Shown here: one piece after another, positions 1 to 64,000 of the stretch
Layout of the letters: every line of letters begins with the position of its first letter
Position numbering within the stretch: position 1 is the first letter of the stretch
Assembly: GCA_016932965.1 (NCBI GenBank)
Contig: JAFGBW010000039.1
Coordinates: forward strand, 2,140 to 66,139
From: Candidatus Auribacterota bacterium
GTDB taxonomy: Bacteria > Auribacterota > JAFGBW01
Direction: 5' to 3'
Length of the DNA: 64,000 nucleotides
Notes under the pieces: generated by a model
What the model was told of the DNA's origin: nothing
Databases searched by the model: none
What the model saw: the letters and a program-made list of their open reading frames with translations, nothing else
Program-made: the position numbers and the translations under genes

Positions 1-1196
1 GGATTGGAGGCGGAGTAGCCGCCTACAAGGCAGTGGAAGTAGCCAGCACCCTTGTAAAGGAAAAGGTGGAAGTCCATGTCCAGATGACTGAGGCAGCTCT
101 TTCTTTTGTGACTCCTTTGACTTTTTCCGCTGTGACAAACCATCCTGTCTATTCTTCCATGTTTCCTGATAGGGTCCTTGAAAAGAAGGAAGATATTTTT
201 CCTCATCTGTATCCGGCCACACAGGCTGATGTCTTTGCAGTCATGCCGGCTACAGCCGATCTCATCGCGAAATTCAAGGCTGGCCTTGGTTTGGACCTTG
301 TGACTGCAAGCACGCTGGCTCTTTCCTCTTCGTGTGTGCGGATTTTTTGTCCGGCTATGAACGTGAATATGTGGAACAACCCCATCGTTCAGGCAAATAC
401 TAAGAGTCTTGAGAAGGACGGATGGATACGGATCGGCCCCAATAACGGTTTGCAGGCCTGCGGCGCTGTTGGCATGGGAAGAATGGCTGAACCCGATGAA
501 ATCGTCGGGGCGATTTTATATCAGTTGAAAAAAAGGCAGAGTTTTTCCGGTAAGAGAATTTTGATTTTATCCGGGCCTACCCGTGAATTTCTTGACCCGG
601 TTCGTTATATAGGAAATCCCTCCAGCGGCAAGATGGGTAAGGCCCTGGCTCTTGCAGCCTTGGAGTTGGGTGCACAAGTGGATCTTCTTACCGGGCCTGT
701 AGCTTCTTCTGATCTGCCATCAGGGTCCGGCTTGAACATTTTTCATGTGACCTCAGCTGGACAGATGCTGGATAAAGCGAGAAAGCTGTTCCAACATGCA
801 GACGGAATATTTTTTACGGCTGCTGTGTCTGATTACGCCCCCTTTGAAGCATCACCATTAAAACTTCCTAAAAAGGAAAGACTGACCCTCATGCTTAAAA
901 AAACTCCTGATATTGCAGCTTGTTTGTGCAAGGAAAAACAGATTCGTCAGGTTGCTTTTGGGTTTGCTCTTGAAACTCATGAAAATCTGGACAAAGCTCA
1001 AAAGAAATTGAAAGAAAAAAAACTGGATGGAATTGTATTGAATGATTGTGATTCATTCGGGTCCGAAGAAGGACGTTTTCAATTTTTAGGTAAAGGGTCA
1101 GCCCAATGGGAAAATTGGGGCACCATAACGAAGAAACAATGCGCCAGTCAGTTGATGGAAAAAATGAACGCTTTGTTTTCATCAAACCGTAAATAA
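1..1196 (+). CDS. coaBC: Bifunctional phosphopantothenoylcysteine decarboxylase/phosphopantothenate-cysteine ligase, 5' partial (runs off window start)
   Basis: Frame beginning at nt 3 reads IGGGVAAYKAVEVASTLVKE, the flavoprotein N-terminal glycine-rich motif. The downstream CoaB ligase region reads ...GPTREFLDPVRYIGNPSSGKMG. No start codon lies in the window before the motif, so the 5' end is truncated. Confidence 0.85.
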   Translation, partial: IGGGVAAYKAVEVASTLVKEKVEVHVQMTEAALSFVTPLTFSAVTNHPVYSSMFPDRVLEKKEDIFPHLYPATQADVFAVMPATADLIAKFKAGLGLDLVTASTLALSSSCVRIFCPAMNVNMWNNPIVQANTKSLEKDGWIRIGPNNGLQACGAVGMGRMAEPDEIVGAILYQLKKRQSFSGKRILILSGPTREFLDPVRYIGNPSSGKMGKALALAALELGAQVDLLTGPVASSDLPSGSGLNIFHVTSAGQMLDKARKLFQHADGIFFTAAVSDYAPFEASPLKLPKKERLTLMLKKTPDIAACLCKEKQIRQVAFGFALETHENLDKAQKKLKEKKLDGIVLNDCDSFGSEEGRFQFLGKGSAQWENWGTITKKQCASQLMEKMNALFSSNRK

Positions 1197-1201
1197 ACCA
1201 G

Positions 1202-1792
1202 ATGAAAATCGGCATTTTCGGCGGGACCTTTGATCCGGTGCATGTTGGGCATGTTCAGTGCGCCCGTTTTGTTTTGGATGAACAATCTCTCGATGAAATC
1301 CTGTTTGTGGTTTCAGGAAATCCTCCGCACAAAAGACGAAAAATCACCTCGGTCAGTCATCGTTTGAGGATGCTGGAATTATCGCTTCAGAATGATCCGA
1401 AATTGGCCGTTTCTCATATTGAGATAAAACGGTCAGCCCCATATTATTCCATCGAGACCATGAGACTGTTTAAAAAGGAACAGCCGCAAACCCGGTTTTT
1501 CTTTATCCTCGGAGATGACAACATGGGTTCTATCCATACCTGGCATGATTACCAGTCCTTTATTGAAGAAAATGAATTTATATTGTTGAAAAGAGAGACG
1601 GATTTCCCTGAAAACTTCCGCCTGACAGAAAAGGAAAAGGAAAAAATCAAGACCCATGCCGTGAATTCTCCCACCATGCCTTGTTCCTCAACCATGATCA
1701 GGGAAAAAATCAAAAGAAAAGAATCAGTATCCGAATGGATTGATCCAAAAGTATTTGACTATATTCTTGCCCATCACCTATACGGAGTTTAA
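1202..1792 (+). CDS. nadD: Nicotinate-nucleotide adenylyltransferase
   Basis: N-terminus MKIGIFGGTFDPVHVGH carries the (H/T)xGH nucleotidyltransferase motif. The 196-aa size is typical, and it directly follows coaBC. Confidence 0.85.
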   Translation: MKIGIFGGTFDPVHVGHVQCARFVLDEQSLDEILFVVSGNPPHKRRKITSVSHRLRMLELSLQNDPKLAVSHIEIKRSAPYYSIETMRLFKKEQPQTRFFFILGDDNMGSIHTWHDYQSFIEENEFILLKRETDFPENFRLTEKEKEKIKTHAVNSPTMPCSSTMIREKIKRKESVSEWIDPKVFDYILAHHLYGV

Positions 1793-1805
1793 TCCGGGGG
1801 TAAGG

Positions 1806-2588
1806 TTAAGTCGTGAATTGATGCAGAAATATGCCTAGAGCAACCACGACATTCAGGGATTCCATTTTTCCAGAACCGTTGATCCTGAAACGATCATCGC
1901 TGACATCCAGGAGTCCTTGCGAAAGGCCATTGGCCTCATTTCCAACGAGGAGAACCCATTTTTCATGCTTTGTTTTTTGAATCGGATACCCGTTTAAATC
2001 AGATGCAATGATGGCATATCCCTTATGCCTGATTTTCAGGATTTCTTTTTTCAGATCATGAACCATCTGAAACCGGATGCCGCCCAAGGCCCCCATGGAA
2101 CTCCGGACCACTTTTTCATGAAAAGGATCCACGCTTTGAGAATCCATTAAAAAATCACGCACTCCGAACCATAATGCTGTTCTGTATAGAGCCCCCATGT
2201 TCCCTGGATCATTGATTCTGTCCAGCGCAATGATTCGTTTTCCGGTCAACGGTCTTAGAGGCGGTATTTTTAATACCGCGCCTATCCCCGGAAATGTTGA
2301 CGTGCTTTTGATTCTTGATATATCCTTCAAACGGCAATGATAAATACGTGCTTGATAGGCAAGCATTTCCTGGGGTAACGCTTCACCTTCTTTCAACACA
2401 AAATATTCTACCTCTGTTCCGAGGTCGATTAAACTTGATAGCGTCCTCGTTCCTTCGGCCCAATATCGTTTTGTTTCATAGCGAAATTTTCGATCTCTGA
2501 GGTTGCGGATCATTTTTATCTGTTTTAGCGTCAGCATAGGTTGCATTGGGGCATCTCCGTTCTTGACTGAAGAGGTGATAAAATGCAA
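1806..2588 (-). CDS. SpoU/TrmH-family RNA 2'-O-methyltransferase (RlmB-like)
   Basis: C-terminal SPOUT knot motifs LLVGNEANGLS and SLNVVVALGIFLHQF. Size 260 aa. Confidence 0.75.
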   Translation of the reverse strand: MHFITSSVKNGDAPMQPMLTLKQIKMIRNLRDRKFRYETKRYWAEGTRTLSSLIDLGTEVEYFVLKEGEALPQEMLAYQARIYHCRLKDISRIKSTSTFPGIGAVLKIPPLRPLTGKRIIALDRINDPGNMGALYRTALWFGVRDFLMDSQSVDPFHEKVVRSSMGALGGIRFQMVHDLKKEILKIRHKGYAIIASDLNGYPIQKTKHEKWVLLVGNEANGLSQGLLDVSDDRFRINGSGKMESLNVVVALGIFLHQFTT

Positions 2589-2642
2589 TTTTATTTTCTT
2601 TCAGGGAATAAGAAAAGAAAAACTCTTTCCGGAGGATGAAAT

Positions 2643-3878
2643 TTGATGGGTCTATTTATCATGAGTATCAGCATTGTCATTTCTGTTTCTGCTGTATGTT
2701 CTCTTTTTGAGGCGACACTATTGAGCCTAACTCCGGCACAAATCGCTGAATTATACCATCGCCGTCCTAAAGTTGCCAAACTGTGGCAGAGGTTTAAAAC
2801 TGAAATCCATCGGCCTATTGCCGTTATTTTATTTTTGAACACATCCGCTTATACCATAGGAGCCACCATTGCCGGAGCCCAATTCAGGGATCTGTTTCAG
2901 GGAAAAGGTTTGGCTGTTTTTTCCATCGTATTCACTTTCATGATGCTGCAGTTTACTGAGATCCTGCCTAAAACACTTGGTGTGCGTTATAACAGCCGTA
3001 TCGCACCGGTCATGGCCTATCCCCTGGCTGTTTTCATCCAAATTTTATCCCCTTTTCTTTATTTTCTTCATCTAATCAACAGGCCTTTTGCTCCGCCGCG
3101 TTCGAAAACCGAGAGTAATCCAACCATGGAAGAAATTTCGGCTTTAGCTGGATTAGCCCGTCTTTCCAACATCATCGGTTCTCATCAGGAACAGATCATC
3201 AAAGGCGCCGCCGGGCTTTCTAACATCGCTGTGAGCCAAGTCATGATTCCTGTTCACCAGATTACTTTCATCTCCACTAACCAGACTCTGACCGAGGCGA
3301 TTCTGACAGCCCACCTGGATCCACATACGCGTTTTCCCATCCATGAAGGAGACAGTCCGGATCAGATATTAGGTTATGTGAATTTCAAGGAAATGGTTTA
3401 TCTTTTACGCACCAATCCGGTCAATGCATCTTTACGCGGAATCATCCGTCCTGTTCGTTTTGCCTCTTCTTCTACAAGCTGCTCGGAAATATTAAAATCC
3501 TTTGTGGAAGAACACGTCCACATGGCTGTCGTTCGTTCTGGAGACGGACATGTTTTGGGACTGGTGACGATGGAGGATATTGTTGAGGAATTAATCGGAG
3601 GGGAGTTGGAGGATGAATTTGACCGTTTGCCAAAGATGTTTCATTCGCTGGAAGGTGGAACCTGGATGGTGGGGGGGGGGTTGCCTGTTTCCAAACTTTT
3701 TGCAAGTCTCGGAGTGGAGATGAAGGAAGTTTTATCTGGTACGGTTTCCGACTGGCTGGTAAAGAGGATGGGGCGTGTTCCAAAAGTGAATGAAACATTC
3801 AAGGAAAAAAATGTCGAATTCATGATCCGCCGTATTCGTCGTGGAAGGATTTTTGAAACTGCCGTGACAAAGACTTAA
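2643..3878 (+). CDS. HlyC/CorC-family membrane protein (DUF21 + CBS pair + CorC_HlyC transporter-associated domain)
   Basis: Hydrophobic N-terminal DUF21-like segments and central CBS-like repeats. C-terminal GHVLGLVTMEDIVEELIGGELEDEFD is the CorC/HlyC signature. Confidence 0.7.
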   Translation: MMGLFIMSISIVISVSAVCSLFEATLLSLTPAQIAELYHRRPKVAKLWQRFKTEIHRPIAVILFLNTSAYTIGATIAGAQFRDLFQGKGLAVFSIVFTFMMLQFTEILPKTLGVRYNSRIAPVMAYPLAVFIQILSPFLYFLHLINRPFAPPRSKTESNPTMEEISALAGLARLSNIIGSHQEQIIKGAAGLSNIAVSQVMIPVHQITFISTNQTLTEAILTAHLDPHTRFPIHEGDSPDQILGYVNFKEMVYLLRTNPVNASLRGIIRPVRFASSSTSCSEILKSFVEEHVHMAVVRSGDGHVLGLVTMEDIVEELIGGELEDEFDRLPKMFHSLEGGTWMVGGGLPVSKLFASLGVEMKEVLSGTVSDWLVKRMGRVPKVNETFKEKNVEFMIRRIRRGRIFETAVTKT

Positions 3879-3891
3879 AACTCACAGCATG

Positions 3892-4809
3892 TTAAGAGGC
3901 ATCAGCCAGAGCCATAGGGCGAGTGGACTCCATCATTTTTGACAAAGCGACAGCAATGGATTCCAGAAGATTATCCGGAATACCGTCGAAATGATGGGAT
4001 TTCATGCGGAAGTCAATCGGATCATTCACATAATCGACAACCACCAGTTTGTCATCCGTCTGAACGGCAATTTCAGATGAAAAAAAGTTCAATTTGGATA
4101 TCCGTGCTATCTGCTTCATGATGGAATTGATTTTTTCAAGAAGAGGCGGTTCGATGCCGTTTTCATGGAGTTGCGTGTAAAGACGATTCTGTGGATTCCA
4201 AAAACATAGAAATGTTTCTCCAAAGACATGGAATGTGCGAAACCACAATGGATGTATGGCCGTGTTTTTAGGTACAATGGTTTGTTGAATCAGATAGTCA
4301 TCATTCTGGAATTCCTTGCGATAATAATGAATTTGATTTAATTCCGTGAGCCCCACATGAACCCCTTCTCCACCTCCGCCGTGAGACGGTTTCATGACAA
4401 AAGGGATCCCGATATCAGTCAGAGTAAAAAAAGGCAGTTCCGTTTTTTTGCTGAAAGGCGGGAGAATGAGAGTCTGGGGAACAGAGATACCGTGTTTTAG
4501 AAATAATTTATGAAGATAGGCCTTATTCAATATTCGCTGGACCCTTCTGGGCGAATTGATTGCTTTGAATTTGAATAGCTGGCACATTTGAATGAGTGGA
4601 AGAAAACGTGGGTCCGATTCTGATGCTCTGTCCAGATACCAGTTGAACCGTATCTCGCCTTTGCTGACCTTGTTTTCCACAAAGAGAACATTGTCTATAT
4701 TGACAAAGAGAATGGCCAGATTTTTTTTACTGAATTGATCCTGAATAAGACGATTAAACGGTTCGTCAAAAGGCCATTCCCAGATTATTGCAAGGTCATA
4801 CGTTTTCAC
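3892..4809 (-). CDS. ATP-grasp family protein (RimK-like ligase fold), function unknown
   Basis: Glycine-rich FVMKPSHGGGGEGVHVG loop typical of ATP-grasp enzymes. Size 305 aa. Confidence 0.5.
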   Translation of the reverse strand: MKTYDLAIIWEWPFDEPFNRLIQDQFSKKNLAILFVNIDNVLFVENKVSKGEIRFNWYLDRASESDPRFLPLIQMCQLFKFKAINSPRRVQRILNKAYLHKLFLKHGISVPQTLILPPFSKKTELPFFTLTDIGIPFVMKPSHGGGGEGVHVGLTELNQIHYYRKEFQNDDYLIQQTIVPKNTAIHPLWFRTFHVFGETFLCFWNPQNRLYTQLHENGIEPPLLEKINSIMKQIARISKLNFFSSEIAVQTDDKLVVVDYVNDPIDFRMKSHHFDGIPDNLLESIAVALSKMMESTRPMALADAS

Positions 4810-4813
4810 AATC

Positions 4814-5470
4814 TTATTGATTTTTCATTTGTTGAATCAATTTATTCATGTTTTCTGCGCGGTACAGTGTTGTTCCAGCAACTACAATATCCACTCCGGC
4901 ATCCCTGACAAGGGGGAAATTATCCATGGTGATACCGCCATCAATTTCAATTTGATAATGATAGCCCTTTTCTTTTCTTATTAAAACCAGTTTTTTTATT
5001 TTTTCAAGCACATTAGGAATAAAAGTTTGACCCCCAAAACCAGGAAAAACAGACATGACCAAAACGATGTCGCTTTCGGGAAGAACAGGAAGGATTTCTT
5101 CTATGTTTCTGTCTGGATTCAATGCCGGACCGGCCTTGACTTTTTTCGAGCGAATCATCCTCAAAGTTGATGGCATGTCATGGTTCGCTTCCGCGTGAAC
5201 GGTGAGATAGGATGCTCCGGAATTGATAAAAGCTTCCAGATATTGATCCGGATGGGAAATCATCAGATGGACGTCCAGAGGAATGGAAACAGACTGTTTC
5301 AGCATGGAAACAACTTGCGGCCCAAAGGTGATATTCGGAACAAAATGACCGTCCATGACATCGATATGCAGCAAATCCGCACCGGATTTTTCAGCTTTCA
5401 CAGCCTCTTCCCTCAAACAGCCGAAATCAGCTGCTAGAATCGATGGCGCAATTTGGATTTCAGACGTCAT
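4814..5470 (-). CDS. rpe: Ribulose-phosphate 3-epimerase
   Basis: IAPSILAADFGCLREEAVKAEKSGADLLHIDVMDGHFVPNITFGP matches the Rpe signature. Size 218 aa. Confidence 0.9.
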   Translation of the reverse strand: MTSEIQIAPSILAADFGCLREEAVKAEKSGADLLHIDVMDGHFVPNITFGPQVVSMLKQSVSIPLDVHLMISHPDQYLEAFINSGASYLTVHAEANHDMPSTLRMIRSKKVKAGPALNPDRNIEEILPVLPESDIVLVMSVFPGFGGQTFIPNVLEKIKKLVLIRKEKGYHYQIEIDGGITMDNFPLVRDAGVDIVVAGTTLYRAENMNKLIQQMKNQ

Positions 5471-5476
5471 GATGTA

Positions 5477-6571
5477 TTATTTACCTATTTCCCGAAGGCG
5501 TTCAATTCCTCTTTTTAATTCGGAATCAGAATTCGCAAAAGAAAGGCGAAAATGAGTGTTTTTTTGTGAGAAAACACTGCCCGGAACCAGAAGAACCTCT
5601 TTTTTCAGGGCATTCATAACCAAATCGTCTCCGTTCATGCTGTGATGCTTCATGAAGAAATAAAATGCCCCGTCTGGTTTTTGAATATCATAAAAGGGAC
5701 TGAGTGCTTCCATGACAAGATTTCTTTTTTTACGGTACGCATCCCGTATATGATCAGTAGAGATGTCCCACGCTGTCAGGCAGGCATGTTGCGCGAAGGA
5801 AGGAGCACAGACAAACGTGTACTGCTGAAGATTGATCATGGCATCGATAATCATTTTCGGTCCTGCGGCGTATCCCATTCTCCATCCCGGCATCCCCGCA
5901 CTTTTGGAAAAACCGTTCAAAGTCAAGGTCTTTTCATGATATTTTCCAAACGAAACCAGCTGGTTTTCATAATCGAATGCTTCGTATATTTCGTCTGAAA
6001 TAACCCACACCGGTGTGCCACGGAGAATTTCGGCAATTTCTTTCATTCTTTTTTCGTTCAGAATCCTTCCTGTGGGGTTGGATGGATTGTTCAGGAAAAG
6101 TATTTTCGTTTTAGGGGTGATGACTTCCTTTAATTTTTCAGGATCCAGCCTGAAATCGGGATAGGTGTCGATTTTGATCACTTTCGCGCCTATGAGCGGA
6201 GGGAGCTGATCGTACATCACAAAATAGGGGTCTGGTACCAGGACTTCATCACCGGGATTTAAAAGCGCCATGAGGGAAAGCAACAGTCCACCGGAAACGC
6301 CGGAGGTGAGCATGACCGATTCCGTGATCAATCCGCGCTCGTTTAAACTGCTTTGTATTTTATCTCTCAACTGCTGGATTCCGGCTGAAGGGGTATAACG
6401 GTTGTTGCCGGCCTGAATTTCCCTTATGGCTGCTTCTTTAACAACAGAAGGGATATCAAAGTCCGGCTGTCCGATGGACAGATTGACCGGATTTTTCATG
6501 CTGGAAGCCAGATCAAATACTTTTCTGATTCCGGATACGTTTAATTGTTGGCAGCGAAGGGAGATAGTCAT
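5477..6571 (-). CDS. PLP-dependent aminotransferase, class I/II (aspartate/LL-DAP aminotransferase-like)
   Basis: Fold-type I aminotransferase layout with a SKSAGMPGWRMGY lysine-region motif. Size 364 aa. Confidence 0.75.
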   Translation of the reverse strand: MTISLRCQQLNVSGIRKVFDLASSMKNPVNLSIGQPDFDIPSVVKEAAIREIQAGNNRYTPSAGIQQLRDKIQSSLNERGLITESVMLTSGVSGGLLLSLMALLNPGDEVLVPDPYFVMYDQLPPLIGAKVIKIDTYPDFRLDPEKLKEVITPKTKILFLNNPSNPTGRILNEKRMKEIAEILRGTPVWVISDEIYEAFDYENQLVSFGKYHEKTLTLNGFSKSAGMPGWRMGYAAGPKMIIDAMINLQQYTFVCAPSFAQHACLTAWDISTDHIRDAYRKKRNLVMEALSPFYDIQKPDGAFYFFMKHHSMNGDDLVMNALKKEVLLVPGSVFSQKNTHFRLSFANSDSELKRGIERLREIGK

Positions 6572-6693
6572 TTATGTTATATCGTAACGATTGGAATGGT
6601 CTGTTAGATGATGGGATATATTGAAGTTATTTCCATATAAAAATAATGAAAAACATAATAAAGGATTGACTGTTCGCAGGAAAAATAATCAAT

Positions 6694-7548
6694 TTGTCTG
6701 CTCCTTATTTTGAACTAAATGAATCACAGGATAATGAATTATTCTTACCATTGCCGGGGCCTTTCTTTAATATCCTTTTCTGGTATAACAAAATATCATG
6801 GAAGTTGGCTAGCAGAGAGTTTAATCGTCTGATGAAGAAGAAAATCTTTGAAAACATCTATCATCTGTTATTGAAGACCTACGGTCCTCAGGGTTGGTGG
6901 CCTTTGATACAATGCCGTCAAAAAAACGCTGTTAAGAACGGCCCCCTCCGGGGGTATCATGAAAATGATTATACCTATCCCAAAAACAGCCTTCAGCAGT
7001 TTGAAATAGCTATAGGAGCTGTAGCGACACAGAACACCAGCTGGATTCAGGCGGAGAAAGCCATGATGAATCTTCATGATTTGAATCTATTGACCCCGAA
7101 TGAATTATCTCGAATAGATTTGGCTCGACTGGGCAGCGCACTCAAGCCCGCAGGATATTTCAATCAAAAAGCCAAAAAAATGAAGATCCTCGCGGAGTTC
7201 TGGCTGAAGTTAGCCCGCAGAGTTCCTGAAAGAAATGAATGGCTGAAACTGTGGGGAATCGGTCCTGAAACGGCTGATTCTATTTTATTGTATGCTTTTC
7301 GGAAACCCGTGTTTGTTGTGGACGCATACACGAAGAGACTATTCAGCAGGCTGCGAATTTTTCGCGAAAGTCTTTCTTACGATGACGTGCAGAACATCTT
7401 TGAAAACAATCTGGAATCTTCCTATAAGATTTATCAGGAATACCATGCTCTGATCGTGGAACATGCTAAAAGACACTGTAAAAAGAAACCGGTATGCCAG
7501 GGATGTGTCTTAAAGAGATATTGCCGTCCCATCTGTCACGCAGAATAA
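6694..7548 (+). CDS. HhH-GPD base-excision glycosylase, endonuclease III-like with C-terminal [4Fe-4S] loop
   Basis: LKLWGIGPETADSILLYAFRKPVFVVDAYTKRLFSRL is an HhH-GPD motif. The C-terminus CKKKPVCQGCVLKRYCRPIC is a Cx6Cx2Cx5C cluster loop. The true start may be the internal Met near 6832. Confidence 0.6.
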   Translation: MSAPYFELNESQDNELFLPLPGPFFNILFWYNKISWKLASREFNRLMKKKIFENIYHLLLKTYGPQGWWPLIQCRQKNAVKNGPLRGYHENDYTYPKNSLQQFEIAIGAVATQNTSWIQAEKAMMNLHDLNLLTPNELSRIDLARLGSALKPAGYFNQKAKKMKILAEFWLKLARRVPERNEWLKLWGIGPETADSILLYAFRKPVFVVDAYTKRLFSRLRIFRESLSYDDVQNIFENNLESSYKIYQEYHALIVEHAKRHCKKKPVCQGCVLKRYCRPICHAE

Positions 7549-8016
7549 ATGAATGACATGAATAAACCCAAAGCCATCATTTCAGCCTGTTTGGCCGGAG
7601 AGAAATGCCGTTATGACGGCGGAACCAAGACCACCGTTTTATTGGATGAATTGAGAAAATCCTATGACCTTGTTTTGGTTTGTCCGGAACTGCTCGGCGG
7701 GCTTTCCGTACCTAGAGAAAAAGCCTGTATTTTGGGAAAAGACGGGAATCATGCCGGGGGGATGTCTGTTATTCAGGGAACTGCCAGAGTCTTAATGGAA
7801 TCAGGAAAAGACGTGACATCTGATTTTATTAAAGGAGCTAAAAAAATCATGGAACTCGTGAAAAACAATCAAATTAAAACCGCATTTCTGAAAAGCAGAT
7901 CTCCTTCCTGCGGGTATGGAACCCTTTCCACTCCCAATGGGCTCATCACCGGAAACGGGATTTTGACCGAGATGCTCCTTATGGAAGGAATGGATGTCAG
8001 GGAAGTTCATGAATGA
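7549..8016 (+). CDS. DUF523-family protein (TudS-like 2-thiouracil desulfurase family)
   Basis: KAIISACLAGEKCRYDGG matches the DUF523 cysteine motif. Size 155 aa. Confidence 0.55.
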   Translation: MNDMNKPKAIISACLAGEKCRYDGGTKTTVLLDELRKSYDLVLVCPELLGGLSVPREKACILGKDGNHAGGMSVIQGTARVLMESGKDVTSDFIKGAKKIMELVKNNQIKTAFLKSRSPSCGYGTLSTPNGLITGNGILTEMLLMEGMDVREVHE

Positions 8017-8259
8017 ATTAATCATTTGTGATTAGATTTTTCGTGTATTCAGAGTGTTTCGTTGTTAATAATAACATGATCCAAGATTCGAATATTATTC
8101 CTCATGAATCCTGATGGGTATTGAAGTTCTCTGCGCCGGGCTTTTGGGAATCTTCATTCGTAAGGATGCTTGGGGGTTTTTTGTTCGGCCCTTTCCCCGT
8201 TCCAAGCAAAAAAAGGGGGGGTGCGGCCATTGATTCAGGTTTACAGAAGGAAAAAACCG

Positions 8260-9537
8260 ATGGATGTTTTTAAAATACAAGGCGGAGTACCTCTGAAAGG
8301 AGAAGTCACTGTTTCAGGTTCTAAGAATGCCGTGCTGCCTCTCATGTGCGCCGCTCTCATGGGAGATTCTCCTTCCATCATAAGAAATGTCCCCAGACTC
8401 AGAGACGTGTTCAGCATGATTGAAATCCTGAATTCACTTGGTGCTGAAGCAGAATTTATTGAGGATTCTGTGTTGAGGATTGATCCATATTCTGTCAATA
8501 AATATGAAGCACCATATGAGCAGGTCAAAAAAATGCGGGCTTCCATTTGTGTTTTAGGTCCTTTGTTTGGAAAATTCGGGGAAGCTCGGGTTTCCATGCC
8601 CGGAGGGTGTGTGATAGGCCCCAGGCCAGTGGATATCCATTTAAAGGGATTAAAAGCTTTGGGTGCGGAGATTACCATAGAACACGGGTATATCGTGGCC
8701 AAGGGAAAACCTGTAGGGGGAGAAATTTTTCTGGGAGGAAGATTCGGGTCTTCGGTTACAGCCACTGCCAATATTTTAATGGCCGCTGTATTGGCAAAAG
8801 GGAGAACGATCATCGAGTCTGCTGCCATGGAACCGGAATTGGGGGATTTGGCTCAATTTTTAAATAGGATGGGGGCAAAAATAACCGGACTCCATTCGCA
8901 CGTTCTTCAGATAGAGGGCGTCTCCCGTCTTCACGGGATTGAATATTCGGTCATTGCTGACCGCATCGAAGCAGGAACTTTCATGCTCAGTGCTGCCATC
9001 ACGCAAGGGGATGTTTTTGTCCGGAATGCGCAGGTTCGGCATTTGAGAGCTTTGATGGATAAACTGATTTTAAGCGGAATCCAGGTAAACGAGGAAAAAG
9101 ACGGGATCCGTGTGGTATCGGAATTAAGACCCAAATCTGCCGAAATCATCACTTTTTCTTTTCCGGGTTTCCCGACTGATCTCCAGGCCCAGATGATGGC
9201 TCTCATGTCTGTGGCTGATGGAATATCCGTGATTACGGAAAAAATTTATCCGGAAAGGTTCATGCATATTTCCGAACTCAACCGCATGGGAGCGGAAATT
9301 TCTTTGGAAGGCTCAACGGCTGTCATCAAAGGAGTTTCAACCCTCAGCGGGGCTCCTGTCATGGCGTCTGATTTGCGGGCTTCTGCCGGACTGGTTCTTG
9401 GGGCACTTGTCGCAAAAGGGGAAAGCCTGATCTATCGGGTTTATCATATCGACCGCGGATATGAGCAGATAGAAAAAAAATTGTCTGATTTGGGAGCGGT
9501 CATTATAAGAGAAAAAGAGGAAGAGCCATCAGTTTAG
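8260..9537 (+). CDS. murA: UDP-N-acetylglucosamine 1-carboxyvinyltransferase
   Basis: MDVFKIQGGVPLKGEVTVSGSKNAVLP is the canonical MurA N-terminus. The ORF track starts at 8170, but the first 30 codons are unrelated leader. An AGAAGG ribosome-binding site precedes the ATG at 8260. Confidence 0.9.
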   Translation: MDVFKIQGGVPLKGEVTVSGSKNAVLPLMCAALMGDSPSIIRNVPRLRDVFSMIEILNSLGAEAEFIEDSVLRIDPYSVNKYEAPYEQVKKMRASICVLGPLFGKFGEARVSMPGGCVIGPRPVDIHLKGLKALGAEITIEHGYIVAKGKPVGGEIFLGGRFGSSVTATANILMAAVLAKGRTIIESAAMEPELGDLAQFLNRMGAKITGLHSHVLQIEGVSRLHGIEYSVIADRIEAGTFMLSAAITQGDVFVRNAQVRHLRALMDKLILSGIQVNEEKDGIRVVSELRPKSAEIITFSFPGFPTDLQAQMMALMSVADGISVITEKIYPERFMHISELNRMGAEISLEGSTAVIKGVSTLSGAPVMASDLRASAGLVLGALVAKGESLIYRVYHIDRGYEQIEKKLSDLGAVIIREKEEEPSV

Positions 9538-11349
9538 CTGGAATATAATCAATCCAAATCCTTTTAGTTCTATTTCGTATTGATTTGATTTTTTCTTGCG
9601 GAGAATAGACCCTTTTCCAAGCCATTTTTCTTCATATGAATCGAGTCGTTTTATCCATTTACCGATAGGGAATTTCATGGTGCATTTATCCTGACGGTCG
9701 GAAAAATGAGCCACGATAAAAATTTGGCTTTTATTTTTAGAGCGGTGGATGGCCATGATGCTTTTATCTTCCATGAAATGCACGGATAAGGTTTTCTTGC
9801 TAAAATCAGACAAAACAGGAGTGACCCTGCGGAGCCGGATCAATTCCCTGTACCAGTTCAGTAAAATGCTGTGCGGTTTTTTCGTTCTTTTCTCCCACTG
9901 GAGAATACATTGTTCGAAAGTCCAAGTATCATAGGGATCAGGCGGGTCTTTTTTCCAATGGAAGGCTTCGAATTCTTTTTTTCTGCCATTGCGAACAGCC
10001 TCAATGAGATTTGGATCCTGATGACTGATGAAATATAAAAAGGGAGCGTTTTCCCCATATTCCTCTCCCATAAAGATAAGGGGTATAAAAGGGGAAAGAA
10101 GGGTCATGCCTGCGGCCAGTTTTAATCCGTCAAAATCAACTAGATTTGACAGCCGTTCACCGTTCATACGGTTCCCTGTCTGGTCATGGTTTTGCGAGAA
10201 AACGACAAAACGGCTGCCTGAAATTCCTGCAGCTGAGTTGCCGTGATTGCGTTTTCTAAATGGAGAATACTGCCCGGAATAGACGTAATTATCAGTCAGA
10301 CATTTTTCAAGTTGTGTCAGCTTGCCGAAATCCCCGTAGTAACCTGTTTTTTCATTTGTGAGAAGAGTATGGATGCAGTGATGAAAATCATCGTTCCATT
10401 GGCCGTGTATTCCGTATCCGTTGTTTTTTTGGTCCGTTACGAGGATTGCATTGTTCAGATCACTTTCTGCAATCAGATAAAACGGACGGCCCTGATCCTT
10501 GGAAAATTGGTCGGTTTTATCAGCCATTTCCCGGAGAATATGCTTTGCGCTGAAATCGTAGATGCCATGTACGGCATCCAGTCTCAATGCGTCGATATGA
10601 AAATATTTAAACCAGTACAGGACGTTGAAAATAAAATAATCCCTTACTTCCCGGCTGTATTCCCCGTCAAAGTTAATGGCCCAACCCCAGGGCGTTTTAT
10701 ACCGGTCGGTGAAATAGGGAGCGAAATCCCAGATGGTATTTCCTTCAGGCCCCAGGTGGTTGTAAACGACATCCAGAACCACGGCCATTTTTTTTTGATG
10801 ACAGAAATTGACCAGTTTTTTTAATCCTTGGGGTCCTCCGTAAGAATTTTGAACGGCAAAAGGATAAACTCCGTCATAACCCCAGTTTCTGCTGCCCGGA
10901 AATGATGAAACCGGCATGAGTTCAATGGCATTGACTCCGAGCTCCTTCAAATCGTCAATACGTTTGATGATGCCTTCGAAGGTTCCTTCTTTTGTGAACG
11001 TCCCGGTGTGAAGTTCGTACAGGACCATTTTTTCCAATGGAATCCCATGCCATCGGTCATCGGTCCAGTTGAAAGCGGAGTGATCGATGACTTCGGATGG
11101 GCCGTGAACGCCTTCCGGTTGAGAAAACGATAAGGGATCAGGGCGGTCTCTGTCCTTGTCGATGTTGTAGAAATATCTCAGTCCGCTGCAAGGGAAATCG
11201 AGCTTAGTGTGCCAGTAGCCGTTCTGATCTATTTCCATTGGGATGATTTTTTCCTCAGGAAAAACGAGATGCAGATCGATCGATTTTTTTAAGGGAGCAA
11301 ATACGCGAAAATGGATACAGTCATTTTTTTTGAATGCACCTGGTTCCAT
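9529..11349 (-). CDS. treZ: Malto-oligosyltrehalose trehalohydrolase-like GH13 glycoside hydrolase (CBM48 + alpha-amylase catalytic domain)
   Basis: N-terminal FRVFAP...DQNGYWH is a CBM48/E-set-like domain. GH13 motifs follow: DVVYNH, GFRLD-like ALRLDAVHGI, FSQNHDQ. Confidence 0.75.
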   Translation of the reverse strand: MEPGAFKKNDCIHFRVFAPLKKSIDLHLVFPEEKIIPMEIDQNGYWHTKLDFPCSGLRYFYNIDKDRDRPDPLSFSQPEGVHGPSEVIDHSAFNWTDDRWHGIPLEKMVLYELHTGTFTKEGTFEGIIKRIDDLKELGVNAIELMPVSSFPGSRNWGYDGVYPFAVQNSYGGPQGLKKLVNFCHQKKMAVVLDVVYNHLGPEGNTIWDFAPYFTDRYKTPWGWAINFDGEYSREVRDYFIFNVLYWFKYFHIDALRLDAVHGIYDFSAKHILREMADKTDQFSKDQGRPFYLIAESDLNNAILVTDQKNNGYGIHGQWNDDFHHCIHTLLTNEKTGYYGDFGKLTQLEKCLTDNYVYSGQYSPFRKRNHGNSAAGISGSRFVVFSQNHDQTGNRMNGERLSNLVDFDGLKLAAGMTLLSPFIPLIFMGEEYGENAPFLYFISHQDPNLIEAVRNGRKKEFEAFHWKKDPPDPYDTWTFEQCILQWEKRTKKPHSILLNWYRELIRLRRVTPVLSDFSKKTLSVHFMEDKSIMAIHRSKNKSQIFIVAHFSDRQDKCTMKFPIGKWIKRLDSYEEKWLGKGSILRKKKSNQYEIELKGFGLIIFQLN

Positions 11350-11353
11350 GGGA

Positions 11354-12403
11354 TCAATTTCTTTTTAAATAGAGAGTTTGGGTTGGGAAAGCAAATTCGA
11401 TTGTATTTTTTTCAAATTCTTCTTTGATCGCAAAGTTGATGGTTTGCTGGATGTCCATGTACTTATTGTAATCAGAACTCAAGATATAATATACGATCTC
11501 ATAAACAAGGCTGAAGTCTCCGTACGAAGAGAAATGAGCCCTGTCAAAACGGGTATCGGGGATATTGAGGATGATGTTTTTGATCATGTCCGGAATGGCT
11601 TTGACTTTATCGCTGGGGGTGTCATAAACGACTCCGATTTGGAACACGACACGCCTTTCTTTCATGAGTTGGTAGTTTCTCAGCCTGGATTCAGTGAGGT
11701 CGGTGTTCGAAAAAACAAGCAGTTCTCCGCTCAAGCTCCTGATTCTTGTTGTTTTGATCCCGATATGTTCAATGGAGCCGAGGAATTCGCCTACAATGAT
11801 GAAATCGCCTACAGCAAACGGCTGGTCCAGGAGGATCGAAATATAGCTGAATAAGTCTTTTAAAATGATCTGGGAGGCAAATGCAATCGCAATACCTCCG
11901 ATGCCCAGTCCGGCGACAAGAGTGGAGATATGGAATCCAAGGTTTTCCAAAAAGAATATAGTAGCTATGATCCAGAGTGAGATTTTGATGATTTTTGAAA
12001 ATCCAGGCATTGCGGTCTTGATGGCGGGTTTCAGGTCCTTTTTCTTTAAATTCTGTTTCAGCAGCCAATCAATGATGCTGGTTGAAAGCAGCATGATGGT
12101 GCTGATAAAAAGGATTTGGCCGAAAATGTGATAGGCTTTCTCCAGATAGGATGTCAGATTGAGAAATCCGAAATTGAGATAGAAAGCGACCCCATACAGT
12201 AAAGGTATTCCATATCCGTCAATGAATCCCAATACCGGTTCGCTAACAGGCAGGTTTTTATTTTTAAAGAATTGTTTGAGATATTTCAGGCCGTTCTTTT
12301 TGAATTTCTTAATGAGATAGAAAAAGACCAGCAATCCTGAGAAGAATAAGACCCATATGGTAAGCGGATTCCCTATGAATGAATAATTCATGATATTTTT
12401 CAT
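11354..12403 (-). CDS. Mechanosensitive ion channel, MscS family
   Basis: Multiple N-terminal TM helices followed by the MscS beta-domain region with ...FAVGDFIIVGEFLGSIEHIGIKTTRIRSLSGELLVFSN. Confidence 0.75.
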   Translation of the reverse strand: MKNIMNYSFIGNPLTIWVLFFSGLLVFFYLIKKFKKNGLKYLKQFFKNKNLPVSEPVLGFIDGYGIPLLYGVAFYLNFGFLNLTSYLEKAYHIFGQILFISTIMLLSTSIIDWLLKQNLKKKDLKPAIKTAMPGFSKIIKISLWIIATIFFLENLGFHISTLVAGLGIGGIAIAFASQIILKDLFSYISILLDQPFAVGDFIIVGEFLGSIEHIGIKTTRIRSLSGELLVFSNTDLTESRLRNYQLMKERRVVFQIGVVYDTPSDKVKAIPDMIKNIILNIPDTRFDRAHFSSYGDFSLVYEIVYYILSSDYNKYMDIQQTINFAIKEEFEKNTIEFAFPTQTLYLKRN

Positions 12404-12541
12404 AATCGATTACTCCTTAATATAAAACCAGTCCCTGATCTTTTGCACTGTTTCACCTTCATTTCAATAAAAAAATGCAGATCCATCCGGCCCAATCCTG
12501 TCAGTAAACGAAAAGAAGAGGCGTGAGGCTCTTCATGAGTT

Positions 12542-14467
12542 TCATTTTGATCTGGCGTGATTCATGTAAGATAAGGGTCGGCCAAGATATTCCCGGATGC
12601 CGGAATTTCTTTCAATGGGCGTACGGATCGTATTCATAAGAAGGCTTTTTTTACCGACGATCCACAGGCGTTTTTTCGCGCGGGTGATTCCCGTGTACAA
12701 AATTTCGCGGGTCAGAACCGGAGAAGGTCTGTCAGGAAAAACAAGAAGAATATGATCCGCTTCTGAACCCTGACTTTTATGAATGGTCATGGCGTAAGCG
12801 GTTTCGTAATCCTGAAGCCGGGAGGGGGGGATTTTTCTGAAAATCATTCCGTCCTGGAAGACAACGCGAAGCCCATCCCCATCCACGTCCAGAACCATTC
12901 CCCAATCCCCGTTATACAGAGAATTTTTATAATCGTTTTTTACGATTAAAACAGGCTGGCCGGGATAAATCCTGTCTGCATCTGCATATGACTGCATGCA
13001 TTTTTGATTGATAAAGACCGTTCCCCAGGGGCCGTTTTTTATCGCGCATAAAATTTTAAAATTTTGATAGATAGAAAATATCCGCCTTATTTTTTCCCGG
13101 CCTTCTTCTTGTTCAAAATCCATCCGTTTAAATTGAAAGGATTCCTTTTTATCAGATTCCGGATATGGGACGCGGATTAAACGAGTCAGCATCTGGTCTG
13201 ATGGGGCCGTCTTGTCCGTATCAAAGAATAAAACCGGGGCTGAAGAAAGGGGGTTGCCCATCTCTTCCTGCTGCATGAGTGAGAATGCTGCATCCGCATC
13301 TCCCCTGTTTACAGCCTGGGCTAAATCACTGATTTCTTTTGCGCAGCGTTTCATCTCGCTTAATTCCGTAATATGCCCCGTTAGAGCATGTGGGCTGATA
13401 TCGCGATGCCTCGGCAGCATGTCGGCCAGGATAGTCCCGCTCTCAACAGAGGGAAGCTGGTTCTTGTCACCCATTAGAATCAGTTTCCCATTTTCAGGAA
13501 TCGACTCCATTAGCAGGGCCATTTGTCCAGCATCTATCATGGATGCTTCGTCAACAACGACTGCATCAGCAATCAGTTTTTTCGGGTGCGATTCATTGAT
13601 GGAAGAAAGCCCTTCCTGTAAAAGACGATGCAGGGTGAATGCCTTTTCAGGAAGAGCTGCATCGATTTTCTTCTGCAAGGCGTTCCTTCCCTGGAAAGCG
13701 GCAGAAGCACGGATTTTTTCCATCAATGTGTCTGCAGCCCTGCCTGTCGGAGCCGCGAGTAAAATGACATAAGGTCTGGTTCCGATTTTTTCCTCCATCA
13801 GATGAGCATAAAGCAATGCCCTAAGGAAATTGATCACAAGAAACGTTTTTCCTGTTCCAGGGCCTCCGGTCACGATGGAGAATTTTTTTTCGAGGACCGT
13901 CTTGAGGGCTTTTTTCTGTTCCTCATTTAGACTAAATGAAGTGCTGTGCTCCTCATGTTTGAGAGCCATTTCCATGGCCTGTTCCTGGACCGATTTTGAG
14001 AAAAAATCCTGTCTGGATGAAAGAAAATTCCCCAGACTTCGAAGGATCCTTTTTTCGTAATGATAGTATTTGTGCAGATAGAAATAAGGGCCGGACATGA
14101 TCACGGGTTTTTCTTCCTCGTCTTTTCCAAAAATGTCCGGATTGGTTGATAGCATTACGGGCAAAGCATGGACCATTTCTTTAATTTGTTCATGAAAGCG
14201 TATCCGGACATCCTTTGAATGATCTTCAAGCCAGTAGTTGAATTCCTGCTGTATTTTTTCTGAAAAAGACTCGTCCGCCGGATCCATGAAAATTCGTAAA
14301 TGGCCTTCCCGGGTTTTTAATGCAAGATATAAAAGAAAGAATTTCAGACTGAATGACCCGTCCCCCCGTTTGCCCCCCATGTAATCAGCAAAATAATAAA
14401 TCACAGGCGACAACGACAGGTTCTCCATCTCCCGAAGAAAACCATTATCTGTTGTTTTCGAAAGCAT
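12542..14467 (-). CDS. recD: RecD-like SF1 DNA helicase (exodeoxyribonuclease V alpha-like / RecD2-type, standalone)
   Basis: Walker A GGPGTGKT, AAPTGRAA, Walker B VVDEASMID and motif VI HKSQGSE. The start is set at the Met before LSKTTDNG because the upstream ORF extension runs into a terminator hairpin. Confidence 0.75.
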   Translation of the reverse strand: MLSKTTDNGFLREMENLSLSPVIYYFADYMGGKRGDGSFSLKFFLLYLALKTREGHLRIFMDPADESFSEKIQQEFNYWLEDHSKDVRIRFHEQIKEMVHALPVMLSTNPDIFGKDEEEKPVIMSGPYFYLHKYYHYEKRILRSLGNFLSSRQDFFSKSVQEQAMEMALKHEEHSTSFSLNEEQKKALKTVLEKKFSIVTGGPGTGKTFLVINFLRALLYAHLMEEKIGTRPYVILLAAPTGRAADTLMEKIRASAAFQGRNALQKKIDAALPEKAFTLHRLLQEGLSSINESHPKKLIADAVVVDEASMIDAGQMALLMESIPENGKLILMGDKNQLPSVESGTILADMLPRHRDISPHALTGHITELSEMKRCAKEISDLAQAVNRGDADAAFSLMQQEEMGNPLSSAPVLFFDTDKTAPSDQMLTRLIRVPYPESDKKESFQFKRMDFEQEEGREKIRRIFSIYQNFKILCAIKNGPWGTVFINQKCMQSYADADRIYPGQPVLIVKNDYKNSLYNGDWGMVLDVDGDGLRVVFQDGMIFRKIPPSRLQDYETAYAMTIHKSQGSEADHILLVFPDRPSPVLTREILYTGITRAKKRLWIVGKKSLLMNTIRTPIERNSGIREYLGRPLSYMNHARSK

Positions 14468-14491
14468 AGGTCGTTGGGGGGCTGAATCTGA

Positions 14492-14528
14492 AGGCAAACC
14501 TTTCTTTTCCAAAAGAAAGGTTTGCCTT
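14492..14528. terminator. Perfect 17-bp palindrome AGGCAAACCTTTCTTTT-CC-AAAAGAAAGGTTTGCCT immediately 3' of the PFOR gene
   Basis: Read directly. The stem has A/T runs at both ends, so it could terminate in both directions. It sits between the PFOR stop at 14540 and the recD start. Confidence 0.5.
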
Positions 14529-14539
14529 CTAATCAGATC

Positions 14540-17500
14540 TTATTTCCCTTCTTCTTTTGCTGGGAATTTGATGGTAGAGAGGTATTTGTACAAGGCCCAG
14601 CGGAGGTTGACATCCTCCTGGGCTTCGGCGAAGAGGTGTTTCATTTCTTCGGGTTTGGTTTTACCGAGCATTTTGAACCGGGTTTCCATGTTGAGGTATT
14701 TTTCAACCGGAATTTCCGGGTCTTTGGAATCGAGCTGGAAGGGATTTTCTCCGGTCTTGATCCGGTCCGGATTGAAGCGGTAAAGCGGCCATTGTCCGGA
14801 GGCCACGGCGGCTTTTTCATTCTGGAGCCCTTTGGCCATGTCGATGCCGTGGGCGATGCAGTGGGAATACGCAATGATGAGGGAAGGGCCTTCATAGGCT
14901 TCTGCTTCCAGGATGGCTTTCAGGGCGTGGTCATCGCGGGCGCCGATGGAGATTCTGGCGACATAAACGGTTCCATAGGTCATGGCCATGAGTCCCAGGT
15001 CTTTTTTAGGAGCAGGTTTCCCGGCTGCGGCGAATTTGGCAACGGCTGCACGTGGAGTGGATTTGGACATTTGTCCGCCGGTGTTGGAATAGACTTCCGT
15101 ATCCAGAACCAGCATATTCACATTTCGTCCGCTGGAGAGCACGTGGTCCAGTCCGCCGTAACCGATGTCATAGGCCCATCCGTCACCGCCCAGGATCCAG
15201 ACACTCTTTTTAACCAGCATATCGGAGATGGCGAGAAGATGTTTTGCCTCCGGCGAATTCATTTTTTCCAGTATTTTTTTTAATTCTGCCACCCGTTCAC
15301 GCTGTTCATAGATTTCAGCTTCGGTTTTCTGCTGAGATTTTAAGATGAAATCTGCCAGCTCCTGTCCGACCTGACTGGATAATTTCATCAATAATTCGGA
15401 GGAAAACTCGATCATTTTATCAATGGTCAGGCGGAACCCAAAACCGAATTCGGCGTTGTCTTCAAAAAGAGAATTAGACCAGGCAGGTCCACGGCCTTGA
15501 GCGTTCACGGCCCAGGGAGTTGTCGGCAGGTTCCCTCCGTAAATGGAGGAGCAGCCGGTCGCATTGGATGCGATCATGCGGTCTCCGAACAGCTGGCTGA
15601 TGAGTTTCAAGTAGGGTGTTTCCCCGCATCCGCCGCAGGCTCCTGAAAATTCAAACAAAGGCCGCATCAACTGCTGTTCACGGATTACATTGGTTTTAAG
15701 GAGTCTGGGATCGGCATCCGGAAGAGAAAGAAAATATTTCCAGTTTTCTTTTTCCGCAGCACGCAAGGGGGGCTGCGGGGCCATGTTGATGGCTTTTTTG
15801 GACGGATCAGTTTTATTTTTGGCAGGGCAGGCATCCGTGCATACAGAACAGCCGGTGCAGTCTTCCGGGGAAACCTGGATGGAGCATTTCATGCCCTTGG
15901 AAGCGCCGGCTTTGACATCAGCGGATTTAAATGATGGTGGTGCTTTTTCCAGGAGTTTCGGATCGTATGTTTTCATGCGGATGACCCCGTGGGGGCAGAC
16001 AATGGAGCATTTACCGCATTGGATGCAGGTGGCAGGGTCCCACACCGGTATTTCCAGCGCGATATTTCTTTTTTCATACTGGGACGTGGCTGTTGGAAAC
16101 GTTCCATCCGCAGGGAACTTGCTGACAGGAATCAAATCCCCACGGCCGGCGATGATTTCACCCAGAACTTCTTTCACGAAAACGGGCGAGTCTTCTGCAA
16201 CAGCAGGCGGCATGGTGAATGTGCTGGTGACTTTGTTAGGGACTTTGACCTCGGACAAATGAGCCAGGGTCTGATCGACGGCATCCATATTTTTTTTCAC
16301 CACGTCGTCGCCTTTTTTGCCGTATGTTTTCTTAATGGCTTTCTTGATTTCTTCAATAGCCTCGTTTTTTGGAAGGACCCCGGAAATGGCAAAAAAGCAG
16401 ACTTGCATGATGGTATTGATCCGCTGTCCCATGCCGGTCTCTTTGGCCACCTTATAGGCGTCGATCACATAGAATTTCATTTTTTTAGCGATGATTGTTT
16501 CCTGCACTTCTTTCGGCAGATGGTTCCAGACTTCATTCGGCCCGTAAGGCGAGTTCAACAGGAAGGTTCCCTTATCTGCGGCATTAGACAGCATATCGTA
16601 TTTTTCAAGGAATAGATTCTGATGACAGGCCACGAAATTAGCCTGGCTGATCAGATAAGTGGAATGGATTGGGTTGGAACCGAATCTCAAGTGGGAAACC
16701 GTGACAGCACCGGCTTTTTTAGAATCATAAACAAAATACCCTTGGGCGTAATTATCCGTGTTTTCTCCAATGATTTTGATGGAATTTTTATTGGCGCCGA
16801 CGGTTCCATCTGAACCCAGGCCGTAAAAAATAGCCCGTGTTACTTTGTTCGATTCAGTTGAAAATTGAGGATCATACGGAAGGCTCAGATGGGTGACATC
16901 GTCCTTGATTCCGATTGTGAAATGGTTTTTCAGATGGCCGCTGTCTAAATGGTCAAATACTCCCTTGATCATAGCGGGTGTGAATTCCTTGGAGGAAAGA
17001 CCATATCGGCCGCCAATGATTTTGGGCGTGTTTTTCATGCTTCCCCATCCGAGCAGCTGAGCTTCATGAAAAGCATTGACACAATCCAGATACAGGGGTT
17101 CTCCCGGGGAACCGGGTTCTTTTGTCCGGTCAAGCACCGCGATTTTTTGTACGGTAGCGGGCAAACTGTCAACAAAGCGTTTCATATCAAACGGGCGGTA
17201 TAAACGTACTTTTAAAACACCGACCTTTTCACCCTGGGAAAGGAGGTGGTCCACTGTTTCATGGACGGGCTCGCAGCCCGATGCCATGAGTATGATCACT
17301 CGTTCCGCATCTTTTGCTCCGTGATAGTCAAATAAATGGTATTCTCTGCCGGTTTGCGAGGCAAATTCATTCATTTTTTGCTGAACGATGTCCGCACAGG
17401 CATTGTAATAAGGATTGCAGGTTTCCCTAGCCTGAAAAAACACATCAGGATTCTGGGCTGTTCCACGGATAACAGGATGATCAGGACTCAATGCCCGCTT

Positions 17501-18115
17501 GCGGTGTTCCAGGATTTTATCGGTATCAAGCATTCGTCTCATCACGTCATCAGGAACCACTTCTATTTTTGAGACTTCATGGGATGTCCGGAATCCGTCG
17601 AAAAAATGAAGGAAGGGGATCCTGGAGTCCAGGGAAGCAGCCTGGGCGATGAGGGCGAAATCCATGGCTTCCTGAACGGACGCGGAAGCCATGAGGCCGA
17701 ATCCGGTGGAGCGCACTGCCATGACGTCACTGTGATCTCCGAAAATAGACAGGGCATGTGTGGCCACGGTTCTGGCCGAGACATGGATGACAACAGGCGT
17801 TAATTCTCCGGCGATTTTAAACATATTCGGGATCATCAGTAACAGTCCCTGGGAGGCAGTGAAAGTGGTGCCTAATGCGCCTGATTGGATGGCTCCATGG
17901 AGCGCACCGGAGGCTCCGCCTTCGCTTTGCATTTCCACTACACGCGGAATGGTTCCCCAGATATTGGTTTTGCCTTCTGCGGCCCATGCGTCAGCCCATT
18001 CTGCCATGTTGGAGGAAGGGGTGATCGGATAAATGGAGATCACTTCATTGATGCGGTATGCTACATAAGCAACGGCTTCATTGCCGTCGATGGTTGTAAA
18101 GTTTTTTTCTTTCAT
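14540..18115 (-). CDS. nifJ: Pyruvate:ferredoxin (flavodoxin) oxidoreductase, single-polypeptide form
   Basis: 1191 aa. Two ferredoxin-type CxxCxxCxxxCP motifs (CIQCGKCSIVCPH, CTGCSVCTDACP). A TPP-binding C-terminal domain with GGDGWAYDIGYGGLDH. Confidence 0.9.
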   Translation of the reverse strand: MKEKNFTTIDGNEAVAYVAYRINEVISIYPITPSSNMAEWADAWAAEGKTNIWGTIPRVVEMQSEGGASGALHGAIQSGALGTTFTASQGLLLMIPNMFKIAGELTPVVIHVSARTVATHALSIFGDHSDVMAVRSTGFGLMASASVQEAMDFALIAQAASLDSRIPFLHFFDGFRTSHEVSKIEVVPDDVMRRMLDTDKILEHRKRALSPDHPVIRGTAQNPDVFFQARETCNPYYNACADIVQQKMNEFASQTGREYHLFDYHGAKDAERVIILMASGCEPVHETVDHLLSQGEKVGVLKVRLYRPFDMKRFVDSLPATVQKIAVLDRTKEPGSPGEPLYLDCVNAFHEAQLLGWGSMKNTPKIIGGRYGLSSKEFTPAMIKGVFDHLDSGHLKNHFTIGIKDDVTHLSLPYDPQFSTESNKVTRAIFYGLGSDGTVGANKNSIKIIGENTDNYAQGYFVYDSKKAGAVTVSHLRFGSNPIHSTYLISQANFVACHQNLFLEKYDMLSNAADKGTFLLNSPYGPNEVWNHLPKEVQETIIAKKMKFYVIDAYKVAKETGMGQRINTIMQVCFFAISGVLPKNEAIEEIKKAIKKTYGKKGDDVVKKNMDAVDQTLAHLSEVKVPNKVTSTFTMPPAVAEDSPVFVKEVLGEIIAGRGDLIPVSKFPADGTFPTATSQYEKRNIALEIPVWDPATCIQCGKCSIVCPHGVIRMKTYDPKLLEKAPPSFKSADVKAGASKGMKCSIQVSPEDCTGCSVCTDACPAKNKTDPSKKAINMAPQPPLRAAEKENWKYFLSLPDADPRLLKTNVIREQQLMRPLFEFSGACGGCGETPYLKLISQLFGDRMIASNATGCSSIYGGNLPTTPWAVNAQGRGPAWSNSLFEDNAEFGFGFRLTIDKMIEFSSELLMKLSSQVGQELADFILKSQQKTEAEIYEQRERVAELKKILEKMNSPEAKHLLAISDMLVKKSVWILGGDGWAYDIGYGGLDHVLSSGRNVNMLVLDTEVYSNTGGQMSKSTPRAAVAKFAAAGKPAPKKDLGLMAMTYGTVYVARISIGARDDHALKAILEAEAYEGPSLIIAYSHCIAHGIDMAKGLQNEKAAVASGQWPLYRFNPDRIKTGENPFQLDSKDPEIPVEKYLNMETRFKMLGKTKPEEMKHLFAEAQEDVNLRWALYKYLSTIKFPAKEEGK

Positions 18116-18285
18116 ATGTACTCCTGATTGCTGTGATAGGTTAAAAGAATAATAAAGTCTTCGTTGCTAACTTGGAACAGCGGGGACTATTTTTAATAGA
18201 TCTTGTATTATAGCCCTTTGTTAGCTTAATATGAATAAAATTTTGTCTTTTCATTGAAAAATTTTTTAAAAATAAAGAGGAAAAC

Positions 18286-19773
18286 ATGACCCAGTTATTT
18301 ATCTATAACACCTTATCCAGGCAGAAAGAAATTTTTAACCCGGTCAAGCCCGGGGAAGTATCCATGTATGTCTGCGGACCTACGGTTTATGATTACTGCC
18401 ATTTGGGGCATGCCAGGGCTGCTGTTTCTTTTGATACGGTATTCCGGTTTTTAAAATACTTGGGATACCAAGTGACGTATGTCCGGAATCTCACGGATGT
18501 GGATGATAAAATCATCAAACGTTCAAGAGAAGAGATGCCTGATTATGAACATGATCCCAAAGAGGCGTGCAGGCTCCTGTCAGAAAAATACACGCATGCT
18601 TTTCATGAAGACATGTTGGCCTTGAATCTTCTTGCTCCTACGATGGAACCGAGAGCCACGGAACATATTCAGGAGATGATCCGCATGATAGAAGTGCTGC
18701 TTAAAAACGGTCAGGCATACAATGTGGGTGGGAACGTGTATTTTGATGTTTCCTGTTTTCATGAATACGGGAGTCTTTCTGGGCGGAACATGGAAGAGAT
18801 GGAAACTCATTCGAGATTGGAAGAGGATCCGGATAAAAAAAATCCACTGGATTTCGCCTTATGGAAGAAAAGCATTCCGGGTGAGCCGTTTTGGGAAGCC
18901 TCTTTCGGGAACGGCCGGCCGGGGTGGCATATCGAATGTTCCGCCATGAGCACCAAATATCTTGGCGATACATTCGACCTTCACGGTGGCGGACAGGACC
19001 TCATTTTCCCTCATCATGAAAATGAAATATGCCAATCCAGATCTTTTTCCGGGAAAAGATTCGCCGTTTACTGGATGCACAATGGCATGATCACCATCCA
19101 CAGGGAAAAAATGTCCAAATCTCTCAAGAATTTCAAGCTGCTTCGGGAATTGTTTATCGAGTTCAGGCCGAGGATCATTAAGTTTTATCTGCTTTCCACC
19201 CATTATCGTTCACCGCTGGATTTTGATCCCGGATTGATAGCCAAAGCCGGTGAAGGATTGGAACGAATTGATAACACACTTTCCAGGGCCAAGGCTTTCC
19301 TTTTACAAAAACACGGGACATCTATAGTCGGGGAAGGGGAACCTGATCCGGAATGGGTGGAGGCGTTGTGTGATGATTTCAATACCCCAAAAGGATTGGG
19401 GGCGGTTTTTTCCTCCTGTACCCGGTTGAATACCTTGCTTGCTCAGGGCGTTGCCCCATTGGAAGAAATCAAGAATTATTTCGCCAGCATATTGAAGATG
19501 ATGTCTTTGTTGGGGTTGGAGGCGGAAACGGATCAGATTCATACGGTCTTGCGATCGGATTTTCCTTCCGGTTTTGATGCCGTGATGGAACTGCTGGCGG
19601 CAAAGAAGCACGATCTCGCTGATCATGAAATTCATCTGCTTGTTGCCGGAAGAGGTCTGGCAAAACTAAGGAAGGATTTCAAGCTGGCGGATGAGATAAG
19701 GAACCATCTGACTTTATCTGGAATCGAACTTCGGGATGCTGCTCAAGCCTTTTATTGGAAGAGAAATCATTAA
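18286..19773 (+). CDS. cysS: Cysteine--tRNA ligase
   Basis: MYVCGPTVYDYCHLGHAR is a HIGH-class motif, with KMSKS present and a zinc-binding Cys. Size 495 aa. Confidence 0.9.
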   Translation: MTQLFIYNTLSRQKEIFNPVKPGEVSMYVCGPTVYDYCHLGHARAAVSFDTVFRFLKYLGYQVTYVRNLTDVDDKIIKRSREEMPDYEHDPKEACRLLSEKYTHAFHEDMLALNLLAPTMEPRATEHIQEMIRMIEVLLKNGQAYNVGGNVYFDVSCFHEYGSLSGRNMEEMETHSRLEEDPDKKNPLDFALWKKSIPGEPFWEASFGNGRPGWHIECSAMSTKYLGDTFDLHGGGQDLIFPHHENEICQSRSFSGKRFAVYWMHNGMITIHREKMSKSLKNFKLLRELFIEFRPRIIKFYLLSTHYRSPLDFDPGLIAKAGEGLERIDNTLSRAKAFLLQKHGTSIVGEGEPDPEWVEALCDDFNTPKGLGAVFSSCTRLNTLLAQGVAPLEEIKNYFASILKMMSLLGLEAETDQIHTVLRSDFPSGFDAVMELLAAKKHDLADHEIHLLVAGRGLAKLRKDFKLADEIRNHLTLSGIELRDAAQAFYWKRNH

Positions 19774-19818
19774 TCTTGATTCCCTTTTTAAAAATTTATG
19801 GTAATATAGCGTCATATC

Positions 19819-20451
19819 TTGAAAATCATGATGAAGGATGGTTTTTTTCAGGGTGAAATGATGAATAGAATCAGGAAAAGTTTTTTATATGGCTTTTTTT
19901 TATTGTTGCATCTTCCCGTAGTTGTATCCGCTGACTATGATTCCGGTTTGAAGGCATACAGCAACGGGGATTTTCAAAAAGCATTGAAGGAATGGAAACC
20001 GCTTGCCGAACAGGGTGATGCCCAGGCTCAGCACAATCTGGGGGTCATGTATGGGAAAGGCAAAGGGGTGCAGAAAAGTGATGCGGAAGCTTTCAAGTGG
20101 TTTTTAAAAGCTGCGGAACAGGGTTATGCCAAGGCCCAATCCAACCTGGGGGTTCTCTATGCCACCGGAGCAGGGGTTGAAAAGAATCTGGGGGAAGCGT
20201 TGAAATGGTACACCAAAGCCGCGGAACAGGGCGTGACTCAGGCCCAGTATAATTTGAGCGTGATGTATTTCAAGGGAGAGGGCATTAAACCTGATTTTGT
20301 GAATGCTCTGTTTTGGGTCATGTTGGCTGAAAGTGATTATGGGCCTGCCGTTGATTTGCGGAAGGAGATTCTGAAAAATGCTACCACAAATCAGATTGAG
20401 ACAGCCAAGCAGAGGGTGAAGGAATGGAACTCAAAAAAGAGTCTCGAGTAG
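19819..20451 (+). CDS. Secreted Sel1-repeat (TPR-like) protein
   Basis: Four tandem Sel1 units (AQHNLGVMYGKGKGVQKSDAEAFKWFLKAAEQGYAKAQSNLGVLYATGAGV...). The N-terminal hydrophobic signal-like segment is FLLLHLPVVVSA. Confidence 0.6.
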   Translation: MKIMMKDGFFQGEMMNRIRKSFLYGFFLLLHLPVVVSADYDSGLKAYSNGDFQKALKEWKPLAEQGDAQAQHNLGVMYGKGKGVQKSDAEAFKWFLKAAEQGYAKAQSNLGVLYATGAGVEKNLGEALKWYTKAAEQGVTQAQYNLSVMYFKGEGIKPDFVNALFWVMLAESDYGPAVDLRKEILKNATTNQIETAKQRVKEWNSKKSLE

Positions 20452-20515
20452 TCCGATGAATTTTTTCCGGGAGTTTCATGCGGGAAACGGGTTTGATCGA
20501 TGGGGAGAACTGTGA

Positions 20516-22363
20516 TCATTCGACAGTGACAGACTTGGCCAGGTTTCTCGGTTTGTCGATCTGGTTTCCTTTATGTTTCGCAAAATAATAGGCCAGCATT
20601 TGAAGGACGATGACATTCAGTATCGGGGACAATTCTTCGGCGGTCTCGGGAATATAGATCACTTCATGCGAAAAGGACTTGACTTGTTCATCACCTTCTG
20701 TGGCCAATGAAATGATGATGCCTTCTCTGGCCTCGACTTCTTTGATGTTTGAAATCATTTTTTCATAAGTTTTAGATGCGGTACAGATGCATATCACCGG
20801 CAAGGCCTTGTTGATGAGAGCAATGGGACCGTGCTTCATTTCCCCCGCGGCGTATCCTTCGGCATGCATGTATGAGATCTCTTTATTTTTGAGTGCTCCT
20901 TCCATGGCCACGGGAAAATTCAGATGCCTTCCCAGATACAATGCGCTTGTTGCGAGATGATATTTTAAGGCGCATGAACGGATATGCTTTTCCGCCTGCA
21001 GTACTTTTACCACTTTAGATGGGAGATGGAAAATTTCTTTTAAAAGAGGATTCTTTTGTTTCCTTTTAAATTCTTTTCTGATTTGCGCGATATGGATTGA
21101 GAGAAGCAACAGGGTGATCACCTGGCTTGTAAGCGCCTTAGTTGAAGCAACCCCGATTTCAGGACCGGCATGAGTGTAAACAACACCGTGACTTTCTCTG
21201 TCTATTGAGCTGTTCAGCACATTCACAACGGAAAGGACTGTTGATCCGTGTTTTTTTGCTTCTAGGATGCTGGCGAGTGTATCAGCCGTTTCACCGGATT
21301 GAGAGATTGCAATAACTAGATTGTTTTTATTGAGTTTCGGTTTTGCGTATCTGAATTCAGAAGAAAGCATGACCTCCACAGGGAGATCCATGAATTCCTC
21401 AAAATAATATTTTCCAATATAGCCCGCATGATAGGCCGTGCCGCAGCCGGTAATATATATCCGGTCAATGGAGCGGAAAAAATCATCCGGGATCTTTAGA
21501 TCATTGAAACACATTTGAAAAGCATTTCTGTTGTTTCCCAGCCGTAGCCGGATAATCCGTTTCAATATTTCCGGCTGTTCATGGATTTCTTTATGGGTAT
21601 AGGATTCATGACCGCCCAAGCCTATGGACAAATTCTTAATATTAAGGCGGGTCGTCCTGATTTTTTTGTTTCGGCCGGATGAGACATTGAATAATCGGGA
21701 AGATGTGCCGTTGAAAATAAGGACGTCGCCTTCATCAAGGTAGAGGACTTCACGGGTACGGGTTATGAAAGGGGACGCATCTGAAGCCAGAAAAACTTCG
21801 TTATCCTTGAACCCTGCAATAAGGGGAGACCCTTTTCGTGCGGCGTAGATGGTTCCTGGAGTGTCTTTAGCGATCATGGCAATAGCGAATGCTCCTTCCA
21901 GTCTGGAGAGTGTTTTCATGAAAGCGTTTTTCATAGACATACCCTGAGAGAGGTATCGCGCGATCAAATGAGGGATCACTTCAGTATCGGTTTCTGAGAT
22001 AAAATGAATGCCTGCGTTTTTCAGCTCATGGCGCAGAACATCATGATTTTCAATGATGCCGTTATGAACAATACAGATCTTTTTGTCTTGTGACAGATGG
22101 GGATGGGCGTTATTTTGTGTCGGTTTCCCATGGGTTGCCCAGCGCGTATGGGCTATACCGGTTTTGCCTTGAAGAGGCCCATTTGAAAGGGATTTTTCCA
22201 GCATGTGAAGCATCCCGCATTCCTTGCGGATCTCGATATCGCCGATCGGGTTGACGACGGCAATCCCTGCGGAATCATAGCCACGGTATTCAAGGAGCCT
22301 CAACCCGTTCATCAAAAAATCAACACAATCCTTTTTTCCTGAATAAGCCACAATCCCGCACAT
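20516..22363 (-). CDS. glmS: Glutamine--fructose-6-phosphate aminotransferase (isomerizing)
   Basis: MCGIVAYSG is an Ntn-amidotransferase N-terminus with Cys2. Two SIS domains follow. Size 615 aa. Confidence 0.9.
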   Translation of the reverse strand: MCGIVAYSGKKDCVDFLMNGLRLLEYRGYDSAGIAVVNPIGDIEIRKECGMLHMLEKSLSNGPLQGKTGIAHTRWATHGKPTQNNAHPHLSQDKKICIVHNGIIENHDVLRHELKNAGIHFISETDTEVIPHLIARYLSQGMSMKNAFMKTLSRLEGAFAIAMIAKDTPGTIYAARKGSPLIAGFKDNEVFLASDASPFITRTREVLYLDEGDVLIFNGTSSRLFNVSSGRNKKIRTTRLNIKNLSIGLGGHESYTHKEIHEQPEILKRIIRLRLGNNRNAFQMCFNDLKIPDDFFRSIDRIYITGCGTAYHAGYIGKYYFEEFMDLPVEVMLSSEFRYAKPKLNKNNLVIAISQSGETADTLASILEAKKHGSTVLSVVNVLNSSIDRESHGVVYTHAGPEIGVASTKALTSQVITLLLLSIHIAQIRKEFKRKQKNPLLKEIFHLPSKVVKVLQAEKHIRSCALKYHLATSALYLGRHLNFPVAMEGALKNKEISYMHAEGYAAGEMKHGPIALINKALPVICICTASKTYEKMISNIKEVEAREGIIISLATEGDEQVKSFSHEVIYIPETAEELSPILNVIVLQMLAYYFAKHKGNQIDKPRNLAKSVTVE

Positions 22364-22366
22364 GGG

Positions 22367-22921
22367 TTAATTTCCTTTTTTGTCTGGGGGCAGAAAATCT
22401 TGGATTTTGAAAAGAGACCGCATGGGAATGCCCAGTTTTTCAAAGGCTTCTTTTCCTCCCTGGCTGCGATCCACGATGCAGAGAACGACAGCCACTTTAA
22501 GCCCTGATGCCAGGGCTATTTCCGTCGCTTTTAAAGCGGAACCGCCTGTGGTGATCACATCATCCACGATCGTTACCAAGCTGCCTTCCGGAGGAGGATT
22601 TTCCATCTGACTGGTTGTTCCATGATCTTTTTTTTCTTTGCGGACCAGAAATCCCTGGATAGGTCTTTTTTTTAAGTGGGAGACTAAAGTGATGCTGCTG
22701 ACAATCGGGTCCGCTCCCAACGTCAAGCCGCCCACCGCGATGCAATCTTCAGGAATAAGCTCAAGTAAATTTTCCCCCACCAGATAGGAACCTTTTGCGC
22801 TTAATGTTACCGGCTTGCAATTGATGTAGTAAGAACTTTTTTGCCCGCTGGCTAAAGTAAAATCGCCGAATTTTAAGGCATGATTCAATAATTCCTGTTT
22901 TAATTCAGACAAAGAATCCAT
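22367..22921 (-). CDS. pyrE: Orotate phosphoribosyltransferase
   Basis: ALKFGDFTLASGQKSSYYIN plus the PRPP-binding VTIVDDVITTGGS motif. Size 184 aa. Confidence 0.85.
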   Translation of the reverse strand: MDSLSELKQELLNHALKFGDFTLASGQKSSYYINCKPVTLSAKGSYLVGENLLELIPEDCIAVGGLTLGADPIVSSITLVSHLKKRPIQGFLVRKEKKDHGTTSQMENPPPEGSLVTIVDDVITTGGSALKATEIALASGLKVAVVLCIVDRSQGGKEAFEKLGIPMRSLFKIQDFLPPDKKGN

Positions 22922-23249
22922 ACGCTGCTGTCCGGTATTTATTATCCTTGTTTATTTCATTATTCTTCGTTTTTAGAATCCAGAATTCAGGAGTCAATTT
23001 CGTTTTTGCCTCTGATTTCCATCCCTAGTAGAAGGGTGAAGCCCGTCATCTGTTACGGCCGTTTCATATCAACGGATTATATTTTTCATCTTCTAACACC
23101 GGTTATATGCATAAAAACATTTTTTAATCATATTCGCAGTATTGATGCTGAACGTCCATCTTTTTTTAAATTGCCAGTTTTTTCAATCATTAGTAATCTT
23201 GCCTCACCATTTTCTGGATTTAACAGATATCATATTTGAGAGTCATTTC

Positions 23250-23960
23250 ATGCCCCAGAGTAAACTTGGTTTAAAAGAGGCCGCTGAATATCTTGATCTT
23301 TCCGTCAAGGATCTTCAGTTTTTGGTGGAAAAGGGAAAGGTGCCTCATGAGATGGAACGAAACAAGTTCGTTTTCCGTAAAGGGGTATTGCGAGACTGGG
23401 CCAATCAATTCCTTTTTTCTGACACAACGAACCTGTCTGGGAAGAAGCATCACGGTTCTTTCAAATTATGGTCTAAGGCGAATCTCATTGAAAAAAAACT
23501 CGGAGACTGGCTGTTGAATGAATCGATGGAGCCTTTTTTACCGGCCAGGACCAAACCTAGCGTTTTAAGAGAATTAGTGAATGTGGCGGCAAAAACGGGC
23601 ATGCTTTCAGATCCGACCAAATTGTTGGGGTTGTTGAGAAACCGCGAAGAATTAGGACCGACAGGATTGAAAAACGGCATAGCCATTCCTCATCCCAGGA
23701 TTCATACACCGGACTTGTGTTATGAATCTTTCATGGTTATTGCAAAAGTTCCCGGCGGGATCCCTTTCGGATCCCTGGACGGAGAAAACAGCGATCTTTT
23801 TTTTATGCCCTGTGCTCAAACTGAGGAAGATCATATCTTCATGCTGGGACGTCTGACTTCCATGATAAAAAAGACGGATCTCTGTCAGTCTTTGAGAGAC
23901 GCAAAAGACGCGGAAGAAATGATATCGTATTTTCAAGCTTGCGAAGAGAAACTCATTTGA
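23250..23960 (+). CDS. HTH (excisionase/MerR-like) DNA-binding domain fused to a PTS EIIA(Ntr/fructose-type) domain
   Basis: N-terminus LKEAAEYLDLSVKDLQFLVEKGKVPHEMERNKFVF is HTH-like. The C-terminal EIIA-2 domain carries the phosphorylatable His in GIAIPHPRIH. The ORF track start at 23142 looks like a spurious extension; the start is taken at MPQSKL. Confidence 0.6.
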   Translation: MPQSKLGLKEAAEYLDLSVKDLQFLVEKGKVPHEMERNKFVFRKGVLRDWANQFLFSDTTNLSGKKHHGSFKLWSKANLIEKKLGDWLLNESMEPFLPARTKPSVLRELVNVAAKTGMLSDPTKLLGLLRNREELGPTGLKNGIAIPHPRIHTPDLCYESFMVIAKVPGGIPFGSLDGENSDLFFMPCAQTEEDHIFMLGRLTSMIKKTDLCQSLRDAKDAEEMISYFQACEEKLI

Positions 23961-24035
23961 GTCTCGTCCAGATAAAACGAAATAGCCCCTTAAATTTTAT
24001 TTTGCTTTCAATGAGATTCGTTTTAATATGGGGCC

Positions 24036-26147
24036 ATGACTACTCCTTCCGCAACAGAGCTGAAAGCTTTGAAACAAGGAATTGTGCGCAGGATTTCTCT
24101 GGGATTGAATTTGCTGACGCTTTATCCTCCGATCCATCCGGAAGTAAAAGCTGGAATTCATAATCTGATGCTGCATTTGGAGCCGTTTTTTTCCATTGAA
24201 AAGGAACTTTGGATTGGGATCGAGCCGAAAGGATGGGTGATCCAGGGAGTGGATCTTTCCAAGGAAAATATACAATTCGGTGCCACTGCCCGCGAGCTTC
24301 ACCGACGCGGCGTGTCAGCCTTTGTTGTTTATCCTGGTGTGACGGAAGTCACGCTTTTAAATTTTTTTCGGATTGCTGCATTGCCGGTGGCTGAAGTCGA
24401 ATCCAGAGGTGGGCTTATCAAGATTGCCTCGGAGTTTTCGCTCCCTTTCATCAATTTATTCGCTTTGGATTATGAAAAATTATTTTCTGAAGAATCTTCA
24501 ACGGAAGATGATCAGCTATTTGAGGAAAATAAGTGGAAGAATCTGATAGATCGTTTTATTACTGCCGGGGGAAATATTCTTTCAAGCGAATCCACGGGCC
24601 CTCGCTTCCAAACGGCGGAGGAACTGGCGCTCTTACTCAATCGGATTTATAAAAAAGGGGGGCTTGAAGAAACGGAGAAGATGATCTCTTTTTTAAAATT
24701 CCTAGGTACAGCCTGTCTCACCGAAGGGAATCAAAAAAAACCCAAGATTGAAAAATTCTGTCAGTTGATCTCCCAGCTCAATCCCGATATCGTGAATAAA
24801 ACCGTTTCTTCTATCAACCGATCAGAAAAGCAGTTTGATCAGTTTGATGACAGGCTGCTTCAGACCTTTAATTTATTTTTAGATTCTTCTTCCAGGAAGG
24901 ATGAACAGCAGATTTTTGAAGATAACAAAGAGACTGAGTCCTCATTTCAAGAGGCTCATCTTCTTCATGATATTTTTCAGAAAAGGTCAAAGGGGATTGC
25001 TTTTTCTGAAGCTTATAAAGGCTCCATCACCCAGATGATTGAAAGGATGGAACCTCTTATAACCAGGGACGCTGACGCCCGTTCGGACCAGAAAAAGTAT
25101 GAATCAGAATTACAGCCCGTGATTCTGTCTCATCATGTTTTTCGGGTTATTCTGGACCTCCTTGAACTCGAAAATAATCCCGTTGATTATATGAAGTTGA
25201 TTTCCCGGCTGCCTCCTTATTTTGAAAGAGTATTTCAGTCAAGGAACCTGGATCTCATCTATGAAGCCTTTTCTTTTCTGGACAGGCACAGTGCGCTCAA
25301 GGAGGATGATTTGATCCGTTCCAGTGCTGATCAAACCTTGAATCTGGTCTTTTCCGGTGCCGTTGTATTGGAATTAACGGAAAAGTATCTTAAAGAAAAC
25401 AATAAGGAGTCTTTAATTCTTGAAAAACTTCTTTTGCGCCTCAATCGGTCCATGGTCATCACACAGATACGTCTTTTTGGGTCTACGTTGACGGATGAAG
25501 AGACAAAGGGCCGCCTTTTTTCGCTTCTTTCCAAGCTCATGTATTCAAATATTCCATTACTAGAGGCAGACATCAAAAATCCGGATTCGAATGTGGTCAA
25601 GGATGCGATTCGGATCATGCGTTGCATGCCGAATGAATCCTGTGCGGATATGCTTGCGTCTTTATTAAATCATGCAGAAGCGGAAATCAGACATCAGGCA
25701 TTGGACGCCTTGATGAATCATGGGACCCAGAGGAGCCTGGAATATCTTCTGCCTTTGCTGAAATTATCCAATAAGGATTTGTTTTCGAAAGCCGTTAAAT
25801 CGATAGCCTGTTATGCCAAGATGCCTATCCTGCAGAAAGTGAAATCATTTTTGATTTCCCAGGATATGTTCGAACGTAATTATGACAAAAAAATGGACAT
25901 CATCGCTGCGTTGGGGGATCAGAGAAATATCCATGCAGTGGCGTTGTTGACGGACGTGTTTAATCATACCCCTTTTTTCCGGGAGAAAAAGAATACAGCC
26001 TTTTGCGCAGCGATATTAAATGCTCTTGCCAAAATCGGAACCAATGACGCCTTGATAGCTCTGTCTTCCCTCAGCAAGAGTGGCAGCACAGTTCTTCAAT
26101 TAACGGGCAACATCCTTTTGGAGAACAGAAAGACCCCCTCCCCATGA
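24036..26147 (+). CDS. Hypothetical protein with C-terminal HEAT/PBS-lyase-like repeats
   Basis: 703 aa. The C-terminal third has repeated helical motifs (..AEAEIRHQALDALMNHGTQRSLEYLLPLL...). Its stop overlaps the start of the next gene by 4 bp. Confidence 0.5.
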   Translation: MTTPSATELKALKQGIVRRISLGLNLLTLYPPIHPEVKAGIHNLMLHLEPFFSIEKELWIGIEPKGWVIQGVDLSKENIQFGATARELHRRGVSAFVVYPGVTEVTLLNFFRIAALPVAEVESRGGLIKIASEFSLPFINLFALDYEKLFSEESSTEDDQLFEENKWKNLIDRFITAGGNILSSESTGPRFQTAEELALLLNRIYKKGGLEETEKMISFLKFLGTACLTEGNQKKPKIEKFCQLISQLNPDIVNKTVSSINRSEKQFDQFDDRLLQTFNLFLDSSSRKDEQQIFEDNKETESSFQEAHLLHDIFQKRSKGIAFSEAYKGSITQMIERMEPLITRDADARSDQKKYESELQPVILSHHVFRVILDLLELENNPVDYMKLISRLPPYFERVFQSRNLDLIYEAFSFLDRHSALKEDDLIRSSADQTLNLVFSGAVVLELTEKYLKENNKESLILEKLLLRLNRSMVITQIRLFGSTLTDEETKGRLFSLLSKLMYSNIPLLEADIKNPDSNVVKDAIRIMRCMPNESCADMLASLLNHAEAEIRHQALDALMNHGTQRSLEYLLPLLKLSNKDLFSKAVKSIACYAKMPILQKVKSFLISQDMFERNYDKKMDIIAALGDQRNIHAVALLTDVFNHTPFFREKKNTAFCAAILNALAKIGTNDALIALSSLSKSGSTVLQLTGNILLENRKTPSP

Positions 26148-27517
26148 ATATAGAAACCAGTTTCACTCTATTTGAAAGATGCCTTCGCTGCATGAGCGGT
26201 TTGCTCCAGGATATGAAATTTTATCCGGACAATCACCCTACGATCAGGAAAAATACCGGTTTACTCATGGAACAGCTGTTTCAATATTTTAAGCTTAAAG
26301 ATGAACTGCAATTCACCGTGATTGAGAATGAGATCATTTATGAAAATAAACCGCGGGTTGAACTCAGCGAATCCCTTTCCCTTTTCATCTCATGCATTTC
26401 CGGTAAAAAGATATCCCGGATTACTTTTCTCAAGACCTTGCCTGAAAGGGAATTGGCAGAATTCTGTAAGATATTATTGGGCACGGATCGGTTCCCCAAG
26501 CATGGTATTTCCTGGAATCATTATTTAAAGAGTGAAGGAATACATCATATATCATGCGATTTTTTATCGGTGGGAGTCCAGGAGGCGACAGAGCTAGAAC
26601 AAACAACTGGTCCGATACCTGAGGATATTTTTCAGCAGGGTCTGGAGAAATTAAATGAATTAAATGAGGCCATGCTGAGCGGCAAGAAGATGGATTATGA
26701 TTATCTGTTCCACATAGTCAATTATCTGACACCTCAGGTGTTGAATCATTATGAGGAACTGATCTATCTCGGAACTGTCAAGGCGCACAACGAATACACC
26801 ATGGAACACATGATGAACGTGGCGATTTTAACGGCTTTGCTTGGAGCCGCTTTGGGGCTTTCACGGGCCGTCCTGGATGAATTGTGCGTGGCTGCCCTCC
26901 TTCATGATATCGGAAAAACAGCTATTCCAACTGTCATCATCGATAAGCCGGAAAAATTGACAGAAGAGGAATGGAAGGTCATGCAAACGCATTCCTTTGA
27001 GGGGGCAAAAAAGATTTTTCTTGAGGGACGTTTTCCGGAGATGGCCACAATTGTGGCGCTGGAACATCATTTGAATTATGATGGAAGCGGATACCCTAGT
27101 TTGTATCGGGAACGTCCATTGAGCCTTGCTTCCAGAATTGTTACCATTACGGACTTCTACGATGCCTTGCGCGGAACAAGGGTTTATTGCGGTGAAATGC
27201 CTCCTGAAGAAGTGTACCGTATGATGCAGGATTTGAAAGGAAAAAAGTTCGATCCCCAGCTGCTGGATATTTTTTTTCAGACAATAGGCGTGTATCCGCC
27301 GGGCATTGAAGTGGAATTGAATACAAAAGAGATAGCCATCGTTGTGAAGGCGGACCGAAATGATATTTTTCGTCCCATTGTGAAAATCATAACGGATAAA
27401 GCAGGCAGCCAAGTGCCCGCTCCTTTTTCAGTTGCCTTGACGGAGCGGGATGAAAAAGATTTCATCCGTTCCATTGTCAGATCCATACCTCCAATCCAAA
27501 CCGCTGATAAGAAATGA
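26144..27517 (+). CDS. HD-GYP domain protein (predicted c-di-GMP phosphodiesterase/receptor)
   Basis: HDIGKTAIP (HD) ... HHLNYDGSGYP (GYP motif). Coupled to the HEAT-repeat gene by an ATGA overlap. Confidence 0.7.
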   Translation: MNIETSFTLFERCLRCMSGLLQDMKFYPDNHPTIRKNTGLLMEQLFQYFKLKDELQFTVIENEIIYENKPRVELSESLSLFISCISGKKISRITFLKTLPERELAEFCKILLGTDRFPKHGISWNHYLKSEGIHHISCDFLSVGVQEATELEQTTGPIPEDIFQQGLEKLNELNEAMLSGKKMDYDYLFHIVNYLTPQVLNHYEELIYLGTVKAHNEYTMEHMMNVAILTALLGAALGLSRAVLDELCVAALLHDIGKTAIPTVIIDKPEKLTEEEWKVMQTHSFEGAKKIFLEGRFPEMATIVALEHHLNYDGSGYPSLYRERPLSLASRIVTITDFYDALRGTRVYCGEMPPEEVYRMMQDLKGKKFDPQLLDIFFQTIGVYPPGIEVELNTKEIAIVVKADRNDIFRPIVKIITDKAGSQVPAPFSVALTERDEKDFIRSIVRSIPPIQTADKK

Positions 27518-27631
27518 ATCCCGGTGCTCCATTCCCCCTTTGCTTACTGCGGGAAAATGACCCAAGAATAATGGCGAAGCATCCTGACAGACGAAAATCC
27601 TAAAAAGTCAGATTTTTGGAAACTTCCGATA

Positions 27632-29713
27632 TTATTTTCTCAAGCGGGAGATGATCAGCATTTCCAAAATGAACATGACAACGACCATCCATAACAAAGC
27701 CTGCCAGAGATTAAAAAATCCGCTGTGCTGTTTCAAAAACAGATCCATGTCTTCGTTTGTACTGCCGATAAAAAGTGGAGGAGACGCCACCGGGAGCCAT
27801 GTCTGTTTGGGAAGGTAGGTTAGCTGCGATTCGGAAGGGATCGTATTGACGACAAATTGCCTGACGGTTTTCTGCTCCTTGATGATTTTATACATTCCGG
27901 GTTTTTCAGCGTAAAAAAACAGATGATCCGCATCCTTTTTATGCAGGACGGTTTTTCGCATGTCCGGATCAAGACATGTCAGGATATCCGTACCTTCTTT
28001 TGAATCAAAAAAAATACGGTCTCCAATCCGTGAATAAATTTTTCTTCTTTTACCTTGAGTTAGAAAATCAGCCATGCGGTGGATCAACGGTACAAAAACG
28101 GGTTCCAGCACAAGAGACGTCCCTTGAGGTGAGGGATCGGTCAAAAACCACGCTGCGAACCCTGATCCTATTTTTCTGATCATGAGGAAAGGTTCATTTT
28201 CTTCATTTTGGATCCATATCTGATTCGATCCGGAAATTTCTTTCGTGTCGATTTCCAGCATTCTTGAATAATAGGCGGACCGCCAGTAGAGGGGATCGGA
28301 CAAGGCATCTAGAAAGCGTTCTCCGTCTTTTGTCACAATCAGGCGAGGCTTTTCTTCAGATGCTTTCACCCGGAGGAGCTTGACTGCGAAAGCCCCGTCT
28401 TTTTTATGCCAGAGTGCATTGATGGATTCCAAAGGAGTGGACAATCCGAAACCGGCCAAAAGGCCGCCGCCTGATCTGACAAATTCCTCCAAAAGATGGG
28501 TTTGTCCTTGCGACAAGGTGCCGGCGTCCGGAAGGATGATCAGATCGTGATTGGAGAGATGGGAAATCTCTTCCAGGGAGGAGGCTGTTTTGACGATGAA
28601 AGAAGTTTTTCCTTTTCCGTCTTCAGATGCAAAAGGATCCAGAGCCCTTTCAAGATAAAAAGCTTTATTTTCGTCTGCGGACTGAAGAATCAGAATTCGT
28701 ATCAGCGGAGGCCCCTTAAATAATCCGTAACAGGAATTGTCTTCTTTGAACTGATCGCCTGACAGGACAGCGTTTATTAAAGTATCTTCGTTTTGATTCC
28801 GCGGGATCAACAAGGTTTGAGTGATAACGCTGCCTTCTTTTACTTTTAAAGGCATTTCCTTCAGAGGCAATCCGTTCAAACTGACCCTAAGCAGTGCGGG
28901 AGAATGGGGTCCGCCGCTGACAGCGATTTTGATTTCCACGGGAACGGTTTCCTTTTCCAGATAGGAGACAAAAGGGATTTGGATATCTTCGAAGTAGAAA
29001 TTATTCACTGAAACACCGCTTGTATTTTCGGGGAAAAATAGAAGTGTGGGGATAGGATTTTTTATGTTGGATAGATGATCCAGTAAAGGTTGGGCGCTGC
29101 TTTCCTGGAAATCCGAAAAAACAGCAATGGCTTTTTCTCTCGAGGCGATTCTTTCCAATAAAGATTGGGCCCTTTGATAGGTTTGAAGCAAGTCGGACTT
29201 GCCGTATCCGCATTTCAAGGTCTGTTGAATCCGGGTGATGTTTTCCGAATTCATCCTTTCGAAATGGTTGCCTAGTATGGATGAGGCTGCATCCGTGCTC
29301 AAGATGGTCACCCGATCCCTTTCCCCAACTTTTTCCAGAAAATGAATGGCCTTTGCAGACATTTCTTCGAATAAGGTAGTATTGTTTTTACCGGCTTTCA
29401 TACTGAGTGAATGATCCAGGATGAGGATATAATCCGTCACTCCTGACGAAAGAAATGCCCATTTGGATGGAATCCGAATCACAGGCTTGGTAGAAGCCAG
29501 AGCGAGAAAAAGCACGATCAGTATCCGGACCAGAAGGAGAAGCAATTGGCTGAATTTGATCTGCTGATGTCGTTTACGGATTGTTTCCTTGAAAAGGAAA
29601 ATAGCGGGGAAATAAAACGATTTGGTTTTTGCCCTGATTAGAAAATGAATCAAAACAGGAAGTGCGACTGCAAACAGGGCCGGAAACATTTGAGGGGCCT
29701 GAAATTCGATCAT
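27632..29713 (-). CDS. BatA-like membrane-anchored von Willebrand factor A (VWA) domain protein
   Basis: N-terminus FPALFAVALPVLIHFLIRAKTKSFYFPAIFLF is the BatA_N double-TM motif. ILILDHSLSM is the MIDAS start of a VWA domain. Size 693 aa. Confidence 0.6.
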   Translation of the reverse strand: MIEFQAPQMFPALFAVALPVLIHFLIRAKTKSFYFPAIFLFKETIRKRHQQIKFSQLLLLLVRILIVLFLALASTKPVIRIPSKWAFLSSGVTDYILILDHSLSMKAGKNNTTLFEEMSAKAIHFLEKVGERDRVTILSTDAASSILGNHFERMNSENITRIQQTLKCGYGKSDLLQTYQRAQSLLERIASREKAIAVFSDFQESSAQPLLDHLSNIKNPIPTLLFFPENTSGVSVNNFYFEDIQIPFVSYLEKETVPVEIKIAVSGGPHSPALLRVSLNGLPLKEMPLKVKEGSVITQTLLIPRNQNEDTLINAVLSGDQFKEDNSCYGLFKGPPLIRILILQSADENKAFYLERALDPFASEDGKGKTSFIVKTASSLEEISHLSNHDLIILPDAGTLSQGQTHLLEEFVRSGGGLLAGFGLSTPLESINALWHKKDGAFAVKLLRVKASEEKPRLIVTKDGERFLDALSDPLYWRSAYYSRMLEIDTKEISGSNQIWIQNEENEPFLMIRKIGSGFAAWFLTDPSPQGTSLVLEPVFVPLIHRMADFLTQGKRRKIYSRIGDRIFFDSKEGTDILTCLDPDMRKTVLHKKDADHLFFYAEKPGMYKIIKEQKTVRQFVVNTIPSESQLTYLPKQTWLPVASPPLFIGSTNEDMDLFLKQHSGFFNLWQALLWMVVVMFILEMLIISRLRK

Positions 29714-30621
29714 CGGATTTTCTTTCGTTTGGCTAGATAGGAGGATAGAACGTATTCAAAAGGAACAAGGGTGTTCACAGGGATGTAATCTGTGTTCATT
29801 TTAGAAAAACCTGCCTGATAGTGTATTTTGAACTTTTCAATCGCCCGTAGATAGTCCATGCGCAGGGCAATGGGATCCACCGTTATTTTTTGGTGGGTTT
29901 CCATATCCACAAACGTGCTCATCTGTTTATATGGGAAAATCCATTCGGCATTATCCAGAACATGAAATACCATTATCTCGTGTTTTCGGAAGCGGAATTG
30001 TCCCACGGATCGCAACACCGTTTCAGGGTCGTCCAAAAGATCGGAGATGAGGATCAGGAGGGATCTTTTCTGAATCCGTTCAGCCAGATCTTGCAGCACG
30101 GCCGAGGTGTGGGTTTTGCCTTCAGCCTGGATGGAAGAGAGGTTGTTGATCATTCTGGCCATGTGGTCAGGATGATGTCTGGGAGGAAGTATTCGGGTGA
30201 TCTTGTTATTATAGGTCACCAGGCCCACCTGATCCTGCTGTTTGTTGATGAGATAGGCAAGGGCGGCGCAAAGATAGGTCCCATAGGTCAGTTTGGTCAG
30301 GCCAAATCCTCCTGAAAAATTCATGGATTCGCTGGTATCCAAAAGCAGGTAAACCCGCATATTGGTTTCGGCTTCATATAGTTTGACAAAATATTTTTCT
30401 GTCCTCCCGTATACTTTCCAGTCCAGGTGTTTGATTTCATCCCCATGTGTGTATTTGCGATGTTCGGCAAATTCCAGACTGAATCCCTTATATGGCGATT
30501 TATGATGCCCCGCCACCAGTCCCTCAACAATGCCCCTTGCCACAAGGGAAAGGTCCTTGATTTTAATGATTTCTTCGGGTTTTAAAAACCCTTGTCGTCT
30601 CTGTGTTTTTGTTTGCGGCAT
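29710..30621 (-). CDS. DUF58 family protein (MoxR/VWA-associated)
   Basis: GLVAGHHKSPYKGFSLEFAEHRKYTHGDEIKHLDWKVYGRTEKYFVKLYEAE matches the DUF58 core. It overlaps the downstream VWA gene by 4 bp. Confidence 0.7.
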   Translation of the reverse strand: MPQTKTQRRQGFLKPEEIIKIKDLSLVARGIVEGLVAGHHKSPYKGFSLEFAEHRKYTHGDEIKHLDWKVYGRTEKYFVKLYEAETNMRVYLLLDTSESMNFSGGFGLTKLTYGTYLCAALAYLINKQQDQVGLVTYNNKITRILPPRHHPDHMARMINNLSSIQAEGKTHTSAVLQDLAERIQKRSLLILISDLLDDPETVLRSVGQFRFRKHEIMVFHVLDNAEWIFPYKQMSTFVDMETHQKITVDPIALRMDYLRAIEKFKIHYQAGFSKMNTDYIPVNTLVPFEYVLSSYLAKRKKIR

Positions 30622-30720
30622 CGTTTTTATTCAAAAGAATTGAGGATCGAGTAAAGAGAATGGAGTATGATGAATGAAGACTTTGTGATTCCTGAAAAAA
30701 ATATTTTTTTCTTTATTTTG

Positions 30721-30758
30721 TTCTCAATTTTCAATTTTCAATTCTCAATTCTTAATTC
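30721..30758. repeat. Tandem heptamer array TTCTCAAT-TTTCAAT-TTTCAAT-TCTCAAT-TCTTAAT (TYTYAAT x5)
   Basis: Read directly. The same heptamer family recurs at 37935-37945 (inverted), 43988-44009, 52425-52455 (inverted), 52524-52540 and 58561-58580. Confidence 0.7.
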
Positions 30759-31236
30759 TGGTATTATTCCTTGGTTTTTTTCGCCCTTTGACTGCATCCA
30801 TCATCTGGATGACCTGTTCAGGGAAAGAGGCTGAAAGTAAGGCGGTTCGTAATGTTTTCCGGCTTAGTATCTTGGAAATGGTGGAAAGAATATCCAGATA
30901 TTCATTGGCGGAACAAACAGGGCCGATCACCAGGAAAACAAAATAGACCAGACCTCCGTCTGATGATTCCCATTCAATTCCCTCTTTGAACCGGGCAAAG
31001 AGAATGCCTGTTTTGTTTACGGCATCTGTCCTTCCATGCGGGACAGCGAGGCCGTCACCCAATCCTGTAGAGGTTTTCATTTCTCTGGTTAGAACAGTAT
31101 TGATAACCAGATCACCGATGTTCTCGGGAAGAGAACGGCAATAATGCCGTGTGAGGCATTCGAGCACTTCCCATTTCGTGCCTTTTCGTGACTCCAGAAG
31201 GATTCCCTGATCAATGAGATATTCACTTAACTTCAT
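30745..31236 (-). CDS. ptsN: PTS EIIA(Ntr)-type nitrogen regulatory protein PtsN-like
   Basis: EIIA-2 domain with GLAVPHGRTD phospho-His motif, about 160 aa. The ORF track extends to 31278; start chosen at MKLSEYL. Confidence 0.65.
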   Translation of the reverse strand: MKLSEYLIDQGILLESRKGTKWEVLECLTRHYCRSLPENIGDLVINTVLTREMKTSTGLGDGLAVPHGRTDAVNKTGILFARFKEGIEWESSDGGLVYFVFLVIGPVCSANEYLDILSTISKILSRKTLRTALLSASFPEQVIQMMDAVKGRKKPRNNTRIKN

Positions 31237-31454
31237 TTTTTTTCCATAAGTCGTTATGTGAAGGACAATCCCCCTCATCTAATAAAGAATATAAGGATGT
31301 CTATCAGAGATTAAATGATTTTAGAGAAGATGGTCAATCTAGAAGTAGCTTAAACCATCTCCTTTTCATCACAAAGGAGTTGACGCGTGGAAGCAGCAAC
31401 TATCTATCATTTACTAAAATAGGTAGATCACCGTTAAAGTTTTTTGAGTTGTGC

Positions 31455-31512
31455 AATTTGACAGATACATGAGTATCAAAAATTAGTATTTCACCACGGA
31501 GAACACGGAGGG
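31455..31512. repeat. Intergenic repeat family 1, copy A (TTTGACAGATAC-N30-TTCACCACGGAGAACACGGAGGG)
   Basis: Aligns with 36765-36822 (copy B1): identical TTTGACAGATAC, and 21/23 identical in the CACCACG[A/G]AGAACACG[A/G]AGGG block. The -35-like TTGACA is at 31458-31463. Confidence 0.65.
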
Positions 31513-31616
31513 AATTAGAATAAAATTGAATTGAAAGTTTTGAGTGATGAATTGGAATGTGGAATGTCATCCTTTGAAAGATCTGTGCTTCCTGCTGTTT
31601 GTTGAAAAAATGGGAA

Positions 31617-32021
31617 TTAACGTTTGGAGAACTGGAAGCGTTTTCTGGCTCCGGCCTGACCGTATTTTTTTCTTTCCTTCATTCGCTGATCCCGGCTCAG
31701 CAAAGAAGCTGATTTCAAGGGAGTCCTCATTTTTTCATCGAATTTACATATGGCTCTTGAAATCCCAAGTCTCAAGGCTTCAGCTTGACCGGATTTTCCG
31801 CCACCGGAAAGAGTGACATTAAAATCAAAACGTTTTTCAGATTTGGAGATGGTCAAGGGAAAAGAAATGACTTTTTTGAGTGATAAGCTCGGAAAATAGG
31901 TCTCCAGGGAAACACCATTGATGTTGAATTTTCCTGAACCAAGCGTCATCCTGACTCTTGCGCTAGCCTTTTTTCTTCGGCCGATGGTCACTACTTCGTT
32001 ATTGGATTTAGACTCTCCCAC
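31617..32021 (-). CDS. rpsI: 30S ribosomal protein S9
   Basis: GRRKKASARVRM...KKYGQAGARKRFQFSKR matches the S9 N- and C-terminal signatures. Confidence 0.9.
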   Translation of the reverse strand: MGESKSNNEVVTIGRRKKASARVRMTLGSGKFNINGVSLETYFPSLSLKKVISFPLTISKSEKRFDFNVTLSGGGKSGQAEALRLGISRAICKFDEKMRTPLKSASLLSRDQRMKERKKYGQAGARKRFQFSKR

Positions 32022-32046
32022 GTTTTGCCTCCGCTATTGGTTTACT

Positions 32047-32475
32047 TTAATGTGTTGCCTTTTTTGGCTGCTGCGCCTGATGAGGATGCGCTTCCCCTTC
32101 ATATGCCCGCAAACGGCTGAACATTCTTTTGCCGATTTTAGTCTTGGGCAACATCCTTTGTACCGCATGTTCCAGAATTCGTCCCGGGTGCTTTTCCAGC
32201 ATTTGTTCGTATGTAACTTTTTTTAGACCCCCAATATAACCAGAATGATGGTGGTACGTTTTCGTTTCCTTTTTATGACCGGTTATCCTGACCTTTTTGC
32301 AATTCAAGACAATCACGTGATCCCCTCCGTCAACATGCGGAGTATACTGAACCTTATTTTTTCCGATCAGAAGTCTTGCCACTTTGCAGGCAAGCCTCCC
32401 CATGACCTGGTCTGTCGCATCAAGGAAATGCCATTTCCGTATGATTTCTTCTTTTTTCAATTCATATGTTTTCAT
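32047..32475 (-). CDS. rplM: 50S ribosomal protein L13
   Basis: MKTYELKKEEIIRKWHFLDATDQVMGRLACKVARLL is the L13 N-terminus. Conserved rplM-rpsI order. Confidence 0.9.
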   Translation of the reverse strand: MKTYELKKEEIIRKWHFLDATDQVMGRLACKVARLLIGKNKVQYTPHVDGGDHVIVLNCKKVRITGHKKETKTYHHHSGYIGGLKKVTYEQMLEKHPGRILEHAVQRMLPKTKIGKRMFSRLRAYEGEAHPHQAQQPKKATH

Positions 32476-32656
32476 TGCATGATCTCCAAAAACAAAAAGA
32501 GGAAACCTTTTATCTTATCCTCGGTATCTAGTCAACAGGAAAATTCTGTATCTATTATCGTCGGAAAAAGGCTTCAGATTTCCGAATGATTTATCCATGG
32601 CGGATGAACAAGAGACGCTGGATTTCGCGCCCCGTTTTCAGGCCTTATCCAAGTTC

Positions 32657-33526
32657 TCAGGAGCTGGAAGAGTGTTTGAAATTTCTTCGTTCTTCTGAAA
32701 CACGCGATAAAAAGCGCTGGATCGCCGCAGGATTTTTCCCGGAAAGCAATTGCCGGAAGACTCGGAACTGTTTTTCAAAAACAGCCGTGGTTTTGAGGAT
32801 TTCCCGGCGGTTTTCCTGGAAAATGCCTGTCCATAGTTCGGCGGAGCTGGCCGCGATTCGCGTCATGTCTTTGAAAGAGCCTGCGGCGATATTCAGGAGA
32901 TCCGGCAGCCGGTTTTTTTGTTTTAAAAGGGAGTCCATGAGAACAAAAGACACGACGTGCGGGAGATGTGAGATCCATGCGACGGAAGTGTCGTGTCCTT
33001 CAGGAGTCATGATGAAGACCTTGGCCCCGAGTTGTTTCCAGAATTTTTCAGCCCTTGGCAATGCCCAATCCGGGGTGTTTTTTTCCGGGGTCAGGATACA
33101 CGGGGCCCCCCGATAAAGACCTGGTACAAAATTATTAAAACCAAATTTTTCCGTTCCTGTCATAGGATGGCAACCCAGGAAACCCGCCTGCTTTCCCACA
33201 ATGCGGCTGCATGCCGAAACCACGGGTTTTTTGACACTCCCCACGTCCATGACCAGTGACCGGGACGAGAGGAAAGGCAGGATTTTTTTTAACAGTTGAG
33301 GGATGAGACTGACCGGAGTGCACAGGATCACGATTTCCGCGTCTTTTACAGCCTTCTCAATGCAACGGGTGGCAACATGCGCCAGTTTCAACCGGATCAA
33401 ATCGGGTATGACTTCCTCCCGTCTCACCAGGCCGCAGACTTCTTTTGCCAGTTTATAACGGATGAGGGTGTGCCCCAGGGAGGCCCCCATGACGCCCATG
33501 CCGCATATCGTAACTTTATTGAACAT
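32657..33526 (-). CDS. tyrA: Prephenate/arogenate dehydrogenase
   Basis: VTICGMGVMGASLGHTL is a Rossmann GxGxxG. PDH-like C-terminal dimerisation region. Start taken at MFNKV. Confidence 0.75.
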   Translation of the reverse strand: MFNKVTICGMGVMGASLGHTLIRYKLAKEVCGLVRREEVIPDLIRLKLAHVATRCIEKAVKDAEIVILCTPVSLIPQLLKKILPFLSSRSLVMDVGSVKKPVVSACSRIVGKQAGFLGCHPMTGTEKFGFNNFVPGLYRGAPCILTPEKNTPDWALPRAEKFWKQLGAKVFIMTPEGHDTSVAWISHLPHVVSFVLMDSLLKQKNRLPDLLNIAAGSFKDMTRIAASSAELWTGIFQENRREILKTTAVFEKQFRVFRQLLSGKNPAAIQRFLSRVSEERRNFKHSSSS

Positions 33527-33652
33527 TTTGATTTTTTCTTTTAGATTTGATTTTTGCATGAAAAATGGTCAATTGGCGATAGAAATTTTTAACTTTTATT
33601 TTTTAGCATAATGTCTTAAATATGTCCGGAACAAAATAGATAGGGAAGACGC

Positions 33653-34684
33653 ATGATCATAGGTTTGACAGGCCGTAACGGTTCAGGAAAAAGTACGGTG
33701 GCTGAATTTTTGATTCATCGGGGTTTTCAATATTATTCATTATCGGATATCATCAGGGAAATCCTTTCAAAAGAAGGAAAGGAATTTTCCCGGGAGAATC
33801 TGATTGAAACCGGTAACAGTCTTCGTTCCACCATGGGGGCGGCCGTTCTTGCGGAGAAGACGGTTGAAAAACTGATGCCGGATCGAAATTATGTCATTGA
33901 TTCCATCCGGAATCCGTCAGAAGTGGAGCGGCTGAGAAAGGTAAAAGGTTTTAAACTCATCAGGGTGGAAGCTCCCACCCGGGTACGGTTTGAACGCTGT
34001 AAATCACGCAACCGAGAGAAGGCGGATCAAGATCTGGACTCTTTCAAAAAGCTCGAGAAGAAGGAGCTGAAAAGTCCTGATCCTGTTTCCCAGCAGCTGG
34101 AGAAGACCGGAAAAATGGCGGATTATATCCTGAGAAACAGCGGTTCGCTGGAGACTCTTCATGAGCAGGTAATCGAAATCTTGAAAGAGGTGACAAAAAA
34201 AATTTTCAGGCCGGGCTGGGACGAGTATTTCATGAATATCGCGAGAGTGGTGGCCCAGCGTTCCAATTGTGTGAAAAGGCATGTGGCTGCGGTCATCGTT
34301 CGTGATAACCGGATCATATCTACGGGCTACAACGGCACTCCCAGAGGGATCAAAAACTGCAATGAGGGAGGATGTCCCCGGTGCAACAGTTTCGGGGTAT
34401 CGGGGGAAAATCTGGGAGAATGCCTCTGTTCCCATGCGGAGGAAAATGCCATCACACAGGCAGCTTATCATGGGGTGTCCATCAGGGATGCAACATTATA
34501 TACTACCTTTTCACCCTGTCTCATATGCACTAAAATGATCATCAATTCCGGTATTCGGGAAGTGGTCTATGACTCCCGTTATTCCTTGAATGCCCTGGAG
34601 CTTCAGCTTTTGAAAGAAGCGGGGATATCCGTCAGAGCGCTCAGAGAGCATCGGGATTTCCCCGATCCGTCTGCCGGCAGATGA
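33653..34684 (+). CDS. Fusion protein: N-terminal P-loop nucleotide-kinase-like domain + C-terminal dCMP/dCTP deaminase (zinc) domain (AvcD/DcdV-like architecture)
   Basis: Walker A GLTGRNGSGKST (nt ~33662-33697). Walker B-like NYVIDSIRN. Deaminase zinc motifs CSHAEENAI -X24- PCLICTKMI (nt ~34420-34540), matching the (H/C)AE-X24-36-PC-X2-C dCMP deaminase signature. Confidence 0.7.
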   Translation: MIIGLTGRNGSGKSTVAEFLIHRGFQYYSLSDIIREILSKEGKEFSRENLIETGNSLRSTMGAAVLAEKTVEKLMPDRNYVIDSIRNPSEVERLRKVKGFKLIRVEAPTRVRFERCKSRNREKADQDLDSFKKLEKKELKSPDPVSQQLEKTGKMADYILRNSGSLETLHEQVIEILKEVTKKIFRPGWDEYFMNIARVVAQRSNCVKRHVAAVIVRDNRIISTGYNGTPRGIKNCNEGGCPRCNSFGVSGENLGECLCSHAEENAITQAAYHGVSIRDATLYTTFSPCLICTKMIINSGIREVVYDSRYSLNALELQLLKEAGISVRALREHRDFPDPSAGR

Positions 34685-34687
34685 ACG

Positions 34688-36733
34688 ATGATGAATCCTG
34701 ATTCTTTTGTTTCATTGATTGAAAAAGGGGAAATCTTCATACAGGATGGTTTCCTGCAGGAATTTCTTTCGTTGACCAGGGAACATCAGGTCTTATTTTT
34801 AAGGGAATTGATTCGTATTTCGGAACGAGACATCATCCCGGGCAGTTTCAGGACCTACGATTTGAGGATTGAAGCAGCCCGTCTTCCCAATCATGTCGTT
34901 TTTTATCTGGGGTTAAAAGCAGGGCCGATATTTAGAGAGATGACTCTGGGTCCGGACGGAAGATCGCTCATGATCGGAGTAGGCAGAGCGTTTGAAAAGG
35001 CCAGGCCTGGAAGTCATCGGATTCAACGCTGCTATATGAACGCATTGGCCCTGACCGGAGCCCGGGTCGTGGACCTGGGGGTCACAACCACCCCGGATAT
35101 TTATTTCGGACTCGCGTACCTGCTTCATCAGGGGCTCCACGTGGCGGTCAACGTGTCGGCCAGCCATAATCCGAAAAAAGACACCGGACTGAAACATTGT
35201 ATCCGGGACAGGGAAGGGTTCATTTACTCCATTTCCTCTGATCAGATGTCCCGGCTCAAAAATCATGTTCTGCCCGGGAAAAAAGAAAAAATACAGAGTG
35301 ATGCCTTTCTTTTAGACACGGATTTTCATTCGCTGGAAGTTTTTTCCGTTGATCATCAGATGCTTCCTGATGAAAATACCCTGAGCCGGTTTCATCATGC
35401 TTTCATTGTCGCCTTCGGACTCCTGGGGAAAAAAGCCATGAATGAAATGACCGTCCGTTATCAGGGTGATTTTTACCGGGTTCTTTCTTCACTGATTCCC
35501 CCGGAAAAACCGGATCAGTTGATCCCCGGATTGTTGAAATGGTTTGAAAAGCCGTCCGGGGAAATTCGGAAATGGCTGGAGTTGTCTCCGGATGTTTCTT
35601 TTCCCGGTGCCTGCGGGGAGAAGCCGTTGAAGGACATGGTTGTGGTTTTAGATCACGGCAGGGGGACGGCTTTCAGAACCATGGAAATTTATTCTGTGCT
35701 GGGCGCCCATGTCATCTGCGTGGATGAGGAAAGGGGGTATAATCCGTTGGAGTCGGGAAACCAGATGCACTGGAGAAAAGCGGTTCTGAAAGCTGCCGGA
35801 GATTTTCCCGGCAGGGAAGTCATCGGCCTGGCCCATGATGAAGATGGAGACCGTCTCGCGGTCATGCGTTCTGACGGGATCAACGTGGAAGGAGACCGGC
35901 TGCTCGTCATTTCCTGCAGGCAGATGGAACCCTCGGAAAAAAAACCGATTGTGATCACAGAAGTCAAATCGAGACCCGAGACAAGGAAGGCCCTGGAGGA
36001 TTCCGGCGTCGTTCCTGTGATTGCACCGACAGGGTTCGCCTTCATCAAAGAGACGGCCATTATACTGGAGAAGAAATTCAGGGAATTCCATGCCTGTTCG
36101 GAAAGCCCGGCGATCCTGAGACTTCACGGAAAGGAAATCAACCTGACAACAAACCTGCCTGTGCAGATGTGGGCGGAACTCAGCGGGCATTTCGGATTGA
36201 GCCAGGGATTGTCCTGGTTTTTTGATGATGCAACCCTCATGGCTGTGGATCTGCTTTTGGGTCTTGAAAAAAAAATTCAATCCGGAACCAGGCCCGGACG
36301 GGCGCTCATTTCTCTGGATGAAAGTTTTCCAAGGCATCCGAGTTCAGGTGAATTGAATATATTTCTCCGGACAACAGATCCGGAGTATGTTCCGACTTCC
36401 GAAGAAAAAGAGGCGTTTGTAGCCTTGTTTGCAGAACTTTTTTCCGCTGATCCGGCAGTGGATCATCTTGATCGTACGGATGGGGTTCAGATTTTTTTTA
36501 AAGACAGTCAGGGGGAATACGGCGGATGGATTCTGATTAGAAAATCCAACAATGAGGACAAGCTGGTTGTGGTGTCGTCAGCCCCCACAAAAGAACAACT
36601 GCATCATGTGGAACAATGCTTTCTGGAAAAAGCGCGTGCTCTTTCTCTTTCTCCTATTTCCGGGCTTGTGCTGACCCAAGAAGAAGAACAGGGAACAACC
36701 CGGAAAGCGGAACCGTATTTTTTGAATCGCTAA
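34688..36733 (+). CDS. alpha-D-phosphohexomutase superfamily protein (PGM/PMM-like, divergent, ~90-aa N-terminal extension)
   Basis: Active-site loop VNVSASHNPKKDTGLK (TASHNP-type phosphoserine), GVTTTPDIYF, Mg loop LAHDEDGDRLAV (DxDxDR). The start codon is 4 bp after the stop of the kinase-deaminase gene. Confidence 0.65.
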   Translation: MMNPDSFVSLIEKGEIFIQDGFLQEFLSLTREHQVLFLRELIRISERDIIPGSFRTYDLRIEAARLPNHVVFYLGLKAGPIFREMTLGPDGRSLMIGVGRAFEKARPGSHRIQRCYMNALALTGARVVDLGVTTTPDIYFGLAYLLHQGLHVAVNVSASHNPKKDTGLKHCIRDREGFIYSISSDQMSRLKNHVLPGKKEKIQSDAFLLDTDFHSLEVFSVDHQMLPDENTLSRFHHAFIVAFGLLGKKAMNEMTVRYQGDFYRVLSSLIPPEKPDQLIPGLLKWFEKPSGEIRKWLELSPDVSFPGACGEKPLKDMVVVLDHGRGTAFRTMEIYSVLGAHVICVDEERGYNPLESGNQMHWRKAVLKAAGDFPGREVIGLAHDEDGDRLAVMRSDGINVEGDRLLVISCRQMEPSEKKPIVITEVKSRPETRKALEDSGVVPVIAPTGFAFIKETAIILEKKFREFHACSESPAILRLHGKEINLTTNLPVQMWAELSGHFGLSQGLSWFFDDATLMAVDLLLGLEKKIQSGTRPGRALISLDESFPRHPSSGELNIFLRTTDPEYVPTSEEKEAFVALFAELFSADPAVDHLDRTDGVQIFFKDSQGEYGGWILIRKSNNEDKLVVVSSAPTKEQLHHVEQCFLEKARALSLSPISGLVLTQEEEQGTTRKAEPYFLNR

Positions 36734-36764
36734 TCTTCGGTCACCACAGGTTTTGGACTCTTAA

Positions 36765-36934
36765 AGTTTGACAGATACGGAAGCATCTTAAAAATAATTA
36801 TCACCACGAAGAACACGAGGGGTAAAAAGAGTTATGAGTGTTGAGTTTTTTTAAGTTTTGAGTTTAAATAAAATTATATTAGTAAACTCATTACTAAAAA
36901 TTTTTTCAAATGTACTTCGTGTTCTTCGTGGTGA
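36765..36934. repeat. Intergenic repeat family 1, copy B: TTTGACAGATAC + 18-bp perfect inverted repeat arms TCACCACGAAGAACACGA (36801-36818) / TCGTGTTCTTCGTGGTGA (36917-36934) with 98-bp AT-rich spacer
   Basis: Read directly. The arms are exact reverse complements. The left half aligns to copy A at 31455-31512. MITE-like or structured-RNA-like. Confidence 0.7.
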
Positions 36935-37048
36935 AATAAAAATATTTAAATATAAAATAAATATGAATGTTATACCATATTCAGTGGCTCATATAAAGAG
37001 GCTATGAGCTGATAATAATTATAAGCTACATAAAAATAATTAAAGAAA

Positions 37049-37081
37049 TTGTTTGACAGAGGAACTATCATATAATATAAT
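37049..37081 (+). promoter_or_regulatory. Near-consensus sigma70-type promoter: TTGACA (37053-37058) -17- TATAAC, with a perfect TATAAT overlapping at 37071-37076
   Basis: Read directly. It lies about 55 bp upstream of the GGAGGA ribosome-binding site and ATG of the twin-HTH gene. A third TTTGACAGA occurrence (also at 31458 and 36768). Confidence 0.55.
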
Positions 37082-37135
37082 CTATTTCTAACATAATGAA
37101 ATGAGTTTTTTGCAATAAGAGATTTGGAGGAAACA

Positions 37136-37885
37136 ATGACAAGGATCATGACAATTGGCAGTCGGGCAATCCGTGAAAGGGGACAATATTTTCATAATGA
37201 TGAAAATGAATTATCCAGGCCGGTCGCGCAATCAGCAGGCTCTCAACAAGACTCAGTGACAGGCGGCGGTGAGTCCATTGCTGAAAAAAAATCGTTTAGT
37301 CATCAGGAATTGATGGCCAAACAGGCTGAAGTAAGAAAAGAACTCATTAAGACCATGTTCAGGAAATATCAGGAATACCGGACCCTGCAGAAAGTGGCTT
37401 CTGATTATGGGTACACCCGTGAGCGTATCCGTCAGTATTTTGCCATAGGAAATAAACTGGGGATCATTGATTACAAGCCTTTCAACCGGCAGAACTTTCA
37501 GAGAATAAAAAATGAACTGACCAAGGATCGCCTGATCAAATATTTGAATGAAATGGGGACAATCCGCCGTATTTCCGAGGAATTGAATGTGGCAGTCAGT
37601 CATGTGAATCGCCTGATCAAATTATATAAATTGAATCTGTCCCAATTCAGGAGGAATTACCTCAAAACCGAAATATGCAAACAGTATTACACCATGGTGG
37701 AACAGCTGGGAGGCAAGCACCCATCCACTTACGATCTCTTGCTCATTAAAAACGGCCGGAATCTCTGGGCAAAAATTTCAAGGAATTGGGGAACCGTAAA
37801 AAAATTCCGGGAAGAGCAGCATATCCAGCTGGCAAGAAAATCAAGAAGAAGAAGAAAGAACAAGAATCTTCCTCCGGCTCAATGA
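37136..37885 (+). CDS. Twin helix-turn-helix protein with two sigma-70 region-4-like modules; putative transcriptional regulator
   Basis: RTLQKVASDYGYTRERIRQYFAIGNKL contains the sigma region 4.2 TRERIRQ hallmark. A second HTH is GTIRRISEELNVAVSHVNRLIKLYKL. Basic C-terminal tail. AT-rich gene. Start taken at the ATG after GGAGGA; the ORF track gives 37124. Confidence 0.5.
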   Translation: MTRIMTIGSRAIRERGQYFHNDENELSRPVAQSAGSQQDSVTGGGESIAEKKSFSHQELMAKQAEVRKELIKTMFRKYQEYRTLQKVASDYGYTRERIRQYFAIGNKLGIIDYKPFNRQNFQRIKNELTKDRLIKYLNEMGTIRRISEELNVAVSHVNRLIKLYKLNLSQFRRNYLKTEICKQYYTMVEQLGGKHPSTYDLLLIKNGRNLWAKISRNWGTVKKFREEQHIQLARKSRRRRKNKNLPPAQ

Positions 37886-37955
37886 GGTTATATTTTTCTC
37901 GAGATTTTTAAGTCTTGAGAGATAAATGATAATGAATTGAGAAATATTAAATTTG

Positions 37956-37993
37956 CCCTCTTTATCCCCTAGGTGATAAAGAGGGCTTTTTTA
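37956..37993 (+). terminator. Rho-independent terminator CCCTCTTTATC-CCCTAGGT-GATAAAGAGGG-CTTTTTTA
   Basis: 11-bp perfect stem, 8-nt loop and U-tract, 70 bp after the twin-HTH stop. Confidence 0.6.
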
Positions 37994-38091
37994 TGCCTGT
38001 CTGATTTTGATAATTCTTTTATTTTCATGAATAGACTGAAGCGGAATCGGTCTGTTTGGAAAAAGAGTGAATCTCCGAAATGATTGACCCC

Positions 38092-38120
38092 TTGACAAAG
38101 TAGATATTTACAAGTATTAT
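38092..38120 (+). promoter_or_regulatory. Near-consensus sigma70-type promoter TTGACA -17- TATTAT upstream of the GWD-like gene
   Basis: TTGACA at 38092-38097, 17-nt spacer, TATTAT at 38115-38120. The start codon is at 38162. Confidence 0.5.
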
Positions 38121-38161
38121 TAATATGCTTATGTTTTGAATCTATTGTCAGAGAAAATTAT

Positions 38162-41100
38162 ATGATAGGTCACAAGAATTTTTTTATTTGCATGATTGCC
38201 TGGTTTTTATCGACCGGATTTTTATGCCAACCGGTTCAATGTTTTTCGCAATCTGTGGATTCTTCTTTTCTGGCTCCTTCGCATTCAGCCCAAGACCTGA
38301 CCCCCATCATGGTATTAGCCGGAAAAATGCAGGGAAATCAGCCTGTTATCTGGGATGTTTCTGCAACAGGAGTGAATAAAAAAGTAATCATTGTTGTTAA
38401 GAGCAGAGAGAGAGTGCATGTTCACTGGGGTAAAAGCCGCTACGGGAATTGGGAAATTCCCCCGGAAGCCATTTGGCCGGATCACACAACAAAGATGGAT
38501 GATAAGGCGGTGCAAACAGCCTTACAGCCTGTTTCGGATAATATCCGGGTTTTTTCAGTCACTATTCCCAACTCCATGGAATTCAATGAACTGGAATTTG
38601 TGCTTTTCTATCCTGACCGTCCCCCTCACAATCAGTGGGTTAAAGACGGAAACAGGAATTATAAAATTACCGTTAAGGACGATCCTGGACTGGAAGAAAT
38701 GGCTGGTGAAACCAAGAGTTGGATTCACACCATGATAGAAGGTGAAAGAGGGGAGCATGGCCGGAGTCTGATGCATAGAAATAAATTTGTTTGCGAATTG
38801 CTTGGCAGATTTCCTCATTGCAAAGAATTTTTCAGCACCCTGGCAGTGTACATGAGATACAACCGGCTTGGAGTCCTGCCGTGGCAGAGAGGTTATAATA
38901 CGACGCCAAGAGAAATGACTGCGAGCGTTGACAGATTGAATGAGACTATTTCAAGATTGATGATCACGGATTCTAAACATTATTCGATGGTCAGATTATT
39001 GATGAGTTTTTTAACCCTTGGCGGAGAAAATGGACAGCAAATCCGCGATAATATTTTGCATATTTTACAGAATAACGGGGTCCGGGGGACTACTTTTCTG
39101 GAACAATGGCACCAGAAATTACACAACAATGCCACCCCTGATGATATTGGAATCTGTGATGCTTATCTGGCTTTTTTAAGAAGTAATGGAGATAAAGGTA
39201 CATTTTATCGGGTCTTATGGGAGGGGTATGGAATTTCCAGGGAAAAACTGGCAAGTTATGAGAGACCCATTACGGTTGAGCCTGAGTTTTACGGATATGC
39301 CAAAGATGGTTTGATCCGTGATTTTGAAGCTTATCTGGAGCTCAACAGGAAAGTCCATTCCAGGGGTGATTTATTCCGGGCAAAAGCAAATGCTGAAAAA
39401 TATGATGCGCCAGGATTGAATAAGCCGCTGTGGGATTTTTTTACTTTGAAATATCAGGTGGAGACCTCACAGGTGGAGCAAGGCTGGGTTAAATTATTGG
39501 ACAAGCTGGTTGAAGTGCGGAGAGAGCTGCGGAGACTCATTTTTGCGGGAGGCGACTGGTGGTATCTGAGGGATTTAGTATTTTTGGATTTAAGTCTGGA
39601 AGAATATTCCAGGACCATTTCTGACAAAATCTCAGAACAAGTTAACGACCAGGAAATCATGTGGGAAGCAGCTAGGAATTTAAGCCTTCAACTTGAAAAT
39701 ATTGTACTCAGTTCTGATGCAGACGATTGGGATATGCTGGAAATCAATATCATAAAAAGAGAATGGGACAAGATTCAACAAGAGCCGATTAAAGACGAAC
39801 AATGGCATTTGCATTCCAAAGCTATTCTGGACCGTTTGCAGAGAGTCATTGGAGACCGTATTCAAAAGGAGACTGAACTGCTTCAGCCCAAGGCTGAACT
39901 ATTAGGAAACCAGGTCCTTGCAGAAAAAGACAAATGGGCCATTCCTCTTTTTAGCGAAGAACTGGTCCGGGGTTCCCCTCTATTTTCTATAGCCAATATT
40001 TTGAAACCCCTGCGCAAGGCAGCCAGACAAAAAGCTCTCTTGCCTCCCTGGGATGTCATTGTGCCTGGCAGAGTTTCTGCAGAAGTGAGGAAAGCAAAAT
40101 CATTGAAAGAAATTTTGGCAGGAATACAACCGGGAGACAGGATCATTGCTGTTGTCAAAGACCTGGATGGAAGCGAAGACATTCCTCCCCAGATAGCAGG
40201 GATTATCAGCCAAAGGGAAGTGGATATCACATCGCATCTGGCTGTCAGGGCAAGGAATTTAAAAGTTCCCTTTGTTTTCATTGATTCGGAAGAAGAATTT
40301 CAGACCGTTTATCAAAATGACCGTCCTGTCAAACTTCATGTTTTTGAAGGCATGACAAAACCCTGGCAGGTTTATACAGGGGATTTAAGCATGGTCAGTA
40401 TCCCTGCCGAAATTCCTGAAATCACCATCCCTTCTGTTGATCTGACAGCAGAACCTGCCTGTCTAAAAATACAGGAATTCACAATGGATAAGGTCGGGCC
40501 AAAAGGTTCCCAGATAAAGCAATTGATGGAAGACGTGAGTGAGAAGAAAGACGTGACAATTCCTAATTCAGTTGATGTGCCGTATGGAGTTTATCAGGCA
40601 GTGCTTAAAGATAAAAACAATTTAGAAATAGCACAACAAATACAAGAGTTAATTGCAAGAGCGGACGCTGAAACTGCAAGAGATGCCGCCAAGCAGTATA
40701 TTGCGGAGATAGAGAGATTGACTAAAACATTAGTGATACCTGATGAGATTTTAAAGCCTATTTTAGATGCGATAAAACAAGAGATAGGAGAGGATAAAAT
40801 TCTGATGGTGCGTTCTTCAGCTAACGGGGAGGATCTGGAAAAATACGCCGGCGCAGGTTTATATGAATCTTATTTTAATGTTTCATTGGATAAGGTGGAG
40901 CAACATATCAAATGGGTGTGGGCTTCCAAATGGACGGAACGCGCGTACTGGAGCAGGCGCGATATGAAAATTGACCATGACCAGATCCATGTTTCAGCGC
41001 TTATTCAGGAATGTTTTCATTTTGATTATTCCTTTGTGATTCATACGGTCAATCCGGTTAACAATGATCCGGATGAAGTCATGATTGAGGTTGCCCAGGG

Positions 41101-41512
41101 GCTGGGGGAAGCCATCGTTGCCAATTATCCGGGGAGCGCCTATCGTTTCATTTATAATAAAAAAACACATGAAGTCAGGCGCATCGCCTTTGCCAGTAAA
41201 AGTCTGAAATGCATTATCAAAGACGGCCAACTGCAATTGGTTTCAGTTGACTACAGCGATGATTTCCTGGCAGGACCAAAAGAGCAATGGGAGGAAGTGA
41301 TAAGGTCTATCGGTGAAGCAGGATGTTTGATTGAAGAAAAAAGGGGAGGGAATGCCCAGGATATCGAAGGAGGGTATTTTTCCAGGTATGCAGACAAGCC
41401 GGATATCCTGGGTTTGGTCCAGACGAGGGACCAGATGATTGTAGAGATTGTAACGGAGAAGCCTGTTGGACCAGCGGCGGAACCACCGGACGCAGTTTTG
41501 ACTGCGGCATGA
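38162..41512 (+). CDS. alpha-glucan,water dikinase (GWD)-like protein: N-terminal hydrophobic export/anchor segment, CBM-like domain, large unknown middle region, phosphohistidine domain, C-terminal PEP-synthase/PPDK-type nucleotide-binding domain
   Basis: The His-domain motif DITSHLAVRARNLKVPFVF (nt ~40222-40280) resembles the plant GWD catalytic-His motif SHVSVRARN. The nucleotide-binding domain shows MVRSSANGEDLEKYAGAGLYESYFNV, VWASKWTERAYWSRRDMKIDHDQIHVSALIQE and VAQGLGEAIV (PPDK_N-like, nt ~40500-41330). The His domain precedes the ATP domain, as in GWD and unlike PEP synthase. Confidence 0.75.
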   Translation: MIGHKNFFICMIAWFLSTGFLCQPVQCFSQSVDSSFLAPSHSAQDLTPIMVLAGKMQGNQPVIWDVSATGVNKKVIIVVKSRERVHVHWGKSRYGNWEIPPEAIWPDHTTKMDDKAVQTALQPVSDNIRVFSVTIPNSMEFNELEFVLFYPDRPPHNQWVKDGNRNYKITVKDDPGLEEMAGETKSWIHTMIEGERGEHGRSLMHRNKFVCELLGRFPHCKEFFSTLAVYMRYNRLGVLPWQRGYNTTPREMTASVDRLNETISRLMITDSKHYSMVRLLMSFLTLGGENGQQIRDNILHILQNNGVRGTTFLEQWHQKLHNNATPDDIGICDAYLAFLRSNGDKGTFYRVLWEGYGISREKLASYERPITVEPEFYGYAKDGLIRDFEAYLELNRKVHSRGDLFRAKANAEKYDAPGLNKPLWDFFTLKYQVETSQVEQGWVKLLDKLVEVRRELRRLIFAGGDWWYLRDLVFLDLSLEEYSRTISDKISEQVNDQEIMWEAARNLSLQLENIVLSSDADDWDMLEINIIKREWDKIQQEPIKDEQWHLHSKAILDRLQRVIGDRIQKETELLQPKAELLGNQVLAEKDKWAIPLFSEELVRGSPLFSIANILKPLRKAARQKALLPPWDVIVPGRVSAEVRKAKSLKEILAGIQPGDRIIAVVKDLDGSEDIPPQIAGIISQREVDITSHLAVRARNLKVPFVFIDSEEEFQTVYQNDRPVKLHVFEGMTKPWQVYTGDLSMVSIPAEIPEITIPSVDLTAEPACLKIQEFTMDKVGPKGSQIKQLMEDVSEKKDVTIPNSVDVPYGVYQAVLKDKNNLEIAQQIQELIARADAETARDAAKQYIAEIERLTKTLVIPDEILKPILDAIKQEIGEDKILMVRSSANGEDLEKYAGAGLYESYFNVSLDKVEQHIKWVWASKWTERAYWSRRDMKIDHDQIHVSALIQECFHFDYSFVIHTVNPVNNDPDEVMIEVAQGLGEAIVANYPGSAYRFIYNKKTHEVRRIAFASKSLKCIIKDGQLQLVSVDYSDDFLAGPKEQWEEVIRSIGEAGCLIEEKRGGNAQDIEGGYFSRYADKPDILGLVQTRDQMIVEIVTEKPVGPAAEPPDAVLTAA

Positions 41513-41524
41513 TGAGAATGTGTC

Positions 41525-43204
41525 ATGGATAATAGCAAACCAATTCAGAAACGATTGAATCTCCCGGTTTTTCTTTTAGGAAAAGCTGGAAGAATCAGGG
41601 GTCAATCAATTTTTTTAATCCTATCCGGTTTCATCAGCAGTCTTCTTATTTTTTTCCATACACCGGCGTTTGCTGACCTCTGTTTATTCTGTCTTGCCCC
41701 ACAAGAGCAGACTTCAAGAGAAATGGCGGTTTTTACTTCCATTTCGAAAGAGCTGAACAGGGAAGGGCAAGTGGCTTTCAGAAGCATTCAAAGACCAGGC
41801 GAGGTCGATCTGATTGCTGCGGTGAAGTCAAGTGAGCCCGTCTATCTCCACTGGGGAGTTTCCCGTTTCGGGAAATGGGAGATGCCGCCTGAAGACATCC
41901 GGCCTTTGGATTCAATACCTAATCAAAAAGGGACATCTCTTCAAACCCGGATGCAGTCTTTATCGGGTGATATCCGGTTTGTAAAAATAACTGTGCCTGA
42001 ACATGTTGATTGCAGCGAAATCGCTTTTGTTTTTTATTATCCGGAACGGGCGAAGGAGCAACAGTGGGTTAAAGACGGAGACAAGGACTATTATCTGGCA
42101 GATATTCACACATTCCCGGAATTAATTAGCTGCAATGAACAGACAAGGACCCTGGAATTCAACAAACATGAACTGAAAAAATGGATCATTGGATTGATTG
42201 AAAGAGGACTTCTTCCCATGCTGTTTTTTGATTTTGATGATACGTTGAATCTGGGGTATGGCGGATATATGCCTGACGAATCCATTGGGGCTTTGGATCA
42301 GCTTGTCAATGCCGGCGGGATCATTGCCATTCATTCAGGGATAGATTTATTATGGGGAAGCCAGAAAATTCTCCGTTTGACGCAATCCAGATTTCCGTTT
42401 CATTTTCTGGTCTTGAGCACGGGTAAAGATATTTTTGCCTGGAGTCATCAGCATAAGGCCTATTTAAAACTTCCATTCTCAGGAGACAATAAGAGCGATG
42501 CTTTAATGAAACTGGCCTCTTTTTTAGGAATTCTGCCTCATCAAATGGGGTATTGCTGTGATTTTCCCGGAAGCGGTGATAAACAGGACGGGATTGATGA
42601 TCCGACATTATCTTCAAACATCGGTTTCATAGCCAATGTAAGTCCGTTTGGAAGAATGATGAAACTTCCCGCTGAATCTTCAACCAGACTGATTCAGCCT
42701 GATGATAACCCTTTGACAAGGCAGGCTAAAGGCGCCTGTAATTACATGGCTGCGGCAAGCGATGTGTTGCGACAATATGGTCAAACACCGAATCAAGCCA
42801 TCAGTGATATCAACACCAAGTTACTGGCCGCTGGTTTTAAACTGCCGGTCCTGGAACCCCGTGTGGATCAATATACTGTCTGGACCAAGGACAATCAGGT
42901 GTCAGCTATCCCTGAAGGACATGTTCTGCGTGTTGAGACTGACAAACCCGGAATGGTCTATGCCGGAAAAGAAGGAATCAGCGGCTGGGAACGAACGTAC
43001 GCTATTCCCCTAAGATTAGAAAGCGGTAAATGGATAGCTGATATTTTAGACCCTGAAGTCAATACCTTTACTTTTATCGAGAACGATCCTCTTGATGAAA
43101 AAAAGGTCGGGTGGCTAGGAAAAAAAGGCGCAAATTATTATTTTTCCAGATACGCTGTTCCATCCGGGACGTCTCATGGGTCCCAAGCTTCGTTTTCAGC
43201 CTGA
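41525..43204 (+). CDS. CBM-like domain + HAD-superfamily phosphatase-like protein with N-terminal signal peptide
   Basis: The N-terminal hydrophobic segment ends in AFA|DL (AxA signal-peptidase site). Residues ~93-195 are about 45% identical to residues ~74-175 of the preceding dikinase (LHWGVSRFGKWEMPPEDI...QWVKDGDKDY vs VHWGKSRYGNWEIPPEAI...QWVKDGNRNY). The HAD motif I FFDFDDTL is at nt ~42225-42245. Confidence 0.6.
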   Translation: MDNSKPIQKRLNLPVFLLGKAGRIRGQSIFLILSGFISSLLIFFHTPAFADLCLFCLAPQEQTSREMAVFTSISKELNREGQVAFRSIQRPGEVDLIAAVKSSEPVYLHWGVSRFGKWEMPPEDIRPLDSIPNQKGTSLQTRMQSLSGDIRFVKITVPEHVDCSEIAFVFYYPERAKEQQWVKDGDKDYYLADIHTFPELISCNEQTRTLEFNKHELKKWIIGLIERGLLPMLFFDFDDTLNLGYGGYMPDESIGALDQLVNAGGIIAIHSGIDLLWGSQKILRLTQSRFPFHFLVLSTGKDIFAWSHQHKAYLKLPFSGDNKSDALMKLASFLGILPHQMGYCCDFPGSGDKQDGIDDPTLSSNIGFIANVSPFGRMMKLPAESSTRLIQPDDNPLTRQAKGACNYMAAASDVLRQYGQTPNQAISDINTKLLAAGFKLPVLEPRVDQYTVWTKDNQVSAIPEGHVLRVETDKPGMVYAGKEGISGWERTYAIPLRLESGKWIADILDPEVNTFTFIENDPLDEKKVGWLGKKGANYYFSRYAVPSGTSHGSQASFSA

Positions 43205-43456
43205 AAATATCCCAAGTTTTTCTAACATACGATGTTTTGTTTTGACAAAACATCGTACACCTTTGTTAAGAAATTCAACACCAGTACAAATGCGAACAGC
43301 ATTTTTCGTTTGAATTCGATAATTTTCTGGTCATTAAGAATATATAACTTATTGCTAGTGAACAGGATATAAAAATGTCTATCTCAGATATTGCTCTTGG
43401 CACAAATATTGTTTCTTTCTGGTCTGCATTGGAAATAACAACTAAGGAAACCAGCC

Positions 43457-43942
43457 ATGATCATGACCATTTTAAAACAGACCATACGGTTTCATCTGGA
43501 TGAGAAAGAACATGAAATAGCCAGTGTTTATGCAGAATTATACAGCAAGATGGTCGTGCAATATGTCAATAAACGTGAACAAGCCCTGGCTGCATTGAAA
43601 GATCTAGCCTATGAATTTCATATATATGGCCATCATCGCAGTGCGTTAAAATATTACCTGGAAGTCAAAAAACAGTATGGGGATTCAGCCTTAAATGACC
43701 AGGATATCCTTTATCTGGCCGAAAGCTGCGAAAAATTGGGACAGGCCAACGAGGCGCTTTTGGAATATCAGAGGCTGATTCGATATTATCCTTATTCTCC
43801 GCACGTAAAAATGGCCTATGAAAACATCAGCCGGATTTATCAGTCGTGTTCCAATCAGAATAAAGCGGAAATGTTTAAGAAAATGGCCCTGCTTGAACCC
43901 AATTGGGATGCAACCCCTGTTCCTGCAAAGAAAGTGTCCTGA
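43457..43942 (+). CDS. Small TPR-like hypothetical protein
   Basis: 161 aa, helical repeat character (..ALKYYLEVKKQYGDSALNDQDILYLAESCEKLGQANEALLEYQRLIRYYPYSPHVKMAYENISRIY). AT-rich. Confidence 0.4.
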   Translation: MIMTILKQTIRFHLDEKEHEIASVYAELYSKMVVQYVNKREQALAALKDLAYEFHIYGHHRSALKYYLEVKKQYGDSALNDQDILYLAESCEKLGQANEALLEYQRLIRYYPYSPHVKMAYENISRIYQSCSNQNKAEMFKKMALLEPNWDATPVPAKKVS

Positions 43943-43987
43943 GCAGGCAGGCTTAGAGTGATTTGGCTTTGATTTATTTTGTTCTTT

Positions 43988-44009
43988 TCTCAATTCTCAA
44001 TTCTTAATT
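43988..44009. repeat. Tandem heptamers TTCTCAAT-TCTCAAT-TCTTAAT
   Basis: Same family as 30721-30758. Located at the right edge of the AT-rich block. Confidence 0.65.
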
Positions 44010-44081
44010 TTTTTCTTACAATGAGCTTTAAACGAACTATAATCCGTTATACTCCCGGATATTTTTTAAAAGAAATATAAA

Positions 44082-45407
44082 ATGCTTTTGATTAAAAATG
44101 CCGAAGTCGTTTCCTCCAATAGAACCGACACTGCCGATGTCTGGATTGAAGGAACAACTATTGTTCAGGTAGGGGGGAGTTTAAAAACCATTCCTGTTGA
44201 AACCATTGATGCAAAAGGATTGATGCTCATTCCAGGCGTCATAGATACACACGTCCATTTCCGTCAGCCTGGAATGGAATGGAAAGAGGATATTAAAAGC
44301 GGCTCTTCTGCAGCCGCCGCCGGGGGAGTCACTACGGTCTTTGACATGCCTAATACGATACCTCCCACAGTAGATGAGAGTTCATTGACCGCCAAGAGAA
44401 AGGCTTTTTCTGAACAATCCCTGGTTAATTACGGAATTTTTATCGGCGCCGCTTCCTCCAATATGGATTTTTTAAACACGGCCGAAAATGTTCCGGGAAT
44501 CAAGGTGTTCATGGGTTCTTCAACAGGTTCGCTTCTTCTGTCAGACGAAAAAGAGCTTGAAAAAGTGTTTGCCTGCGGGAGCCGTTTGATAGCCGCGCAT
44601 GCGGAAGATGAAGCGCTTCTCCTTTTGAACAAGGAAAAATACCGCTCTGCAAACCAGGCTTCCTTCCATCCCCTCATACGAAGTCCGGAAACCGCTTTAA
44701 CGGCCACAGTGAAAGCGGTTCAATTCTCCCAGAAGTACCAGCGGCGTCTTCATCTGCTTCATTTGAGCACTCAGGAGGAGGTGGAATATTTATCAGGGAT
44801 CTATCATAAAAAACATATCACTGCGGAAGTCACTCCGCATCATCTGGTTCTGTCTTCGCCGGAATGTTATGAACAATTAAATACATTTGCTCAGACGAAT
44901 CCGCCTGTCAGGGAAAAACGGCATTCACAGGCCCTCTGGACTGCTTTGAAGAAAGGAGTCATTCATACGATTGCCTCTGATCATGCACCCCATTTAGTTT
45001 CAGAAAAAGAGAAAGGTTATGGCCTGGCCCCTTCCGGTGTACCAGGTGTGGAGACGTCTCTTCCCCTGATGCTGAACCAGGTCAATAAAGGACAATGCTC
45101 CGTGCATGAAATTGTCAAATGGATGTGTGAAAATCCAGCCCTGATGTTCCGCCTTAAAAATAAAGGATTCATTAAAAAAGGATTTGATGCCGACCTGGTA
45201 CTAGTTGACATGAAGAAAAGAAAAAAAGTCCAAAACGGGCGATTGTTCACCAAACCCAACTGGAGTCCTTATGACGGCTGGACGGTTCAGGGATGGCCGG
45301 TCATCACTTTTGTGAATGGACAAATTGCTTTTCGTGAGGGGGAAATCATGACCAGCACACTGGGAAAAGAAGTGGTTTTTAATAAATATGAATTCAGGAG
45401 TCAGTAG
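44082..45407 (+). CDS. pyrC: Dihydroorotase-like cyclic amidohydrolase
   Basis: GVIDTHVHFRQPG is the metal-binding HxH. DMPNT and SDHAPH motifs. Size 441 aa. Confidence 0.7.
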   Translation: MLLIKNAEVVSSNRTDTADVWIEGTTIVQVGGSLKTIPVETIDAKGLMLIPGVIDTHVHFRQPGMEWKEDIKSGSSAAAAGGVTTVFDMPNTIPPTVDESSLTAKRKAFSEQSLVNYGIFIGAASSNMDFLNTAENVPGIKVFMGSSTGSLLLSDEKELEKVFACGSRLIAAHAEDEALLLLNKEKYRSANQASFHPLIRSPETALTATVKAVQFSQKYQRRLHLLHLSTQEEVEYLSGIYHKKHITAEVTPHHLVLSSPECYEQLNTFAQTNPPVREKRHSQALWTALKKGVIHTIASDHAPHLVSEKEKGYGLAPSGVPGVETSLPLMLNQVNKGQCSVHEIVKWMCENPALMFRLKNKGFIKKGFDADLVLVDMKKRKKVQNGRLFTKPNWSPYDGWTVQGWPVITFVNGQIAFREGEIMTSTLGKEVVFNKYEFRSQ

Positions 45408-45670
45408 ATTAAAACCGGCTGCCTGAATTCTTCGTTCTACCTCTCCTTTCTAACCGCTTATTTTATTGTTTTATTCTTTCATCTCATTCACATTTCAACA
45501 TTCCTTATCGCATAGCCTTACAAAATGGTTCCCTATTAGGAATTCGCCGGCTGCAAATCCCTCTGCTTGCTGCAGGGAACTTCAATTCTGGCTCCTGAAT
45601 TTTATTCCCTGGTATATTTATTGCTTTTATCTGGCTTGTCGGTTTTTACTGCAATTAAGGAAATTTCAAC

Positions 45671-46528
45671 ATGAAATGGATGCTCAGGCCCTTTATTGTG
45701 GCATTGTTCACAGCGTTTTTACTGCCGGTATGGTCGGAATTTGACGGGTTCGAATTTGATGTCAGTTACTGGAGAATTCTGAACGGCGAGACCAACTTTT
45801 CGAAGCAGACAAGGGAAGAAGAGCAATCTGAACCATCGGGGATATTTGATACGGCTGAAATTTCGACCACTTTGACCCGGTTTAATGTCAAAACAGACGC
45901 CAGTAAATATCTTTTTGAAGGACGTTACCGTTTTGTGGACACCCTGCATCGTTTAACTTTAGGATTTCAATATGCCACAACGGGAAATGCCAAAGTGAGT
46001 AATATCTCCATTGCAGGTCAGCCTGCCGATATCATCAAGGTTTTTACGGATTTTTCAGCCAGGAGCATGAAATATTTTCACGGTTATGCGGCTTACAGAC
46101 TGCTCCCTTTGAATGAGGACAAAAATCTGGATAGAAACGGGATTGACGTGTGGCTGAGCTGGATTCAGCAGGAACAGGATTTCAGGGTTCCTGGCCGAGC
46201 TTATACCCTGACCAGTGAATCCTGGGGAGTGGGTCTTGGCGGGGAGCACCGCATCGTGAATGATGATTTTTCTCTGAAAGGTCGTATCATCTATCTGCCG
46301 TTTTTAAACATGGACGGAAGCGGATGGGACATTGAACTCAGGCTGATCTACCATTTCTCGGATTATCTTTTCATCTATCTCGCCGGCAAGGGATTCCATC
46401 TGAACAGCCTGGAAATGAATAACACCATCCAGTTCACCAATCTTCCTAAATTTACCGACCTGACTCCCTTCAACGTTCTTGACACCAAACTTGAAGGCTA
46501 TGTCCTTGGTGTCACTTTTAGGTTTTAA
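45671..46528 (+). CDS. Putative outer-membrane beta-barrel protein
   Basis: N-terminal signal peptide MKWMLRPFIVALFTAFLLPVWS. Alternating amphipathic strands. C-terminus LGVTFRF ends in aromatic-x-aromatic, typical of outer-membrane proteins. Confidence 0.45.
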   Translation: MKWMLRPFIVALFTAFLLPVWSEFDGFEFDVSYWRILNGETNFSKQTREEEQSEPSGIFDTAEISTTLTRFNVKTDASKYLFEGRYRFVDTLHRLTLGFQYATTGNAKVSNISIAGQPADIIKVFTDFSARSMKYFHGYAAYRLLPLNEDKNLDRNGIDVWLSWIQQEQDFRVPGRAYTLTSESWGVGLGGEHRIVNDDFSLKGRIIYLPFLNMDGSGWDIELRLIYHFSDYLFIYLAGKGFHLNSLEMNNTIQFTNLPKFTDLTPFNVLDTKLEGYVLGVTFRF

Positions 46529-46698
46529 GCAAGTCATGAAGGAAAATCTATCTTTTTGAAAAGAAAGGTTTCCTTCATGATGGTTTTCTTAAGAAAATAG
46601 ATCTATTTTTTTTGTGCATATGGTGGAGGGATGATCAAGGGAAGATTCAATTTGACATTACCATCATGCGGGTTTCCCGGACCTTTCAAAAAAATTCT

Positions 46699-47961
46699 TT
46701 AGATTTTATCCAACGAATTCAGGCGTTCGGCGAGGGTTGGGTGGGAGTAATAGAAGAAGCTATACAGGGGATGGGGGGTGAGGTTGGAGAGATTTTCCTC
46801 GTTGAGTTTCAGAAGGGCTTCTTTCAGGTCATTTGGTGAATGGGTCACTTTGGCGGCAAAAGCATCCGCCTCGAATTCATGTTTTCTGGACAGAAAATTC
46901 ATGAAAGGCGCCAGCAGAAAAGAAAAAGGGCCGAGCAGCATGGGAAAAAGAATGAGGGACGGGAAAAGATGCTCTCCCTTTAATCCAAACGCTTGATAGA
47001 ATTCGGGAGTGTAGAGTAAAAGATTCCAGATATAAAAGCCCGTTCCTGTTAACAACAAGGACAGGATGAGAAATTTCCGGATATGCTTGAGTTTATTATG
47101 CGCCATTTCATGGGTGAGCACTCCCACCAGCTCGTTTGTCGAAAGGGATTTGATCAAGGTGTCGAATAAAACGATTCGCCGGTTTTTGCCGAATCCGGTG
47201 AAGTAAGCATTTGAATGCGTGGAGCGTTTGGACCCGTCCATGACAAAGATTTCAGATATGTTAAACCGAATCTCCCTGGCAATATTCATGATGCGCGAAC
47301 GCAGTTCTCCGTTTTCCAGTGGAACAAAACGGTTAAAAAGCGGAGATATCCATACCGGATATATCCACATGATGAATAACTGAAAACCGGTCACCGCACC
47401 AAAGCCATAAATCCACCATTTATCCCCGGTAGCCCGGATCACCCATAATAAAAATACGATCAAGGGAGCGCCCAGCAAAAAGGAAAGGAGGATTTTTTTT
47501 ATAAAATCCTTGATATAAAGGCTTGCAGTCATTTTGTTGAACCCGTATTTTTTTTCAAGAATGAAGGTGAAATACAGGTCAAAGGGCATGTCGATGATTT
47601 CTTTTCCAACGATGATGGTGAAACAGAAGATGATGCCCTGCAGCCATTCGGAAGAGGAAAAATGAACGGAAATATTTTCAAAGAGGGTGAAACCGCCGGA
47701 AAAAAGGAACGCAAGAAGGACTAACAGATCGTAGGTTTCAGAATAAAAACCAAAACGGGATTTGGCGAGTGTATATTGTCTGCTCTGGCTGTATTTTTCC
47801 TGCGGCATCCGGCTGGAAAAACGTTCCGGCACAAATGAATTTTTTTTAACTTCATTGGCGTTCAGATAGTGAAGCCAGAGAAAGAAAAAATATTCCGTCA
47901 GTTTGGCCAAGAGAAATAATAAAAGAAAAAAGGAAGGAGACATCATAGGCATAAGATTCAT
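46699..47961 (-). CDS. M48 (Ste24/HtpX-type) integral-membrane zinc metalloprotease
   Basis: Several TM helices. HEMAHNKLKH is the HExxH zinc motif, with a downstream EFEADAFAA third-ligand region. Confidence 0.75.
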   Translation of the reverse strand: MNLMPMMSPSFFLLLFLLAKLTEYFFFLWLHYLNANEVKKNSFVPERFSSRMPQEKYSQSRQYTLAKSRFGFYSETYDLLVLLAFLFSGGFTLFENISVHFSSSEWLQGIIFCFTIIVGKEIIDMPFDLYFTFILEKKYGFNKMTASLYIKDFIKKILLSFLLGAPLIVFLLWVIRATGDKWWIYGFGAVTGFQLFIMWIYPVWISPLFNRFVPLENGELRSRIMNIAREIRFNISEIFVMDGSKRSTHSNAYFTGFGKNRRIVLFDTLIKSLSTNELVGVLTHEMAHNKLKHIRKFLILSLLLTGTGFYIWNLLLYTPEFYQAFGLKGEHLFPSLILFPMLLGPFSFLLAPFMNFLSRKHEFEADAFAAKVTHSPNDLKEALLKLNEENLSNLTPHPLYSFFYYSHPTLAERLNSLDKI

Positions 47962-48125
47962 GATTCCATATGTCGGTGTGCGTATTCCATGTTAATACTT
48001 TCTTTGGCAGTAATCGGGATCAGGAGTCAGAATTTATTTCCATTAGCTTAGTTGCCTATAGATGTAAAGAGAATAAACTGTCTCCGTACGGGAGCTTAGA
48101 TCGTTCATTTTATCAATAAGTCTGT

Positions 48126-50435
48126 TTACCGATATAAATACAGGGCTTTTGTTGATTGGTCGAATATCAGAAGTTCTCCGTCTCCGAAGGCGGCTAAAGC
48201 CCCTGATCTGCTGCCTATCTCTTTTTTGATAGAAATTTCTCTTTTCAGGTTACCAGAAGGGTCATATTTGAATACCACTCTGCTGGAGGGGTCTAAAATA
48301 TAAATGTTTCCGAACAGATCCACGCTCAGGTGTTTTGCCTTTGAAAAAGAACCCTGGATGATCTTCATTTCCTTGGAGGAGGGAGAATAGATGAAAACCG
48401 CTTTTCTGGATTTGTCCAGGAGATAGACCAGCCCCTTTACATCCACATAAAAGGATTCGCAATTAAGCCATTCATTGTTTTTTATCGGCGGGATTTTAGG
48501 GGAAAGATCTTCCGTCTTGATCTCTGAACCCAGCTTGGAAAAGATGGTCAGGGTAGCGGGTGTTTTCAAAAGATAGGTTTGCTTCCAGCCGTCTACACCG
48601 ATGCCAATGATTTTTTCCTTGGAATTGAGGGGAAAGGCAATATCCCTGATCGGACGTCCCTGAAAGTCATATACCCTGATCTTGTTGGTTCCCTTATTGA
48701 CCAGATACACGTTTTCTTCTTCGTTCTCAGCCTGGGTATCCACTGCCATGGCAAGGAGATTTCCGTCGTTCTTGAAGCTTTGATCCACCCATCCGAAACA
48801 ATTCAGCCTTTTGATCATCGAATTTTTGCTTTGGAAATAGATGTTACCGAGACGGCCGGCGGCAATGACAGTGGAATAATAAGGATCTTCCTGCAGAAAT
48901 TGGGCTTTGAGCCTTCCTTTTGAATCAATCAATAGAACAGGGCCGGGTTTTTCCGTGGTCACGATCAATTCTCCATCCGGGTCTAAAGAGATGGTTCGAA
49001 GGGGATTTTCTTCCGTTCCCTGAACCGGAGCTATTTTTACTGCGGCTTTATCCCGTATATCCAGCACCGTCAGATATCCTACTGCTTCGGACCTTGAAAG
49101 GGTTTTTAGATTGCCTGAAAGGATGATTTTTCGCGAAATGTCATCCAAGGTCAGGTCCCGGTATGTAAAACGTTCGCTCAGAGAAAAACTGTCTTTCAGC
49201 TGAAATCGTGAATCATAGGCTTTGATTTTCAAGTCTCCTTCGTCTAGGACATACAGGGTGCCGTCTTGAGAGAGTTCCATGGCAATGGGGTGAATCCATT
49301 GGTTTTCTGTTTGCCCTTTATGCCCGATGCTGCCGGTTAAATAGCCGTTAGCATTGAAAAGAAATATCCTGCAGAATACATCATCCAGAATATATATGGT
49401 TCCATTGCTTCCTATTTCCAGATCACTTGGATTAACGATTTCGACCCCGTCTTCTGATTGGGATAATTTTTGAGTTTGGCAGAGGAGTTTTCCATCCAAG
49501 GTGAATTTGAATACGGTTTTCTGTTCCTTGTCCAATACGAAAACATAACCTGAATCCTTATCGAACTTGACTTTCAGCCCGTTTTCAAAATAGCCTTTCA
49601 AAAGTTTTTTCAGCACTCCGCGGGAAGAAAATATTTTTACATTATTTTTTTCAAGAACCAGGATCGTCCCTTCAGGATCCACGAGGCAGTCCTGGGCAGA
49701 AGACCGCAGATGGTTTTTAAAATAAGTGTTTTTAAACTCATACAAATCCTTTGAGCTTTTATTTTGAACCGTCACGATTGCATCATGGGAAGCTCGTCCG
49801 CCGAAGGCATCCACGGCAGTCAGAGTCAGTTTGACGGTTCCGTTTTCTTCAGGAGCGATATAATAGTTGAAACCGCTTCGTGTCTTGGATTTCATCCAGT
49901 GTCCTTTGTCTGATTTCCATTCGATGGTAAAGGAGTCATTTTCCGCATCCGTAGCGGTCACTTGCGCCCATATTTTTGTTCCCTTGGGCACGGAAGTGTT
50001 GGACAATTTAAGCGACAGGAATTTAGGGGGCCGGTTGGAAACCCATTGTATTTTGCATCCCCTTTTGATGGCCAAGGGTGTGATTTCTGAAGCGATCTCG
50101 AATGAGGATGAACCGGAAAAAGGGACTACCCGGATCTCTCCTACTTTAAGCCATTCGTTCACGATGGCCACTTCCGTTCCGGGAAGCGTGACGACCCGGT
50201 TGGGGGAATAAACGCAGGCGGCCAGTTCTTTTTCAGCGTTTTTGATCTGATCCAGACGGCATACGACCTTGTTTTCCTTTCGTTCCACGATTTCGCCGTC
50301 GAATTGAAAGGATTCTCCGGCAAGTAAAGTGGGCAGACTCGATAGGAGGATAAAACAGTTCCCGATAAAACGAGTGAGGGCCCTTTTATTTGTCCGTTTC
50401 ATGACAAATATCGCGTTGTTCATGTTTGGATTCAT
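48126..50435 (-). CDS. Secreted NHL-repeat beta-propeller protein
   Basis: Signal peptide. Recurring NHL-type blades (GTIYILDD, GTLYVLDEGD, GLVYLLDKS, GNIYILDPS). Size 769 aa. Confidence 0.6.
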   Translation of the reverse strand: MNPNMNNAIFVMKRTNKRALTRFIGNCFILLSSLPTLLAGESFQFDGEIVERKENKVVCRLDQIKNAEKELAACVYSPNRVVTLPGTEVAIVNEWLKVGEIRVVPFSGSSSFEIASEITPLAIKRGCKIQWVSNRPPKFLSLKLSNTSVPKGTKIWAQVTATDAENDSFTIEWKSDKGHWMKSKTRSGFNYYIAPEENGTVKLTLTAVDAFGGRASHDAIVTVQNKSSKDLYEFKNTYFKNHLRSSAQDCLVDPEGTILVLEKNNVKIFSSRGVLKKLLKGYFENGLKVKFDKDSGYVFVLDKEQKTVFKFTLDGKLLCQTQKLSQSEDGVEIVNPSDLEIGSNGTIYILDDVFCRIFLFNANGYLTGSIGHKGQTENQWIHPIAMELSQDGTLYVLDEGDLKIKAYDSRFQLKDSFSLSERFTYRDLTLDDISRKIILSGNLKTLSRSEAVGYLTVLDIRDKAAVKIAPVQGTEENPLRTISLDPDGELIVTTEKPGPVLLIDSKGRLKAQFLQEDPYYSTVIAAGRLGNIYFQSKNSMIKRLNCFGWVDQSFKNDGNLLAMAVDTQAENEEENVYLVNKGTNKIRVYDFQGRPIRDIAFPLNSKEKIIGIGVDGWKQTYLLKTPATLTIFSKLGSEIKTEDLSPKIPPIKNNEWLNCESFYVDVKGLVYLLDKSRKAVFIYSPSSKEMKIIQGSFSKAKHLSVDLFGNIYILDPSSRVVFKYDPSGNLKREISIKKEIGSRSGALAAFGDGELLIFDQSTKALYLYR

Positions 50436-50459
50436 GGCGCCTTGATGTTAAGGGTGAGT

Positions 50460-52394
50460 TCATCGGGAGGAATTTTTCCATAGGAAACCTTTAATTTTCC
50501 ATTGCTGATCTTTTTTTCCAAATTCCACTGTCACGGAACGGTTGAAGAGAGTATAAAAGGAAGTGTTATTTAAGAACATGGCTTCCAGTTTCCATGATAG
50601 CAAGACCTCTGCGCGGGACTCATCCACATGGATTCTCAATAATTCAAAAGAATTGCTGATTTCTGACGACAAATCAAATAAATTTTCCAGTGAATTTTTT
50701 TCTCTTTGATAAAAGGATTTATTCTCTGAATCCAATAAAAGCAGGCAATTTTGGAGCTTTTTTGCTGTGAGCGCTTTACCGAATTTGGAAAATACGTCCT
50801 TTATTTTCTGTTCATCCATTTTTCCATCCTCGATTGTTCTTTGTTCACGGATTTTGAATTGGATTTTTTCTTCCAGTTGATTGAGAGATTCGCTAGGTCC
50901 GTTGATTGCCTTGAAATCCTGAATCTGGCGTAAGGCCTCGCTATATTCTTCTTCTTTGCATAAGCGAACCGCCTGTTTCTGGATGCGTTCTATATTTTCC
51001 TGCCTTTGTTTTTCCTGTAAATGTCTTTTTGCATCCTGGAGTATTTCCATGCCTTTTGGATCCAGAGGATAGAGCTCAAGAAATCGTTCCGTTTCAAGAA
51101 TGAGTTTTTTTTCATTGGCCCCCTCTTTGAGACGGATGATACGGGTCAATGCTTTTTTTCTATTTCTTTGCTGCAGATGTTTCCGGATGAGTGAGAGTTG
51201 AGATTTAAGGAGAAGGGATTCTTTGGGGACTAAAATGGTATCCAATGGATGAATGCTGGAGGGAGGTAGATCCTGTTCATTTTTGTTTGCAACAGGATGG
51301 ACGGGATCCATTCCAGGAGAAGGGGCGACAATTGGGGTGGAAATGATAGATTGATTTCCTGGTTTGTCTGCATCTTGGTGCCGGGTTCTTGGGATATGTT
51401 TGTTGGATTCGAATTCAGAGATGTCCCTCTGCTTGATGAAAATTTGCTGCATGATCAGGACGGAAAGGAGGATGGAAATGAAAGTCATTCCAGGAGTGAA
51501 CATTTTATTCTGGAGAACGATCCAGATGTCGGTTTGCAGTTTTTCCAGTAAAGAGGGACGGAATGTGAGATAATCCGGCCATTTTCCTTCCAAAGCCATG
51601 GCCATGTCCTGACAGGAGTGAAAACGGAGGGCTTTATTTTTAGCCATGGCTGCCATCACACAACGGGAAAGCGGTAATGGAATCGAATCATCCAGGTGTT
51701 TCGGCGGCAGCGGTTCTTCCGTAATGTGTTTCATGGCCACACTGATCGGATCGTTTGCAATAAAGGGAAGCTGTTCTGTGAGACATTCATATAAAACCAC
51801 TCCCAGACTATAGATGTCCGCGAGGCCGTCTAAGGGTTCCCCCTTGATTTGTTCCGGAGACATGTAACTTGGCGTTCCGATTGCTGAGGCTGTGGTATTG
51901 GTGCTTTGCATGATTTTAGATATGCCAAAATCCATCAGCTTGGCTTTTTTCTCTTTGGTGATGAAGATATTGGCGGCTTTCACGTCACGATGAATGATTT
52001 CGTGACGGTGAGTGCATTCCAGGGCTGAACAGATCTGGCTGATGAAACCGACCAGTTCTTCCCGTGTTACCGTGAGAGCCTTGTTTCGGATGATTTTATC
52101 TAACGGGATCCCCTCCAGGTATTCCATGATGATGAAAAAAAGAGAATCTTTTTCCTCGATGTCATAAATCTGGACGATGTTTTCGTGATTGAGTTTTGCG
52201 ATGAGCTTGGCCTCTTGAATAAAACGGCTGACGGATTGCTTGTCTGAGACCAGGTGCGGCGAAAGCACCTTGATGGCCACTTCTCTATCCAGGGATTTAT
52301 GATACCCTTTATAGACAATTCCCATTCCTCCCCGGCCGATTTCAGAGTGGATTTCGTATTTGCCTATGGTTTTTCCCAAGAGATCATCTATCAT
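50460..52394 (-). CDS. Hanks-type serine/threonine protein kinase with one TM helix and an extracytoplasmic C-terminal domain
   Basis: GRGGMGIVYKG...AIK (VAIK), HRDVKAANIF (catalytic loop), DFGISK (DFG). TM segment ISILLSVLIMQQIF. Size 644 aa. Confidence 0.8.
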   Translation of the reverse strand: MIDDLLGKTIGKYEIHSEIGRGGMGIVYKGYHKSLDREVAIKVLSPHLVSDKQSVSRFIQEAKLIAKLNHENIVQIYDIEEKDSLFFIIMEYLEGIPLDKIIRNKALTVTREELVGFISQICSALECTHRHEIIHRDVKAANIFITKEKKAKLMDFGISKIMQSTNTTASAIGTPSYMSPEQIKGEPLDGLADIYSLGVVLYECLTEQLPFIANDPISVAMKHITEEPLPPKHLDDSIPLPLSRCVMAAMAKNKALRFHSCQDMAMALEGKWPDYLTFRPSLLEKLQTDIWIVLQNKMFTPGMTFISILLSVLIMQQIFIKQRDISEFESNKHIPRTRHQDADKPGNQSIISTPIVAPSPGMDPVHPVANKNEQDLPPSSIHPLDTILVPKESLLLKSQLSLIRKHLQQRNRKKALTRIIRLKEGANEKKLILETERFLELYPLDPKGMEILQDAKRHLQEKQRQENIERIQKQAVRLCKEEEYSEALRQIQDFKAINGPSESLNQLEEKIQFKIREQRTIEDGKMDEQKIKDVFSKFGKALTAKKLQNCLLLLDSENKSFYQREKNSLENLFDLSSEISNSFELLRIHVDESRAEVLLSWKLEAMFLNNTSFYTLFNRSVTVEFGKKDQQWKIKGFLWKNSSR

Positions 52395-52523
52395 AACTTG
52401 TCTCTACCAAAATCTAACGGTCTATTAATTAAGAATTTAAAAATTAAGATTAAAAATGAAAAATATTCATTAATAGTGTATGGAATGCAAATGGGAAAGG
52501 AATGAATGGTTACATTGTTCAAT

Positions 52524-52540
52524 GTCTTAATTCTCAATTT
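52524..52540. repeat. Heptamer copies TCTTAAT-TCTCAAT
   Basis: Same family. Inverted-orientation copies (ATTAAGA) occur at 52425-52455 in the same spacer. Confidence 0.55.
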
Positions 52541-52626
52541 TAAAATTTTATTTTTGTTCTTTTTCAATAAGCTATAACAAAACTATGTCGAAATAGAATC
52601 ACGGATTTCTTCAGATCCAAGACATG

Positions 52627-53529
52627 TTATCCCTCCTGGACTGCGGCAAAGCCTTCCCGGCCAGGTATCCTTGCTTGCTTGATGGGCAGTGAGGGTATGG
52701 ATGAGGGGCTGTTAAGGAGTGTTCCCAGCGGAATAAATTGTCCGCCCTCAGCATGGATTTTTTCAATGAAATCTTCAAAGAGACGGAAACAGGCAATCCC
52801 TTCTGCTTCGGCATGGATGGTGAGGACATTCAAATCCTGGCGTTTCACTAAGGATATCAGATGCTGATTGTAGTTCCCATTCGTGATTCCATTCCGGCCT
52901 ATCACTTCGTCATAGGTGGGAAGTGTGGTCGGAATCTGCGGCTGTTTTCCGGATTCCCCGTTGATGAAAGGATAGAACATGTTCTGTCCACGGCAGTCGC
53001 TGTTGTAGGAAAAATCATAACTTTCTTTGACCCGGAGTATTTTATCCGTGCATTTCCACGCCGGAGCCGCAGAGCATTTGGGAAGCTGACCCGTGATTTT
53101 TTCTAGCATTTCCATTCCCATTTGAATCTGGTTTCGGATGAACGGTTCCCCTGCATGTTGCATTTTGGCCTGCCACGCATAATGATCCCATGCATGAAGG
53201 CCGATTTCATGACCTTCTTCATAGGCCTGCCGGATGATGTGACCTAATTTGGTTCCGATGAGCGGTCCTCCCCAGAAGGTTCCTTTGAAAATGATATCCC
53301 AGCCGTACAGGCTGGTGGCCTTGGTTTTAAGCATTTTGAATAAGAATTGAGGACGAAAAAGCCGCCATAGATTCCGTCCCATGTTGTCCGGCCCTACGGA
53401 AAAGAAAAAAGTCGCCTGTATTCCTTTCTTTTTCAGAAGGTTACATAACGCAGGAACACCATCTTTGGTTCCGCGGAACGTATCCACATCAATTTTTAAA
53501 GCAATCTGCATACGAGCCATGTCTATCAT
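52627..53529 (-). CDS. ArnD-like polysaccharide deacetylase family protein (4-deoxy-4-formamido-L-arabinose-phosphoundecaprenol deformylase-like)
   Basis: The N-terminus ALKIDVDTFRGTKDGVPALCNLLKKKGIQATFFFSVGPDNMGRNLWRLFRPQFLFKML closely resembles E. coli ArnD as I recall it (RIDVDTFRGT...FFSVGPDNMGRHLWRL). Size 300 aa. Confidence 0.7.
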   Translation of the reverse strand: MIDMARMQIALKIDVDTFRGTKDGVPALCNLLKKKGIQATFFFSVGPDNMGRNLWRLFRPQFLFKMLKTKATSLYGWDIIFKGTFWGGPLIGTKLGHIIRQAYEEGHEIGLHAWDHYAWQAKMQHAGEPFIRNQIQMGMEMLEKITGQLPKCSAAPAWKCTDKILRVKESYDFSYNSDCRGQNMFYPFINGESGKQPQIPTTLPTYDEVIGRNGITNGNYNQHLISLVKRQDLNVLTIHAEAEGIACFRLFEDFIEKIHAEGGQFIPLGTLLNSPSSIPSLPIKQARIPGREGFAAVQEG

Positions 53530-53666
53530 AATATTGAGTTGCCCCTATTGACATATTCTATGTATGTCAAATATGAAATATTAGAATATTTTTCTATTGA
53601 ATAACAAATAAAAAGCATGCCGGTATGATGAATAAGCATCCATGGATAGGGTGAATCAGTGTCTAC

Positions 53667-54509
53667 ATGATATTTATTTCTGTCTGTTGCTCAGATCGTT
53701 TTAGTCACGGACACTCAGAATCCGTGTCAGACGTGAATGTTCTTGCTCCTGTTTCGAGCCTTGAGAAATATTCTTTTGATCTTGAGTACGGGGCCGGCTT
53801 CAGTGAAGTTGTACAAGAACTGTCTGCTGATATGGAATTAACTGCAGGCAGGAAGGAAGAATTTAGGATTTTTTATATATCATACAGTCAATTTCAAAGG
53901 ATGTGGATTCTCCGTACATGGACTATTCCTGAAGAATATTTGAGGAAATGTTTCTCTGCAGAAAGGATCGCAGACCTTTTTTACCTCTATGAGGTCTATC
54001 AATTCAATGTGATTGATCTGCTGCAGAAGAACCATACCCAAGGGATCCTGACTTCGGATGAGGGAGTGCAAACAAGATATGTTTTTAATAAAACAGGTCA
54101 TTTCAGCCTCATTTTGACTCAGAATAGGGAGGACACACAAATAGAATTAGGAAAAGCTGTCCGCGGCTCTTATGGATTGAATCCGGAATATTATGAAATG
54201 ACCAAAGGAAAGAATCTGGGAAATTTTTTAATCAAAGCCCATTTATTTCTCGTTTGGTTTACAGGAGAAAATGCCGAAGATGTTCAAATAGCCGCAAACG
54301 GGATGCAGGAATTAAGAAAATATTATCGATCTATCGGAGCAGAGATCTGTGCTCCACACAGGGCATTATTCCGTCTTTTTGGCGGATTGGATGCAGCTAT
54401 TCTCACTCCGGAACAGGCCCGTTTTTTAAAAAAACAGAAATGTACCCTGGAAACAATGGAGCCAGCGGAAGTTGGACAGATATTATCAAAGGGCAAGACG
54501 AGGTGCTAG
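53667..54509 (+). CDS. Hypothetical protein
   Basis: 280-aa ORF with no recognisable motif. Divergent from the arnD-like gene. Confidence 0.35.
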   Translation: MIFISVCCSDRFSHGHSESVSDVNVLAPVSSLEKYSFDLEYGAGFSEVVQELSADMELTAGRKEEFRIFYISYSQFQRMWILRTWTIPEEYLRKCFSAERIADLFYLYEVYQFNVIDLLQKNHTQGILTSDEGVQTRYVFNKTGHFSLILTQNREDTQIELGKAVRGSYGLNPEYYEMTKGKNLGNFLIKAHLFLVWFTGENAEDVQIAANGMQELRKYYRSIGAEICAPHRALFRLFGGLDAAILTPEQARFLKKQKCTLETMEPAEVGQILSKGKTRC

Positions 54510-54807
54510 TATCCCTTTACAGGGAGAGAATCCGGCGCATTCAGCCTGAACAAAGAAGCAAAAATTATTTTCCTGATTTTTGTATTTGCCGAGAGAAATC
54601 GTTGGTCTTTTCCCGTCATTCAGATTGTTGTCGGGATATCTCTGATTGAGTGTCATGATAGGAGAGATCAGCATCAATCGCAGATTGTAATTAATTTGTT
54701 TTTGAGTTAATATAATAAATTAAATTCATGTGAATCCAATAGAGTATGAATAAGGAATCATCTGATAATAAGATATCTCATTTTTTGATATTAGGGAGAA
54801 TCGTATC

Positions 54808-55365
54808 ATGGAAAAATGGATGGAAATACCGGTTAACACTGCATACCGTTTGATCAATCATGGGCCTTTATTATGGGTGTCCACTTGTTCTTCAGAAGGC
54901 CGATACGATATCGCTCCCATAGCGTGGAGTTGTCCTTGTGAAATGAAGCCCACAAGAGTTCTGCTGGTCATGGATATGGAACATCAGACCTATCATAATA
55001 TCATGGAAACAAAAGCCTTTATCACCTGTGTCCCTCACTCATCCCAGGCGGATCTGGTCAGAAAAACCGGCGCTGTCTCAGGGAAAAAATGCGACAAATT
55101 CGTTGTTTATTCAATGGAATGTTTTGAGGGGGAAAAAATAAAGGCCAAGATCCCTTTAGGCTGCATCGGATATTTGGAATGTCAGTTTTTGGAAACGATC
55201 GAACGGGTGGGGACGGGGTTGGTCATCGGGGAATGCGTCCGTGCCTGTGTGCTGAGGGATGCGTTCAATGAACGATTCTTAACAGAGAAGAAACAGGGAA
55301 AAACATTGCATCATCTCGGCAAAAGTATTTTTGCCATGCCTTCTGACACTATTTTGGATCAGTAA
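54808..55365 (+). CDS. Flavin reductase-like (FMN-binding split-barrel) domain protein
   Basis: Size 185 aa. Pattern ...HGPLLWVSTCSSEGRYDIAPIAW... typical of flavin_reduct family N-termini. Confidence 0.6.
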   Translation: MEKWMEIPVNTAYRLINHGPLLWVSTCSSEGRYDIAPIAWSCPCEMKPTRVLLVMDMEHQTYHNIMETKAFITCVPHSSQADLVRKTGAVSGKKCDKFVVYSMECFEGEKIKAKIPLGCIGYLECQFLETIERVGTGLVIGECVRACVLRDAFNERFLTEKKQGKTLHHLGKSIFAMPSDTILDQ

Positions 55366-57290
55366 TGGAAAAAAGAAAAACGGTTTTTTTTATCCAGGTG
55401 AGTCGGGCTGTTCCCAATCAAAGAGGGATGCCATGCCTCATGATGGAATGGGTCGGCGGAGAGCCTGTTCTGGTTAAAATGTTAAAAAGACTCGTTTCAT
55501 CTGAAAAAACGGACGAGTGTTGTGTGGTTTGTTCTGATGCGTCGTGTGATGATATCATTGAACAAAAGTTGAAGGAGTCCTTTCCTGCCCATGAGTGTGT
55601 TTCCTGCATCCGTATAAAAGCCGGAACGGACGGAGCATTTACCGATGATCATTTGCGAAGGAACCCTTTTTATCCAGTCACTTTTTTGCCTCTCACAGGG
55701 CTTTATCATCTGGGCTGCTTTTTTCAGGTGTATGAAATGCGCCCTTTTGAAACAGCGATAATATGCTGGGCGGACATGATTCCTCTTATGAGCGGAGAAA
55801 CAGTGGATGAGTTGCTGGATCAGGCAAAAAACCGTCTTTGTTTTTATTCCTGGGGTGTTCATCTGCCTCCACTGGCTGTCATGCCCTATCAGGAAGTGAG
55901 AGAAAAATCCGAGGAGCTCCGTTCTGAAATCACTCAAAGCAGGCTGTTTCATCAAAAAAAAGACAGTGAGCGTTTTTTTTCGACTCTCTGGTCCGTCCTC
56001 GGTCTGATTCCCAAGGCGAGTTATATTTCTTCTTTTCAGCATTTATGGAGGGATTCTCCTGTTCTGAATCCGTTTTATTGTCTTCATACTCAGGAAGAAT
56101 GGCAGGAATTCAAACTGCTTTTCCCCTTATTGGAAGATGCGGCATCCCGTTTTTCCTCTTTGAAATCTTTTCTGGATAGTTTTTCCTCAGAATCTTGGGA
56201 AAAATCATGCTTGTTATTTGATGATGCTGTCAGAAAAAGTGAGGATGAAATGGGGATCAGGGCAACTCATTGGATTCAGGATATTGCCGAGGAGACGGGG
56301 GAGGAACATTATTTCATGTCAGTTACCGATTTTAAAAGATGTCTCGATTCCTTCTGCAGAGCTCCCGATCTTTTGACGTTGGGGAATTTTTATGAGCCTG
56401 TACGTCACCCTGATTTGCCGTTTTTTCTGGAAGAAGCAGGCAGGAAACATGTTCTTTCCGGCATCAAGACAAGCCATTTTTCTCTGTCAGAAAATGTGAT
56501 GCTGGATCTCATTTCAAAAGGACTGGGTTTCATTATCCTGGATCTGGATTTTTCTGCCAAAGAGGAGGACATGCATTCCTGCATTGAAAAACTACTCCGG
56601 TTGAAGTCTTCTAAACCTGAATTTTTGATTTATCTTCAAATCACTTTTTCTTTTGACCGGGAAGCATGGATCCGGAGTCTCTATGAGCTGTATGAATTCC
56701 GCGTGGATTCCATTGCGGTGCTTCCTTCAAAAAGCAGGAACCATTCCCCGGATTTAAATCCTTTGGATAAAAAGAAGGGATGCGGTTGGTCCCTGAATAC
56801 GGTTGTTTCCGGTGCCCGCGGGCAGATGTTTTTATGCGAAGAAAATTCCGGTGACAGTTGGGAGTTCACAAAAGAAAATCTCTCAGTCCTGTCAAAGTTG
56901 AGAGGATACCATAACGCCTGTATTTCCTGTTATAGAAAATTTCGGCATAATGGGAGTGGAGAGAGGGGATCAGAGCATGTTATGACCCGTCCCCATCCCG
57001 ACAAGGGGTTGCTTCTTTTAGCGTTAAAAAAGGACATGGAAAAACGGGCGGAAAAGGCGCTTGAAAATAACCATATTGACTCAGTTAGAATGTTTATCAG
57101 CTCCATGCTGGAGAAGCAGATCATTTGTTCTTCTTCTTTGTTGATCAAGTCTGCTGAATTGTTTTATCATGCCGGTCTGCCTGAAGAGGCTTTTTATTAT
57201 TTGGAGTTAGTTTTAAAACAAGATCCTTCCAGCGTAAAGGTTCATGCTTTGCTGGATCAATGGGAAAAAGAACAGACATTTTCGGGATGA
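55365..57290 (+). CDS. Hypothetical 641-aa protein (possible N-terminal nucleotidyltransferase-like fold, C-terminal TPR-like helix pair)
   Basis: Start overlaps the previous stop (TAATGG). The N-terminus FFIQVSRAVPNQRGMPCLMMEWVGGEPVLVKML is weakly reminiscent of cytidylyltransferase N-termini. No firm motif. Confidence 0.4.
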   Translation: MEKRKTVFFIQVSRAVPNQRGMPCLMMEWVGGEPVLVKMLKRLVSSEKTDECCVVCSDASCDDIIEQKLKESFPAHECVSCIRIKAGTDGAFTDDHLRRNPFYPVTFLPLTGLYHLGCFFQVYEMRPFETAIICWADMIPLMSGETVDELLDQAKNRLCFYSWGVHLPPLAVMPYQEVREKSEELRSEITQSRLFHQKKDSERFFSTLWSVLGLIPKASYISSFQHLWRDSPVLNPFYCLHTQEEWQEFKLLFPLLEDAASRFSSLKSFLDSFSSESWEKSCLLFDDAVRKSEDEMGIRATHWIQDIAEETGEEHYFMSVTDFKRCLDSFCRAPDLLTLGNFYEPVRHPDLPFFLEEAGRKHVLSGIKTSHFSLSENVMLDLISKGLGFIILDLDFSAKEEDMHSCIEKLLRLKSSKPEFLIYLQITFSFDREAWIRSLYELYEFRVDSIAVLPSKSRNHSPDLNPLDKKKGCGWSLNTVVSGARGQMFLCEENSGDSWEFTKENLSVLSKLRGYHNACISCYRKFRHNGSGERGSEHVMTRPHPDKGLLLLALKKDMEKRAEKALENNHIDSVRMFISSMLEKQIICSSSLLIKSAELFYHAGLPEEAFYYLELVLKQDPSSVKVHALLDQWEKEQTFSG

Positions 57291-57292
57291 TC

Positions 57293-58456
57293 ATGAAAAA
57301 ACGGATTGCAGTTTTAGGCAGCACGGGTTCCATCGGCAGGAGTACATTAGATGTAGTCCGGCATCAAAAGGATCTGTTTGAAGTGTTTGCTTTGACTGCG
57401 CACACCAATAGCGATATGTTGCTCAACCAGATAAACGAATTTCATCCCAAAGTGGCGGTTCTGACTTCCGATATGGCTGCTGAAGAAGTCAGAAAAAAAG
57501 CACCTCCTAACGTCAAAGTTTTATACGGGGAAGCGTGTCTGGAGGAGGTGGCTTCAGCGAAATCCGTTGATTTCGTGATGGCAGCGATGGTGGGATCTTC
57601 AGGTCTTCTCCCTTTTCTTGCCGCTTTAGAAAGTAAAAAACAGATCGGACTGGCTAACAAAGAAGTACTGGTTATGGCCGGAGAATATCTGCATTCGAAA
57701 TACCCCGGATTTTTAAAGCAGATCATGCCGGTAGATTCGGAACATTGTGCTATTTTTCAATGCCTTTTAAGCGGCAGGAAGGACGAGGTGGAAAGTTTGA
57801 TTCTGACTGCTTCAGGCGGTCCGTTCAGAAAGCGGAAGAATCTGAAATCTCTTACCGTGAAAGAGGCGTTGAAACACCCCAACTGGCAAATGGGGCGCAA
57901 GATCACGATTGATTCTTCCACTCTCATGAACAAGGGATTTGAAGTCATGGAAGCGAGATGGCTTTTTTCAGTTGCACTGAATCAGATAAAGGTCCTCATC
58001 CATCCCCAGAGCATCATTCATTCCATGGTTTGTTTCCAGGATGGTTCGGTTGTGGCTCAGATGGGGGTAACGGATATGAGGCTGCCTATTCAGTATGCCT
58101 TGAGTTATCCCAGGCGTTTGGCCAATTCATTTCCAAGACTGGAGTTGTCCAAAATAAAGAGCCTGACGTTCGAGAATCTGGATAGGAACAGATTTCCCTG
58201 TTTGCAATTCGCTTTCACGGCGCTGGAGAAAGGCGGCACATATCCCGCAGCGCTTAACGCTGCAAATGAAATAGCAGTAAGCAATTTTCTTGAAGGAAAT
58301 ATTTCTTATTGGGATATTGTGGAATGCAACCGTTATATTTTGGGACATCATCAGATGGAAGGTCCATTTGGTTTGGATTCGATCATGCGGGCTGACAAAA
58401 AAGCAAGACACAAAGCCCAAGAGTGGATTGCAAAGAGGTTCACCAGAAAGAAATGA
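57293..58456 (+). CDS. dxr: 1-deoxy-D-xylulose 5-phosphate reductoisomerase
   Basis: MKKRIAVLGSTGSIGRSTLDVV is the Dxr N-terminus. NKE, LPVDSEH and SIIHSM motifs present. The ORF track start at 57260 overlaps the upstream gene; 57293 preferred. Confidence 0.9.
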   Translation: MKKRIAVLGSTGSIGRSTLDVVRHQKDLFEVFALTAHTNSDMLLNQINEFHPKVAVLTSDMAAEEVRKKAPPNVKVLYGEACLEEVASAKSVDFVMAAMVGSSGLLPFLAALESKKQIGLANKEVLVMAGEYLHSKYPGFLKQIMPVDSEHCAIFQCLLSGRKDEVESLILTASGGPFRKRKNLKSLTVKEALKHPNWQMGRKITIDSSTLMNKGFEVMEARWLFSVALNQIKVLIHPQSIIHSMVCFQDGSVVAQMGVTDMRLPIQYALSYPRRLANSFPRLELSKIKSLTFENLDRNRFPCLQFAFTALEKGGTYPAALNAANEIAVSNFLEGNISYWDIVECNRYILGHHQMEGPFGLDSIMRADKKARHKAQEWIAKRFTRKK

Positions 58457-58560
58457 TAGCTTCGATTGGCAAAGGATAAGGATCGTTTGATGTAATTGAA
58501 CAAGTTAGAATCATGAATTGAGGATGATAATTATAACTCATTAGAGAAAGGATTTTTTTT

Positions 58561-58580
58561 AATTCTCAATTCTAAATTAT
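58561..58580. repeat. Heptamer copies AATTCTCAAT-TCTAAAT
   Basis: Same family, in the dxr-rseP spacer. Confidence 0.5.
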
Positions 58581-58593
58581 ATTATGGATAGTT

Positions 58594-59997
58594 ATGACAG
58601 TAGACTCATTTATTTTGTTTATCAATAAAATCCTTTTTTATCTTACCCACGCTGGTATTTTTCTGGCAACCTTAAGCATTTTAGTCCTTTTTCACGAATG
58701 GGGGCATTTTATTGTGGCCAGGTTTTTCGGAGTGAGGGTCCTTGAATTTGCCTTTGGCATGGGAAAATTGCTGTTTTCAAAAAAATACGGTGATACGTCT
58801 TATCAGTTCAGGATGGTTCCCATGGGGGGATACGTGAAACTAGCAGGGACAGAAGAAGATCTGGACAAGCCTGACTACCGTCCTCAAAAGGATGAATTTT
58901 ACGGAATTTCTCCGTCCCGAAGGATTGCTGTCGTGTTTGCAGGCCCAGCCATGAATTTAATTCTGGCCATGGTGGCGTTCTGGATCGGGATTTTTTTTAC
59001 AGGACAGGTTCTGACGAAACCCGTTATTGGATACCTGCCACCCAATTCCTCAGCATCCAAGGCGGGAATCCTCAGCGGAGATTTAATATTGAACGTGAAT
59101 GGAATCCCTATCGAGAGTTTGGAGCAAGCGGCTGAAATCATCGCGAAAAGTCCTGATCAAAAAGTGCGGCTGGAAGTGAGTGGTGCAAGCGGAAATAAAA
59201 ATTTTGAATTGATTCCGCAAGCCAAGGAAGAACAAGACCTATTAGGGGATCTCATCCGTTTCGGTGATATAGGACTTCATGGTTATCACCCTGCAGTGAT
59301 AGGGGCGGTATCACAGGATTCTCCTGCTGAAAAAGCAGGACTCCTGCCGCAAGACAGGATCGTTGAAGTTAACGGCGAGACTATTTCTTTCTGGGAGGAG
59401 CTGGTTGATCAGATATATAACAATCCAGGTAAAAGGCTTTCTATTTCGTGGGAAAGGGATGGTAAAAGGCATTCAGGGTTTGTGGTCCCGGAAGAGAAGG
59501 AGGTGAATCAATCGCCCGAGAAGAAAAAGAAGATAGGGCTGATCGGTATTTCCTTCCAAAAAGACGAGACGATGGTGTTTCATAAAAAAGTCTCTCCTAT
59601 TTCAGCCCTCGCACTCACATTAAGTCAATTACTGGATTACACTGTATTGACTTATCGCGCGTTGAGAAAAATGATTTTGGGTGCGGTCTCTAGGGACAGC
59701 GTCATGGGGCCGGTTCGTCTGGCAGGGATTGTCAGCAAAGTTGCAAGTACAGGTTTTTTCCCATGGCTCATGCTTTTGGGATTCATCAGCCTTCAACTGG
59801 CCATTTTCAATTTTCTTCCTTTTCCGGCTCTGGATGGCGGACAGGCTTTTTTCTTTATGCTTGAATTTATTTCCAGAAAACAGTTGGATGTCCGCTTTAT
59901 CAAAATGGTTGAAAGGATCAATCAGGTTGGATTTACTTTATTGATCGGACTGTTTGTTCTTATTATGATCAATGACGTCTCTTTATTAGGAAAATAA
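58594..59997 (+). CDS. rseP: RIP metalloprotease RseP (site-2 protease, M50) with PDZ domains
   Basis: HEWGHFIVARFFGV is the HExxH in TM1. Two PDZ-like segments. C-terminal LDGG motif (ALDGGQAFF). Confidence 0.85.
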   Translation: MTVDSFILFINKILFYLTHAGIFLATLSILVLFHEWGHFIVARFFGVRVLEFAFGMGKLLFSKKYGDTSYQFRMVPMGGYVKLAGTEEDLDKPDYRPQKDEFYGISPSRRIAVVFAGPAMNLILAMVAFWIGIFFTGQVLTKPVIGYLPPNSSASKAGILSGDLILNVNGIPIESLEQAAEIIAKSPDQKVRLEVSGASGNKNFELIPQAKEEQDLLGDLIRFGDIGLHGYHPAVIGAVSQDSPAEKAGLLPQDRIVEVNGETISFWEELVDQIYNNPGKRLSISWERDGKRHSGFVVPEEKEVNQSPEKKKKIGLIGISFQKDETMVFHKKVSPISALALTLSQLLDYTVLTYRALRKMILGAVSRDSVMGPVRLAGIVSKVASTGFFPWLMLLGFISLQLAIFNFLPFPALDGGQAFFFMLEFISRKQLDVRFIKMVERINQVGFTLLIGLFVLIMINDVSLLGK

Positions 59998-60002
59998 AAT
60001 CC

Positions 60003-61739
60003 ATGAGATGGAGTCAGACATTCATCCCAACTTTGAAGGAAGCCCCTAAAGATGCCGAAGCGGTTTCCCATCAGCTCATGCTCAGAGGCGGATTCATTCA
60101 ACCTCTTTCTTCAGGATTATACATTTATCTCCCATTGGGGAACAAAGTATTAGATAAAGTATCACGGGTGATTAGAGAGGTTCTGGGAGAATACGGAGCG
60201 ATCGAGCTTTCCATGCCGGCTTTGCAGCCCAAATCCATTTGGGAAAGAAGCGGCCGGTGGGAGACCATGCAGGATATCATGATGAAAATCAGGGACAGGG
60301 AGGAAAAGGAATTTATTTTAGGCCCTACTCATGAGGAAATCATCACCGATCTGGTTGCCAGACGGGTTTTTTCTTACCGTCAATTGCCCTTGAATTTTTA
60401 TCAGATACAAACCAAATTCAGAGATGAACTCCGGCCTCGTTTCGGGCTGGTCAGGGCCAAGGAATTCATCATGAAGGACGGGTACAGTTTTGATTTGTCC
60501 CCAGCAGGTGCTGAAATTTCATATCAGAAGATGTATGAGGCTTATTTCAAGATATTTCATCGCTGCGGAATGCCTGTGGAGGCGGTTCAGGCAGACACAG
60601 GCGCCATGGGGGATGGCGGCAAATCTCATGAATTTATTGTGCTGACACCAATCGGAGAAGATATGGTGGTCAAATGTTTTTCCTGCGGATATTCAGCTAA
60701 TCTAGAATTGGCGGAAAGAAAACCGAAGGGGGTTCCTGAAAAGCAGGAAGGAGACAAATCTCATGAACTGGTTCATACTCCAAATGCCAGAACGATAGAG
60801 GAGGTTTCCGCTTTTTTTAATGCCCAGGTCTGGAAATTCATTAAAACGCTGATTTACATAGCGGATGAAAATGAAAAGCTGGCTGTACTGATCCGGGGGG
60901 ATTACGAAGTCAATGAAATCAAGTTGAAACGGTATTTGAAATGTCAGCAGTTGAGGATGGCAACGCCTGGAGAAATCGAGAAAGCAACCGGGGCTTCAGT
61001 CGGATTTGCCGGGCCTGTTCAATTGAATCGAGCCTGCCGTTTGATAGCGGATCTCTCTCTTTCAACTCTCAGCCAGGCCATTACCGGAGCCAATAAGACG
61101 GACCATCATTATCAGCATGTGAATCCCGGGAGGGATTTCGAGATGAATGAGATGGCGGATATCGGTACGGCCATGGAAGGGGATGCTTGCGTTCGTTGCG
61201 GGTCTGCTTTGAATTTAAAGAGAGGAATCGAGGTGGGGCATGTATTTTTTCTGGGTGAAAAATATACCAGAAAGCTGGACGCCAAAGTGGTCATGCAGGA
61301 CGGAAACGAAAGCCATCTGGTAATGGGTTGTTACGGAATCGGGGTTTCCAGAATGCTTTCAGCCATCGTCGAATCCAATCACGATGGACAGGGCATCATC
61401 TGGCCAGTAAGTGTGTCTCCGTTTGAAGTGATCATCACGCCTGTTGATTTTTCAGATGAACGGACACGAGTGGAATCGTTGAGGATTTATGAAGCATTGA
61501 AGATTCAGAATGTGGACATCCTCCTTGATGACAGGGATGAACGGCCCGGCTTCAAGTTTAAGGACGCTGACTTGATAGGAATTCCGATAAAAGTAATCAT
61601 CGGTAAAAAAGGATTGGATAAAAACATCGTGGAAATCCTGTTGAGAAAGGACGGGACAAAAACGGAAGTTCCCCTGGATAAAGCCGTGCAAACCATTCTG
61701 GAAACAAAACGGCTTTGCTTGGAGAAGCTTAATGGCTGA
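60003..61739 (+). CDS. proS: Proline--tRNA ligase (bacterial type with editing domain)
   Basis: The N-terminus is typical of class II ProRS. Size 578 aa with an internal INS editing region. Conserved dxr-rseP-proS neighbourhood. Confidence 0.9.
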   Translation: MRWSQTFIPTLKEAPKDAEAVSHQLMLRGGFIQPLSSGLYIYLPLGNKVLDKVSRVIREVLGEYGAIELSMPALQPKSIWERSGRWETMQDIMMKIRDREEKEFILGPTHEEIITDLVARRVFSYRQLPLNFYQIQTKFRDELRPRFGLVRAKEFIMKDGYSFDLSPAGAEISYQKMYEAYFKIFHRCGMPVEAVQADTGAMGDGGKSHEFIVLTPIGEDMVVKCFSCGYSANLELAERKPKGVPEKQEGDKSHELVHTPNARTIEEVSAFFNAQVWKFIKTLIYIADENEKLAVLIRGDYEVNEIKLKRYLKCQQLRMATPGEIEKATGASVGFAGPVQLNRACRLIADLSLSTLSQAITGANKTDHHYQHVNPGRDFEMNEMADIGTAMEGDACVRCGSALNLKRGIEVGHVFFLGEKYTRKLDAKVVMQDGNESHLVMGCYGIGVSRMLSAIVESNHDGQGIIWPVSVSPFEVIITPVDFSDERTRVESLRIYEALKIQNVDILLDDRDERPGFKFKDADLIGIPIKVIIGKKGLDKNIVEILLRKDGTKTEVPLDKAVQTILETKRLCLEKLNG

Positions 61740-62958
61740 AGAGATGATCAGTCAAAGAGCAAGGCTTTGCACTCTCATCAATGGATATGAAGGGTATACC
61801 AGCCCTTCCTTTCGGATTAAATCCTATGAAACATATCATAAATTTCTTTTTGATAAAATCACGCTGATTCAGAATTATCTGGAGAAAAAATACGAGGAAT
61901 TCGTTCAGGAATCCTCCTACGCCTTTTTGTTCCCTTTGTCTGAAGTAATCAAGCTTTTTTCCGAGTGTAAGAAGAATCTGGAATGGGACCGGAGGAATGT
62001 CATTTTATTTCTGGAGGAATTCCGTTTGGATTCAGGGAGGGAAAAGAATCTGTATGAAATTGATTTCCTCCTTTTAAAAACCATCGGCTTGATCGTGGAT
62101 AAGATCAGCAATTTTCAGGCGGTAATGGAAAATAACCTCTCTTCATTAAATGAATTGGCTAATGCCTTACGGAGCCTTCTGATTAAAAGAAAAGAAATTT
62201 TTTTTCAGATCAATGAGGAAATCAAAAACATTCATGAACAGCTTTCTGTTTCTATTCGTGATATCAGGGAAAAAAATACGACGGTAAAGACTTATGACAA
62301 AATCGAACAGGTGCTGGATCAATATCCTGAACGAATCATGTCTTACCGGGATCTGATGTATTGTTTTCGCGACAGCGTGGCTCAGTTTTTGAATGTAAAC
62401 GAGACTACTCCTTTACCCAGTCTCATCTCGGACGCAATCCTGTTTTTGGAAAAATATGAATCTTTTTATATTCGATTGATTCGATTCCTTGAATCTTTTG
62501 AATCCAGTTCTCCCGAGGAAGACTTCTGTGTCAATGACTTGCGGGAGAAAATCAAATATATTCCGGATTTTCAAAGGGAAAAAACGATTCTAGCTTCCAT
62601 TTTGAAAAAAGTGGAGCATAAAAGCGACCGTCTGAAAAAGGCCGGAATTGTTCTGGGTAAAGCAGCGGAATTCTGTTCGTACGGGATTGACTTGGAGGAC
62701 ATGATGGATTTTGATGCGGCGATTGAATTTTATTACAGTGCTTTGAAACACGACTCCAAATCCATCGAAGCCATGGAAGGGATCCAGAGATGCCAGAGGA
62801 AAAAATCCCAACTGTCTGATTTTTTAAAGGCGAACCGTTTCTTTGCCCAGGGGGAATTAGATAAAGCGGCCTCACTTTATGGTAAAATTCTTCAAAAAGT
62901 TCCTGAATTTGAAAAAGCAAAAAAAATGATGGGATATCTGAACGCGATCAAAGGATAA
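61732..62958 (+). CDS. Hypothetical protein with C-terminal TPR-like repeats
   Basis: 408 aa. The start overlaps the proS stop. C-terminal AIEFYYSALKHDSKSIEAMEG...AASLYGKILQKVPEFEKA is TPR-like. Confidence 0.4.
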   Translation: MAEEMISQRARLCTLINGYEGYTSPSFRIKSYETYHKFLFDKITLIQNYLEKKYEEFVQESSYAFLFPLSEVIKLFSECKKNLEWDRRNVILFLEEFRLDSGREKNLYEIDFLLLKTIGLIVDKISNFQAVMENNLSSLNELANALRSLLIKRKEIFFQINEEIKNIHEQLSVSIRDIREKNTTVKTYDKIEQVLDQYPERIMSYRDLMYCFRDSVAQFLNVNETTPLPSLISDAILFLEKYESFYIRLIRFLESFESSSPEEDFCVNDLREKIKYIPDFQREKTILASILKKVEHKSDRLKKAGIVLGKAAEFCSYGIDLEDMMDFDAAIEFYYSALKHDSKSIEAMEGIQRCQRKKSQLSDFLKANRFFAQGELDKAASLYGKILQKVPEFEKAKKMMGYLNAIKG

Positions 62959-62960
62959 CG

Positions 62961-63767
62961 ATGAATCAGGCGCCTATTGGGATTTTTGATTCAGATATTG
63001 GGGGATTGAGTGTGGTTCATGAGTTTCAGAATCTCTGTCCTCGGGAAAAAATTCTGTATTTTGCCGACACGGCAAATTATCCTTATGGCACCAAAAACCC
63101 GGATGAAGTATTGAAATGCTTTAGACATGCCATGTCTTTTTTTGCCAACAATGGGATCAAAGCGGTGCTGGTCGCCTGTTCCACTGCTTCGGCTGTGGCA
63201 TTCCCGTATTTCAAGGACTATCCTGGCATGGAGATTGTCGGGATGCTGAATGATCATCTGCTTTATGTAGTGTCTCATCTGGCGCGGAGCCATGATGTGG
63301 GTATCATTGCCACGGAATTGACGGTAAAGTCCCAGGCGTTTGACCGGTTTTTAAACGGTCATTCTTCCCGCTTTCGCATTCATAGCGAGTCCGGCACTGA
63401 ATTGGTTTCTGCTATCACAAAAGGGGATATGTCCGATCAGGTGATTTTCCCTATTTTGCGTTCCCTTTTAAAGAATTTTAACCTTCAGAAACTGGGTTGT
63501 TTGATCATTGGCTGCACCCATTTCTATCATATTAGGGATTCATTAAAGACCCTCTTAGGAGAAGTGCCTTTGATAGAACCTTCCCGAATCGCTTCTTTAT
63601 ATCTCCAGAGCCGTTTGGAAGAAAACGGAAATTTGTCCTCGAGCCCTCAGAAGGGGCAAGTCGTATGCAGGGTTTCACGAGATATGGAAGATTTTAAAAA
63701 AAGGGTTGAAAATCTGGAGGTCAGTCAGGGAAAGCATTACATAGATGTTTATGATGTTTATGAATAA
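62961..63767 (+). CDS. murI: Glutamate racemase
   Basis: IGIFDSDIGGLSVV...YFADTANYPYGTK...VLVACSTAS...IIGCTHF are the MurI signatures with the two catalytic Cys. Confidence 0.85.
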   Translation: MNQAPIGIFDSDIGGLSVVHEFQNLCPREKILYFADTANYPYGTKNPDEVLKCFRHAMSFFANNGIKAVLVACSTASAVAFPYFKDYPGMEIVGMLNDHLLYVVSHLARSHDVGIIATELTVKSQAFDRFLNGHSSRFRIHSESGTELVSAITKGDMSDQVIFPILRSLLKNFNLQKLGCLIIGCTHFYHIRDSLKTLLGEVPLIEPSRIASLYLQSRLEENGNLSSSPQKGQVVCRVSRDMEDFKKRVENLEVSQGKHYIDVYDVYE

Positions 63768-63769
63768 AA

Positions 63770-63797
63770 GGAAGGGGCTTCCTTTTTTATTCTTTTT
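63770..63797. terminator. Hairpin AAGGAAG-GGG-CTTCCTT followed by TTTTATT, with an A-run on the opposite side
   Basis: 7-bp perfect stem directly after the murI stop. Possibly bidirectional. A minus-strand ORF entering from the window end reads through it, so the call is uncertain. Confidence 0.4.
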
Positions 63798-64000
63798 CAT
63801 CCGAATGGGCAGCGGGGGGGGCTTCTGTAGCCATCGTATTTTCGGCTTCGGACTGCTCAAGAGGGATGTCCGGTAATTCAGTTTCTTTATCATTAAATTC
63901 CATGGCGTTGATTTCCTTCAGCAAGCTGAGACGCTGGAACTCAAATTTCGCAAGATGATAATAGGGAAGGCCATAGAGCTCGTGTATGATGGCATTTTTG

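Follow-up and report, generated by a model that had tools for sequence, protein, structure and literature searches.

A literature search returned one prior mention of the repeat described here, the "class 2 predicted global regulator binding sites" of Geobacter metallireducens (Aklujkar et al., 2009, BMC Microbiol 9:109; PMC2700814), and Rfam contains no entry for it. Class 2 sites are intergenic, consist of three tandem TCTCCGTS[Y] repeats and form 21 pairs in one genome; pairs lie 3'/3' or 3'/5' of genes, with none of the 13 pairs considered here being 5'/5'. The sites were known from BLAST alignment in a single genome, and binding by IHF/HU was raised there as a hypothesis. Paired convergent heptamer arrays have also been reported in Xanthomonas (GGGAATC) and Nostoc (GGGGAYT), where intergenic tandem 7-mers of 2–26 units are under-represented between divergent ORFs and, in Xanthomonas, form 70–75 opposite-strand convergent array pairs per genome (Rehm et al., 2015; PMC4692102).

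Two broader classes of element share features with the repeat. The REP, BIME, and REPIN elements of Enterobacteria and Pseudomonas are likewise short extragenic palindromes, often arranged as inverted pairs that yield long hairpins, and occur in hundreds of copies 3' of genes or between cistrons; REPs are insertion targets of the IS110 family, and ISGme8, an IS110-family element, adjoins the related class-1 pairs in Geobacter. MITEs and foldback transposons (e.g., Correia, Nezha, and Drosophila FB) are similarly small, with inverted termini that fold back, and the termini of FB elements are tandem short repeats like the arms described below. Cyanobacterial STRR heptamers were reportedly described by Mazel et al. 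in 1990.

Three TCACCACGRAGAACACGRAG arms are present in the 64-kb stretch of DNA analyzed here (the window), which was also the extent of the search of this genome. The arms, at 31491–31512 (+), 36801–36822 (+), and 36913–36934 (-), match the TCACCACGRAGAACACGRAGGG core with zero, one, and two mismatches, respectively, and none of 100 dinucleotide shuffles contained any match to this core. They belong to two copies of a repeat, A and B, both located where the original prediction had placed them:

31430..31555, + strand: copy A stretch homologous to copy B (by alignment and sliding identity), holding TTTGACAGATAC, the arm, and a downstream AAGTTTTGAGT block
31457-31468, + strand: copy A TTTGACAGATAC block, the same 12-mer as in copy B
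31489..31512, + strand: copy A arm, a solo half-element (TTTCACCACGGAGAACACGGAGGG; exact core match)
36767..36778, + strand: copy B TTTGACAGATAC block, carrying a -35-like TTGACA
36801..36822, + strand: copy B left arm (TCACCACGAAGAACACGAGGGG); 36801-36820 is the 5' half of a 20-bp stem
36823..36912, unstranded: copy B AT-rich spacer (loop), containing a small internal hairpin and GAGT/TTGAG short repeats
36913..36936, - strand: copy B right arm (TTTCACCACGAAGAACACGAAGTA on the - strand), cap outward; 36915-36934 is the 3' half of the stem

The two copies were thought to share about 80% identity; positions 31455–31512 and 36765–36822 approach this value when gaps are allowed (~46/60, about 77%) and fall short of it without them (41/58). 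Weaker homology runs from ~31430 to 31555 and from ~36745 to 36875, including the common AAGTTTTGAGT. The identical 12-mer with its perfect TTGACA is present in both copies, as had been described. On its own, TTTGACAGATAC is weakly significant (at least two matches at ≤1 mismatch in 3/100 shuffles); the pair is nevertheless non-random, because it sits at a fixed 22–24 nt from the arm in both copies. It is specific to the subfamily of this genome and was not found next to the arms of other genomes.

Copy B is a complete foldback, with a 20-bp stem closing a 94-nt AT-rich loop. Its arms lie on opposite strands with 90 nt between them, and the inverted pair noted earlier at 36801–36818 and 36917–36934 is exact, being perfect over 18 bp and extending to 20 bp. 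The whole unit spans 136 nt (36801–36936), contains no ORF, and starts 68 nt past the stop codon of a PGM-like gene; both flanking genes are encoded on the + strand. This facing arrangement of the arms allows each DNA strand, as well as any RNA copied from it, to form a long imperfect hairpin. Copy B was correctly predicted to be a hairpin-forming, MITE-like unit. Its fold has an energy of -50.3 kcal/mol, with z-scores of -8.8 (+ strand) and -8.0 (- strand), and there is one G.U pair in the + strand stem, with A.C at that pair on the - strand. Copy A is a solo left half without a partner arm, and its fold is unstable (z = +1.8 and +1.3). The units also differ in sequence: the copy A arm reads TT plus a CACCAC cap/first unit, then CACGGAG-AA-CACGGAG-GG (the GGAG variant), while the arms of copy B carry CACGAAG-AA-CACGAGG and CACGAAG-AA-CACGAAG, i.e., two units per arm rather than three. 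Both copies occupy unusually long spacers, as first noted, and these are the two longest of the neighborhood: 338 nt after rpsI for copy A and 390 nt before a 253-aa gene for copy B.

This anatomy resembles the class 2 sites in several respects. The reverse complement of the class 2 unit, [R]SACGGAGA, fits the CACGGAG/CACGAAG heptamers of the window; opposite-strand pairing at a variable distance is shared with copy B; and a "vestigial unpaired site" (PMC2700814) is comparable to the unpaired copy A. Class 2 sites have about three units each against two per arm in the window, and the likeness rests on the units rather than on the ACCAC cap. The Rehm arrays differ in that their G-rich unit has been read as G-quadruplex-forming, whereas CACRRAG cannot form a G4, and in that their 7-mers are contiguous, whereas here 1–3-nt linkers separate the heptamers and an ACCAC cap is added.

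Arms of the same design were found far beyond the window, in line with the proposal that these copies belong to a true repeat family and contrary to the refuting outcome named with it, a lack of additional copies. A search with one genome per species gave at least 120 loci in more than 70 species-representative genomes and at least 13 phyla, among them Acidobacteriota, Verrucomicrobiota, Planctomycetota, Lentisphaerota, Desulfobacterota, Chloroflexota, Pseudomonadota, Bacteroidota, Cyanobacteriota, and Gemmatimonadota; the isolates with arms include Bacteroides, Gemmatirosa, and Anabaena. Each arm consists of an outward (T)T(C/A)ACCAC cap followed inward by two to four CACRRAG heptamers with 1–3 free linker bases, and this design of ~30 nt keeps the same cap and heptamer across phyla. 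Hallmarks that the search did not select recur among the matches listed: a third CACGRAG unit or an inverted partner arm in at least 73 loci (73/120), a third CACGRAG unit in ~60% of family arms, T at -1 in 108/159 arms, and the partner-arm consensus ttcACCACGaAGgaCACGaAGa.CACGaAG, derived from 42 unselected partner arms. The arm consensus is not self-complementary and lacks GTAG.

Matches were absent from several collections and relatives. The consensus element had no match in 5,426 E. coli genomes or in 50,697 records of cultured phages, and the arm after rpsI is absent from relatives at 59% identity. Kin of the window organism were limited to one 1.1-kb metagenome locus, with a Logan contig 100% identical; the databases contain no close relative, the next S9 homologue being 64% identical. 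Some viral contigs carry the same arm design.

It is exceedingly improbable that the two copies reflect chance similarity or a one-off local duplication without wider significance. The window holds only two loci in 64 kb, and the TTTGACAGATAC 12-mer is marginally unexpected by itself, as such an origin would allow. The shuffles, the genome scan, and the unselected hallmarks refute it: no shuffle produced an arm match, and capped heptamer arrays bearing these hallmarks occur in dozens of unrelated genomes. On viral contigs, de-replicated counts of independent contexts were 24 for the real motif, 8 for its mirror image, and 1 for a permuted version; 35 of the 44 raw mirror-control matches came from one conserved phage gene.

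We consider it probable that the window feature represents two local copies of a non-coding, non-autonomous REP/MITE-like palindromic interspersed repeat with foldback architecture, copy B being the complete element and copy A a half-element left behind 3' of rpsI. The family-wide arrangement of arms is consistent with this reading. Among the matches listed, 50 hairpins were mapped, and convergent neighboring arms (60 cases) outnumber divergent ones (12); the intervening spacers measure 6–230 nt and are arbitrary in sequence. Copies within one genome are alike beyond the arms (window copies A and B, and locus L026), as expected of copies of a longer unit and as in MITEs, where internal sequence is common to the copies of one genome. 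Arms can also be internal to longer palindromes, as at loci L118 and L113 and in the nested arrays of Gemmatirosa.

Insertion-like signatures and a flip were observed in other lineages. The Desulfobacterales contain composite copies of ~190 nt with unrelated flanks and 8–10-bp direct duplications (ATTTTCAAT, AAAATTAC, and ATAAATTGAT vs. ATAAACTGAT), again reminiscent of MITEs; because these duplications flank a larger composite, it may be the composite that moves, with the arm module as its cargo. No target-site duplication was found directly at the arm ends of copy B or of 49 other hairpins. At a single orthologous locus, the gmd-fcl junction, the element is present in B. finegoldii and B. 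ovatus and the site is empty in Phocaeicola; at this same locus the two elements match at 59/75 positions directly and at 71/75 once one copy is reverse-complemented, which indicates that the element has flipped. Units within an element also vary in concert (116 concordant vs. 14 discordant among the matches listed). Within one element, arms and units might exchange sequence by template switching or gene conversion, which could keep the units to one variant and could flip the element.

The repeat nonetheless departs from both classes after which we name it. Unlike REPs, the arm lacks GTAG/CTAC and is a direct heptamer array rather than itself a palindrome; no RAYT accompanies it in the 120 loci (matches listed); and REPs are lineage-specific, whereas the cap and heptamer here are cross-phylum. 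Unlike MITEs, it shows no duplication at the arm ends and no autonomous partner with the same ends near the 120 loci (matches listed), and its arms can sit inside longer palindromes. All-against-all ORF clustering of these 120 loci returned no recurrent neighbor gene, and no transposase, RAYT-like, or Y1-transposase-like gene recurred within ~4 kb. Conservation of the cap and heptamer over at least 13 phyla is atypical for lineage-specific REPs and MITEs and counts against our preferred explanation.

Could the elements instead act as RNA? Under this explanation, a TTGACAGATAC promoter would drive a small hairpin RNA, or the hairpin would function within a UTR as a 3'/5' stabilizer, a terminator lacking a U-tract, or a sponge that sequesters an RNA-binding protein, e.g., through CACGGAGG, which fits the CsrA consensus CANGGANG. 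Several observations are in keeping with it: the very stable fold of copy B on both strands, its G.U pair on the sense strand of both flanking genes where the other strand has A.C, a position 3' of genes like that of REP-type mRNA stabilizers, and the TTGACA -35 at 22–24 nt upstream of the arm in both copies of a genome that uses consensus sigma-70 promoters. The related paired heptamer arrays of Xanthomonas are, moreover, mostly transcribed (PMC4692102). However, the evidence within the window and across the family makes this quite unlikely. The original suggestion that the copies may contain promoters is not supported. In copy A, a sigma-70 scan and direct reading found no acceptable -10 at 16–18 nt past the perfect TTGACA; copy B alone has a match, TTGACA-16-AAAAAT, which is weak (10/12). 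Likewise, the suggestion of an sRNA gene was not upheld. Scans of 36734–37053 and 31279–31616 detected no intrinsic terminator, and the copy B hairpin is trailed by AAATAAAAA, without a U-tract; neither copy is therefore an sRNA-like unit, and copy A does not fold.

Strand behavior across the family points the same way. Solo arms have no preferred orientation with respect to genes (13 sense vs. 12 antisense among the matches listed), and the sense strands of 21 hairpins between co-directional genes, also among the matches listed, gave no signal of G.U excess over A.C (44 vs. 37). There was no covariation, and differences between the arms of the Bacteroides orthologues are explained by the flip rather than by compensation. 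Rfam gave no match in the window at gathering thresholds and only noise (snoRNA and miRNA models) for the two spacers at E ≤ 10, a tRNA/tmRNA scan found none, and a literature search by literal arm or unit sequence returned only PCR-primer coincidences. We rejected a CsrA sponge, as CsrA requires a GGA, which is present in the GGAG variant only and missing from GAAG and AGAG. Other candidates set aside were parS, DnaA boxes, the MraZ box, CIRCE, sigma-54 promoters, and attC, on motif mismatch, and coding of His/Glu-rich peptides, given that the arms are palindromically paired and intergenic.

The behavior of the REP/MITE-like repeat is thus strand-symmetric and at the DNA level, and it lies away from divergent promoter regions. 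By a crude longest-ORF heuristic for gene calls, 45 occurrences of arms among the matches listed fall in convergent spacers and 18 in divergent ones. The window elements would be passive at most, providing a stable 3' hairpin on read-through transcripts, and would be neither promoter nor sRNA gene.

The arrays might alternatively be, as the original prediction also suggested for regulators, cis-acting sites for a putative global DNA-binding protein (IHF/HU or another nucleoid-associated or looping regulator) that bridges two inverted arrays at variable distance, shaping local DNA topology or expression. The pattern of conservation favors some protein contact: heptamers remain intact while the linkers show recurrent A.C mismatches in hairpins, so that heptamers but not base-pairing are kept; the 8–9-bp periodic arrays with a polar cap resemble multi-site protein docking; and the unit is conserved across phyla. 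Binding sites were also proposed for the G. metallireducens class 2 pairs (PMC2700814). Against this, divergent promoter regions are avoided, and many arms sit within operons or 3' of genes, which is poor placement for a transcription-factor site; no recurrent regulator gene is associated with the arrays near the 120 loci (matches listed); spacers range over 6–230 nt, and duplex DNA of 6–20 nt cannot be looped; and variation between close species, in presence/absence and by the flip, speaks against regulation being conserved at any particular locus. We therefore regard it as unlikely, although it is compatible with the REP/MITE-like reading, as one and the same repeat can be both mobile and protein-bound. 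From conservation that is seen in the heptamers but not in base-pairing, we infer that the heptamers may be docking sites of a sequence-specific protein, putatively a recombinase, transposase, or nucleoid protein.

Retention of the cap and heptamer across phyla further hints at a conserved host factor or function. It is conceivable, though unlikely, that a putative trans-acting system common to many phyla uses ACCAC-capped CACRRAG arrays as its recognition module. Such a system could center on a recombinase that binds the hairpins or arrays and inserts and flips the palindromes, or on a conserved factor that is nucleoid-associated or binds RNA. The 2009 class 2 description does not include the spread across phyla, the concerted variation of units, the flip, or the solo halves.

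For the window organism, these findings are deflationary: both long spacers probably contain a selfish or structural repeat rather than a promoter or an sRNA gene. For annotation, recognizing the family accounts for long "empty" spacers, and in MAGs the arrays may be miscalled as low-complexity ORFs. Were the arrays read by one shared protein or mechanism, they would represent a widespread, unstudied layer of genome structure or mobility, and culturable hosts (Bacteroides, Geobacter, and Anabaena) make this idea directly testable. Should the trans-acting reading be true, the family would constitute a pan-bacterial REP-like system using one sequence code, rather than many lineage-specific selfish repeats.

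Three matches to the repeat core TCACCACGRAGAACACGRAGGG lie in the 64-kb window searched, against none in 100 dinucleotide-preserving shuffles (0/100):

31491-31512, + strand: core of copy A
36801-36822, + strand: core of copy B, left arm
36913-36934, - strand: core of copy B, right arm

The original prediction put the identity of the two forward-strand copies at about 80%; this falls to 41 of 58 positions without gaps, but two small gaps bring it to approximately 77%, close to the predicted value, and weaker homology extends over ~125 nt of alignment. The TTTGACAGATAC sequences at 31457 and 36767 do not differ. The proposed 18-bp perfect inverted pair of copy B is exact and grows to a 20-bp stem. 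The surrounding 161-nt region folds at -50.3 kcal/mol on the + strand (z = -8.8) and scores z = -8.0 on the - strand; copy A lacks a partner arm and folds no better than shuffles. The foldback element is complete in copy B, which lies 68 nt past the stop codon of a PGM-like gene; copy A, 3' of rpsI, consists of the left half alone. Their spacers are:

338 nt, holding copy A: between rpsI (31617-32021, -) and a PTS-EIIA(Ntr)-like gene (30745-31278, -)
390 nt, holding copy B: between the PGM-like gene (34688-36733, +) and a 253-aa gene (37124-37885, +)

The S9 protein of this Candidatus Aureabacteria (Auribacterota) MAG shares 99% identity with an NCBI protein under that organism name. The 253-aa gene, a weak match to sigma-70 region 4, has its own perfect promoter, TTGACA-17-TATAAT, at 37053. 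Two other genes lie nearby. A 1116-aa protein of the alpha-glucan water dikinase type (38162-41512, +; domains Ig_N_CWD1, GWD1_pHisD, and PPDK_N), a chiefly plant and algal enzyme family, is encoded after the PGM-like gene with a perfect sigma-70 promoter upstream at 38092, and a 343-aa fusion (33653-34684, +) joins a nucleotide-kinase-like P-loop domain (AAA_17/18) to a dCMP/cytidine deaminase domain.

A promoter or sRNA role, as originally proposed, is weakly founded: only copy B passed a sigma-70 consensus scan (10/12), copy A has no usable -10, neither copy is followed by a 3' terminator, and TTTGACAGATAC is not associated with the arms of other genomes. TTTGACAGA recurs at 37051 in what looks like a genuine promoter, and in the two copies it may simply mirror the -35 preference of this genome or be local subfamily sequence.

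The search for further copies bore out the claim of a repeat family, of which the window pair is one instance: the pattern CACCACGRAGAACACGRRG, run against 185,579 species with a single genome for each, matched at least 120 loci, making the family very widespread. Some high-GC matches, e.g., in Micromonospora and Streptomyces, lie inside genes and are due to chance, but the majority of listed matches are intergenic and have common features outside the search pattern. Among the matches listed, T occupies position -1 in 108 and position -2 in 91 of 159 arms, positions +21 to +27 form a third CACGRAG unit in ~60% of arms, and 73 of 120 loci feature either that unit or, at most 400 nt away, an inverted partner. 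The 42 partner arms outside the pattern gave an independent consensus, ttcACCACGaAG-ga-CACGaAG-a.-CACGaAG. By record titles, the listed loci fall in Acidobacteriota, Verrucomicrobiota, Planctomycetota, Lentisphaerota, Desulfobacterota, Chloroflexota, Alpha-, Beta- and Gammaproteobacteria, Binatota, Gemmatimonadota, Nitrospinota, Spirochaetota, and Sumerlaeota, to which the window itself adds Auribacterota. Isolates with elements include Bacteroides finegoldii, B. ovatus, Anabaena cylindrica PCC 7122, and Gemmatirosa kalamazoonensis, whose nested arrays have CGCAGAG and CACRGAG units. No element was found in 5,426 E. coli genomes or in the cultured phages searched. In IMG/VR, the motif occurred in 24 independent contexts, compared to eight for its mirror image and one for a permuted control; about half of the matched contigs (19/40) carried a third unit or inverted partner arm. 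A contig labelled as an Akkermansia muciniphila MAG contains a clear 140-nt element in a divergent spacer (L097, 7055-7195); as the locus has a GC content of 61% and A. muciniphila ~56%, this contig may be mis-binned.

Each arm is polar: the cap (T)T(C/A)ACCAC faces outward and is followed by two to four CAC-RRAG heptamers (variants GAAG, GGAG, AGAG, and AAAG) separated by unconserved linkers of 1-3 bases. Neighboring arms up to 300 nt apart are convergent, caps outward, in 60 cases versus divergent in 12, the latter chiefly junctions of tandem elements; spacers between arms span 6 to 230 nt. In 50 mapped hairpins the heptamers are paired while the linkers often contain A.C or other mismatches; sequence rather than complementarity is therefore maintained. 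Units 1 and 2 of an element carry the same variant in 116 cases and different ones in 14, and the third unit tends to match them. In the window, all copy A units are GGAG and copy B units are GAAG, save one GAGG in the left arm. Copies within a genome, e.g., window copies A and B or those of a Thioalkalivibrio locus (L026), have common sequence past the arms, whereas different phyla have the arms alone in common.

Gene context was taken from crude heuristic longest-ORF calls, and no recurrent protein family was found near the elements. By these calls, convergent spacers hold arms 45 times versus 18 for divergent ones, solo arms between co-directional genes are sense in 13 cases and antisense in 12, and the sense strands of 21 hairpins between such genes contain 44 G.U and 37 A.C. 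Elements thus avoid divergent, promoter-rich spacers, and nothing in these counts points to a constraint on one strand, as would act on an RNA.

Three findings point to change of the DNA itself. Four Desulfobacterales species (L005, L073, L087, and L112) contain a ~190-nt composite with conserved outer ends (GYGGTTATCTGGGAAACTCCAGTT ... CACTTGAGCTTTCTGCATAACC), a heptamer hairpin at its centre, and unrelated flanks; three copies are surrounded by 8-10-bp AT-rich direct duplications, and in a fifth (L063) the left end has diverged. At the gmd-fcl junction, a 75-bp element is present in B. finegoldii and B. ovatus and absent from Phocaeicola massiliensis. The two Bacteroides elements are identical at 59 of 75 positions directly and at 71 of 75 with one reverse-complemented, with their flanks collinear; at this one locus the entire palindrome, including loop and arm asymmetries, is therefore flipped between species. 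Template switching or recombination between arms, or re-insertion, could produce such a flip, and the same processes would account for the concerted unit variants.

Other repeats have a similar design. A second window family of the same architecture, with the 7-nt unit AATTGAR / YTCAATT (e.g., TCAATTTTCAATTTTCAATTCTCAATTC), resembles cyanobacterial STRR heptamers and forms intergenic arrays:

30638-30760: array, convergent pair
43983-44012: array
52427-52562: array
58494-58581: array, convergent pair

Akin AT-rich arrays adjoin CACGRAG arms in other genomes (L034, L156). In CCYMUM010000067.1 (L166, 2260-2430), a distant relative whose S9 is 59% identical to that of the window, a different long palindrome follows rpsI; its arms hold tandem TAGGCTG-type heptamers (TAGGCTGTAGGCTATTAG ... 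CTAACAGCCTACAGTCTA), so that it shares genomic position and repeat-family architecture with copy A but not the unit. On G. kalamazoonensis plasmid 2 (L164, 1440-1640), arrays of TTGAACCGCAGAGG x3 form an outer pair around an inner pair of TTGAACCACAGAGGACACGGAGG arrays, and BLAST located six related places per replicon. A ~200-nt repeat of Shewanella nanhaiensis (L030, 640-940 and 2200-2620; three copies), with a solo CTTCGTGTTCTCCGTGGTG arm at its end and a GGCTCTACCAA...TTGGTAGAGCC hairpin inside, is a lineage-specific composite with an arm aboard.

Geobacter metallireducens class 2 comprises 21 paired sites on opposite strands at variable distance, each of three tandem TCTCCGTS[Y] repeats; by this published description, the unit is the reverse complement of that of the window family (PMC2700814). 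Its sister classes have units GTTGCTYN, MTYCTGA, and CCYTC, IS110-family ISGme8 copies adjoin class-1 pairs, and the authors' guess for paired sites was IHF/HU binding (PMC2700814). Xanthomonas GGGAATC heptamers have the same architecture as the CACRRAG family, with 70-75 convergent pairs per genome that are depleted between divergent ORFs (Rehm et al., 2015, PMC4692102). These precedents show that the kind is already known, yet uncharacterised. Besides PMC2700814, we found no other description of the CACRRAG design in the literature, nor, within reach of our searches, of the cross-phylum CACRRAG/ACCAC spread, concerted units, or flip. On the evidence assembled from the window copies and the family, the window finding belongs to the paired tandem-repeat palindromes, which are REP/MITE-like. 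The heptamers are probably read by a putative protein, and the most probable effect in the window is a passive one, through a stable hairpin carried by read-through transcripts.

Follow-up and report, generated by a model that had tools for sequence, protein, structure and literature searches.

Anti-phage deaminases of the AvcD/DcdV type (Tal et al. 2022, Hsueh et al. 2022) consist of a P-loop kinase-like (PLK) domain followed by a zinc-dependent deaminase of the dCMP type, and both domains of AvcD are needed for dC depletion. These systems are mobile and sporadic, and are paired with AvcI, an RNA of 152-174 nt that lies directly 5' of AvcD on the same strand and is co-transcribed with it. Family limits for defensive deaminases were placed by Tal et al. 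2022 at a size of >350 aa and a defence score of >0.33. The same two-domain order is found in fungal dCMP deaminases of the Dcd1 type, examples being those of Elasticomyces (KAK5709870.1) and Blyttiomyces (KAJ3330337.1). We take DCD1 of S. cerevisiae, N-domain included, to be one of these two-domain proteins. Fungal Dcd1 is a housekeeping enzyme which supplies about 40% of dUMP (PMC7145683).

At positions 33653..34684 (+ strand) of the window, ie the whole 64,000-nucleotide stretch of DNA analysed here, a UPF0200-type kinase-like domain is joined to a dCMP deaminase domain in the order seen in AvcD/DcdV and in the fungal enzymes. The two are encoded by a single, complete open reading frame of 343 aa with an ATG start, as described in the first-pass annotation. 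The gene is certainly real, because a Candidatus Aureabacteria MAG has yielded an identical deposited protein, and scoring covered more than 6,300 homologues; the AF2 model of the protein has a pLDDT of 86.8 and a pTM of 0.76. Pfam recognises both domains (AAA_18/AAA_17 at residues 3-131, dCMP_cyt_deam_1 at residues 189-306). The two-domain layout is real, but it does not, as had been proposed, define AvcD, because fungal housekeeping dCMP deaminases share it. The flanking genes are those named from the sequence at the outset. Upstream, and divergent to the fusion gene, is a prephenate dehydrogenase gene (tyrA, 32657-33559) with PDH_N and PDH_C; downstream, a PGM/PMM-like gene (34688..36733, +) starts 3 bp past the fusion stop codon and is probably co-transcribed with it, and is regarded as context and not as a functional part. 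We put the probability that the fusion is a housekeeping kinase-fused dCMP deaminase, and not an AvcID-type toxin-antitoxin defence module, at approximately 0.78.

The dCMP deaminase domain occupies residues 186-332 (34208..34648, +), as judged by dCMP_cyt_deam_1 (PF00383, 94 bits, cutoff 25), the ComEB model, Foldseek and BLASTP. Between HAE of the catalytic motif CSHAEENAI (residues 259-267, 34427..34453, +) and PC of PCLICTKMI (residues 288-296, 34514..34540, +) there are exactly 24 residues, which bears out the HAE-X24-PCxxC signature reported earlier. H261, E263, N265, P288, C289 and C292 show no variation in an alignment of 71 family members, and C206, C236, C241, C244, C257 and C259 are also invariant, as is the GYNG motif (residues 225-228, 34325..34336, +). 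A Cys-rich insert, CNEGGCPRC (residues 236-244, 34358..34384, +), is presumed to be where the dCMP-deaminase clade binds structural zinc. The marks of the dCMP deaminase/ComE clade given by Iyer et al. 2011 (PMC3239186), ie HxE and PCxxC, NxxP where strand 2 ends, 'NA' two positions beyond HxE, a zinc insert before HxE and a Cys after helix 1, are all present (H261-A-E263, N265-A266, N227-G-T-P230, P288-C289-x-x-C292, C206 and C236/C241/C244).

Foldseek supports the dCMP-deaminase fold, with TM values of 0.87 to 2hvw (S. mutans dCMP deaminase), 0.70 to 1vq2 and 0.88 to 4p9e; ComEB, T4 Cd, human DCTD, the cyanophage S-TIM5 enzyme and PBCV-1 bi-DCD have the same fold (TM 0.70-0.88). Single-domain dCMP deaminases have the catalytic and structural zinc motifs, NxxP, HxE-xNA and GYNG in common with the fusion protein but lack its N-terminal kinase-like domain. 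The ComEB equivalog model TIGR02571 gave 115.7 bits, against a cutoff of 219.45, over model positions 4-139 of 151; by this score the domain is related to Firmicutes ComEB without being its equivalog. The BLASTP identities of the domain were 72%, 69% and 61% with complete dCMP deaminases of the stand-alone type, 50% with fungal dCMP deaminases, which share its zinc insert NCNEGGC.RCN and GYNGTPRG, and 27-29% with AvcDs.

From these features we infer that the C-terminal domain works as an ordinary dCMP deaminase dependent on zinc, converting dCMP to dUMP, the dTMP precursor, a step which would set the dCTP/dTTP balance. The catalytic zinc would be held by H261, C289 and C292, with E263 as the proton shuttle, and the Cys-rich insert would bind structural zinc. 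Regulated dCMP deaminases with a G(Y/W)NG motif are activated by dCTP and inhibited by dTTP. Since GYNG is retained, the same response is probable in the fusion deaminase, as in the classical enzymes; we take GYNG to be the motif of the dCTP/dTTP allosteric site (cf. Marx & Alian 2015).

The P-loop NMP-kinase-like domain covers residues 1-185 (33653..34207, +) and was recognised by AAA_18/AAA_17, alignment with SSO1041/UPF0200 and Foldseek. Its Walker A motif, the P-loop GLTGRNGSGKST (residues 4-15, 33662..33697, +), is canonical and as intact as first read, and its G4, T6, G7, G12 and K13 do not vary among the 71 family members. Together with Walker A Lys13 the domain has S-x-S-D-x-x-R, D83-x-x-R86 and an Arg-rich LID motif, and K13, S29/S31/D32/R35, D83/R86 and R112/R115/R119/R121 are invariant in the 71 sequences. 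SSO1041 of UPF0200 (3h0k/3lw7) aligns with the domain end to end (E=8e-15; Foldseek TM 0.85), with the P-loop, SDxxR, DxxR and Arg-rich LID motifs in common. These 'AdkA-like' proteins and PRK08356 are archaeal and stand alone, with lengths of about 180-195 aa, whereas the N-domain of the fusion is joined to a deaminase. NF006226 (PRK08356) was the best full-length profile match, at 95.4 bits against a cutoff of 189, and by these comparisons UPF0200/SSO1041 is the closest known relative of the N-domain, though not its equivalog.

It had been considered in the first-pass annotation that the N-terminal domain might prove to be a plain housekeeping dephospho-CoA kinase (CoaE) or cytidylate kinase (Cmk). 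Such a domain would merely happen to be fused to ComEB. Some relatives are indeed called 'dephospho-CoA kinase' in database entries, and there are weak matches to the CoaE Pfam PF01121 (22.3 bits, cutoff 27, residues 1-46 only), TIGR00152 (30.7 bits, cutoff 65.6) and the archaeal (d)CMP kinase model TIGR02173 (23 bits, cutoff 102). However, the N-domain scored under every curated cutoff of the CoaE, Cmk, Adk, Tmk-like and dNMP kinase profiles, the CoaE and Cmk matches were largely confined to the P-loop, and the structural likeness to CoaE reached a TM of only 0.55-0.64, compared to 0.85 for SSO1041. With the best full-length profile belonging to the uncharacterised PRK08356 family (95 bits), such an identity is scarcely credible.

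The N-domain most likely binds ATP or (d)NTP, plus (d)NMP, and we infer one of two roles for it, phosphorylation of a pyrimidine deoxynucleotide where the pathway branches at dCMP, or nucleotide sensing. A truly bifunctional fusion, in which the N-domain is an active (d)NMP or deoxynucleoside kinase (eg dCMP to dCDP, dTMP to dTDP or dC to dCMP) and dCTP/dTTP flux is partitioned or channelled, would be a refinement of the housekeeping explanation. It is favoured by the invariance of every kinase-type residue in the 71 sequences and by the end-to-end alignment with SSO1041, whose crystal structure has AMP in the NMP site. There is also a split form, in which kinase-like and deaminase genes are adjacent but separate on an archaeal contig, and where the deaminase half is missing the N-domain persists by itself, with the Cpn10-X-QueA synteny unchanged, which suggests an autonomous activity. 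On the other hand, kinase activity is unreported for UPF0200 proteins, the PLK domain of AvcD and the N-terminus of fungal Dcd1, and the Cmk, Tmk-like, Adk, CoaE and dNMP kinase scores were all sub-threshold. The N-domains of the fungal, eukaryotic proteins, with a P-loop less canonical than that of the fusion protein, contain long low-complexity inserts which fit a regulatory or structural role equally well. A second catalytic activity is thus a realistic prospect, but not the one we would favour.

Homology of the fusion protein to AvcD/DcdV extends over both domains, as the first-pass annotation had recognised, and includes HAE and PCxxC; the protein scored 223 bits with PADLOC dCTPase and E=1.5e-48 with NCBIfam NF041025 (anti-phage dCTP deaminase). 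The shared architecture and this significant full-length homology would suit a bona fide anti-phage dCTP/dCMP deaminase of a compact sub-family, depleting dC upon infection and controlled by an unrecognised antitoxin, either an RNA overlapping tyrA or a protein, and archaeal and fungal two-domain proteins were counted as 'homologs' by the DcdV authors. Because both AvcD domains are needed for dC depletion, the fusion protein may, by analogy, have a similar dCTP-directed activity. The claim of AvcD/DcdV identity, however, did not survive comparison with the profiles. On NF041025, for which the curated equivalog cutoff is 400 bits, the fusion protein scored 165.8 bits, about 235 short, and with five relatives it fell in the range 141-166, compared to 421-498 for four PGAP-named AvcDs, which pass. 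Scores with PADLOC dCTPase were 197-223 bits for the short family and 532-601 for the same four AvcDs. With the ComEB model the order was the opposite: the short family scored 110-116 bits over the full length, and AvcDs 43-48 bits over part of it. At default E-values the PADLOC model would label the fusion protein 'dCTPase'.

The differences from AvcD are also evident in the protein itself. AvcDs are 499-576 aa long, compared to 343 aa for the fusion protein and a family mode of 330-340 aa, and the fusion protein falls under the >350-aa limit of Tal et al. Five AvcD-specific extensions and insertions are absent from it, among them stretches of about 40 aa at the N-terminus and about 75 aa at the C-terminus, and inserts of about 27 aa in the kinase domain and about 40 aa ahead of HAE. 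Its Walker A motif is canonical, in contrast to the non-canonical GxxGSGxK of AvcDs, and it keeps GYNG where four AvcDs have GCND, GRND, GTNE or GWND. Searches of the PDB by sequence and by Foldseek for a solved two-domain AvcD-like structure returned single-domain matches only, and a literature search on AvcD structures or the role of the PLK domain gave nothing useful.

An upstream RNA of the AvcI/DifV type, which the first-pass annotation had associated with this architecture, was not detectable by Rfam or folding in the 93-bp spacer between tyrA and the fusion gene (33560..33652), and there is too little room for one. The spacer is an AT-rich divergent intergenic region, regarded as the promoter/5'-UTR region and not as an sRNA gene. 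A scan of 32500-35500 gave no Rfam match at E<=1, and the folding of either strand of the spacer was less stable than that of shuffled sequences (z = +1.1 to +1.8), as was that of a 146-nt extension into tyrA. No terminator was found in the spacer region and no sigma-70 promoter in the spacer, the scan for both being uninformative for this phylum. As AvcI has no Rfam-detectable conservation, the case for its absence rests mainly on the short, unstructured spacer. Throughout the family the upstream gap is similarly short, with a median of 98 bp and a length below 150 bp at 48 of 67 loci. The two closest of the retrieved AvcD loci have an upstream small ORF of 171-186 nt.

More than 583 species representatives carry the fusion family, in many bacterial phyla and in DPANN archaea, among them Omnitrophota, Acidobacteriota, Elusimicrobiota, UBA10199, Bdellovibrio, Nitrospinota and Micrarchaeota. 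Sequences cluster by phylum in an NJ tree, and neighbouring genes are conserved inside a phylum but change from one phylum to the next. The order glyoxalase-like gene, fusion, ispH is kept in 16 Omnitrophota-type loci, Acidobacteriota loci have a divergent acyl-CoA dehydrogenase gene beside the fusion gene, and in the closest relatives the gene lies downstream of groES and adjoins queA/ileS. This taxonomy-congruent phylogeny and synteny point to a vertically inherited, core single-copy family, although two copies (L048, L071) occur in a single Bryobacterales MAG. The first-pass annotation had asked whether the fusion is uniformly conserved next to tyrA across the lineage; uniform adjacency was not found, the neighbours varying between phyla, but the lineage-specific conserved synteny is the behaviour of a core gene. 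Its suggestion of a distinct sub-family or a metabolic role pointed in the right direction. The family is vertically inherited and lies in housekeeping contexts. In the complete genome CP064976.1 the fusion gene is 9 bp downstream of dcd, an adjacency seen at only 2 of about 75 loci and hence not a family-wide linkage. That the fusion stands in for a missing Dcd as a general rule was rejected, dcd being directly upstream in one lineage.

The 144 neighbours at 19 loci have Pfams of core metabolism and showed no defence-gene enrichment beyond isolated generic PADLOC matches, in an approximate test that is not the Tal et al. pipeline; this context gives no support for a defence score >0.33. A restriction-modification gene was present in one of seven Pfam-annotated contexts. 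The locus of the relative P0079 has a Y1 transposase gene and a type I HsdR gene in its vicinity. Viral contigs yielded stand-alone deaminase halves only, and no fusion. The retrieved AvcD loci, in contrast, are on plasmids, adjoining IS elements or recombinases, and the fusion protein has neither the mobile, sporadic occurrence nor the RNA partner of AvcD/DcdV. Considering the scores, the missing AvcD-specific segments, the short unstructured spacer and the housekeeping synteny, an anti-phage AvcD at this locus is very unlikely.

AvcD is probably a divergent, mobile offshoot or a sister of the short fusion family. A more specific and rather speculative form of this proposal is that the short fusion represents the ancestral, housekeeping state and gave rise to the AvcD toxins, with a strictly conserved UPF0200-type N-domain that either is catalytically active as a pyrimidine (d)NMP kinase or gates the deaminase by sensing nucleotides. 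If that were true, this widespread enzyme would be an overlooked bifunctional point at which many uncultured bacterial phyla and DPANN archaea control the balance of dCTP and dTTP, and a tractable, non-toxic model for the need of AvcD for its kinase-like domain. Non-defensive AvcD relatives are now delimited, and could help to explain the conversion of a metabolic deaminase into a toxin and to probe the conserved kinase-like domain, which is uncharacterised in UPF0200, Dcd1 and AvcD alike. Above all, the family calls for caution, since in MAGs of Omnitrophota, Acidobacteriota, Elusimicrobiota, DPANN archaea and others it will be mistaken for a defence system. A PLK plus dCMP deaminase architecture, even with 223 bits on PADLOC dCTPase, is no proof of an anti-phage AvcD, because a far larger, vertically inherited housekeeping family (>580 species matches, together with the fungal Dcd1-type enzymes) shares the layout.

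Compared to the AvcDs, the fungal dCMP deaminases are, in full-length alignment, much closer relatives of the fusion protein. Residues 1-328 are collinear with residues 1-326 of the annotated Elasticomyces enzyme (P0220), at 36% identity and 190 bits, compared to approximately 26% identity and 59-84 bits for AvcDs in full-length BLASTP. The fusion protein is most likely an ordinary enzyme and a non-defensive relative of AvcD.

The fusion ORF lies exactly where the first-pass annotation had placed it, at 33653-34684 on the + strand, with an ATG start and 343 codons for amino acids. The Walker A motif, GLTGRNGSGKST, occupies residues 4-15, and Pfam matches AAA_18/AAA_17 at residues 3-131 and dCMP_cyt_deam_1 at residues 189-306 (94 bits, cutoff 25). 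The proposed deaminase motif was confirmed, with CSHAEENAI at residues 259-267, PCLICTKMI at residues 288-296 and 24 residues from HAE to PC. Both neighbours named for the gene were also seen: a divergent prephenate dehydrogenase gene, tyrA (32657-33559, PDH_N + PDH_C), separated from it by a 93-bp spacer, and a PGM/PMM-like gene encoding 681 aa (34688-36733, + strand), which begins 3 bp past the fusion stop codon. An identical protein is on deposit from a Candidatus Aureabacteria MAG, and a locus identical to this one is present in a Logan assembly.

In the 681-aa protein Pfam recognises only phosphoglucomutase/phosphomannomutase domain I (35 bits), the other ~500 residues having no match, and the protein may be a phosphohexomutase that has diverged or taken on another role. 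Further along, a 253-aa ORF (37124-37885, +) has no Pfam match at 1e-5 and a faint Sigma70_r4 signal in precomputed annotation; its product may be a divergent HTH regulator or sigma-like protein. The 1116-aa protein encoded at 38162-41512 (+) carries Ig_N_CWD1, GWD1_pHisD and PPDK_N, the full plant-type alpha-glucan water dikinase domain set, and the next gene (41525-43204, +) encodes a 559-aa protein with the Ig_N_CWD1 domain only. With the PGM-like gene these two have the look of a cluster for glucan phosphorylation, something unusual in a bacterium from this candidate phylum.

The predicted AlphaFold structure of the fusion is a confident one (pLDDT 86.8, pTM 0.76). Its modelled C-domain has TM scores of 0.70-0.88 against the dCMP deaminases of S. 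mutans, T4, human, S-TIM5 and PBCV-1. All the published signatures of the dCMP deaminase/ComE clade (HxE, PCxxC, NxxP, NA after HxE, and Cys after helix 1 plus a zinc-binding insert; PMC3239186) are present in the deaminase domain and invariant in 71 family members. The modelled N-domain scores 0.85 against SSO1041, an 'adenylate-kinase-related' UPF0200 protein crystallised with AMP, and 0.55-0.64 against CoaE; its sequence, too, aligns with that of SSO1041 over the full length (E=8e-15). Conserved in the N-domain are Walker A Lys13, S-x-S-D-x-x-R (where adenylate kinases have the Arg that binds the NMP phosphate), D83-x-x-R86 and a LID rich in Arg (R112/R115/R119/R121). A housekeeping dephospho-CoA or cytidylate kinase, the non-defence identity raised for this domain in the first-pass annotation, is not what was found: the curated models for CoaE, Cmk, Udk and Adk all score far below threshold, and these identities were rejected.

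In one archaeal contig (L093, 2248-3353, with a TFIIS/RPB9-like neighbour) the two halves are adjacent separate genes, a kinase-like gene of 183 aa and a ComEB-like dCMP deaminase of 169 aa with a gap of 44 bp, a Rosetta-stone indication of joint function. The slot between Cpn10 and QueA that holds the full fusion in one relative (L087, 7583-10105) is filled in a bacterial contig (L105, 1084-2367) by a stand-alone kinase-like gene of 182 aa, 51% identical to the N-domain. There the deaminase half was lost or never gained and the kinase-like half kept, which suggests that the N-domain has its own activity. That the module is a true (d)NMP kinase is a tentative reading, which we consider somewhat doubtful; the alternative is that it is a regulatory domain instead.

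At face value, a 223-bit match to the PADLOC 'dCTPase' model favours an AvcD/DcdV reading of the fusion. Calibration was made with four plasmid-borne genes, PGAP-named or scoring as anti-phage dCTP deaminase (Photobacterium 510 aa, E. coli 499 aa, Pseudosulfitobacter 566 aa, Pantoea 545 aa). These gave 532-601 bits with the PADLOC model and 421-498 bits with NF041025, the NCBIfam curated equivalog for anti-phage dCTP deaminase, against which the window protein scored 165.8 bits (cutoff 400); five of its relatives from different phyla gave 197-220 and 141-156 bits, respectively. The ComEB model showed the reverse trend, with 110-116 bits and near-complete model coverage in the short family (the window protein and its full-length relatives), compared to 43-48 bits and partial coverage in the AvcDs. 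BLASTP identity between the window protein and the AvcDs is 26% (59-84 bits). Joint alignment showed that the AvcDs have an N-terminal extension of ~40 aa, a ~27-aa insert within the kinase-like domain, a ~40-aa insert from the zinc insert to HAE and a C-terminal extension of ~75 aa, all absent from the window protein and the short family. Their Walker A is the non-canonical GxxGSGxK, whereas that of the window protein and the short family is the canonical GxxGxGK[S/G], and they have GCND, GRND, GTNE or GWND where the short family keeps an invariant GYNG (residues 225-228 of the window protein), which we take to be the dCTP/dTTP allosteric-site motif. With a sub-cutoff NF041025 score, low identity and none of the AvcD insertions or extensions, the AvcD/DcdV-like identity first proposed for the gene was not borne out.

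DifV/AvcI, an RNA of 152-174 nt, is encoded directly 5' of the toxin gene, in the same orientation and co-transcribed with it (10.1101/2021.03.31.437871). Of the four AvcD loci, the two most similar to the query have a small 'hypothetical protein' ORF on the AvcD strand, 35-75 bp upstream, of 171 nt in L082 (2645-2815) and 186 nt in L083 (2685-2870), at positions matching the published AvcI/DifV; they are a positive control for what the window does not have. The first-pass annotation had named the 93-bp spacer upstream of the fusion as a place to look for such an RNA, but those 93 bp have to accommodate the promoter of divergent tyrA as well. The spacer gave no Rfam match at E<=1 and contains no terminator. 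Either strand of it folds less stably than its dinucleotide shuffles (z = +1.13 and +1.28), as does a 146-nt extension into tyrA (z = +1.81). Across 67 short-family loci the median upstream gap is 98 bp (<150 bp in 48), and roughly one upstream gene in two has the orientation of the fusion and a spacing typical of operons, so that an AvcI-type partner is not a feature of the short family.

Genomic context was compared by clustering of flanking ORFs and Pfam annotation. Synteny is conserved within lineages and is lineage-specific. IspH/LytB lies immediately downstream of the fusion in 16 Omnitrophota-type loci, several of which have a glyoxalase-like gene upstream and HtpX, ferredoxin, QueD, glutaredoxin and EF-P near; in Acidobacteriota the upstream neighbour is a divergent acyl-CoA dehydrogenase gene. 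Genes for the nearest relatives of the window protein lie downstream of groES, adjoining queA, rph, ileS and lpxK, and not beside tyrA; the uniform conservation next to tyrA considered at first, as for a core gene, was not seen. In the complete 2.75-Mb genome CP064976.1 (L091, 9434-10999) a canonical Dcd dCTP deaminase gene (185 aa, PF22769) ends 9 bp before the fusion, and the same pair occurs at a second locus (L003, 7432-8999), on the same strand in both and with a gap of 9-11 bp. This adjacency, seen in that one lineage only, is a direct link to dUMP/dTTP metabolism, with two different dUMP routes encoded in one apparent operon.

PADLOC found no recurring defence system among 144 neighbours (±4 genes) of the fusion at 19 diverse loci. 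The matches were isolated and to generic models only: one Ser/Thr-kinase-like protein fits many PD-T4-6 models, and there was one each to Fic, MTase, SMC-like LmuB, MkoA, mad6 and GlgB-type 'candidates'. By Pfam the same neighbours include enolase, pyruvate kinase, glutamine synthetase, H+-PPase, LytB, QueA and others of that kind. Only one of seven Pfam-annotated contexts, that of the relative P0079, has a transposase close by, along with a restriction gene. The published limits of the defensive family are kinase plus deaminase, >350 aa and a defence score >0.33 (Tal et al., bioRxiv 10.1101/2021.04.26.441389); at 343 aa the window protein is below that size, and the short family falls outside the defence-context limit in our approximation, not reproduction, of the published pipeline. 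The window protein was rejected as an AvcD/DcdV on equivalog score, size, insertions, AvcI partner and defence-island or mobile context. One part of the original proposal that stands is homology: it is a distant homologue of AvcD/DcdV that lacks the family-specific features.

At least 583 loci were confirmed in a scan of GTDB species representatives. Carriers among the matches listed are Omnitrophota, 'Deltaproteobacteria'/UBA10199, Bdellovibrio, Acidobacteriota/Bryobacterales, Elusimicrobiota, Nitrospinota, Nitrospirales, Tectomicrobia, Gemmatimonadota, Spirochaetales and Micrarchaeota, the last with diphthamide-synthesis genes nearby in support of the archaeal assignment. Length in the short family is very uniform (~330-340 aa), with 55-68% identity to the query across phyla. 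A neighbour-joining tree, which is distance-based and crude with taxon labels from record titles, grouped the proteins by phylum and placed the AvcDs on a long separate branch; the pattern is the reverse of the patchy occurrence usual for defence genes. One Bryobacterales MAG has two fusion copies (L048 and L071, contigs CBDFIS010000006.1 and CBDFIS010000004.1), one on a 6.8-Mb contig and the other on a 55-kb contig that may be a plasmid or a binning artefact. In IMG/VR viral contigs (L094-L103) the relatives of the C-domain (up to 64% identity) are all stand-alone dCMP deaminases, and no fusion was found. Another stand-alone deaminase, P0271, is surrounded by ORFs without any Pfam match, a setting that looks phage-like.

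Complete dCMP deaminases that stand alone, 150-190 aa in length, match the C-domain by BLASTP at 72%, 69% and 61% identity. HMMER, run exhaustively on 50%-identity representatives, gave 643 clusters at E<=1e-30, in which full-length relatives (320-370 aa) form a continuum that reaches down to ~35% identity. Some of them are fungal and carry the annotation dCMP deaminase (Elasticomyces elasticus KAK5709870.1, Blyttiomyces KAJ3330337.1); these are collinear with the window protein from residue 1 to ~330 (36% identity, 190 bits) and 50% identical to it in the C-domain. We assume that S. cerevisiae DCD1 itself has this Dcd1-type domain make-up. Fungal Dcd1 is a housekeeping enzyme that provides ~40% of the dUMP pool, and when it is lost dTTP falls and dCTP rises (PMC7145683); archaeal and ascomycete proteins with 'comparable domain architectures' were remarked upon by the DcdV authors (10.1101/2021.03.31.437871). 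The two-domain layout, initially taken as defining AvcD/DcdV, is thus shared with housekeeping dCMP deaminases and is not diagnostic of AvcD. Judged by sequence, the window protein is far more closely related to the housekeeping two-domain lineage than to AvcD.

We favour, with a probability of about 0.8, a housekeeping dCMP deaminase with a fused nucleotide-binding kinase-like module. The deaminase domain would convert dCMP to dUMP, probably under regulation by dCTP and dTTP, and the module would bind nucleotide. In practice, architecture plus a permissive defence-HMM match leads to AvcD being over-called in environmental genomes. The questions raised are what the conserved UPF0200-type domain does and whether the housekeeping lineage was the source from which AvcD was recruited. 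The window protein is not an equivalog of Firmicutes ComEB (116 bits vs a cutoff of 219) or of PRK08356 (95 bits vs 189). The prokaryotic branch is abundant in databases, under names that include 'dCMP deaminase', 'deaminase' and 'AAA family ATPase', and it is with the two-domain (Dcd1-type) dCMP deaminases, which it would resemble in its working, that the window protein is best filed.

Follow-up and report, generated by a model that had tools for sequence, protein, structure and literature searches.

The 681-aa mutase encoded directly behind a kinase-deaminase gene in this Candidatus Aureabacteria MAG is most plausibly, with a probability of roughly 60%, a phosphomannomutase-type enzyme belonging to a PMI-linked clade of alpha-D-phosphohexomutases, its junction with the kinase-deaminase gene being incidental. 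The clade is uncharacterised and was defined in the present analysis; the genomic partner conserved with it in bacteria as well as archaea is a class-I phosphomannose isomerase (PMI), either fused or adjacent. The adjacency of kinase-deaminase and mutase looks like lineage-specific gene packing and not like a functional module, and among the loci examined it occurs in this genome only. In the following, the window denotes the whole stretch of DNA analysed (64,000 nucleotides), to which all coordinates refer.

Active-site loops and domain architecture

The translated ORF is identical to the NCBI protein JW774_01705 (Candidatus Aureabacteria MAG). A wrong start codon was considered and rejected, as the N-terminus can be aligned among the homologues, is modelled as confident AF2 helices and agrees with the NCBI gene model. 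All four loops of the alpha-D-phosphohexomutase superfamily, i.e., the phosphoserine, metal, sugar and phosphate loops, are present, and their correspondence to the P. aeruginosa enzyme AlgC is given residue by residue in Table 1. The SASHNP and DxDxDR loops named in the original prediction were recovered as such, and the sugar- and phosphate-binding loops, which it had regarded as poorly recognisable, can in fact be aligned to those of PMM/PGM and do not vary within the family. In the family alignment, A158, S159, H160 and N161 are invariant, as are residues H383 to R389 with the exception of the G387 position, no variation is seen at E425, V426 and K427, and R618 to N621 are likewise invariant. 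As all catalytic residues are thus conserved, the possibility of a non-catalytic paralogue was rejected. The AF2 model (pLDDT 89.3, pTM 0.90) is built of four domains with the active site in the cleft between them, and Foldseek aligns it over its full length to structures of PMM/PGM, GlmM and PGM. Taken from sequence and model, the ORF apparently codes for a functional four-domain alpha-D-phosphohexomutase of the PMM/PGM class.

With respect to Pfam, the PGM_PMM_I domain is found from residue 53 onwards (35.2 bits) and domains III and IV reach the threshold, whereas domain II goes undetected in a Pfam search of the protein because some 130 aa of helical sequence are inserted between domains 1 and 2; alignments of GlmM and AlgC to the mutase break off near residue 175 and resume near residue 313. 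The additional residues of the protein are for the most part internal: besides this insertion there are further ones in domains 3 and 4, and the protein also has a C-terminal tail. The N-terminal extension, which had been put at about 90 aa, amounts only to about 40-50 aa, since Pfam places the beginning of domain I at residue 53 and the FRTYDLR motif aligns to FRAYDIR; its helices (residues 4-48, pLDDT 89-96) can be aligned among the family members. Its position corresponds to that of the linker in the PMI-mutase fusions described below. Neither the internal insertions nor the PMI partner described below had been anticipated.

Table 1. Features of the mutase gene and its surroundings (window coordinates)
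Feature	Position	Strand	Basis or equivalent
P-loop kinase fused to dCMP/cytidine deaminase, 343 aa	33653..34684	+	Pfam AAA_18 + dCMP_cyt_deam_1
Operon junction TGA-ACG-ATGATG, kinase-deaminase stop to mutase start, 3-nt spacer	34682..34693	+	Direct sequence reading
Mutase gene, divergent alpha-D-phosphohexomutase, PMM/PGM class, PMI-linked clade	34688..36733	+	681 aa; ORF and translation
N-terminal helical extension, residues 1-53, ~40 aa longer than AlgC	34688..34846	+	AF2, Pfam, family alignment
FRTYDLR, residues 54-60	34847..34867	+	FRAYDIR 14-20 of P. aeruginosa PMM/PGM; Y17/R20 correspond to Y57/R60
Phosphoserine loop SASHNP, residues 157-162, predicted catalytic Ser159	35156..35173	+	TGSHNP (Ser108) of AlgC
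Helical insertion of ~130 aa, residues ~184-313, between domains 1 and 2	35237..35626	+	AF2 secondary structure
Metal-binding loop DEDGDR, residues 384-389 (D384, D386, D388, R389)	35837..35854	+	AlgC DGDGDR (D242, D244, D246, R247)
TEVK, residues 424-427 (K427)	35957..35968	+	Alignment to AlgC (K285)
Sugar-binding loop AELSGH, residues 496-501 (E497, S499, H501)	36173..36190	+	AlgC GEMSGH (E325, S327, H329); invariant in family
Phosphate-binding loop RKSNNED, residues 618-624 (R618, S620, N621)	36539..36559	+	AlgC RASNTTP (R421, S423, N424); GlmM RPSGTEP
GWD-like gene (alpha-glucan water-dikinase-like)	38162-41512	same as mutase	1.4 kb downstream of mutase

Affiliation of the clade and its linkage to class-I PMI

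The best Foldseek matches of the mutase model were to P. aeruginosa PMM/PGM (E 2e-24, TM 0.82-0.83), the six top matches being AlgC structures followed by other PMM/PGMs, ahead of GlmM. A search of the PDB with the family profile likewise ranked AlgC (1K35) first with 144.5 bits, compared to 104 bits for GlmM and 63.7 bits for the phosphopentomutase 9ix8. AlgC (PDB 1K35, 1PCJ, 2FKM) and the mutase have the four-domain fold in common, but they are only about 20% identical, and AlgC with its 463 aa lacks the N-terminal helices, the insertions (one between domains 1 and 2, others within domains 3 and 4) and the C-terminal tail. In addition, the mutase has Phe450 where AlgC has His308, which is a point against a phosphomannomutase.

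The mutase was predicted to be divergent and no standard GlmM or ManB orthologue, and this is borne out by its NCBIfam scores of 35-99 bits against cut-offs of 439-801, as well as by the isolation of its clade. It fails the curated equivalog models for PMM/PGM (NF007088, 49.6/618; NF046027, 61.8/600; NF011943, 35.4/801 bits) and also those for GlmM (TIGR01455, 71.9/447.55; TIGR03990, 98.7/439 bits). However, the best-scoring NCBIfam models, although far under cut-off, are the GlmM ones (Arch_GlmM with 98.7 and glmM with 71.9 bits), the top match of a single-sequence PDB search is a GlmM, and a glmS gene is found in the window at 20516-22363, 12 kb away. An alternative hypothesis therefore assumes that the mutase is the phosphoglucosamine mutase of the cell, acting downstream of GlmS in UDP-GlcNAc synthesis. 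This seems unlikely, as the scores fall short of the equivalog cut-offs (439 and 447) by a factor of 4-6, and as both the family profile and the fold favour PMM/PGM. GlmM (PDB 9G69, 3PDK; TIGR01455, TIGR03990) shares the superfamily and the SASHNP phosphoserine loop with the mutase, but it is the weaker structural match (TM ~0.73) and has another conserved gene partner, that of the mutase being PMI rather than GlmS or GlmU. Moreover, in two loci (L018 and L020) a bona fide Arch_GlmM (472 vs 439 bits) is encoded directly upstream of a PMI-mutase fusion, so that the mutase of the fusions is not itself the GlmM.

Amongst 5.8 billion proteins, the relatives of the mutase form 11 clusters at 43-52% identity, and an HMM search of 1.84 billion representatives returned single-stretch matches of 540-1095 bits, the next matches being at about 230 bits. 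In a neighbour-joining tree the clade falls outside the canonical enzymes, from which a long stem separates it, and is monophyletic with the PMI-fused mutases; the mutase thus combines this monophyly with full-length, single-stretch similarity to the fused proteins. Judged by sequence comparison, the clade is small, isolated and rare among the alpha-D-phosphohexomutases.

In about 18 loci from Dehalococcoidia, Chloroflexota and archaea, a class-I PMI is fused N-terminally to the mutase, and the N-terminus of one such fusion (P0156) scores above the manA equivalog cut-off (131.4 vs 116.2). These uncharacterised fusions (P0156, P0157, P0012; Dehalococcoidia, Chloroflexota, Syntrophoarchaeum, Aenigmatarchaeota) constitute a sister clade with about 30% identity and HMM scores of 540-612 bits, and have the AELSGH and RKSN loops as well as the domain 1/2 insertion in common with the mutase. 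They differ in carrying, N-terminally, the bona fide class-I PMI and often an extra domain of about 500 aa of no recognisable family, for which sequence searches of Pfam, NCBIfam and the PDB found nothing, and in that Pfam detects each of the four PGM_PMM domains, whereas the mutase of the window is a stand-alone protein with an unlinked PMI partner. A description of PMI-PMM fusions was not found in the literature, which, given the limited search, is weak negative evidence.

In L001-L006 and L012, the mutase gene is directly preceded by a PMI-like gene of its own; within the clade to which the window belongs, such adjacency is seen in three lineages. However, it adjoins the mutase in only three of about nine independent contexts of the window's own subclade and is not adjacent here: by tblastn, the 64-kb window contains no PMI-like sequence, nor the 840-aa mutase paralogue or the other partners seen elsewhere. 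A PMI-like protein (P0310, JW774_13080) is encoded on another contig of the same MAG; its model has a pLDDT of 96.3, and its top 17 Foldseek matches are all PMIs. The four Zn-ligand positions of the PMI-like protein are invariant, and its family comprises about 65 clusters. Membrane proteins encoded next to PMI-like genes (513 aa in L041, 514 aa in L001) had no Pfam match at E <= 0.1. Of all neighbours, PMI is the sole one that recurs across phyla, and it is also the one that is physically fused to the mutase.

Genomic context of the mutase in the window

In agreement with the original prediction, the mutase ORF starts directly behind the stop codon of the kinase-deaminase gene, the short spacer being read in the sequence itself. 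The kinase-deaminase shows the motifs GRNGSGKST (residues 7-15), HAEENA (261-266) and PCLIC (288-292). Both genes are probably co-transcribed, and the mutase is perhaps translationally coupled to the kinase-deaminase, the latter being put more cautiously because sequence inspection of the junction revealed no clear Shine-Dalgarno sequence. Spacers of at most 10 nt or overlaps are found in 14 of the 34 same-strand neighbour pairs in the window, so that a junction of this kind is nothing unusual in this genome.

A functional link between the two genes, as had been suggested, is not reflected in the neighbourhoods of their homologues. A kinase-deaminase gene was found near a mutase homologue in none of 37 loci, and tblastn of 36 related loci with the window neighbours (kinase-deaminase, HTH protein, GWD-like protein, 559-aa protein and prephenate dehydrogenase) returned nothing; by the standard set in the original prediction itself, this lack of co-conservation speaks against the link. 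The nearest kinase-deaminase homologues are encoded beside GroES/QueA or amid TatD/PSP1/DivIC genes. The two genes are unlinked in two relatives, where the best-matching kinase-deaminase resides on another contig than the mutase homologue, the contigs being from the same samples and matching in composition. A shared contig of one mutase homologue (P0009) and the kinase-deaminase homologues P0151/P0041, suspected since a contig of 3651 bp is given for all three, was rejected, as only the PurM-mutase arrangement is present at the P0009 locus.

The tight spacing suggests co-expression with the kinase-deaminase, and the superfamily includes archaeal phosphopentomutases, one of which (PDB 9ix8) is among the matches of the mutase. 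In addition, clade members are found directly behind PurM in four loci (L010, L013, L014, L042), and behind AMP phosphorylase, RuBisCO III and e2b2 in two Aenigmatarchaeota. It could therefore be argued that the mutase is of the phosphopentomutase type, interconverting ribose-1-P or deoxyribose-1-P and the respective 5-phosphate in a nucleotide or deoxynucleotide salvage module together with the kinase-deaminase. We consider this improbable: the 'nucleotide' neighbours are three distinct genes, each confined to its own lineage, the kinase-deaminase is absent from the other loci and only the fused PMI is a neighbour across phyla, the score of 9ix8 is less than half that of AlgC among the PDB matches compared, and the sugar loop, E-x-S-G-H, is a hexose-type one. 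That the upstream neighbours elsewhere (PurM and the AMP-phosphorylase/RuBisCO cluster) and the deaminase here are all nucleotide-related nevertheless counts against a phosphomannomutase. Equally doubtful is a scenario in which the clade does not consist of plain phosphomannomutases but, with its PMI-like partner and, in Dehalococcoidia and archaea, the fused 500-aa domain, makes up an uncharacterised assembly of enzymes that channels some other sugar phosphate, e.g., a nucleotide-derived pentose or deoxypentose phosphate; if true, the neighbouring kinase-deaminase, PurM and AMP phosphorylase genes would carry real meaning.

The kinase-deaminase resembles AvcD, the anti-phage dCTP deaminase, in its architecture of a kinase-like N-terminal and a dCMP-deaminase C-terminal part, and its matches to the PADLOC dCTPase model (223 bits, E 2e-66; a model without curated cut-off) and to the NCBIfam antiphage_deaminase model (165.8 bits) are significant. 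That it acts as an AvcD-like defence protein with the mutase as accessory or effector, as also proposed originally, is nonetheless highly improbable and the least likely of the readings considered here. At 343 aa the protein is shorter than AvcD, it stays below the NCBIfam cut-off of 400, and the mutase has no PADLOC match. Its neighbours in the window, rplM-rpsI and the prephenate dehydrogenase gene, are those of a housekeeping context. It also belongs to a very large family: of 8,000 candidates that were scored, 6,313 are homologues at E <= 0.001, the top 120 of these being 59-70% identical and two lying in housekeeping contexts; none of the examined kinase-deaminase homologues has the mutase beside it. 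Furthermore, the AvcI sRNA requires a minimum functional length of at least about 171 nt (PMC10511110), whereas on the upstream side the kinase-deaminase gene is separated from the divergent prephenate dehydrogenase gene by 93 nt. No match to Rfam was obtained anywhere in the window.

Downstream of the mutase, the GWD-like gene and a second Ig_N_CWD1 protein are encoded 1.4 kb away on the same strand, and enzymes of the PMM/PGM class are often bifunctional. The mutase might thus serve this module as a phosphoglucomutase interconverting Glc-1-P and Glc-6-P in glucan turnover, a link which had been put forward before. However, the mutase is set apart from the GWD-like gene by an AT-rich spacer of 390 nt, a 12/12 consensus promoter (37053-37081), an HTH gene, a strong terminator (37955-37986) and another promoter (38092), and tblastn of the related loci found neither a GWD-like nor an HTH homologue near any mutase homologue, making such a role unlikely.

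Proposed reaction and implications

Since the conserved partner of the clade is a class-I PMI, the physiological reaction of the putative phosphomannomutase is most likely the interconversion of Man-6-P and Man-1-P, possibly along with that of Glc-6-P and Glc-1-P, and it would follow the conversion of Fru-6-P to Man-6-P. The substrate and the activity of the mutase, like its co-transcription with the kinase-deaminase, are what we infer from the comparisons above; the same holds for the substrate of the PMI-like partner because this protein is divergent and without a Pfam match above threshold. The roles of the loops and the flip mechanism given here are those of the superfamily chemistry (PMC7101342). 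The phosphoryl group of phospho-Ser159 would pass to the hexose monophosphate, the Mg2+ being bound by D384, D386 and D388. The substrate would be anchored through its phosphate by R618, S620 and N621 of domain 4, and its O3 and O4 hydroxyls would be read by E497 and S499. The resulting 1,6-bisphosphate intermediate would then flip and return the other phosphate to Ser159. In the Aureabacteria MAG, the gene for the PMI partner may have moved to the other contig, leaving the mutase behind a housekeeping-type kinase/dCMP-deaminase.

Whereas a deaminase-mutase module would have hinted at a new pathway for nucleotide sugars or for defence, the evidence points to gene packing. The Rosetta-stone fusion with class-I PMI makes it possible to link a clade currently annotated as 'hypothetical protein' to mannose-phosphate metabolism, and the analysis also brought to light a PMI-like protein family that is invisible to Pfam, as well as the 500-aa fusion domain. 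If biochemically confirmed, the assignment would fill the GDP-mannose precursor steps for Aureabacteria, Dehalococcoidia and several archaeal lineages, and would provide a structurally unusual phosphomannomutase with about 230 extra residues to be set against the AlgC-type enzymes.

Sequence, fold and isolation of the mutase

The mutase, identical to NCBI JW774_01705 (labelled 'hypothetical protein', from a 69,978-bp contig of a Candidatus Aureabacteria MAG), is only partly captured by curated models. Pfam places domain I at residues 53-173 (35 bits) and domains III and IV at threshold level only, and does not detect domain II, and the GlmM and PMM models of NCBIfam reach 35-99 bits versus cut-offs of 439-801. 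With loop roles assigned as in the superfamily literature (PMC7101342), its loop residues match those of the Pseudomonas aeruginosa phosphomannomutase/phosphoglucomutase (PMM/PGM) AlgC residue-for-residue, except that AlgC H308 is replaced by F450; the catalytic loop residues as well as FRTYDLR (54-60) and K427 are invariant throughout the family alignment. As the sugar- and phosphate-binding loops are therefore present, invariant and alignable to AlgC, their description as poorly recognisable in the original prediction is incorrect, and the N-terminal extension, put there at ~90 aa, comprises ~40-50 aa by Pfam domain start, AF2 model and AlgC alignment.

According to the AF2 model (pLDDT 89.3, pTM 0.90), the extra length stems from a helical extension at the N-terminus, a ~130-aa helical insertion separating domains 1 and 2, insertions within domains 3 and 4, and a C-terminal tail. 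In Foldseek the best matches are AlgC structures (E 2e-24, TM 0.82-0.83); archaeal PMM/PGMs come next, and the structural match to GlmM is lower (TM ~0.73). Likewise, the family profile compared with the PDB scores 144.5 bits for AlgC (1K35), 109 for the P. horikoshii PMM/PGM, 104 for GlmM and 63.7 for phosphopentomutase.

A search of 5.8 billion clustered proteins yielded no more than 10 further clusters at 43-52% identity and one at 29%, the next-best matches being canonical enzymes (E >= 6e-11). When 1.84 billion representatives were searched by profile, a handful of single-stretch matches (540-1095 bits) came up before scores fall to ~230 bits and multi-stretch matches. In a neighbour-joining tree, which is crude and without bootstrap, this clade and a sister clade of fusions with phosphomannose isomerase (PMI) are monophyletic; they sit on a long stem and fall outside the ~450-aa canonical PMM/PGM and GlmM enzymes. 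Judged from this isolation and from scores far below the cut-offs, the mutase is no standard orthologue of GlmM or ManB, and the divergence originally proposed is borne out.

Features of the mutase region and of related loci (positions in the window unless a locus, L, or mutase residues are given)
Feature	Position	Strand	Size	Remarks
Mutase ORF	34688-36733	+	681 aa	
Phosphoserine loop	residues 157-162			SASHNP, Ser159; AlgC Ser108
Metal-binding loop	residues 384-389			DEDGDR; AlgC D242, D244, D246, R247
Sugar-binding loop	residues 496-501			AELSGH; AlgC E325, S327, H329
Phosphate-binding loop	residues 618-624			RKSNNED; AlgC R421, S423, N424
Kinase-deaminase ORF	33653-34684	+	343 aa	P-loop kinase (GRNGSGKST), zinc deaminase (HAEENA, PCLIC)
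Inverted repeat	36767-36934	+		
Partial copy of repeat element	31457-31512	+		
Promoter near HTH gene	37053-37081			12/12 sigma-70 consensus
HTH gene	37124-37885			
Strong terminator	37955-37986			
Further promoter	38092			
GWD-like (alpha-glucan water-dikinase-like) protein	38162-41512		1116 aa	Ig_N_CWD1, GWD1_pHisD, PPDK_N domains
559-aa protein	41525-43204		559 aa	12 nt after GWD-like gene; Ig_N_CWD1 domain only
Second phosphohexomutase paralogue	L007:1893-4415; L008:450-2996; L014:19101-21398	(-) in L014	840-848 aa	
Polytopic membrane proteins	L041:1722-3263; L001:5001-6545	(-) in L001	~513 aa	
X (examples)	L019:7556-9100; L021:7646-9200; L023:5948-7435		~500 aa	
AMP-salvage trio with fusion	L027:5163-8895; L031:1329-5006			Aenigmatarchaeota

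The junction with the kinase-deaminase gene

The mutase follows the kinase-deaminase (Pfam AAA_18 and dCMP_cyt_deam_1) across the junction TGA-ACG-ATGATG, i.e., after a 3-nt spacer, and no clear Shine-Dalgarno sequence was found at this junction. Co-transcription and reinitiation-type coupling are plausible. Such spacing is ordinary for this genome: of the 34 pairs of same-strand neighbours in the window, 14 overlap or lie at most 10 nt apart, and glmS and a phosphoribosyltransferase gene exemplify an unrelated pair among these. The surroundings comprise rplM-rpsI and an opposite-strand prephenate dehydrogenase gene, with cysS and glmS more distant.

The neighbourhoods covered represent every family cluster apart from P0005, which is closely related to P0006, P0007 and P0009. 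Upstream of the mutase reside a coupled 365-387-aa protein (L001-L003, cluster P0008; L004-L006, P0011), PurM (L010, L011, L013, L014, L042; TIGR00878, 405 bits versus a cut-off of 236), an overlapping 840-aa second mutase paralogue (L007), a paralogue of this type with an inserted MmeI-type restriction-modification system between (L008), a PMI-like gene beyond a scaffold gap (L012), or no neighbour (L009). The paralogue, which overlaps or adjoins the clade mutase in some relatives, has a long extension at its C-terminus, and its loops read TASHNP, GGEESMG and RPSGTEP. Another 23 loci with a mutase homologue came from a genome scan. By tblastn, none of 36 mutase loci contains a homologue of the kinase-deaminase, nor a match to the HTH, GWD-like, 559-aa or prephenate-dehydrogenase proteins of the window.

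In turn, the kinase-deaminase belongs to a very large family: of 8,000 candidates scored, 6,313 are homologues at E <= 0.001. The 120 best listed of these 6,313 are 59-70% identical and carry source names from several phyla; MAGs of Deltaproteobacteria, Omnitrophota, Chlamydiota and Pseudomonadota are among the sources named for P0036-P0155. Of two of the closest homologues, P0043 lies between GroES and QueA (L037-L039), and P0039 among TatD, PSP1 and DivIC genes (L040). Since they come from the same samples as the mutase homologues P0008 and P0004 and the tetranucleotide composition of the contigs matches (r = 0.96-0.97), both genes very probably belong to one genome in these relatives, where they are unlinked. 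With no pairing in the related loci and the genes very probably unlinked in two relatives, the pair is not co-conserved in the loci covered, an outcome that the original prediction had itself named as its refutation; the deaminase-mutase operon theme is not real, and the junction is most economically read as lineage-specific packing within a housekeeping region.

The kinase-deaminase matches defence dCTP-deaminase models yet occupies housekeeping contexts. Its similarity to defence dCTP deaminases is the sole point in favour of regarding the mutase as an accessory of an AvcD-like defence deaminase, as had been suggested; against it count a score below the threshold, neighbours of a housekeeping kind, the lack of any association with a mutase, and an upstream spacer of 93 nt versus at least 171 nt for AvcI (PMC10511110).

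The region downstream of the mutase

A proposed link to the glucan-phosphate module, in which the mutase would serve as its PGM, is not supported either: a 390-nt spacer, the consensus promoter, the HTH gene, the terminator and a further promoter intervene before the GWD-like gene, and the arrangement is conserved in no related locus. The GWD-like protein, with a hydrophobic, signal-peptide-like N-terminus, and the 559-aa protein form a plant-type glucan-phosphorylation module, unusual for a bacterium. The HTH gene probably starts at ATG 37136, preceded by a GGAGG box in ...TTGGAGGAAACAATG; the ORF-finder TTG start at 37124 is less likely.

The AT-rich spacer after the mutase contains a perfect 18-nt inverted repeat (TCACCACGAAGAACACGA / TCGTGTTCTTCGTGGTGA, 98 nt between the arms; RNA fold -50.3 kcal/mol, z = -9.2), preceded by a promoter-like TTGACA-16-AAAAAT. 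This box and the 5' arm (TTTGACAGATAC...TCACCACGRAGAACACG) recur as a partial copy between the EIIA gene and rpsI. The element has no Rfam match and may represent either a small RNA or a promoter-leader element that is repeated.

Phosphomannose isomerase as conserved partner

The 365-387-aa upstream proteins carry SLSVQVHP, KPEMW and VHAIR motifs and give weak manA and PMI matches. In the sister clade the PMI module is fused to the mutase, in 18 of 23 genome loci (from Dehalococcoidia, Chloroflexota, Syntrophoarchaeum and Aenigmatarchaeota), either as PMI-mutase (920-960 aa) or as X-PMI-mutase (1350-1500 aa), and the N-terminus of the fusion P0156 exceeds the manA equivalog cut-off (131.4 versus 116.2). 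In two loci (L018, L020) the gene directly upstream of the fusion encodes a genuine Arch_GlmM (472 bits versus 439), and the fused mutase is therefore not the GlmM of those genomes. This coexistence, the scores below cut-off and a fold ranking favouring PMM/PGM argue against the mutase being a GlmM.

The conserved domain or protein X occurs in 13 loci of Dehalococcoidia, Chloroflexota and Syntrophoarchaeum, where it is either joined to the N-terminus of PMI-mutase or the product of the gene immediately upstream. It has no sequence match in Pfam, NCBIfam or the PDB and may act as a third enzyme in the same pathway.

A profile of the PMI-like proteins retrieved ~65 clusters, including P0310 ('hypothetical protein JW774_13080 [Candidatus Aureabacteria bacterium]'), which bears the locus-tag prefix of the window genes. 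P0310 has no Pfam match; the top 17 Foldseek matches of its model (pLDDT 96.3) are all class-I PMIs (1QWR, E 2e-20, TM 0.82). Its residues Q139, H141, E154 and H207, which by homology to known PMIs we take to be the zinc-ligand positions, are invariant across 38 sequences including canonical PMIs. Given the shared prefix, and since P0310 adjoins a polytopic membrane protein and not a mutase on its contig (L041), the partner is retained in the genome of the window, unlinked from the mutase. Such membrane proteins flank PMI-like genes in two lineages, in L001 with a GT2 glycosyltransferase also nearby; they have neither a Pfam match nor mutual BLAST similarity, and may be glycan-assembly membrane proteins.

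Most economically, the mutase is a PMM/PGM-class enzyme working after PMI, which would convert Fru-6-P to Man-6-P, the mutase then yielding Man-1-P. A phosphopentomutase role in nucleotide salvage is kept alive by three different nucleotide-related upstream neighbours, namely the kinase-deaminase, PurM, and AMP phosphorylase with RuBisCO III and e2b2; however, each is restricted to one lineage, while fusions with PMI span phyla. An AMP-salvage trio (e2b2/IF-2B-family gene, form-III RuBisCO, AMP phosphorylase) is the immediate upstream neighbour of the fusion in two Aenigmatarchaeota MAGs.

A limited literature search found no description of the clade or of PMI-PMM fusions. The superfamily and its chemistry are well known; the clade itself is uncharacterised and mostly unannotated, its hallmarks being large insertions, scores under every curated threshold, and linkage or fusion to PMI.
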